Below are positions 1 to 26,337 of a DNA stretch of 26,337 bases, piece after piece. Under the pieces are notes generated by a model. That model had not been told where the DNA came from and did no database searches. It worked only from the letters and a program-made list of their open reading frames with translations. A program made the position numbers and the translations under genes. Each line of letters begins with the position of its first letter. The first letter of the stretch is position 1. Source of the stretch: Minisyncoccota bacterium (GTDB lineage: Bacteria > Patescibacteriota > Minisyncoccia > Phycocordibacterales > UBA9973); the NCBI GenBank assembly GCA_017984185.1, contig JAGNZX010000001.1:1-26337 (forward strand), written 5' to 3'.

Positions 1-1409
1 GCACTCAAATCTGTTTTCACATCATAAACCACTTCATCTTCGGTTGTTTCTCTTTTGACTTTATGAAAAGTAGTTGAAAGCGCCTCTTCTAAAAAATGAA
101 TTTTTTCACTGTGTACTGTAAACCCGCCCGCCAACTCATGGCCACCATATTCAAGAAAAGATTCGCTGGTCGCTGTCATCAATTCCACCACCGAGACCGA
201 GCCGGGAGAACGGCACGAACCTTTGATGGCGTCATTTTCATCCTTGCCCCAAACAAAAACAGGTTTTTGATATTCATCCATAATCTTACCGGCAACGAGA
301 CCGAGCACCCCCACTCGCCAACCTGGATTACCGACAACTATCACTTCACGCATCTCCCTTTTCTCAAAACCCTTATTCACCTCTCGCATAATACCTTTTA
401 CAATGTCCTTACGTTCATCGTTAATCTTGGACAAGTGATCAGCCAAAACTCCAGCTTCGACCTCGTCTGTCGTCGACAAAAGCTCATATGCTCGCATCGG
501 ATCATCCATACGTGAAGCCGCATTGATGCGCGGAGTCAACATAAAACCAACATCATCTTCGGTTAAATCTTTTTGGCTAATTTTCATTTTAGCTAAAAGT
601 TTTTGAAGTCCTGGACGTGGAGATTTGCGCAAAACTTTCATCCCAAAATAGGCGATAACCCGATTTTCTCCTGTAAGTGGTACCATATCTGAAAGTGTCG
701 CAAGGCCAGCCATATCCAGCAACCACTTCTCCCAGCCCAAGTTCTCCTCTCGTAATTTTTCTAGCACAGCCACTCGTGATTTTGCAGACGAGGACTGTTT
801 GAGCGTAGCGAGTTCCGCAGGCAAAAAATTACGAGTGGCTGCGCTCACTATTCCTTGCACAAATTTAAACATCACACCCGCACCACACAACATCTTTTCT
901 GGATAGTCGTCAACTTTCGGATTTAAAATAGCAAAAGCTTCTGGTAAAATTTCGTGAGGTAAATGGTGATCAGTGATGATCACATCAATACCATCTATTT
1001 TGGCTTGAGCTACTTCATCGACCGCAGTGATGCCGAGATCTATCGTAATCAAAAGTTTTACTTCTTTTTCTTTAAATTGTTTGATGGCTTCTAGATTTAG
1101 ACCGTATCCTTCTGAATTACGCTGAGGAATATATACTTCATAATTTTTATATTCTATTTTTTTAAATAAATCTGACAAAATCACCGCACCAGGTATACCG
1201 TCACAATCGTAGTCGGCATAGATAACAATTTTTTCGTTATTTTCTATCGCTTGAAAAAGTCGCACGCAAGCTTTCTCCATATCCCGCATTAAAAAAGGAT
1301 CGTGCATGTCACGTTCATAGCTAGGATTTAAAAAAATGTCTGCTTCTGTTTCATTGGTGATGCCTCTCTTTTCTAAAAGTGCGCGCAACAATTCATGGTA
1401 TTTCTGCAT
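1..1409 (-). CDS. recJ: Single-stranded-DNA-specific exonuclease RecJ (3' end runs off the window)
   Basis: Translated by hand from ATG at 1409 (MQKYHELLRALLEKRG...). Motifs IYADYDCDG, YIPQRNSEGYG, TIDLGIT, ITDHH, LATLSDMVPL, PRINAASR and GGHELAGG are the DHH/DHHA1 signatures. No stop before position 1, which explains its absence from the ORF track. Confidence 0.95.
   Translation of the reverse strand, partial: MQKYHELLRALLEKRGITNETEADIFLNPSYERDMHDPFLMRDMEKACVRLFQAIENNEKIVIYADYDCDGIPGAVILSDLFKKIEYKNYEVYIPQRNSEGYGLNLEAIKQFKEKEVKLLITIDLGITAVDEVAQAKIDGIDVIITDHHLPHEILPEAFAILNPKVDDYPEKMLCGAGVMFKFVQGIVSAATRNFLPAELATLKQSSSAKSRVAVLEKLREENLGWEKWLLDMAGLATLSDMVPLTGENRVIAYFGMKVLRKSPRPGLQKLLAKMKISQKDLTEDDVGFMLTPRINAASRMDDPMRAYELLSTTDEVEAGVLADHLSKINDERKDIVKGIMREVNKGFEKREMREVIVVGNPGWRVGVLGLVAGKIMDEYQKPVFVWGKDENDAIKGSCRSPGSVSVVELMTATSESFLEYGGHELAGGFTVHSEKIHFLEEALSTTFHKVKRETTEDEVVYDVKTDLS
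763..845. repeat. Short palindromic element inserted in frame in recJ
   Basis: Arms 763-783 (agcacagccactcgtgatttt) and 825-845 (aaaattacgagtggctgcgct) are reverse complements at 19 of 21 positions. The frame stays open, reading VSAATRNFLPAELATLKQSSSAKSRVAVL on the minus strand. Confidence 0.75.
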
Positions 1410-1445
1410 AAATGCAATTTTATCACAATTTGCTACAATATTCTC
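1410..1445. promoter_or_regulatory. Back-to-back extended -10 promoters for recJ and the HIT gene
   Basis: Minus strand TGa-TAAAAT (1417-1425) lies 7 nt before the recJ ATG. Plus strand TGc-TACAAT (1431-1439) lies 6 nt before the HIT ATG. Confidence 0.6.
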
Positions 1446-1805
1446 ATGGACGAAACAGACTGTATTTTTTGCAAAATCGCAAATAAAGAAATACCTTGCT
1501 ACAAAGTTTATGAAAATGAGAACTTTTTAGCCTTTTTAGACATACACCCCCTGTCTCCAGGACACGTGCAAGTAATACCAAAAACACACTATCGCTGGGT
1601 TTGGGACCTTCCAAACACCGGTGAGTATTTTGAAATTGTTAAGAAAATAGCCCTAGCTCAAAAGAAGGCCTTTGGAGTCGACATGGTTCGCTCTCAAGTA
1701 TACGGAGAAGAAGTTCCTCACGCCCACATCTGGGTCTGGCCAGAAACAACTGGAAATAAAGAAGATTTTGAAAACAATCTAAAGAAAATTATTGCAGAGC
1801 TTTAA
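1446..1805 (+). CDS. HIT family nucleotide hydrolase (119 aa)
   Basis: CIFCKI N-terminus, AFLDIHPLSPGHVQVIPKTH and VPHAHIW motif. Start moved from 1395 to ATG 1446 (MDETDCIFCK) because 1395 overlaps the recJ start and its promoter. Confidence 0.9.
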   Translation: MDETDCIFCKIANKEIPCYKVYENENFLAFLDIHPLSPGHVQVIPKTHYRWVWDLPNTGEYFEIVKKIALAQKKAFGVDMVRSQVYGEEVPHAHIWVWPETTGNKEDFENNLKKIIAEL

Positions 1806-2904
1806 TGCCTGGCAAGGTGCCATTGGCCAAGAAATCCAGAGTAGCCCCACCACCAGTCGACACAAAAGAAAACTTTTTTTCTATTTTCATTTCAGAAATT
1901 AAAGACACAGTATCTCCTCCTCCGACAATACTCAAGGCTTTTGAGCTAGCGACAAGTTTTAGTATTTGTTTGGTAGACCTATCCCCACCATCTTCATATT
2001 TCCCCAAAGGGCCGTTCCAAAGAACTAGTTTGGATTTTTTTACAAATGGAGCAATATTTTTTACAGCTTGTTCTCCAATATCTATAATAAAATCTTGAGG
2101 TTCGATATCTGAAACTTTTTTATTTATAAAAATATCACCTGATTTTACCAAAACATCCTCCGGTAAAATAATTTTTTTATTTTCTAACATCTTTTCAATT
2201 CCAAAATTATTTTCACTTGCTAGAGATTTTCCAATTTCATAACCCTTGGCTTTAAGAAAATCGTTCAAAAGTGCTCCCCCAATAAAAACATGATCCGCCA
2301 GTTTTAAATATTTTTCAATCAACGGCATTTTAGTGGAAAATTTAGCTCCGCCCAATATAAAAAGAAATGGATGCTTTGGTTTTTTAAAAGCCCGAGATAG
2401 ATTCTCTATTTCTTCTTCGAGTTGAAAACCAGCGTAGTGTGGTAACAATTTGGGCAAAAGCACAATCGATGCATCAGACCGATGATCGACAGAAAAAGAA
2501 TCGTTTACATACACGTCGCCAAATTTTGCCAAGCTTGAAGCAAAAAATCTGTCGCAAGATTGTTCACCCTTGTCGTTACGAAGATTTTCAAGAAGTATTA
2601 TATCTCCATCTTTCATATTGGTAACTGCTTGCTCGGCCTCACCACCCAGAATATTAGCCACAAAGCTTGATTTTATAAGCTTTTTTAAAGCATTAGCAAT
2701 TGGCAAAAGGGTGTCTCCGCCTTTACCAAAATGAGTAACTAAAATAATACGTGCTCCTTTTTGTTTTAAGTATTTTATTGTTGGTAATGCTTTTTTAATT
2801 CGAAAATCGTCTTGCACTACACCATCCTTAATTGAGACATTAAAATCTACACGCAACAACACTCTTTTACCTTTTAAATTTTTTATTTGCTTAATGTTTC
2901 GCAT
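1789..2904 (-). CDS. pgk: Phosphoglycerate kinase
   Basis: RVDFNV, LLENLR, LGGAK, WNGPLG, GGGDT and STGGGA motifs; 371 aa. Confidence 0.96.
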   Translation of the reverse strand: MRNIKQIKNLKGKRVLLRVDFNVSIKDGVVQDDFRIKKALPTIKYLKQKGARIILVTHFGKGGDTLLPIANALKKLIKSSFVANILGGEAEQAVTNMKDGDIILLENLRNDKGEQSCDRFFASSLAKFGDVYVNDSFSVDHRSDASIVLLPKLLPHYAGFQLEEEIENLSRAFKKPKHPFLFILGGAKFSTKMPLIEKYLKLADHVFIGGALLNDFLKAKGYEIGKSLASENNFGIEKMLENKKIILPEDVLVKSGDIFINKKVSDIEPQDFIIDIGEQAVKNIAPFVKKSKLVLWNGPLGKYEDGGDRSTKQILKLVASSKALSIVGGGDTVSLISEMKIEKKFSFVSTGGGATLDFLANGTLPGIKALQ

Positions 2905-3656
2905 ATTTTTATAATTTTAGAAAATTTTTCAGCATCGAGCGAAGCTTTACCTACAAGCAAGCCGTCTACCCCGCCACTTGCCAGAAAATCCTCGGCGTCC
3001 CGATCATTTACCGAACCACCATAAATAACTCGTGTCTTGTGTGCAACATCTGGTGAACTTAAATCAGATAAAATCTTACGAATAAAAACAGCCATCTCTC
3101 TCGCGTCACCCGAAGTCGCGTCTCTTCTGTTTTCTGTCGTAGAGATAGACCAGACTGGCTCATAAGCAATAATAATTTTAGAAAGCGAATCTTTGGAAAT
3201 TCCTTTCAAGCATTCTGAGATTTGATTTTTAACAATTTCAAAATATCCGTGTTCGAGATCACGTTCTTTTTCACCGACACAAAGTATTGGCACCAAACCA
3301 AAAACCAAAGCTGATTTTATTTTTTTATTTATAAATTCATTAGTCTCGCCGAGCGCCCTTCTTTCCGAGTGACCCAAAATAACATATTTTAAACCAATAT
3401 CAGAAAGCATGCCTCCAGACACCTCCCCAGTAAAAGGACCCACATCGCCAGGAAACAAATCTTGTCCGCCAAGCTTCAGTTTACTACTACGAATCTTACT
3501 CAATTTTTCTAGATATACAAAAGGTGTGCAAACTACAATTTCAGTCTTTTTAAGGCCTGTAATATGTTTAATTACTCGATTATACAATTTATCCGCCTCC
3601 TTGAGAGTGGTCGGATGCATTTTCCAATTGCCTATGATTATTTTCTTGTTGGACAT
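2883..3656 (-). CDS. tpiA: Triosephosphate isomerase
   Basis: GNWKM, LGHSERR, AYEPVW and YGGSV motifs with the catalytic Lys, His and Glu present. Its stop overlaps the pgk start by 22 nt. Confidence 0.96.
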   Translation of the reverse strand: MSNKKIIIGNWKMHPTTLKEADKLYNRVIKHITGLKKTEIVVCTPFVYLEKLSKIRSSKLKLGGQDLFPGDVGPFTGEVSGGMLSDIGLKYVILGHSERRALGETNEFINKKIKSALVFGLVPILCVGEKERDLEHGYFEIVKNQISECLKGISKDSLSKIIIAYEPVWSISTTENRRDATSGDAREMAVFIRKILSDLSSPDVAHKTRVIYGGSVNDRDAEDFLASGGVDGLLVGKASLDAEKFSKIIKICETLSK

Positions 3657-3693
3657 ATGGCAAATTATATCATAACGCGGTAAAATAAAGTGA
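3657..3693. promoter_or_regulatory. Divergent -10 boxes for tpiA and the minor-pilin operon
   Basis: Minus strand TGa-TATAAT (3664-3672) lies 7 nt before the tpiA ATG. Plus strand TAAAAT (3681-3686) lies 7 nt before ATG 3694. Confidence 0.55.
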
Positions 3694-5019
3694 ATGATTT
3701 CAAATACTCACAAAAAGGGATTTACTTTGGTTGAAACATTGGTGGGAACAGCTGTTTTTGTCGTAATTGCAATTGCGGCCTATCAAGCTTTTACTGTACT
3801 AATGAATGTTGTAATAATCACAAGAGCCAAAGTAGCTGGCACAGAGCTGGCCAATGAAAGATTTGAGATAATTCGCAATCTTTCTTATAACGATGTGGGC
3901 ATATTGGGAGGTATACCAGTTGGAAAAATAACCAGAACACAGACTCTAACTAGAGATAACTTTACTTTTAATGTCACTACAACTATCAGAAACGTCGATG
4001 ATGCTTTTGATGGCACAATTGGTGGTAACCCAAATGACACCTCACCAGCTGATTATAAATTGGTGGACTTAGATATAACCTGCGCAAATTGTAAAAATTT
4101 TGCACCGGTAAATTTCACCACCCTAATTGCTCCCCATGCTTTAGAAACTGCATCGACCAATGGTGCACTTTTTATAAGAGTATTTGATGCAAATGGTATA
4201 CCTATTCCCCAGGCCTTGGTTCATATTGTTAACACTCTAACCAATCCAGATACTATTATCGACGAAACAACCGACAATAACGGTTGGATAAAAATTATTG
4301 ATGCCCCAGCCGGAACCAATGCCTACAACATAACTGCTACTAAAAATGGTTACACAACTGATCAAACATACCCAATCGGTGGAGCAGCTGGCTCCGATCC
4401 CGCCAAACCCGATGTTACCGTGGTGCAACAACAAATTTCACAAATTAGTTTAGCTATAGACAAAATAAGTTCTTTAACCACTACCACACTTGATGCGTCT
4501 TGTGTGGCAATACCGTCAGTTGGGTTTTCTTTAACTGGTAGTAAATTAATCGGAGTAGGTATTTTAAAATATCCAACTCAAAATTTTACTACTAATGGAG
4601 CAGGAGTTTACAATATCCCTTCTATTGAATACGATACTTATTCCACCCTACTCACAGGAGCATCTTATGACCTAGCGGGAACAAACTTAACTCAAAACTT
4701 CTTTCTTAATCCAAACGAAACCGGAATTTTGAAATTAATAGCTGTGCCGCACGTATCTCAAGCACTGTTGGTGAATGTGGAAACTTCTGCAGGTGTTGCC
4801 ATAGATGGTGCCACTGTGCAATTACAAAAAACAGGTTTTGATGAGACAAAAACCACAAATTCTGGAACCTGTCCTACTCCTGGACAAGTATTTTGGAATG
4901 GAATTAGCTCTGGCACATACACCGTAAACGTATCCGCTCCCGGCTATCAAGACAACACTGTTGCAAACTATTCCATTTCTTCGCCATGGCAAAACTTGAG
5001 TATAACTTTAATGCCATAA
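3694..5019 (+). CDS. Type IV minor pilin (PilV/GspI-like) fused to C-terminal beta-sandwich (carboxypeptidase-regulatory-like) repeats
   Basis: Class III signal KKG|FTLVE plus hydrophobic helix. Three related segments: ALFIRVFDANGIPIPQALVHI, SLTTTTLDASCVAIPSVGFSL and ALLVNVETSAGVAIDGATVQL. Confidence 0.8.
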   Translation: MISNTHKKGFTLVETLVGTAVFVVIAIAAYQAFTVLMNVVIITRAKVAGTELANERFEIIRNLSYNDVGILGGIPVGKITRTQTLTRDNFTFNVTTTIRNVDDAFDGTIGGNPNDTSPADYKLVDLDITCANCKNFAPVNFTTLIAPHALETASTNGALFIRVFDANGIPIPQALVHIVNTLTNPDTIIDETTDNNGWIKIIDAPAGTNAYNITATKNGYTTDQTYPIGGAAGSDPAKPDVTVVQQQISQISLAIDKISSLTTTTLDASCVAIPSVGFSLTGSKLIGVGILKYPTQNFTTNGAGVYNIPSIEYDTYSTLLTGASYDLAGTNLTQNFFLNPNETGILKLIAVPHVSQALLVNVETSAGVAIDGATVQLQKTGFDETKTTNSGTCPTPGQVFWNGISSGTYTVNVSAPGYQDNTVANYSISSPWQNLSITLMP

Positions 5020-5022
5020 ATT

Positions 5023-5637
5023 ATGATTAAAAAAGATTACAAAAAAAATAAAAGAAGTCTGGGGTTTACTTTAATAGAAACCTTATTTGTTGTATCAATT
5101 TTTGTTGTAGTGACTGGGGCGATGACCATGTTTGCAAGAAATACTTGGCATTACAATTCTTTTTTGAGTTCTTCGCTTTCAAGCATTAATTCGGGAAGAA
5201 TCGCCATTAAAACCATGGTCGCCGAAATTCGTACTGCTTCTTCGGGTAGCGATGGGGCCTATGCTGTAAGCTCAGCAACTTCGACTAGATTTACTTTTTA
5301 TTCAGATATTTATGATAATGGCTTAAAAGAAAAAGTGAGTTACTTTTTAGAAGGAACAAATCTTAAAAAAAGTGTAATAATTCCAACAGGAAGTCCGCTC
5401 GCTTATACTGGAGCTGAAATAATCACAACCCTAATACCAAATGTAACCAACACTTCCATATTTGATTACTACGACAAAAATTATGACGGCACAACATCAC
5501 CACTACAACCCGCAGATATTCCTTCTGTTCGGTTAGTAAAAATCACAGTCATTGTCGACGACAACCCCAGCCGAGCCCCAGGACCTATCACGATTTCTTC
5601 TCAAGTAACCCTAAGAAACATAAAAGATAATCTATGA
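5023..5637 (+). CDS. Type IV minor pilin (PilW/GspJ-like)
   Basis: SLG|FTLIE class III signal, AIKTMVAEIRTA helix, ITISSQVTLRN C-terminal strand. Its TGA stop overlaps the next ATG (ATGA). Confidence 0.8.
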   Translation: MIKKDYKKNKRSLGFTLIETLFVVSIFVVVTGAMTMFARNTWHYNSFLSSSLSSINSGRIAIKTMVAEIRTASSGSDGAYAVSSATSTRFTFYSDIYDNGLKEKVSYFLEGTNLKKSVIIPTGSPLAYTGAEIITTLIPNVTNTSIFDYYDKNYDGTTSPLQPADIPSVRLVKITVIVDDNPSRAPGPITISSQVTLRNIKDNL

Positions 5638-7091
5638 TTACAAAAAATAACAAAAAAAATCGTGGATCACTCATAGTCCAGGCTTTGGTTTTTGGGTCTG
5701 TGGCTATTCTAATCATCGGAGCGTTTGCGACTTATGCTGCTACTTCATTAAAGATAAGTAGATTAACTTATATAAAAGAACAGGCTTTCCAGGCATCAGA
5801 GGCTGGTATTGATTATTATCGATGGCACCTGGCTCACGCAGTAAGTGATTATCAAGATGGCACAGGTGGTGCTGGGCCATATGTGCACCCTGTCCAAGAC
5901 AAAGATGGTAATACTGTCGGTCAATTTTCTTTGACTATTACAGCACCGACACAAGGATCGAGTCTAGTAAAAATAAGATCGAGTGGCACGGCCACCGTTG
6001 ACTCCTCCCAAATCCGAACAATCGAGACTCGAGTAGCCATGCCATCAATCGCTGAAAATGCTTTCGCCGGAAATGATGCTATGCGTTTTGGGGCTGGTAC
6101 TGTGGTTTTTGGATCAATCAAATCCAACGGGGGTATACGCTTTGATGGAGTAGCTCACAATGTGGTCAGTAGTGGTGTAGCCACATATACTGACCCAGAT
6201 GGCAACTGTAGTGGAAGTGGAAACGCTAGTGGAAATTATGGTGTGCACACTTGTGTATCACCGGCTGACCCAAAATCTCCATCTGCGCTTTCGGCCCACT
6301 CAGATGTCTTTGCGGCTGGACGTAAAATGAGCCAACCGACAATTGATTTTTCAGGATTCACAGCTGACATCGGTAACCTAAAAACCCTAGCTCAAACAAC
6401 TTCTGGATTTTACCGAGCTGCCGCCGGCAATGGATATGTCGGATATCATATCGTGTTAAAAACCAATGATACCTTTGATTTATACAAAATCAATTCTTGG
6501 GCGAGTGTCGGGGCTTGCAATGGTAGTGGTTCTGAAAGTTCGAGTTGGAGTATAAATACTCAAACCTTACAAGGTAATTATGCCTTCCCGACCAATGGAG
6601 TGATTTTTGTTCAAGATCATTTAGTTATTGATGGAAAAATTAACACCGCTCGACTCACCATAGTCGCGGCGCTACTACCCGAACCTGCTTCCAGTCAATA
6701 CAAAAATATAATTATCAATAACGATTTAACTTACACAAATTTTGATGGCACAGATTCTATCGGTCTAGTGGCTCAAAAAGGAGTCATGGTGGGATTATTT
6801 AGTGAAGATAATCTCATTATAAACGGAGCTCTGATGGCTCAACATAACTCAGTGGGTAGGTTTAAATACCTGGGAAACAGCAGTTGCACATACAAAAGCC
6901 GATCTATGATTACTCTCTACGGCATGATTGCTTCTTATGCCAGATATGGTTTTGCCTACACCGGATCACCAGCCACAGGATATATCACTAGAACCATCAA
7001 CTATGACGCCAACATGCTTTACGCCCCACCACCAAGCTTTCCGCTCACCTCAAACCAATACCAGATATTGTCCTGGCAAGAAATAAAATAA
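5634..7091 (+). CDS. PilX/GspK-like large minor pilin
   Basis: NRG|SLIVQALV signal lacking Glu5, EQAFQASEAGIDYYRWHL PilX-type N-terminal motif, third position in the operon, C-terminus QILSWQEIK. Confidence 0.75.
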   Translation: MITKNNKKNRGSLIVQALVFGSVAILIIGAFATYAATSLKISRLTYIKEQAFQASEAGIDYYRWHLAHAVSDYQDGTGGAGPYVHPVQDKDGNTVGQFSLTITAPTQGSSLVKIRSSGTATVDSSQIRTIETRVAMPSIAENAFAGNDAMRFGAGTVVFGSIKSNGGIRFDGVAHNVVSSGVATYTDPDGNCSGSGNASGNYGVHTCVSPADPKSPSALSAHSDVFAAGRKMSQPTIDFSGFTADIGNLKTLAQTTSGFYRAAAGNGYVGYHIVLKTNDTFDLYKINSWASVGACNGSGSESSSWSINTQTLQGNYAFPTNGVIFVQDHLVIDGKINTARLTIVAALLPEPASSQYKNIIINNDLTYTNFDGTDSIGLVAQKGVMVGLFSEDNLIINGALMAQHNSVGRFKYLGNSSCTYKSRSMITLYGMIASYARYGFAYTGSPATGYITRTINYDANMLYAPPPSFPLTSNQYQILSWQEIK

Positions 7092-7093
7092 AT

Positions 7094-7891
7094 TTAATTA
7101 AGTTGATTGATTTTGATTACCAAATCACTGATCTCACCTTTCTTTTTATCAAAATCTTGTTTTAGTTCTGCGAGTTCTCGTTCCAGTTTTTTCTCATCAT
7201 CTTCTTCCCTCTCTTCACGATAAACCAAAGAAGAATCTGGGCCAGCTGCACTATGAGACAAACGCTCTATCTCTATTTTAATTGTATTGATTTCTTCCTG
7301 TAGGTGTCTTTCTTTGTTTTTATCATCAGCAATTTTTCGCTTGATATCTTCTTCTTCCCTAGATTCACCTTGTAAATCCTTATCTTGATTCGATTCTTCA
7401 GTTTGTATTTGGCGAAGCTCGCCCTCAAGTCTTTCTAATCTAGATTTTAATTCATTTATCTCTGTTTTCTTTCTTTCTTCCAACGAGTGTTCTTCGGAAA
7501 TTTTTCTCTGGGTGCCGCCTTTATCCATAGTCTCTTCCCGCAACCGTGCTTCATCAGCCACCAAGTCAGATTGGGTGTGCTTTAAATCATCATTGAGTCT
7601 GGTCAACTTGGACTTTAATTCCGAAACCTCTCCTTGTGCTCCATGCCCAGCAAATTTCTCTTGAGCTATTTTTCTTTTTTCTGCTTCTACATCACTCTTT
7701 AATATACGAAGTCTGTTTTCTTCAGTGCCAATTTTTAATTTTAATTTTTCGATATCAAAGTTTAAATTATTCAACTTGAGCTGTAGTTGACTTCTGGCTC
7801 CCGCACGAATACGTGCTTGAGCAATCTCAGTATCTCTTTTGGCTTCTTCGGCTGCTAGTCTCCTTTTTTGATCATCATTTAATATTGACAT
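7094..7891 (-). CDS. Hypothetical cytoplasmic coiled-coil protein with 56-aa periodicity
   Basis: 265-aa E/K/R/L-rich ORF with no signal peptide or TM segment. TATAAT lies 6 nt before its ATG, directly after the pilC stop. Confidence 0.75.
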   Translation of the reverse strand: MSILNDDQKRRLAAEEAKRDTEIAQARIRAGARSQLQLKLNNLNFDIEKLKLKIGTEENRLRILKSDVEAEKRKIAQEKFAGHGAQGEVSELKSKLTRLNDDLKHTQSDLVADEARLREETMDKGGTQRKISEEHSLEERKKTEINELKSRLERLEGELRQIQTEESNQDKDLQGESREEEDIKRKIADDKNKERHLQEEINTIKIEIERLSHSAAGPDSSLVYREEREEDDEKKLERELAELKQDFDKKKGEISDLVIKINQLN

Positions 7892-7903
7892 ATTGGCATT
7901 ATA

Positions 7904-9118
7904 CTACTTTATATCATTCAAGACCGAATACAATGGAGAAATCATAGAAACAGCAAAAAATCCAACAGCTGAACCGATCACAACCATCAAAATCGGTTCG
8001 ATAATTGTTGAAAGATTTTTTGTTTTATTTTCAATTTCTTCTTCATAAAACAAGGCTATTTGCATCAACATATCCGACAGTTTTCCTGTCTCCTCTCCAA
8101 CCTGAATCATTTCTGACATCATGGTGGGGTATAAATTAGGATGAGCCTTAAAAACATCAGAAAATGGTGCCCCATGCTCCACTGATTCTTTAGATTCACT
8201 TAATACTTTTTTGTAATAGAAATTTTGCAAAACATCTTCAGTTATTTCCACTGCTCGCACGATAGACACACCAGCCAAAAGCAAAGAAGACATCGTGCGG
8301 GCTGTTCGCGCAGTATTTAATTCTTTAGTCATGGTTCCAATGACTGGCAACTTTACCAAAAGTAGATCAATATATTTTTCCATAAATTTAGCCTTGAAAA
8401 TAGAATAAAATACGAAAGCCACAAGAAAAATAGAGACGAAAGTTAGAATTAGATGCGAAGAGAAAAAACCACCCAAAACTACTATCAACTGTGTCGATGC
8501 TGGTAAATCTACATTTAACTCTTGAAAAGTTTTAGCCAAAGTTGGCACAACAAAAGCAAACATGAGAACTCCAATCACAATCATGGCAAAAAATATAACC
8601 CCTGGATATACCAGAGCGCCGCTTATTTTTTTTGACAAAGAATGTGATTTTTCTAAATTTAATCCAATATCAGACAAAGCTCCGGAAAGATTGCCTGACT
8701 CTTCCCCTGCTTTTGACATCGATATAAAAAGTTTTGAAAATACACGAGGGAATTTTGTAAGTCCAAAAGAAAAAGTTTCTCCAGCATTTATTTCATTAGA
8801 CAATGACACCAATATTTTTGTGAAAACAGGATTTTTGGTTTGTTTTTGCAAAACAGACAAAGCACGATTTAAAGAAAGCCCGGCTTTCAACATTCCAGCA
8901 AGATTTTTTGTGAACAAAATTTTTTCGCTTATACTTACCCGCCCAAAAAGATTATTAAAATCTAGCAACTTTAATGAATTGTTGTTTACTAAACTTATGG
9001 AAATCGGAACACTGCCTCGAGAGCGAAGTTCGCGAGCCAGAGCAAAACGACTCACCGATTCAAGGTTGCCTTCAATAATTTCTCCATCCTGTAATTTTGC
9101 CCTATAAGAAAAAAGCAT
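7904..9118 (-). CDS. pilC: Type IV pilus / T2SS inner-membrane platform protein PilC/GspF
   Basis: FSYRA N-terminus, LAGMLKAGL, KAGEESGNL, YPGVI, VGEETGKL and IIEP motifs; two T2SSF-type repeats; adjacent to pilB. Confidence 0.93.
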   Translation of the reverse strand: MLFSYRAKLQDGEIIEGNLESVSRFALARELRSRGSVPISISLVNNNSLKLLDFNNLFGRVSISEKILFTKNLAGMLKAGLSLNRALSVLQKQTKNPVFTKILVSLSNEINAGETFSFGLTKFPRVFSKLFISMSKAGEESGNLSGALSDIGLNLEKSHSLSKKISGALVYPGVIFFAMIVIGVLMFAFVVPTLAKTFQELNVDLPASTQLIVVLGGFFSSHLILTFVSIFLVAFVFYSIFKAKFMEKYIDLLLVKLPVIGTMTKELNTARTARTMSSLLLAGVSIVRAVEITEDVLQNFYYKKVLSESKESVEHGAPFSDVFKAHPNLYPTMMSEMIQVGEETGKLSDMLMQIALFYEEEIENKTKNLSTIIEPILMVVIGSAVGFFAVSMISPLYSVLNDIK

Positions 9119-9127
9119 AATTTATTT

Positions 9128-10876
9128 TTATTCAGAAACCACTCGAAACACTTCTTCAAGAGAAGTTACACCCAACACAGCCTGAAAAACTCCATCTTCA
9201 AACATGGTCATCATGCCTTCTTTTTTAGCTTGTGCCTCTACATCATCTTGTGAAGAACCTTTAATAATCATTTCTTTAATAGTCGGTGTAACTTTCAATA
9301 CTTCATGCATCCCGACACGATTAGAATACCCGTCTTCTAGATCGTTCGTCTTTACCGGTCTATAAAAAGGAATTTTGTCCCAAGTATCTGTTGCCCCAAC
9401 AATTTTTTCCTCTTTTAGAAAAGCCAACATGCGATCAAGGTCTACAATCTTCGCTAAATTTTTTATCTCTACCGGAGATAAAAAATATTTTTCTTTATTT
9501 GGCATAAGTCTACGCACAAGCCTCTGGGCAATTATTGTTTTTACTGTAGCTGTAATAAGAAAAGGCTCAACTCCCATGTCTATCAAACGAGGAACCGCTC
9601 CTGCTGCAGAGTTCGTGTGAATTGTGGACAGAACCAAGTGACCAGTCAAAGAAGCATTGACCGCCAATCCTGCTGTCTCACCGTCACGAATCTCCCCCAC
9701 CATCACAATGTCTGGATCTTGGCGCAAAAGTGAACGTAAACCATTAGAAAAAGTCAGACCAATTTCTGATTTTATTTGAGTTTGATTTATACGAGGCATT
9801 TGATATTCAATCGGGTCTTCCACTGTCGAAATATTTACTTCTGGTTTATTTAAAATTTCAAGCATTGTGTATAGGGTCGTAGTTTTTCCAGAACCAGTCG
9901 GTCCTGTGGCCAAAATCATACCTGTTTTTTGTTTTAATGAACTTTGAATACGCTCAAGAGCTTCACCATGAAAACCGAGAGTTTCAAGAGTAAAACCGTG
10001 AGAATTTTCTTTGAGTAGACGGATGACGGTTTTCTCACCAAAAAATGTTGGTAAAATCGAAACACGGAAAGAAATCTTTTCGCCGTTTTCTTCTTTTTTA
10101 AATCTTCCGTCTTGGGGAAGTCTTTTTTCATCAAGTTTTAAGTTGGCCATGACTTTAATACGTGCCGTAATACCAGCTGATGCATTTTTGTCCAAGACCA
10201 TCGCATCATGCAAGATTCCATCAATACGATAACGGATAGTTAAATCTTTCTCCCCTGGTTCAATGTGTATGTCTGAAGCATTTTGTAAAATAGCATGCAC
10301 CACCAAAGAATCGACAATCTTAATCACCGGCAAATCTTCTGCCATTTCTTTTAATTCTCTTTCTGTCTTGTCAGTAACATTGTCGGAATCAGTAGCAACC
10401 TCACTAGATTCTTTTTGAATAATATTCCCAAATTCTGCTTGTAAACTTTGTCGGTATTGCACTAGCACAGCCTTCATTGAAGCTGAGTCAGTAAGCCGCG
10501 GCAATATCTTGAAACCCGAACGTTTTTTTATAAAATCAATCACCGGCAAGTCGTCGACATCCAACATTGCTACTTCTAGACCGTTACTAGTTTGTTTATA
10601 AGCAACAATATTATAATTTCTAGCAATTGGTTCAGGAATCAAAGACAATACAGATAAATCAACTTTTTGTTTAATTAAATTAACAAAAGGAATACCTAAA
10701 ACAAAAGCCTCCATTCTTTTTAAATCAGACTCAGATATCTTTCCGTCCGAAAGTAACACGTTACCAAGTTTTTGTTTTTTTTCTTCAGCCTTTTTTTCCG
10801 ATATATCCAGATCTTCTGGGTTTACTAATCCAGAATCTAAAATAAATTTTTTCAGCTGTTTTTCATCAATTTGCAT
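9128..10876 (-). CDS. pilB: Type IV pilus assembly ATPase PilB/GspE
   Basis: ASDIHIEP, RLPQDGR, Walker A GPTGSGKTTT, Asp box TVEDPIE, Walker B DPDIVMVGEIRD, His box TGHLVLSTIHTN. Start set at ATG 10876 (MQIDEK) because the ORF-track start at 10912 lies inside the upstream palindrome. Confidence 0.95.
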   Translation of the reverse strand: MQIDEKQLKKFILDSGLVNPEDLDISEKKAEEKKQKLGNVLLSDGKISESDLKRMEAFVLGIPFVNLIKQKVDLSVLSLIPEPIARNYNIVAYKQTSNGLEVAMLDVDDLPVIDFIKKRSGFKILPRLTDSASMKAVLVQYRQSLQAEFGNIIQKESSEVATDSDNVTDKTERELKEMAEDLPVIKIVDSLVVHAILQNASDIHIEPGEKDLTIRYRIDGILHDAMVLDKNASAGITARIKVMANLKLDEKRLPQDGRFKKEENGEKISFRVSILPTFFGEKTVIRLLKENSHGFTLETLGFHGEALERIQSSLKQKTGMILATGPTGSGKTTTLYTMLEILNKPEVNISTVEDPIEYQMPRINQTQIKSEIGLTFSNGLRSLLRQDPDIVMVGEIRDGETAGLAVNASLTGHLVLSTIHTNSAAGAVPRLIDMGVEPFLITATVKTIIAQRLVRRLMPNKEKYFLSPVEIKNLAKIVDLDRMLAFLKEEKIVGATDTWDKIPFYRPVKTNDLEDGYSNRVGMHEVLKVTPTIKEMIIKGSSQDDVEAQAKKEGMMTMFEDGVFQAVLGVTSLEEVFRVVSE

Positions 10877-10892
10877 TAAGTATAGTATATCA

Positions 10893-10930
10893 AAAAATCC
10901 CCTTGAAAACATGTTTTCAAGGGGATTTTT
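10893..10930. terminator. 38-bp perfect palindrome; likely intrinsic terminator of the 819-aa gene
   Basis: aaaaatccccttgaaaacatgttttcaaggggattttt equals its own reverse complement, with T-runs on both strands. It lies 13 nt past the 10944 stop and just upstream of the pilB TGa-TATACT box (10884-10892). Confidence 0.75.
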
Positions 10931-10943
10931 ATTTTAGACTAAA

Positions 10944-13403
10944 TTAATTTTCTATAAAGAAAGGAGTTTTTCTTACTTTAACTTCTACTTCCCCAGAACC
11001 ACCATCATTATTACAAATAACATCATATTTCTTGGTCAGATCAGGAGTAAATGTAACAGTACCAGATGGATTACCTATGCCATCGGGAGGGTTGTCTGTA
11101 TCAGTACTAAAATTAACACCCACACTGGTAGTAGAAGTAGCTGGACATTCCCAATCAATTGTAATAGTGCCTCCAGAAGTTATGGTACAAGTAGAGCCTT
11201 CACACACACAAGAAGTATTTGTACCGCATTTAGGTGCTACCACTCCCACATTCACCCAAGCAGAATCTGTCACAGTCGACCATGTTACGGCGTAAACTTG
11301 TTTAACTAAATCAAGTAATGAAAAAAAGTTGTTTGTGTCTTTTGCGGTCAGACTACTGTCTTGTCGACATGTTATGGTATATTCATACGATCCATTTGTA
11401 TTCGCAGCCGTGATATCCACATTACTATCAGATACTGGTCTCGAACCATTACTCCATCCATCTCCCGAATATCCATCACTCGAAGAACAGGTTCGGGAAG
11501 AATGCCCAAATGAATCCCAAGACAACTGAACTACTTCTCCCTTTAACACATTCATGGCACCAGCTGCTGTGTCGTGGTTAGCACCATTCAATTTCAAATC
11601 TACAGAAAGTCCCGCCGAAACAGAAGTACAAGAACCATTTATCCAAGCTGTGCCAGAAATACAATTTGCATAAGCAGTTACTGTCGCTAATAATTTTTCA
11701 TTATTATATAAATATAAATTTCTACTATTATAATGAATGGGCACAGACAAGCTACCAGTGTGCCCAGTGGCAACTACTGTATTGGGAGCTGGGTAAGAAG
11801 AAGTTACTTTGGTTGTCGCGCTTTCTGGGTTGACCACACTCCAATCAATAGTAGTATTACACGATGTCCCACCTGACGGGATACTGCAAGTTAGCGGAGT
11901 TGCCGTCAAAGCTCCAGTCATTGGAGACGGAGCGCAAGTAATTGCACGAGGAGTCAAATTTAAGGCTGTGCGTGAACCATCTTGCAAATCTATCGCGTAA
12001 GCATAAAGAGAATGAGCAGTATTATCTTTCAAAGATAGTGGAATAGGCCAAACGAATCCATGATCTTTACTAATGCCAGCACCAGGATTTAAATCAGATC
12101 TTGTTAAATTTGCAGAAAACTCACCGACCGCAACCTTGTTTGCAGCGTATGGCCCATCAAAAATTTGAATTGTCACAGGAGAATTTGGCGCGTCCCAATC
12201 TAGCGCCCAACCACCAGCATCTGTGCAAGTGGCAGAATCATGAGAACCGACTGGTAAATTGTTTGAACAAGAAGTTCCATTCCAAGGAGTCGCGGTGTTA
12301 CAAACAGTAACTGTCGCAGTCTTTAACTTTTCCGCATTGTTGTAGAGATAAAAAGTAGTGACACCATCCAGACTCACACCATTAGTACCTAAATTTGAAT
12401 TGAAAGGAACAGCAAAAACTACGTTGGTTCCAGTATTTCCAGAAGAAGAAGCTGGAGTCGCTCCGCCGTTGTTGGTCACAGCTGAAGTCGCTACTGGATT
12501 ATCTGTCGTCCAAGACAAAGTAGCATTACAAGTCGTCGCACCTGAAGCCAAAGTACAACCTTGTGAAGCAGGAGTGAGTGTTCCAGACATTGGATTAGCA
12601 CTCACGGTCACCGTGGTTTCTGCCCAAGCACTAGCACCGCTACCATCATTGTAACAAGTAATACGATATGTGGTTGTCGAAGTAGGGTAAGCTGTAGTGC
12701 TACTAGCTGGGGGCACACCTTGTCCATAAAAAGCCGGTAATCCGCTTGTGGCGGTGCAACCATCAGCATTGGTAGAACTCCAAGACAACTCTGTTCTACC
12801 TCCAGAAATCACCGATGAAGGATCAGCACTAATTGAGACCGTTGGGGTCACTTTGGCTTGAGAGCAAGATGCGTCACTACCACCGTTTGTTCCAGCACAT
12901 GTCCAAGTATAAGAGTTCGTGCCGTTGTTTGTATTGGTGCTATTTCCGGCATTACAAGTGTAATGAGAAGAAGCACAAGAACCATTTACTTCGGGACTAG
13001 CAGCAAAATTAATATTTACCGTCCTTGCTGCTGTAAGTGGAAGAGGAAGAGGACTAGGACCCTCACAATTTTGTTCAACAAAAACTTCAATCGATCCATT
13101 TCCACTTGAAACTAAATATGTATACTCTCTTCCTTCGGAATTTGGACCAGGGTAAGTATTATAATTATCAGGAAATGAGATGTAATTAGGAGAACTAGGT
13201 TCAGCATATGTGTAAACATAAAACTTAAAATTACTTAAGGGCATACTGGCCGGATTTCCAGGAATATCAATACTAATACTGGGATAACCAATTTCACTAC
13301 ATAAAGCTATAGCGGAAACATTTTTAGGAGGAATTAAAACAAAAAAACTAAAAACAAAGCTACTTATTAAAATAAATGCAAAATATTTAAATTGTTTTTT
13401 CAT
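10944..13403 (-). CDS. Secreted Cys/Ser/Thr-rich multidomain surface protein (Ig-like and disulfide modules)
   Basis: Signal peptide MKKQFKYFAFILISSFVFSFFVLIPPKNVSA. Two copies of an ~100-aa module (PMSGTLT..C..C...LYNN..L...C...W.NG.C), Ig-like LSWSSTNA..C...TY.ITC strands and a GWALDWD..HGF..YAYAID module. Confidence 0.85.
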   Translation of the reverse strand: MKKQFKYFAFILISSFVFSFFVLIPPKNVSAIALCSEIGYPSISIDIPGNPASMPLSNFKFYVYTYAEPSSPNYISFPDNYNTYPGPNSEGREYTYLVSSGNGSIEVFVEQNCEGPSPLPLPLTAARTVNINFAASPEVNGSCASSHYTCNAGNSTNTNNGTNSYTWTCAGTNGGSDASCSQAKVTPTVSISADPSSVISGGRTELSWSSTNADGCTATSGLPAFYGQGVPPASSTTAYPTSTTTYRITCYNDGSGASAWAETTVTVSANPMSGTLTPASQGCTLASGATTCNATLSWTTDNPVATSAVTNNGGATPASSSGNTGTNVVFAVPFNSNLGTNGVSLDGVTTFYLYNNAEKLKTATVTVCNTATPWNGTSCSNNLPVGSHDSATCTDAGGWALDWDAPNSPVTIQIFDGPYAANKVAVGEFSANLTRSDLNPGAGISKDHGFVWPIPLSLKDNTAHSLYAYAIDLQDGSRTALNLTPRAITCAPSPMTGALTATPLTCSIPSGGTSCNTTIDWSVVNPESATTKVTSSYPAPNTVVATGHTGSLSVPIHYNSRNLYLYNNEKLLATVTAYANCISGTAWINGSCTSVSAGLSVDLKLNGANHDTAAGAMNVLKGEVVQLSWDSFGHSSRTCSSSDGYSGDGWSNGSRPVSDSNVDITAANTNGSYEYTITCRQDSSLTAKDTNNFFSLLDLVKQVYAVTWSTVTDSAWVNVGVVAPKCGTNTSCVCEGSTCTITSGGTITIDWECPATSTTSVGVNFSTDTDNPPDGIGNPSGTVTFTPDLTKKYDVICNNDGGSGEVEVKVRKTPFFIEN

Positions 13404-13462
13404 GTCTGTAAATTATATCACAAGCAAAATAAAAACAGAAGAAATTTAATATGAAAATTGAG

Positions 13463-13491
13463 TGCGGGAGGTGACAGAGTCACCTCCCGCA
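13463..13491. terminator. GC-rich hairpin downstream of the 127-aa gene
   Basis: tgcgggaggtgac-aga-gtcacctcccgca: 13-bp perfect stem, 3-nt loop, 13 nt beyond the 13505 stop. The U-tract is weak (ctcaatttt). Confidence 0.55.
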
Positions 13492-13504
13492 TCCAACACG
13501 ATTC

Positions 13505-13888
13505 CTACTTGAGGTCTACGTAGACCTCCACCGGTTCTACTGTTGGTGTGGTGGCTTTGAAGGCCACCCTGTTTGCCGGTTCCGGCAACCAGGTAGGTGG
13601 GCGAGTCGATGCGGTCCCGCAGTCCGCAACGACAGCCGACTGTGAAGCTCCGAGGTATTTCTCCCCGGAGATTCCCACCCAAAAAAGCTCGAACCTCCAG
13701 GTCACCCCCCCGGTCCCCTTGCAAGTGTATTGCACGAGTGACTGGGTGGCAACAATGACGTTCACGGCGAACGTCGGTATGGGGGTCGGCGTCGGGCTTG
13801 CGGTAGCCGACGGACTGGCGGGTGACGACCCGCAGGCGGTGTTAGTCGCCATCACCAGGATGGCAACCAGCATAAGGACGAACTTCAT
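13505..13888 (-). CDS. GC-rich putative lipoprotein (ORFan-like)
   Basis: MKFVLMLVAILVMATNTA-C lipoprotein-type signal, SPASPSATASPTPTPIPT linker, perfect AGGAGG (13897-13902) 8 nt before the ATG. Counted 220/360 G+C over 13501-13860. Confidence 0.7.
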   Translation of the reverse strand: MKFVLMLVAILVMATNTACGSSPASPSATASPTPTPIPTFAVNVIVATQSLVQYTCKGTGGVTWRFELFWVGISGEKYLGASQSAVVADCGTASTRPPTWLPEPANRVAFKATTPTVEPVEVYVDLK

Positions 13889-13981
13889 AACAATAGCCTC
13901 CTATGGGCCATGGCTCCAACAAAGGAGCGGTTGTCGTAGAACGACGCACTTGCTCAGGATTAAGCAAGGTATTCTAGATAT

Positions 13982-14011
13982 ATTATACCATAAAATATAG
14001 ACAAAATGCAA
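13982..14011 (-). promoter_or_regulatory. Sigma70-type promoter for the GC-rich cassette
   Basis: TTGCAT (14006-14011), 18-nt spacer, TGg-TATAAT (-10 at 13982-13987) on the minus strand. Confidence 0.55.
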
Positions 14012-14016
14012 ATAAA

Positions 14017-14036
14017 TGTGTATAAAGTGTGGATAA
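14017..14036. promoter_or_regulatory. Two tandem DnaA-box consensus 9-mers
   Basis: TGTGTATAA (14017-14025) and TGTGGATAA (14028-14036) both match the reverse complement of TTATNCACA. Confidence 0.5.
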
Positions 14037-14064
14037 TCCCCAAAACCAGTCTAGTGGAGAAAAA

Positions 14065-14093
14065 TTGCAATAAAAAAGGTATTGTGCTATTAT
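14065..14093 (+). promoter_or_regulatory. nusA promoter
   Basis: TTGCAA (14065-14070), 17-nt spacer ending in TGc, TATTAT (14088-14093). Confidence 0.6.
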
Positions 14094-14103
14094 ATTGTGG
14101 TAT

Positions 14104-14132
14104 AAGTCCTGTCGCAACAGGGCTTTTATATT
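14104..14132 (+). terminator. Terminator-like hairpin in the nusA 5' leader
   Basis: aagtcctgt-cgca-acagggctt (9-bp stem with one G-U) followed by an interrupted U-tract (ttatatt), about 5 nt after the predicted +1. Confidence 0.5.
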
Positions 14133-14211
14133 GATTAAAAGGCTAGATTTGGGACGAAAAACCTCAAAAAAGCTAATAAAATCAACATTTTTAGTAAAAT
14201 TAAATAATCAT

Positions 14212-15339
14212 ATGTTAGATCTAAAAACATTCAAATCAGCCTTAGAACAACTAGAACAAGAGCGAAAAATTCCAAAAGAAAAAATACTCGATGCCATCGA
14301 GCAAGCCATGGCTGCAGCTTACAAAAAAGATTACGGGAAAAAAGGACAAATTGTCCGAGCTAAATTTGATATGGAAACTGGTAAAACCGATTTCTATCAA
14401 ATCAAAATCGTCGTCGATGATAGTGTGGCAATTATTGGTGATGTTGAAGTCGAAGAGGGCGACGAACGCGTGCATTTCAACAACGAACACCACATCTTGC
14501 TAGAAGATGCCAAGAAAATAAAAAAAGGTGTCGAGCTAAATGACGAAATCGTCTTCCCTCTCGAAGCCAAAGATGATTACGGACGTATTGCGGCACAAAC
14601 AGCCAAGCAAGTCATCATCCAAAAGATTCGTGAAGCGGAAAGAACTTCAATTATCGATGAATACGGCACCAAAGAAGGTGAAGTAGTCTCTGGTGTGGTT
14701 CAAAAAATCGAAAGAGGCAATGTATATGTAGATTTCAATCGCGCTACAGGTATTTTAGCTGTCGAAGAACAAATTCCTGGAGAATACTTCCAACAAGGTG
14801 GACGCATCCGAGCTTATTTGTATTCAGTCGAAGATAGTCCTCGTGGTATCAATTTGCGATTATCGAGAACTCATCCAAAATTTATTGAAAAACTTTTCTC
14901 TATTGAAGCTCCGGAAATACAAAGCGGAATTGTGGAAATAAAATCTGTCGCTCGTGAAGCTGGAGCTCGATCCAAAATCGCTGTGCACAGCAACGATGAG
15001 CACATCGATGCTGTCGGTTCTTGCGTCGGTCAAAAAGGTACTCGAGTCAACACTATTACCTCTGAATTAGGTGGTGAAAAAATCGATATTATTCCTTGGT
15101 CAGAAGACCCAAAAGTCTTTGTTACCAATGCTCTTTCGCCAGCCAAGGTCCTCTCGATCGACATCGACGAAAAGGAACACAAAGCTACCGTAGAAGTCAC
15201 CGAAGACCAACTCTCACTCGCTATAGGTAAGGGTGGACAAAATGTTCGTCTAGCCGCCAAGCTCACTGGTTGGAGAATAGACATCAAGGGTGATGGAGCT
15301 CCAAAAGAAGAAAAAGTTGTTGAAAAAACAGAAGAGTAA
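14212..15339 (+). CDS. nusA: Transcription termination/antitermination factor NusA (375 aa, no acidic AR domains)
   Basis: YGRIAAQTAKQVIIQKIREAER, S1 domain, AREAGARSKIAV, GSCVGQKGTRV and LSLAIGKGGQNVRLAAKLTGWRIDI. Start moved to ATG 14212 (MLDLKTF). Confidence 0.97.
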   Translation: MLDLKTFKSALEQLEQERKIPKEKILDAIEQAMAAAYKKDYGKKGQIVRAKFDMETGKTDFYQIKIVVDDSVAIIGDVEVEEGDERVHFNNEHHILLEDAKKIKKGVELNDEIVFPLEAKDDYGRIAAQTAKQVIIQKIREAERTSIIDEYGTKEGEVVSGVVQKIERGNVYVDFNRATGILAVEEQIPGEYFQQGGRIRAYLYSVEDSPRGINLRLSRTHPKFIEKLFSIEAPEIQSGIVEIKSVAREAGARSKIAVHSNDEHIDAVGSCVGQKGTRVNTITSELGGEKIDIIPWSEDPKVFVTNALSPAKVLSIDIDEKEHKATVEVTEDQLSLAIGKGGQNVRLAAKLTGWRIDIKGDGAPKEEKVVEKTEE

Positions 15340-15354
15340 GACTATAATAAACTT

Positions 15355-15939
15355 ATGGCAAACATAAATCATAAACCTTCTAAGTTCATGCTAAATTTAT
15401 TGCATGTTCTCCCAGCATTTGTAGATGAAGAAAAAAATATTATAAACACTATTGTTGAGATAAATTCTGGCACAATAAATAAATACGAACTGATTACTGA
15501 AAGCGGAACATTAAAATTAGACCGTGTGGGCTATTCGTCTCTCGCCTATCCAGTTGCTTATGGAGCAATTCCATCGACCCTGGACGAGGATAATGATGCA
15601 TTAGATGTATTAATCGCTGGTGTAGAAGAACCGTTACCCGCTGGATGTCTCGTGGAAGCCAGAATCATCGGCATTATGAAATTTGTTGATGGTGGCGAAG
15701 TGGACGACAAGGTGATAACAGTATTGAGTGATGATAAAAGGATGGAACACATTACATCATTTGAACAACTAGGTGAACACGCCATCAAAGAAATACAACA
15801 TTTTTTTGAACACTACAAAGACTTAAAAAAACCTGGCACATGCGAAGTAAAGGGTTTTCTGGGCACAAAAGAAGCCTTGGAAACTATAAAAGAATGCGCG
15901 AAAAGATACAGCGAAATCTACGCTAAAAACTTAGAATAG
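15355..15939 (+). CDS. ppa: Family I inorganic pyrophosphatase
   Basis: NKYE, LKLDR, YPVAYGAIPSTLDEDNDALDVL, GEVDDKVI and HFFEHYKDL motifs. Confidence 0.93.
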   Translation: MANINHKPSKFMLNLLHVLPAFVDEEKNIINTIVEINSGTINKYELITESGTLKLDRVGYSSLAYPVAYGAIPSTLDEDNDALDVLIAGVEEPLPAGCLVEARIIGIMKFVDGGEVDDKVITVLSDDKRMEHITSFEQLGEHAIKEIQHFFEHYKDLKKPGTCEVKGFLGTKEALETIKECAKRYSEIYAKNLE

Positions 15940-16013
15940 GCTCTCTTTATTCTGTGTGAGTTTTAGTATATACTAAACTAGTGTTTGATTATTAATTTAG
16001 TTAACAATAATTT

Positions 16014-17015
16014 ATGAAAAAATATATTGGAATTTTGGTGTTTTTTGGTTTGATATTATCATTAAATTTAGCTAATCTCGCTATGGCCAAAGACGGCTCA
16101 GACGATAGTTCTGAGTCTGAATCATCTGACTCTTCGAGTGTGAGTGGAGATGCCAAGGATTCTAGTGGCGAAGCGGAATTAGAAGATGAAAACGAAGCAG
16201 AGGTAGAGGACGAATTGGAGGTGGGACGACCGAAACCACCAGTAAATAATTTACTTAGAGAGCAAAGAAAAACTTTCAAAGAAGACGCAAAGGCTAATCG
16301 TGACGCTTTCAAGGAAACCAAGAAAGGAGAACGAGATGCATTTAAGGATGAAATGAAGACTAATCGTGAGGCCTTAAAAGAGACCGGTAAGGCAGAACGT
16401 GAAGCTCTAAAAGCTAAGTTTGAAGCCCAAAGAGAAACTTTCAAGACACAAATCAAGACAGAGAGAGAAGCCTTTGTGACTAAACTAAAAACTGAAAAAG
16501 ATGCGTTCCTAGCTGAATTAAAAACAAAAAAAGAAGCCTGGAAACTAGTAAAGGAAGAAAAGAAGGCAGAATTTTGTGAAAAAGCTAAAGAAACTTTCTC
16601 AAGTAAATTTTCTGAAGCAATCTCAAAATTAGAAGGTTTCCAAACTCGTGTCGGTGAAGCAGTCGTTAGTTTGAAGGCTGATGGTAAAGACACAACAGCA
16701 GCCGAAGAAGCGCTTAAATTATCAAAGACTAAACTCGCTGATGCTAAGGCCAAGCTAGCTGGAGTCAAAGATGTAGTTCCTGAAACCACTTGTGCCGATA
16801 TGACTGCCGAAGTTTTTGCCCAAATTAAACTACAAGCTCGTGAAGCCAAAGATTTATTAAAAGAATCGAAGGATTCTTTACAAGTCTCAATCAAAGAATT
16901 AAAAGCTCTTCGTGGTCTAGAGACTGAAGATGAAAGTGGAGATGACAATGGCACCGATGCAACTGGCACAGACGACACTAGTGCCCCTGCGACAACAGAA
17001 ACTACTACAAATTAA
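16014..17015 (+). CDS. Secreted helical protein with acidic termini and 11-aa repeats
   Basis: Signal peptide ending AMA|K, D/E/S-rich N-region, nine 11-aa units (aa 86-184), helical region with two Cys, T/D-rich tail. Confidence 0.8.
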   Translation: MKKYIGILVFFGLILSLNLANLAMAKDGSDDSSESESSDSSSVSGDAKDSSGEAELEDENEAEVEDELEVGRPKPPVNNLLREQRKTFKEDAKANRDAFKETKKGERDAFKDEMKTNREALKETGKAEREALKAKFEAQRETFKTQIKTEREAFVTKLKTEKDAFLAELKTKKEAWKLVKEEKKAEFCEKAKETFSSKFSEAISKLEGFQTRVGEAVVSLKADGKDTTAAEEALKLSKTKLADAKAKLAGVKDVVPETTCADMTAEVFAQIKLQAREAKDLLKESKDSLQVSIKELKALRGLETEDESGDDNGTDATGTDDTSAPATTETTTN

Positions 17016-17036
17016 ATTATTATTTAATAAAAAAAT

Positions 17037-17267
17037 ATGGATTCAAATAAAAAATTAGATGGTGCATTGTTGGGATTAGTTGTTATTATTGTTATTTTGG
17101 TAATTGGTGGTATCTATTTATTCAATAAGGCCTCTGTGGACCGAACCACTCCCGCAACTACCGCAGACGTCAAAGATATCTTGACACCGACAGACATGAA
17201 TTCCCCAACTAAAATCGAAGCTGACTTAAACAACATCGACCTAAACAGTCTCGATACTGATTTGTAA
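17037..17267 (+). CDS. Small single-pass membrane protein
   Basis: 76 aa; N-terminal TM ALLGLVVIIVILVIGGIYLF; C-terminal IEADLNNIDLNSLDTDL amphipathic helix; fills the gap between two same-strand genes. Confidence 0.7.
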   Translation: MDSNKKLDGALLGLVVIIVILVIGGIYLFNKASVDRTTPATTADVKDILTPTDMNSPTKIEADLNNIDLNSLDTDL

Positions 17268-17297
17268 TCAGAACTTATAAAGTAATTCTCGAAACTG

Positions 17298-18359
17298 ATG
17301 CAAACAAAAATAACCAAACTACCGAAGAGCGAAATCGAAATCGAGGGAGAGCTAGATGCTGATGTCTTTGAGACTTATTATGCTCGTGCTTTAAAAAAAA
17401 TTGGGGAAAATGTAGAGATCGATGGGTTTAGAAAAGGCAAAGTTCCAGAAAATATCTTAAACACCAAAGTACCAGAAATAGCCATCTTGGAAGAAATGGC
17501 CCAACTAGCCTTAAATGAACACTACCCCAAAATACTAGACGAGGAAAAAATAGATGCTATAAGTCGTCCAGAAATTTCGATCACCAAATTGGCTCGTAAA
17601 AATCCACTTGGATTTAAGATAAAAACAGCGACATTGCCAGTGATAAAACTTTCTGACTATAAAAAACTAGCTAAAAAAATACTATCCGAAATAACTGAAA
17701 AGGATAAAGACGTAACTGTGACTGATGAAGAATTGGAAAATACAATTCTAGACATACGAAAATCTCGTGCACCTAAAATAGACATGAAAGATATCCCGGA
17801 AGTTGCCAAGGATGGCGCCGAGGGTAAATTACCGGAGCCCGAACTTCCAGAATTCAATGATGAGTTCGTAAAAGCTCTTGGTCCGTTTGAAGGAATTGAG
17901 GATTTCAAAACAAAGCTAAAAGAAAACATTGGTGTAGAAAAAGTAAACACACTCAAAGAAAAAACCAGAGTAAAGATAATCGAGAAAATAATCGAAGAAG
18001 CTGAACTCGAAGTGCCAGATATTTTGACAGAAATCGAAGTAGATAAAATTCTCTACAAAATGGAGTCTGATATTTCGCAAATGGGTCTGCAGTTTGAAGA
18101 ATACCTAAAACATCTAAAAAAAACTCGTGAGGAACTACGGGGAGAATTTAGAAAAGATGGAGAAAAAAAGGCAAAGCTAGCTCTTATCTTAAATGAAATA
18201 GCTAAGATAGAAAAAATTGTGGCTAGTCCGGAGGCTGTGGCACAAGAAGTAGCACACATTCTCGAGCACTACAAAGAAGCTGACCCGGAACGAGCTCAAA
18301 TGCACGCGGAAAATGTCCTCACCAACGAAATGATTTTCAATTTCTTGGAAAATCAGTAG
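17298..18359 (+). CDS. tig: Trigger factor lacking the FKBP/PPIase domain
   Basis: Ribosome-binding signature IDGFRKGKVP. VTDEELE..I..IR is followed after only ~25 aa by ELPEFNDEFVK; C-terminal chaperone domain; 353 aa. Confidence 0.92.
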   Translation: MQTKITKLPKSEIEIEGELDADVFETYYARALKKIGENVEIDGFRKGKVPENILNTKVPEIAILEEMAQLALNEHYPKILDEEKIDAISRPEISITKLARKNPLGFKIKTATLPVIKLSDYKKLAKKILSEITEKDKDVTVTDEELENTILDIRKSRAPKIDMKDIPEVAKDGAEGKLPEPELPEFNDEFVKALGPFEGIEDFKTKLKENIGVEKVNTLKEKTRVKIIEKIIEEAELEVPDILTEIEVDKILYKMESDISQMGLQFEEYLKHLKKTREELRGEFRKDGEKKAKLALILNEIAKIEKIVASPEAVAQEVAHILEHYKEADPERAQMHAENVLTNEMIFNFLENQ

Positions 18360-18362
18360 TCT

Positions 18363-19280
18363 CTAAAGTCCAAAAACGTGAAGCAAAAGCGCCATCCGAG
18401 TATACAGGCCATTTTGTGCTTGCCGGAAATATGCAGCACGTGAATCCGAATCTATTTTAGGATCAATTTCATTCACTCGAGGTAAGGGATGCATAATAAT
18501 TGCCTCTTTTTTTAACTTTTTAACATGCTCGGTCTTCAACAAAAATGCGTCTTTAACTTTCTCATAATCAGCCACATTTTTAAAACGCTCTTTTTGGACT
18601 CGAGTCATGTATAAAACATCAATCTTTGGCAAAACTTCATCGAGGCTAGCGAGTTCTTTAAAGTTTACCTTGCTCTTAATCAAAGATTGTCGATAAGCAT
18701 CGGCCAAAACTAACTCTTTGGGCGAAATAAAATAAAAAGTATTATTTGGGTAAAGATTTAACATCAACACCAGGGAACGAAGGGTTCGGCTATTTAAGAC
18801 ATCACCCACAAAAGCCACAGACAAACCGTTTAACTTGCCAAATTCTTTCTGGATTGTTAGCAAATCTAAAATACCTTGCGATGGATGTTCGTTTGCCCCA
18901 TCCCCAGCATTAACGAGTGGTTTAGTTGTAACTTTTGCCGCTGCTTCGAGTGCGCCATCTTTTGGGTGACGAATAACAATTGCGTCAGCATACGAACAAA
19001 GCATGCGAGTGGTGTCTTCGATTGTTTCACCTTTATATGTCGAAGAGTTGACCATTGCATTTTCTGCCGAGATTACTTGTGCTCCGAGCTTTAGAGCCGC
19101 GGTCTCAAAAGACAAACGTGTCCGAGTTGAAGGTTCAAAAAAAATACAGGCTACTATTTTATCTTGCAAAAGTTTTTTTACTTTACCACTCTTGCATTGT
19201 TTCTCCATCAACAAGGCTCTAGCTAAAATTTTTTCTATATCATTTTTATTAAATTGTTTTGCCGACAATATATGATTCAT
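18363..19280 (-). CDS. pyrB: Aspartate carbamoyltransferase catalytic subunit
   Basis: FFEPSTRTRLSFE, KGETIED, VIRHP, NAGDGANEHPSQ, YMTRVQKERF and MHPLPRVNEI motifs. Confidence 0.97.
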   Translation of the reverse strand: MNHILSAKQFNKNDIEKILARALLMEKQCKSGKVKKLLQDKIVACIFFEPSTRTRLSFETAALKLGAQVISAENAMVNSSTYKGETIEDTTRMLCSYADAIVIRHPKDGALEAAAKVTTKPLVNAGDGANEHPSQGILDLLTIQKEFGKLNGLSVAFVGDVLNSRTLRSLVLMLNLYPNNTFYFISPKELVLADAYRQSLIKSKVNFKELASLDEVLPKIDVLYMTRVQKERFKNVADYEKVKDAFLLKTEHVKKLKKEAIIMHPLPRVNEIDPKIDSDSRAAYFRQAQNGLYTRMALLLHVFGL

Positions 19281-19284
19281 ATTT

Positions 19285-22200
19285 TTAATTTATATATTCT
19301 TTATACGACTTAATTTCTAAATCTTTTAAATTATACCTATCTAGAGCCTTAATAAAAGCACGGGCTAAGTGTAGATCCGTAAAAAGAGGGATCTGATTAT
19401 CGACCGTAGCTCGACGAATCCGAAAACCATCAGTCTCCACTTGTCGCACTTGGCCTCCCGTCTTACTTAAATTTACCACAAAAGCTATACTCTTATTCTC
19501 AACAACATCTAAAACATTCGGTGATGCTTGAGATGCCTTACGAACAATCTTACACCCAACACCTTGTTTTTGTAAAAATTCTGCCGTCGTATCAGTCGCA
19601 AAAATATCATACCCAAGTTTAACCAATATTTTTGCTGTTTCTAAGAACTTGGCTTTGTTTATTTCGCCACCCAGAGAGAGTAAGACTGTTTTCATTTCAA
19701 AATCAAATTTATTTGTGCTTAATATAGATTTAAGTAATGCTTCATCATAATCTCGGCCAAAACAAGCCACTTCTCCCGTGGAAGACATTTCGACCCGAAG
19801 CACCGGATCAGCTCCGAGCAATCTGGCAAAAGAAAATTGGGAGGATTTCACAACCACAGCCTTTGGGTATATAAATTTATGTTGTTTGGCATTTCCAAAA
19901 AAACTATCCACAACTTTCTCTGGAAAATTGGTATTCATGGCTTTAGACAAAAAAGGGAAAGTTCGACTCGCTCGGAGGTTTACTTCGATGACATAAGGAA
20001 TATTATCTTTGACTAAAAATTGAATATTTATCGGGCCGGTCACTGCAAGTTCACGAGTTATTTTTTTAGAAATTTCTCGCAACTGAAATTCTGTTGAAGC
20101 ATATACTCTTTGTGTTGGATACACTATTGTCGCATCCCCCGAATGCACTCCAGCGTTTTCTACGTGTTCAGAAATACCATAAATCACAAGCTCCCCATTT
20201 TGGGCCACGGCATCAAACTCCAGTTCTTTGGCTGTTTCAATATATTTAGAAATTGTGACTGGGTGTGCCGGAGAAAGTACTGCGGCCTTGGTAACAAAAT
20301 CTTTCAATTGCTCATTGTCGTAACAAACTCGCATCGCTGCACCAGAAAGAACATAAGACGGTCGAACCAACACTGGAAAACTTTCTTGTTCAGTAAACTT
20401 TATGGCTTGGGTCATGTTTGTAAAACTCGTCCATCTTGGTTGCAAAATATTTAATTTATCTAGAATTGCCGAAAATTTATTTCTATCTTCGGCTCTATCT
20501 ATATCTTCTGCCTTAGTTCCCAAAATCTGGAAACCAGCACTGGTCAAAGATTGAGCCAGGTTATTTGGACGTTGACCCCCCACAGAAACAACCAAACCAT
20601 ACGAATCTTCAAATTCAAAAATATCAGCCACAGTTTCGAAAGATAAGTTTTCAAAATATAGCCTATCTGACATATCATAATCTGTAGACACAGTTTCGGG
20701 ATTACAATTTACAATAATTGACTGTTTTTTGTATTTTCTAAAAGCCATAGCCGTATACACACAAGACCAATCAAATTCAACCGAAGACCCGATATGGTAA
20801 GGCCCACTACCCAAAACCATCACAGCTTTTTTGCCTAATGGCAAAACATCGTTATGTTTTCCGTGATAAGTTAGATACAAATAATTTGTTTTAGCTGGCA
20901 CTTCTCCCGCCAAGGTGTCCACTGTAAAAACGGAAGGCTTTATTTTTAAATTTTTTCGTAATTCACGAATCTCTAATTCAGTTTTTCTACAAAGTCTCCC
21001 AATTTTTTTATCAGAAAAACCAGCTTGCTTTAATTCTAAAATTATTTCGTGAGAAAATTTATTTTTCTGTGTTTTAAGAAACTTTTGTTCTAACTTAACA
21101 ATATTTTCAATACGGTGTAAAAACCAGGGATCAATGCCGGTAATTTTGTATATGGCGTCCACGCTCAATCCATCTTTCATGCTTTCAGCTACTGCAAAAA
21201 GTCTGCGTGGGGTGGGTGTGGTTAAAAATTTATGTATTTCTTTTTTATCAGAAAAACCATTATCTGTCACTCCTTCAGCTATACCAGATTGCATGCGAAC
21301 AGCTTTCTGCAAGGCTTCTTCGAAGCTCCGCCCAATAGCCATCACTTCCCCGACAGACTTCATGGCACTACCAATACGCTCAACAGCACCAACAAACTTT
21401 ACCAAATCCCATCTAGGCATTTTTACTACTACATAATCTAAGGCTGGTTCAAAAAAACTTTGGGTTACTTTCGTGATTTTATTTTCTATCTGAATTAAAC
21501 TTTTTCCAAGAGCAAGCTTGGCTGCCACATAAGCCAAAGGGTAACCGGTGGCTTTGGAGGCCAAAGCACTCGAGCGAGACAAACGTGCATTGACCTCGAT
21601 AACAAAATAATCCAATTCCCCATTTTTTGGATTTGGATTTAAGGCATACTGCACATTGCACTCCCCAACTATTTTTAAACTCTGCACAATTTTTATACTA
21701 GCCTCACGCAGACCGTGGTATTCGGCATTGGAAAGAGTCTGACTTGGAGCCACCACGATTGAATCTCCGGTATGTATGCCGAGCGGATCAAAATTTTCCA
21801 TATTACACACGGTTACAATATTCCCAAAAGCATCTCGAACAACTTCGTATTCAATTTCTTTAAAATGATGCAAATATTTTTCGATTAAAACTTGTGGTGA
21901 CACAGCCAAAGCACCTTTCACAATTTCTTCCAGTTCTTTTAGATTGTTGGCTACTCCGGATTTTTGACCACCGAGAGCAAAAGCTGCTCGAACCATCAAG
22001 GGATATCCAATCCTATTTGCTTCAACGATAGCTTCTTTCATATTTGTGGCGCTACCGGAAGGAGGCACTGGTATATTCATATTTCTCAAATGTTCGGCAA
22101 ATTTTTCCCTGTCTTCGGTCAGTTCTATTGAAGCCACTGGTGTCCCCAAAACTTCAACGTTATATTTTTTCAAAGTCCCTTTTTCGTAAAGCTTGAGACC

Positions 22201-22491
22201 ACAATTAAGTGCGGTCTGTCCACCAAAAGACAACATAATACCGTCGGGTCTTTCCTTGGCAATAACTTTTTCTACAAAATAATCATTGACCGGTAAAAAA
22301 TACACTTCATCGGCCAGAGTTTTTGAAGTTTGAAAAGTAGCAATGTTTGGGTTTATTAAGATGACTTTAATTTTTTCTTCTTTGAGTGCCTTGATGGCCT
22401 GGCTACCAGAATAATCAAATTCTCCGGCTTCACCGATTTTCAATGCCCCGCTACCAAGTACTAAAATTTTTTTAAATTTTTTATTTTTCAT
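19285..22491 (-). CDS. carB: Carbamoyl-phosphate synthase large subunit
   Basis: [71 protein letters not shown] and a C-terminal MGS-like domain; 1068 aa. Confidence 0.98.
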   Translation of the reverse strand: [1068 protein letters not shown]

Positions 22492-23575
22492 TTGTTTTTT
22501 GGTACTTTTTTATTTGTTCTAAAAAATAATCGAATATAAAATCAGTATCGGTGGGACCAGGGTTGTCTTCCGGATGAAATTGCACCGACATGAATGGCAA
22601 GCTTTGATGAATAATTCCTTCGTTGGTATTATCATTCGCATTATAAAACCATTCTCGGAAATTATTTGGGATTTTACCGACAGCAAAACCGTGATTTTGG
22701 GTAGTCAAAAAGCACTTTGTGCCGGTCTTTTCATTTTTTACCCTTTCTACTACTGGTTGATTTTGACTACGATGACCAAATGGTAATTTGTAAGTATTTC
22801 CACCTGAAGCTAAAGCTAAAATCTGATTACCCAAGCATATACCCAAAATTGGTATATTTTTTTGCATAATTTTTTGGACATTTTTTATTGTAGCCTGGAC
22901 CATTTTCGGATCTCCAGGCCCATTTGAAATAACCACACCTGAAAATTTAAAATCTAACTTGGTCACATCTGTATCCCACGGAACCACAACCACTTTTACA
23001 CCCCTTTGAACCATTCGACGAATAATATTTTTCTTAGCCCCGCAATCAATAAGCACGATTGTATTTTCTCCCTCGCCACAAGACAAGATTTTCTTGGTAC
23101 TAACTTCAGCCACTAAATTTCTTTTATTTGGGTCTTCGAATTTTATATCTGTACCAGAAGTATTGGTTAAAATTTTACCCAGAGTTGCCCCCTCGTCTCG
23201 TAATTTTAAAGTTAAAGCTCGCGTATCTTTTATCTCTAATGCTGGAACACCTTCTTTTTTAAGCCAGGCCCCGAGCGTCATTTCGCTCGCATGGTGTGAG
23301 GGTGTGTCTATGTAGCTTGAAACAATCAGCCCGGCCACTTGAATTTTGTCTGATTCAAATGATTCTTTGTTTGGCACACCATAACTACCCACCAAAGGAA
23401 AAGTTAATACTAAAATCTGTCCACGAAAAGAAGGATCGGTTAAAGCTTCTGGATAGCCCACCATACCTGTCGCAAAAACTACTTCACCTGAAATAGATTT
23501 CAGAGCACCAAAACTTTTTCCTTCAAAAGTTGAACCGTCTTTAAATATTAATTTACCTGTTTTATCGTTTGTCAT
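22481..23575 (-). CDS. carA: Carbamoyl-phosphate synthase small (glutaminase) subunit
   Basis: GEVVFATGMVGYPEALTDPS, SNGPGDP, GICLGNQ (catalytic Cys), TTQNHGFAV and QFHPE (His/Glu). Start taken as ATG 23575 (MTNDK); 23587 is an alternative. Confidence 0.96.
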   Translation of the reverse strand: MTNDKTGKLIFKDGSTFEGKSFGALKSISGEVVFATGMVGYPEALTDPSFRGQILVLTFPLVGSYGVPNKESFESDKIQVAGLIVSSYIDTPSHHASEMTLGAWLKKEGVPALEIKDTRALTLKLRDEGATLGKILTNTSGTDIKFEDPNKRNLVAEVSTKKILSCGEGENTIVLIDCGAKKNIIRRMVQRGVKVVVVPWDTDVTKLDFKFSGVVISNGPGDPKMVQATIKNVQKIMQKNIPILGICLGNQILALASGGNTYKLPFGHRSQNQPVVERVKNEKTGTKCFLTTQNHGFAVGKIPNNFREWFYNANDNTNEGIIHQSLPFMSVQFHPEDNPGPTDTDFIFDYFLEQIKKYQKTNEK

Positions 23576-24791
23576 AAATTTTTCCATTAACCATTGTCAT
23601 CACCACGCTACCAGGAAATGTTACCCCGGAAAATGGTGACCACCCGCATTTTGTTTTTAATACATTTTGATTGATTGTAATTGGTTTACTCATATCTATT
23701 ACGGTCAACGAGCCCACAAACCCCTCTCTCAACTCTCCATATTTATTTTTAGAAAATTGATTAAAAAAAACACCAGGATTAACACTACAAACTCGTGCAA
23801 CTTTTTCAGCTGTGAAACCGTGTTCTTTGATTAACCACGTGGTAAAAGGCCCAAAAGTATCAAGATGGGGCATACCAGAAATACCTTTTTCTTTTTCTTG
23901 CATTGTATGCGGAGCATGATCTGTGGCTAGAAAATCAATACCCCCATTGCTTAGTGCTTCGATTAGAGCCAACCTGTTTTCTTTTGTTTGTCTAATTGGC
24001 GGATTCACTTGTAAATCTTTTTTATTTAAATTTGGCATAGTTTCATCAAAAAAAAGATGGTGCGGGGTAATTTCTACAGTTACATTTACTCCGCGATTTT
24101 TGGCCTCGGTAATTTTACGGACTGCTTCTATGGTTGAAGCGTGACAAATTTTTCCATTGATTTTATATTTTTCAATTAAATACAGAGCAAAATCTACTGC
24201 GGAAATTTCAGCCGAAGCTGGACGTCTAGCTTCGTGGGTCGAAGCATTTTTGTTTTCTTCTAGTTGTTTGGGGTCTTCGCAATGAAAACTAACATTTTCT
24301 CCAGAATATTTAGCTATAGCTTTTTCCAAATCTTCTTGATTGGTAAAAAATAATTCACCAATCGAATGCCCCATAAAAACTTTGTATGGAACTTTTTTTG
24401 AAAGAGGTTTAGTGTTATTCCCAATACCAGCATACAAAACAATTGGTACAACAGAATTTTTAGTTAATAAATTCTTGTCGTCATAACTTTTATCGTCGAT
24501 TGGTGGTGTCAGATTGTTTGGCATATCCAAGAATGCCACAACTCCCCCATTTACTGCCGCTTGTGAAGCAGAAATAAAATCTTCTTTATGATCTTGACTA
24601 TGATCGACACACTCTCTGGCGTGCACATGCAAATCTATAAATCCCGGGAAAATTAATTCTTCTGTAAAAACAAAATCGGCCTCACCTTTTGTTTCGCAAA
24701 TTTTTGCAATCAAACCAGTGGTTTGGTCGATTTCAATTCGCCCTCTTTTGGTCTGACTACTATTTACAATTAATCCTTCAATACTAAGCAT
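23562..24791 (-). CDS. pyrC: Dihydroorotase (type I, multifunctional-complex type)
   Basis: PGFIDLHVHARE, DMPN, KVFM, FHCED, CHAST, EITPHHL, NPPIR, ATDHAPHT and TKCGWSPF motifs, plus operon context. Annotation as allantoinase is less likely given that context. Confidence 0.9.
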   Translation of the reverse strand: MLSIEGLIVNSSQTKRGRIEIDQTTGLIAKICETKGEADFVFTEELIFPGFIDLHVHARECVDHSQDHKEDFISASQAAVNGGVVAFLDMPNNLTPPIDDKSYDDKNLLTKNSVVPIVLYAGIGNNTKPLSKKVPYKVFMGHSIGELFFTNQEDLEKAIAKYSGENVSFHCEDPKQLEENKNASTHEARRPASAEISAVDFALYLIEKYKINGKICHASTIEAVRKITEAKNRGVNVTVEITPHHLFFDETMPNLNKKDLQVNPPIRQTKENRLALIEALSNGGIDFLATDHAPHTMQEKEKGISGMPHLDTFGPFTTWLIKEHGFTAEKVARVCSVNPGVFFNQFSKNKYGELREGFVGSLTVIDMSKPITINQNVLKTKCGWSPFSGVTFPGSVVMTMVNGKIYDKR

Positions 24792-24909
24792 AAAATTTAG
24801 ACAAAAAAATAACCCCGACAGGGGCTTTTGTAATAACAGAAATATTAAATTCAGAAATAAAGTATTGTGAGGTGTTTTTAGTATTTACCTTTTTTATTAC
24901 TTTACACAT
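24784..24909 (-). CDS. Putative 41-aa pyr leader peptide (pyrL-like)
   Basis: ATG 24909 lies 8 nt after a TGc-TAACAT box. The ORF MCKVIKKVNTKNTSQYFISEFNISVITKAPVGVIFLSKFYA runs through the hairpin and its TAG overlaps the pyrC ATG. Confidence 0.5.
   Translation of the reverse strand: MCKVIKKVNTKNTSQYFISEFNISVITKAPVGVIFLSKFYA
24803..24827 (-). terminator. Attenuator-type intrinsic terminator in the pyr operon leader
   Basis: Minus strand AAGCCCC-UGUC-GGGGUU-A-UUUUUUU ends 11 nt before the pyrC ATG. No convergent gene exists that it could terminate. Confidence 0.65.
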
Positions 24910-24917
24910 TAGGTAAG

Positions 24918-24958
24918 ATGTTAGCACGGCTTGAAAAAGTTTGCAATTCATATATACT
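24918..24958. promoter_or_regulatory. Overlapping divergent promoters for the pyr operon and clpP
   Basis: Minus: TTGCAA (24941-24946), N17, TAACAT (24918-24923). Plus: TTGAAA (24931-24936), N16, TATACT (24953-24958), which lies 6 nt before the clpP ATG. Confidence 0.6.
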
Positions 24959-24964
24959 TGGAGC

Positions 24965-25570
24965 ATGTTAATACCCACAGTTATTGAAAAAAGTCAGTTT
25001 GGTGAGCGAGCTTATGATATTTACTCAAGGCTTTTGCGTGAACGTATTATATTTTTAGCTGGCCCCATAGACGACCACACAGCAAATATCGTCATAGCTC
25101 AACTTCTATTCTTGGAATCCGAAGATTCAAAGAAAGATATTTACTTATATGTAAACTCCCCAGGCGGATCAGTCACCGCAACTATGGCTATTGTCGACAC
25201 AATGAACCATGTTCGCCCAGATGTAGCTACTTTCTGTGTTGGTATTGCTGCTTCCGGTGGAGCAATAGTCCTTTCGTCTGGCAAAAAGGGTAAAAGATTC
25301 ATTTTACCAAACGCTGAAGTCATGATTCACCAACCCCTAGGTGGCGTCGAAGGTCAAGCCACCGACATAGCAATTACTGCCAAGCATATCTTGAAAACTC
25401 GTGACAATCTAAACAAGCTTTTAGCTAAAAACACTGGAAAAGCCCTATCTCAGGTAGAAAAAGACGTTGAAAGAGACTTTTTTATGGACGCTGAAGAATC
25501 TAAAAAATACGGTATTATCGACGAAATTGTGACCAAATCCAAGGCTCCAGTGGTTGACAAAAAGGCCTAA
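24965..25570 (+). CDS. clpP: ATP-dependent Clp protease proteolytic subunit
   Basis: [34 protein letters not shown] (catalytic Ser), VMIHQPLGG (His) and [10 protein letters not shown] (Asp). Start moved to ATG 24965 (MLIPTVIE). Confidence 0.97.
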
Positions 25571-25579
25571 ATTTCAAGA

Positions 25580-25608
25580 TAGACAAAACCCAAACTATTT
25601 GTTATACT
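25580..25608 (+). promoter_or_regulatory. Promoter upstream of the structured spacer and rny
   Basis: TAGACA (25580-25585), 17 nt ending in TGt, TATACT (25603-25608). Confidence 0.6.
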
Positions 25609-25614
25609 AAAAAC

Positions 25615-25790
25615 GTTGAATTTTAAAAATTTATTTCGTTTATTTAACGTTGGTCTTAAGGGAATGTACCATATATTATGAAGTCTTCAAGCGAAAATAT
25701 TAAGGATAGTTTCAAAAAAATAACTTCAGTCTTCACTTCTAGGAAAATTAAACTAGATATATAGTGGCACGTTCTTGTGAGCTGACACAA
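25615..25790 (+). ncRNA. Structured RNA: candidate 6S RNA or rny 5' leader
   Basis: About 175 nt with no good ORF. A long irregular stem pairs 25649-25676 with 25759-25786 (gggaatgtacca/tggcacgttctt; tatat/atata), with smaller hairpins at 25615-25648 and 25738-25757. It sits directly before rny. Confidence 0.4.
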
Positions 25791-25795
25791 AGCTT

Positions 25796-26337
25796 ATGAG
25801 TACACTAACAATAATTCTAATAGGATCCGGGGTTCTACTCCTTGGTATTTTAGTTGGATATTATCTTCGTTTTATCGTCGCCCTTGGCAAGCGTCGATCG
25901 ATCGAAATCGATATCAAACAAATGATGGTCAGCGCCAAAGAAGAATCTCAGCGTATACTAGATGAAGCCAAGAAAAAATCTGAGGAGCAATTAAATGCTT
26001 CTCGAGAAGAAGAAAAAAAGAAGGGTCAGGAGTTGAAAGAAACCGAGAAAAGACTTATCAAAAAAGATGAGTTTTTAGACGCGCGTCAGATGGAGATCAA
26101 CAAAGAAGTCGAGAATATTAAATTAAAGGTTGATGAGATAAAAAAAATCCAAGAAAAAGTATTAAAGATTGAAGCTGAAAAAATCACCGAACTAGAGAGA
26201 GTGGCCAAGCTTTCTGAAGTACAAGCTAAAGATGAATTATTAAAAGATATTGAAAGAAAATACGAAGAAGATATCTTGATAAAAATCCAAAAACTCGAAA
26301 ATTCTAATGAAGAAAAATTGGAAACTAGGGCTCGGGA
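25796..26337 (+). CDS. rny: Ribonuclease Y, N-terminal part (runs off the window)
   Basis: Translated by hand: N-terminal TM (IILIGSGVLLLGILVGYYL), then coiled coil AKEESQRILDEAK...EKRLIKKDEFLD...LERVAKLSEVQAKDELL...LETRAR typical of the RNase Y N-terminus. The KH and HD domains lie beyond the window. Confidence 0.85.
   Translation, partial: MSTLTIILIGSGVLLLGILVGYYLRFIVALGKRRSIEIDIKQMMVSAKEESQRILDEAKKKSEEQLNASREEEKKKGQELKETEKRLIKKDEFLDARQMEINKEVENIKLKVDEIKKIQEKVLKIEAEKITELERVAKLSEVQAKDELLKDIERKYEEDILIKIQKLENSNEEKLETRAR

Follow-up and report, generated by a model that had tools for sequence, protein, structure and literature searches.

A putative ribosome-dependent, pyrBI-type attenuator on a leaderless or near-leaderless leader ORF before the pyrimidine operon of a CPR bacterium

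The pyrC-carA-carB-pyrB operon of a Minisyncoccota bacterium (assembly GCA_017984185.1, contig JAGNZX010000001.1, where the window analysed here is the whole stretch of 26,337 nucleotides from position 1) is preceded by a short leader that is probably a ribosome-dependent attenuator of the pyrBI (pyrL) type, carried on a leaderless or near-leaderless leader ORF and relieved most likely by low UTP. Ribosome-dependent attenuation of this type is strongly supported by the comparison of related leaders; from the same data we infer the exact start site, the pausing in a U-rich block and UTP as the signal. Since the layout of the leader is kept in dozens of relatives, it is most likely the ribosome behind RNA polymerase that decides whether the operon is transcribed. 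The genes pyrD, pyrE, and pyrF are also present, so UMP can be made.

The elements of the leader are listed in Table 1. A promoter, an ATG, U-poor and U-rich stretches, a hairpin, and a stop codon overlapping the pyrC start had been described in the initial sequence-only reading, and every one of them was confirmed at its place on the minus strand. The terminator was also recovered by a terminator scan, 11 nt 5' of pyrC, and is of the same type as other terminators of this genome. The earlier statement that it can serve no other gene holds as well: the pyr leader and the clpP promoter have a 170-bp intergenic region in common, the upstream neighbours clpP and rny both lie on the opposite (plus) strand, and there is no upstream gene in the pyr direction. 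The search of the entire window against Rfam at gathering thresholds gave no match, and hence no match to a PyrR-binding site. The RNA-labelled runs, whose libraries probably include DNA, contributed four or five contigs of read size and provide no information on transcript starts or ends; one contig (24740-24902) covers the terminator, and another (24829-24967) is not a transcript, since it covers the promoter.

Table 1. Features of the pyr leader and its surroundings (positions in the window)
Feature	Position	Strand	Comment
-35 hexamer TTGCAA	24941..24946	-	Read from sequence; 17-nt spacer to the -10 hexamer; TTGC-type -35 at equal distance in relatives
Extended -10 box, TGC-TAACAT	24918..24926	-	Read from sequence; TGC directly before the hexamer TAACAT (24923-24918)
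8-nt spacer CTTACCTA, 3' end Y-A	24910..24917	-	Predicted transcription start at A 24910 or A 24909
Leader ORF, ATG 24909-24907, 41 sense codons and TAG 24786-24784	24784..24909	-	Runs through the terminator and overlaps the pyrC ATG
Early leader, U-poor and A-rich, codons 6-15	24865..24894	-	4 T in 30 nt
U-rich block, codons 17-26	24832..24861	-	19 T in 30 nt; conserved AATATT-TCT-GTT core at 24846-24835
Intrinsic terminator	24803..24826	-	Stem AGCCCC/GGGGTT, loop TGTC (24826-24811), A and T7 (24810-24803)
ATGCTTAG, pyrC start codon (ATG at 24791) overlapping the leader stop	24784..24791	-	Putative translational coupling
pyrC-carA-carB-pyrB operon	18363..24791	-	NCBIfam matches; genes overlapping or 4 nt apart
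Divergent clpP promoter, TTGAAA-16-TATACT, 6 nt, ATG 24965	24931..24967	+	clpP leaderless

The same layout (TGnTAnnAT, 8 nt, ATG, a frame of 22-58 codons that is first U-poor and then U-rich, a GC hairpin, and T7) was found at 34 of 50 pyrC loci of the same genus, in a sister genus, and in another 15 leaders located before genes other than pyrC. This bears out the expectation, stated before relatives were compared, that an alignment of their upstream regions would retain the open frame, the U-rich tract, and the hairpin; all three are kept. The TGnTAnnAT box is present at 46 of the 50 genus loci, and its distance to the ATG is exactly 8 nt at 44 of these 46 and in all 15 non-pyrC leaders. The distance from the ATG to the hairpin ranges from 64 to 110 nt in the leaders described here. 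In relatives the leader family also precedes carA, argG, argH, and a gene resembling aminoacyl-tRNA synthetases (aaRS-like). Within the genome under study, an nhmmer search with the leader alignment returned this locus and unrelated terminators only, with no second copy, and a pattern scan for other units of a leaderless uORF and a terminator gave no convincing case. Orthologous pyrC genes in another CPR class are preceded by a related attenuator that is not leaderless, so the terminator-plus-ORF unit may predate the genus. The loci also include natural variants, in which the terminator is lost, the leader is fused to pyrC, or pyrC itself is leaderless.

Translation of the leader frame is supported by the distribution of stop codons. 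Between the ATG and the T-tract, the 32 loci compared contain 6 stops in 1070 codons in the frame of the ATG versus 43 and 58 in the two alternative frames, and the frame is free of stops through the T-tract at 26 of the 32 loci versus 7 and 3. A lack of an open frame across the hairpin in relatives, which had been named at the outset as an argument against the proposal, is thus not seen at most of these loci. GC-rich hairpin inserts of 48-60 nt keep the frame open and extend it to 45-58 codons (loci L016, L022, L042, L047, L052, and L053). In each of the 26 leaders whose frame reads through, the uORF either terminates between -10 and +10 relative to the pyrC ATG or continues into the gene as a fusion, in most cases with the arrangement ATGnnTAR; at L004 the fusion is in frame, and ATA stands in place of the pyrC ATG. 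No SD-like sequence precedes pyrC itself. The comparison thus supports the translational coupling of the uORF to pyrC suggested by the first reading. In 6 of 32 pyrC leaders and 5 of 5 argH leaders the frame extends no farther than the foot or the loop of the hairpin, which is still compatible with masking of the hairpin by a terminating ribosome.

A further reading takes the frame to encode a small hydrophobic protein with a function of its own, in which case the hairpin would act as an ordinary terminator or insulator that overlaps the frame by chance. The hydrophobic C-terminal half of the peptide would suit such a protein, as would the slight excess of third-position variation in N-terminal codons 2-12 (0.55, 0.67, 0.90), but the hairpin and the T-tract determine the C-terminal sequence, the peptide varies in length from 22 to 58 residues, and in several lineages the frame is cut at the hairpin. 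Moreover, the hairpin lies in any of the three phases (0, 1, and 2) with respect to the frame, depending on the locus, and there is no co-directional upstream gene in need of a terminator. We therefore consider a small protein very improbable.

The terminator is the sole conserved structure of the leader, as found by RNAalifold on 32 and on 12 leaders, in agreement with the earlier description of a terminator within the frame. Its loop varies freely, and the outer stem pairs switch among G-U, A-U, and G-C. A riboswitch or an antiterminator was rejected, since no conserved helix was found besides the terminator and the folding of the leader is no more stable than that of shuffled sequence (z = -0.7). 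The G content is 5-15% along the leader, and its middle part is C-rich (30-36%). The early leader, rich in A and C and poor in G, might suggest control by Rho. This was rejected, as Rho was not found in the five genomes searched; NusG is present. The claimed absence of the PyrR regulator was upheld: NF003545 was found neither in this genome (78% complete) nor in five complete relatives, whereas control genomes were positive.

The single conserved hairpin also bears on a leader peptide of the trp/his type, which would sense the charging of Arg, Asn, or Asp tRNA. Such sensing might be expected from the arg genes and the aaRS-like gene among the operons headed by the family and from the several Asn codons of the leader peptides, but neither an antiterminator nor an alternative hairpin is conserved, and a ribosome stalled upstream would raise termination, the wrong direction for a biosynthetic operon. 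The leaders have no tandem regulatory codons, and in those of argH and argG the Arg codons number no more than 2, scattered and never in tandem. Amino-acid sensing was rejected for this lack of codon runs, and we give it hardly any credence.

Besides its start, frame, and hairpin, the leader has a gradient of U. At the 32 loci, T accounts for 12-23% of positions +10 to +39 versus 31% in the genome, and for 62% of the positions from -20 to -11 relative to the hairpin. In windows of 25 nt, the median is 4 T in the early part versus 13.5 in the late part, and the late count exceeds the early one in 32 of 32 pyrC leaders, 13 being the 95th percentile of the genome. The same passage from U-poor to U-rich is seen in 14 of 15 non-pyrC leaders. 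For comparison, the equivalent 25-nt window of E. coli pyrL contains 10 T. Third codon positions within the U block are conserved as T (entropy 0.53 versus 0.95 in pyrC). The gradient and the conserved third-position U point to a requirement for U specifically, and it is on these two features that we infer UTP as the signal.

The same ribosome-dependent attenuator could, however, answer to something other than UTP, namely the relative speed of polymerase and ribosome as set by any NTP, the growth rate, or the translation capacity, or could impose a fixed low read-through. That the family also heads carA, argG, argH, and aaRS-like operons, and that no pyrB was found in the five argH- or aaRS-like-led genomes examined, suggests a regulon wider than de novo pyrimidine synthesis and agrees poorly with a signal confined to pyrimidines. 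The leader peptides are moreover free of regulatory codon runs, and the middle of the leader is rich in C as well. On the other hand, the U gradient shared by pyrC and other leaders and the conservation of third-position U speak for U specifically, and the amidohydrolase following argH is cytosine-deaminase-like, so a link to pyrimidines may persist even there. In our estimate a signal other than UTP is possible, if rather unlikely.

The conserved U block could also be a binding site instead of a pause tract. An RNA-binding protein acting in trans might recognize the AUAUU(Y3R)UUUCU block and modulate pausing, termination, or leader translation, with the ORF serving solely for coupling to pyrC. 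Apart from the start and the hairpin, no part of the leader is more conserved than this block, and the ATATT motif is retained at loci where its codon phase differs (L005, L008, and L018). However, the leaders have no linked gene for a candidate regulator, their neighbours vary among loci, PyrR was not found, and a binding protein would not account for a frame that has to stay open across the hairpin and the later inserts. We regard regulation by such a protein as improbable. As a separate observation, the U block contains an internal -10-like TATAAT or TAATAT, which might act as a second promoter or a sigma-dependent pause; it has neither a -35 box nor TGn, and two loci have CAATAT there.

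The -10 box of the leader is of the type used at ordinary gene starts of this genome, which is dominated by leaderless genes: TAnnnT stands 6 nt before the ATG in 102 of 500 ORFs, and SD-like sequences occur in just 33 of 500. Extended -10 boxes of the type found here lie 6-7 nt before about 100 gene starts, and among ORFs of at least 60 aa the spacing is 6 nt in 69 cases, 7 nt in 33, and 8 nt in 6. An ATG 8 nt past the -10 box leaves no room for an SD sequence, and its mRNA would be leaderless or have a leader of 1-2 nt. As the spacing of 8 nt departs from the usual 6-7 nt, the leader AUG may sit 1-2 nt inside the transcript.

Under attenuation of the pyrBI type, these features would act together as follows. 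RNA polymerase would start 7-9 nt past the extended -10 box, giving an mRNA with the 5' end (A)AUG, on which a ribosome would load with no Shine-Dalgarno sequence and translate a frame of about 40 codons. Some 95 nt into the transcript, polymerase would reach the GC hairpin and U7. A lagging first ribosome would let the hairpin form, and transcription would end ahead of pyrC. If polymerase is slowed in the U-rich block, for which low UTP is the likeliest cause, the ribosome would catch up and mask the 5' arm of the hairpin, so that no termination occurs; the same ribosome would then stop at the codon overlapping the pyrC AUG and could re-initiate there. It is known that a terminator is blocked when a ribosome follows polymerase closely and is otherwise functional within the first 100 nt of a coding region (PMC4824070), and pyrBI attenuation requires tight coupling across pyrL (PMC5021804).

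The choice of the start site may itself be part of the sensor, given that the ATG is 2 nt farther from the -10 box than in ordinary leaderless genes and that the geometry is invariant (TGnTAnnAT, six bases, Y, A, ATG). Start-site switching of a comparable kind operates at E. coli pyrC and codBA. Here a start at the Y of position 7, favoured by abundant CTP or UTP, would yield a 2-nt leader and thus a poor template, a lagging ribosome, and termination, whereas a start at the A of position 8 or 9 would yield a 5' (A)AUG, prompt translation, and read-through. We consider this addition unlikely; if true, start-site switching and a pyrBI-type attenuator would constitute a two-layer NTP sensor with neither protein nor aptamer in a CPR lineage.

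Among known systems, the closest is pyrBI of E. coli and Salmonella, where, as here, a promoter is followed by an ORF of about 40 codons that runs through a GC hairpin and a U-run immediately 5' of the first pyrimidine gene. In both systems the hairpin is preceded by a U-rich tract and no antiterminator hairpin exists, termination being blocked in pyrBI, and probably here, by the ribosome itself. The E. coli pyrL sequence, compared directly, has its ORF across AGCCCC..GGGGCT-T8, and its ATG lies 88 nt from the hairpin, within the range of the leaders described here. E. coli pyrL differs in that it has a 5' UTR and an SD sequence in place of a leaderless start or a 1-2-nt leader; as the leader start here is not SD-dependent, we class the element as a variant of pyrBI, not as a member by descent. 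E. coli pyrBI starts at AATTTG, the site of reiterative transcription, which has no counterpart here; its leader stop lies 3 nt before pyrB, whereas here the stop overlaps the start of a first gene that has no SD sequence; and the operon is pyrC-carAB-pyrB instead of pyrBI. Finally, relatives carry the present leader family before arg and aaRS-like operons as well, and its dependence on UTP is putative.

In the rph-pyrE attenuator of E. coli, a ribosome on an upstream frame that ends near the terminator controls read-through into the pyrimidine gene. Loci whose frame does not pass the hairpin, ending at its foot or in its loop (L007, L008, L050, and the argH leaders), resemble this arrangement, although the upstream frame is the full-length rph gene in E. 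coli and a dedicated leaderless mini-ORF here. PyrR-dependent attenuation in Bacillus and many other bacteria likewise involves a leader terminator ahead of pyrimidine genes; in contrast to those systems, no PyrR gene was found here and no anti-terminator or anti-anti-terminator hairpins are conserved. Short ORFs at the very 5' end of the transcript act in cis in Actinobacteria, namely the polycysteine uORFs of mycobacteria and the trp, ilv, and leu leaders of Corynebacterium (bioRxiv 10.1101/834739, PMC3890552). Such leaders sense amino acids by codon runs and some have alternative hairpins, whereas the present leader has neither and its frame crosses the terminator.

Our search of the literature found no paper describing such an attenuator in CPR bacteria. 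To our knowledge, almost no cis-regulatory mechanisms have been described in CPR/Patescibacteria, most of which cannot be cultured. The element extends a known principle and does not introduce a new one. It is compact and testable, at about 130 nt with no protein factor and with natural variants at hand. The sharing of one leader by pyr, car, arg, and aaRS-like operons points to a single control over the consumers of carbamoyl phosphate or aspartate. Overall, a conserved attenuator that needs the ribosome close behind polymerase argues for functional coupling of transcription and translation in Saccharibacteria, where a 5'-terminal AUG, and not an SD site, would receive the first ribosome.

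Each element that the sequence-only reading had assigned upstream of pyrC, namely the promoter, its spacing, the codons, the U counts, the hairpin and the stop overlap, proved correct when the sequence was read again (see table). In the leader ORF of the window the T count per 30 nt rises from 4 over codons 6-15 to 19 over codons 17-26, and the hairpin with its T7 was also picked up by an independent terminator scan. The downstream genes, pyrC, carA, carB and pyrB, overlap or lie 4 nt apart. Upstream, clpP and rny are encoded on the opposite strand, so that this terminator can serve no other gene, as had been claimed. The genes tig (plus strand) and pyrB (minus strand) converge at 18359-18363 of the window, where 3 nt separate them and a terminator is absent.

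Features of the pyrC leader in the window
Feature	Position	Strand	Basis or remark
-35 box TTGCAA	24946-24941	-	read directly; 17 nt to TAACAT
Extended -10 box TGC-TAACAT	24926-24918	-	read directly
8-nt spacer CTTACCTA between -10 box and ATG		-	read directly
Leader ORF, 41 sense codons plus TAG	ATG 24909, TAG 24786-24784	-	read directly
Hairpin AGCCCC-TGTC-GGGGTT, then A and T7	hairpin 24826-24811, A and T7 24810-24803	-	read directly and by terminator scan
pyrC ATG	24791	-	position places it over the leader stop; overlap ATGCTTAG

The alignment of regions upstream of pyrC in relatives, proposed earlier as a check, shows that the open frame, the U gradient and the hairpin are kept. In a sample of 200 species of the genus, pyrC of this type is present in 50, and all 50 upstream regions were read; the unpublished genome G076 is counted only within this 50/200 tally and contributed no read locus. 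The full layout is found at 34 of the 50 loci. At 12 others the same promoter precedes a leaderless ORF of 6-13 codons that overlaps the pyrC start, and the hairpin is absent; at three pyrC itself occupies the leaderless position (starting with GTG in L006 and L023, and in L038 with ATG, which has the usual spacing of 6 nt), and at one it lies within a longer operon. The start codon falls exactly 8 nt after the TGnTAnnAT box in 44 of 46 loci. In a natural variant, L030 (genome G053), pyrC carries a 12-codon in-frame extension. Small GC-rich palindromes (GCCCGCC..GGCGGGC, CCTGCC..GGCAGG), which have the appearance of a repeat family of the REP-like or miniature mobile kind, are inserted between terminator and pyrC in L007, L008, L016, L021, L022, L042, L047, L050, L052 and L053 and occur upstream of the promoters in L013, L041 and L054; the leader frame is usually open through the inserts. 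Many promoters of this lineage, among them those in 18 of the 50 upstream regions, have a GTTTTCCAC(T/C)TG motif directly next to the -35 box (TTGC..) or overlapping it, which may act as an UP-like element or bind a factor. It is also present in the genome of the window, G000 (contig positions C50:1756 and C50:2984; contigs C23, C44 and C60), where TTTTCCAC occurs 61 times versus about 22 expected.

Stop codons were counted from the ATG to the end of the T-tract in 32 fully parsed long leaders. The ATG frame has 6 stops in 1070 codons, versus 43 and 58 in the other two frames, and is stop-free at 26 of the 32 loci, versus 7 and 3; most relatives do keep the frame open across the hairpin, as the sequence-only reading expected. 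In all 26 cases the end of the read-through frame is no more than 10 nt from the pyrC ATG, with ATGnnTAR as the commonest arrangement; the exception is L004 (genome G013), whose leader continues in frame into pyrC and which has ATA in place of the ATG of other loci. These endings are consistent with the suggested translational coupling of the leader to pyrC. The frame also stays open despite a GC-rich hairpin of 48-60 nt inserted after the terminator in L016, L022, L042, L047, L052 and L053. Taken from sequence comparison, the depletion of stops, the end positions and the open inserts would be hard to explain without translation of the leader frame. In the six exceptions the frame stops at the hairpin foot or in the loop, where a terminating ribosome would still cover the 5' arm; in E. 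coli, a terminator is suppressed by a stop codon a few bases upstream of it (PMC4824070).

The terminator was the sole conserved structure found by RNAalifold, both in the 32 leaders and in a well-aligned set of 12, and the predicted fold of the window's leader is not more stable than that of shuffled sequence (z = -0.7). Other terminators of G000 share this hairpin type; across the leaders the stem core CCCC/GGGG is constant, the outer pairs alternate between G-U, A-U and G-C with a few two-sided changes, and the loops vary freely. Base composition changes along the leader, from an A-rich, U-poor first 40 nt (T 12-23%) through an A/C-rich middle to a U-rich final 30 nt before the hairpin (T 43-62%), with G at 5-15% throughout. 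The late 25-nt window has more T than the early one in 32/32 loci (medians 13.5 vs 4; the genome's 95th percentile is 13). In the U-rich block, third codon positions match the first and second in conservation (entropy 0.53, versus 0.95 at pyrC third positions), and the ATATT...TTTCT core is retained in loci with different codon phase, hence the constraint is on nucleotides, not on the peptide. Leader codons 2-12 have a mild coding-like pattern. The U-rich block also contains a near-invariant AATATT (24841-24846 in the window, and homologous positions in relatives) that often makes TATAAT or TAATAT. This hexamer, -10-like and some 55 nt from the 5' end of the transcript, could cause sigma-dependent pausing or serve as an internal start.

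The simplest reading is a scheme of the pyrBI type. By default the terminator would be active, since the first ribosome would be unable to reach a site within the first 100 nt (PMC4824070). Delay of the polymerase in the U-rich block would allow the ribosome to close up and mask the hairpin, and the polymerase would pass; in E. coli it is tight coupling over pyrL that averts termination (PMC5021804). The ribosome would then terminate where the leader stop overlaps the pyrC AUG and re-initiate, which would account for translation of the SD-less pyrC. The compared sequence of E. coli pyrL has the same plan, with an ORF through AGCCCC..GGGGCT-T8, 88 nt from ATG to hairpin, and a U-rich tract before the hairpin; unlike it, the window's leader has no SD and is predicted to have a 5' UTR of 1-2 nt or none, the distance from its extended -10 box to the ATG being 8 nt. 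Leaderless leader ORFs are already known in Actinobacteria, but those are codon-run sensors; we found no paper describing attenuators in Saccharibacteria or Patescibacteria. PyrR, previously stated to be absent, was not found in G000 (78% complete) or five complete relatives, with control genomes positive. Rho was not found in the five genomes searched; NusG is present. With pyrD, pyrE and pyrF located elsewhere in G000, the route to UMP is complete.

Leaderless-type starts dominate G000 (a 531-kb assembly of which the window is one whole contig). TAnnnT stands exactly 6 nt before the first ATG in 102 of 500 long ORFs, 58 of them with TGn, and an SD-like sequence precedes just 33 of 500; clpP, adjoining the leader, is of the leaderless type (TATACT, 6 nt, ATG). 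Between TGnTAnnnT and a real ORF, G000 has a spacing of 6 nt 69 times and of 7 nt 33 times, compared with 6 times for 8 nt and 15 times for 9 nt, other spacings (1-11 cases each) being background. The leader spacing is 8 nt, always with Y-A just before the ATG, in about 60 loci; from this, transcripts are predicted to start probably at 5'-AAUG, or to switch among Y, A and A, and the start position could tune or regulate ribosome loading. Contig C43 of G000 carries on its minus strand, at about 3750-3660, a TGCTATACT box and, some 75 nt beyond it, a GCCCC-TTCG-GGGGC terminator with T5; the unit has no convincing ORF and is a candidate small RNA.

A sister genus carries the element (L055), and among 400 genomes of the class pyrC of this type is confined to this family. 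A family of another CPR class, f137, has a pyrC 56-63% identical, preceded in 10 of 16 loci by a larger hairpin AACCCCGCCCT..AGGGaaTGGGGTT with T7 after an ORF of 12-18 codons, whose TAG falls within the loop of the two-tier terminator in 4 of 6 parsed cases. This ORF begins 13-28 nt after the -10 box and is thus not leaderless. Its presence with a terminator before pyrC suggests that the ORF-plus-terminator unit may have travelled with the operon. In L061, L068, L070, L071, L075, L076 and L082 of f137, the -10 box is covered by a palindrome, GTTATCTTAnnnAAGATAAC, resembling an operator or a hairpin at the 5' end.

When 150 genomes of the genus were searched with a covariance model of the leader, 34 had one match each, the first gene being pyrC in 20, argH in 5, carA in 4, a 281-aa class-II aaRS-like gene in 4 and argG in 1; G072, a genome outside this tally, has leader-argG-argH-pyrC-carA-carB-pyrB. 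In the non-pyrC leaders the spacing is again 8 nt and the frame again reaches the hairpin; the U gradient is present in 14 of 15, and there are no runs of Arg or Asn codons. Five genomes with leader-argH or leader-aaRS-like operons lack pyrB, three of them having pyrF; the amidohydrolase after argH is cytosine-deaminase-like (NF005365, about 325 aa), so that a pyrimidine link may persist. Loci with the leader family in front of operons composed of argG, argH, the 281-aa aaRS catalytic-core paralogue and the NF005365 amidohydrolase are L116, L119-L122 and L125-L129; in G072 and another relative, G111, the leader directly follows pyrF.

The UTP-sensing attenuator first proposed therefore divides into two parts. 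Ribosome-dependent attenuation stands, and we consider it very likely; UTP is weakened as the sole or true signal by this wider gene set and the lack of pyrB in five genomes with argH- or aaRS-like-led operons, and we favour it only slightly. The element is real, conserved and regulatory, a variation on a known principle, and, as it precedes differing first genes, would govern a variable set of genes using carbamoyl phosphate or aspartate, not only those of de novo pyrimidine synthesis.
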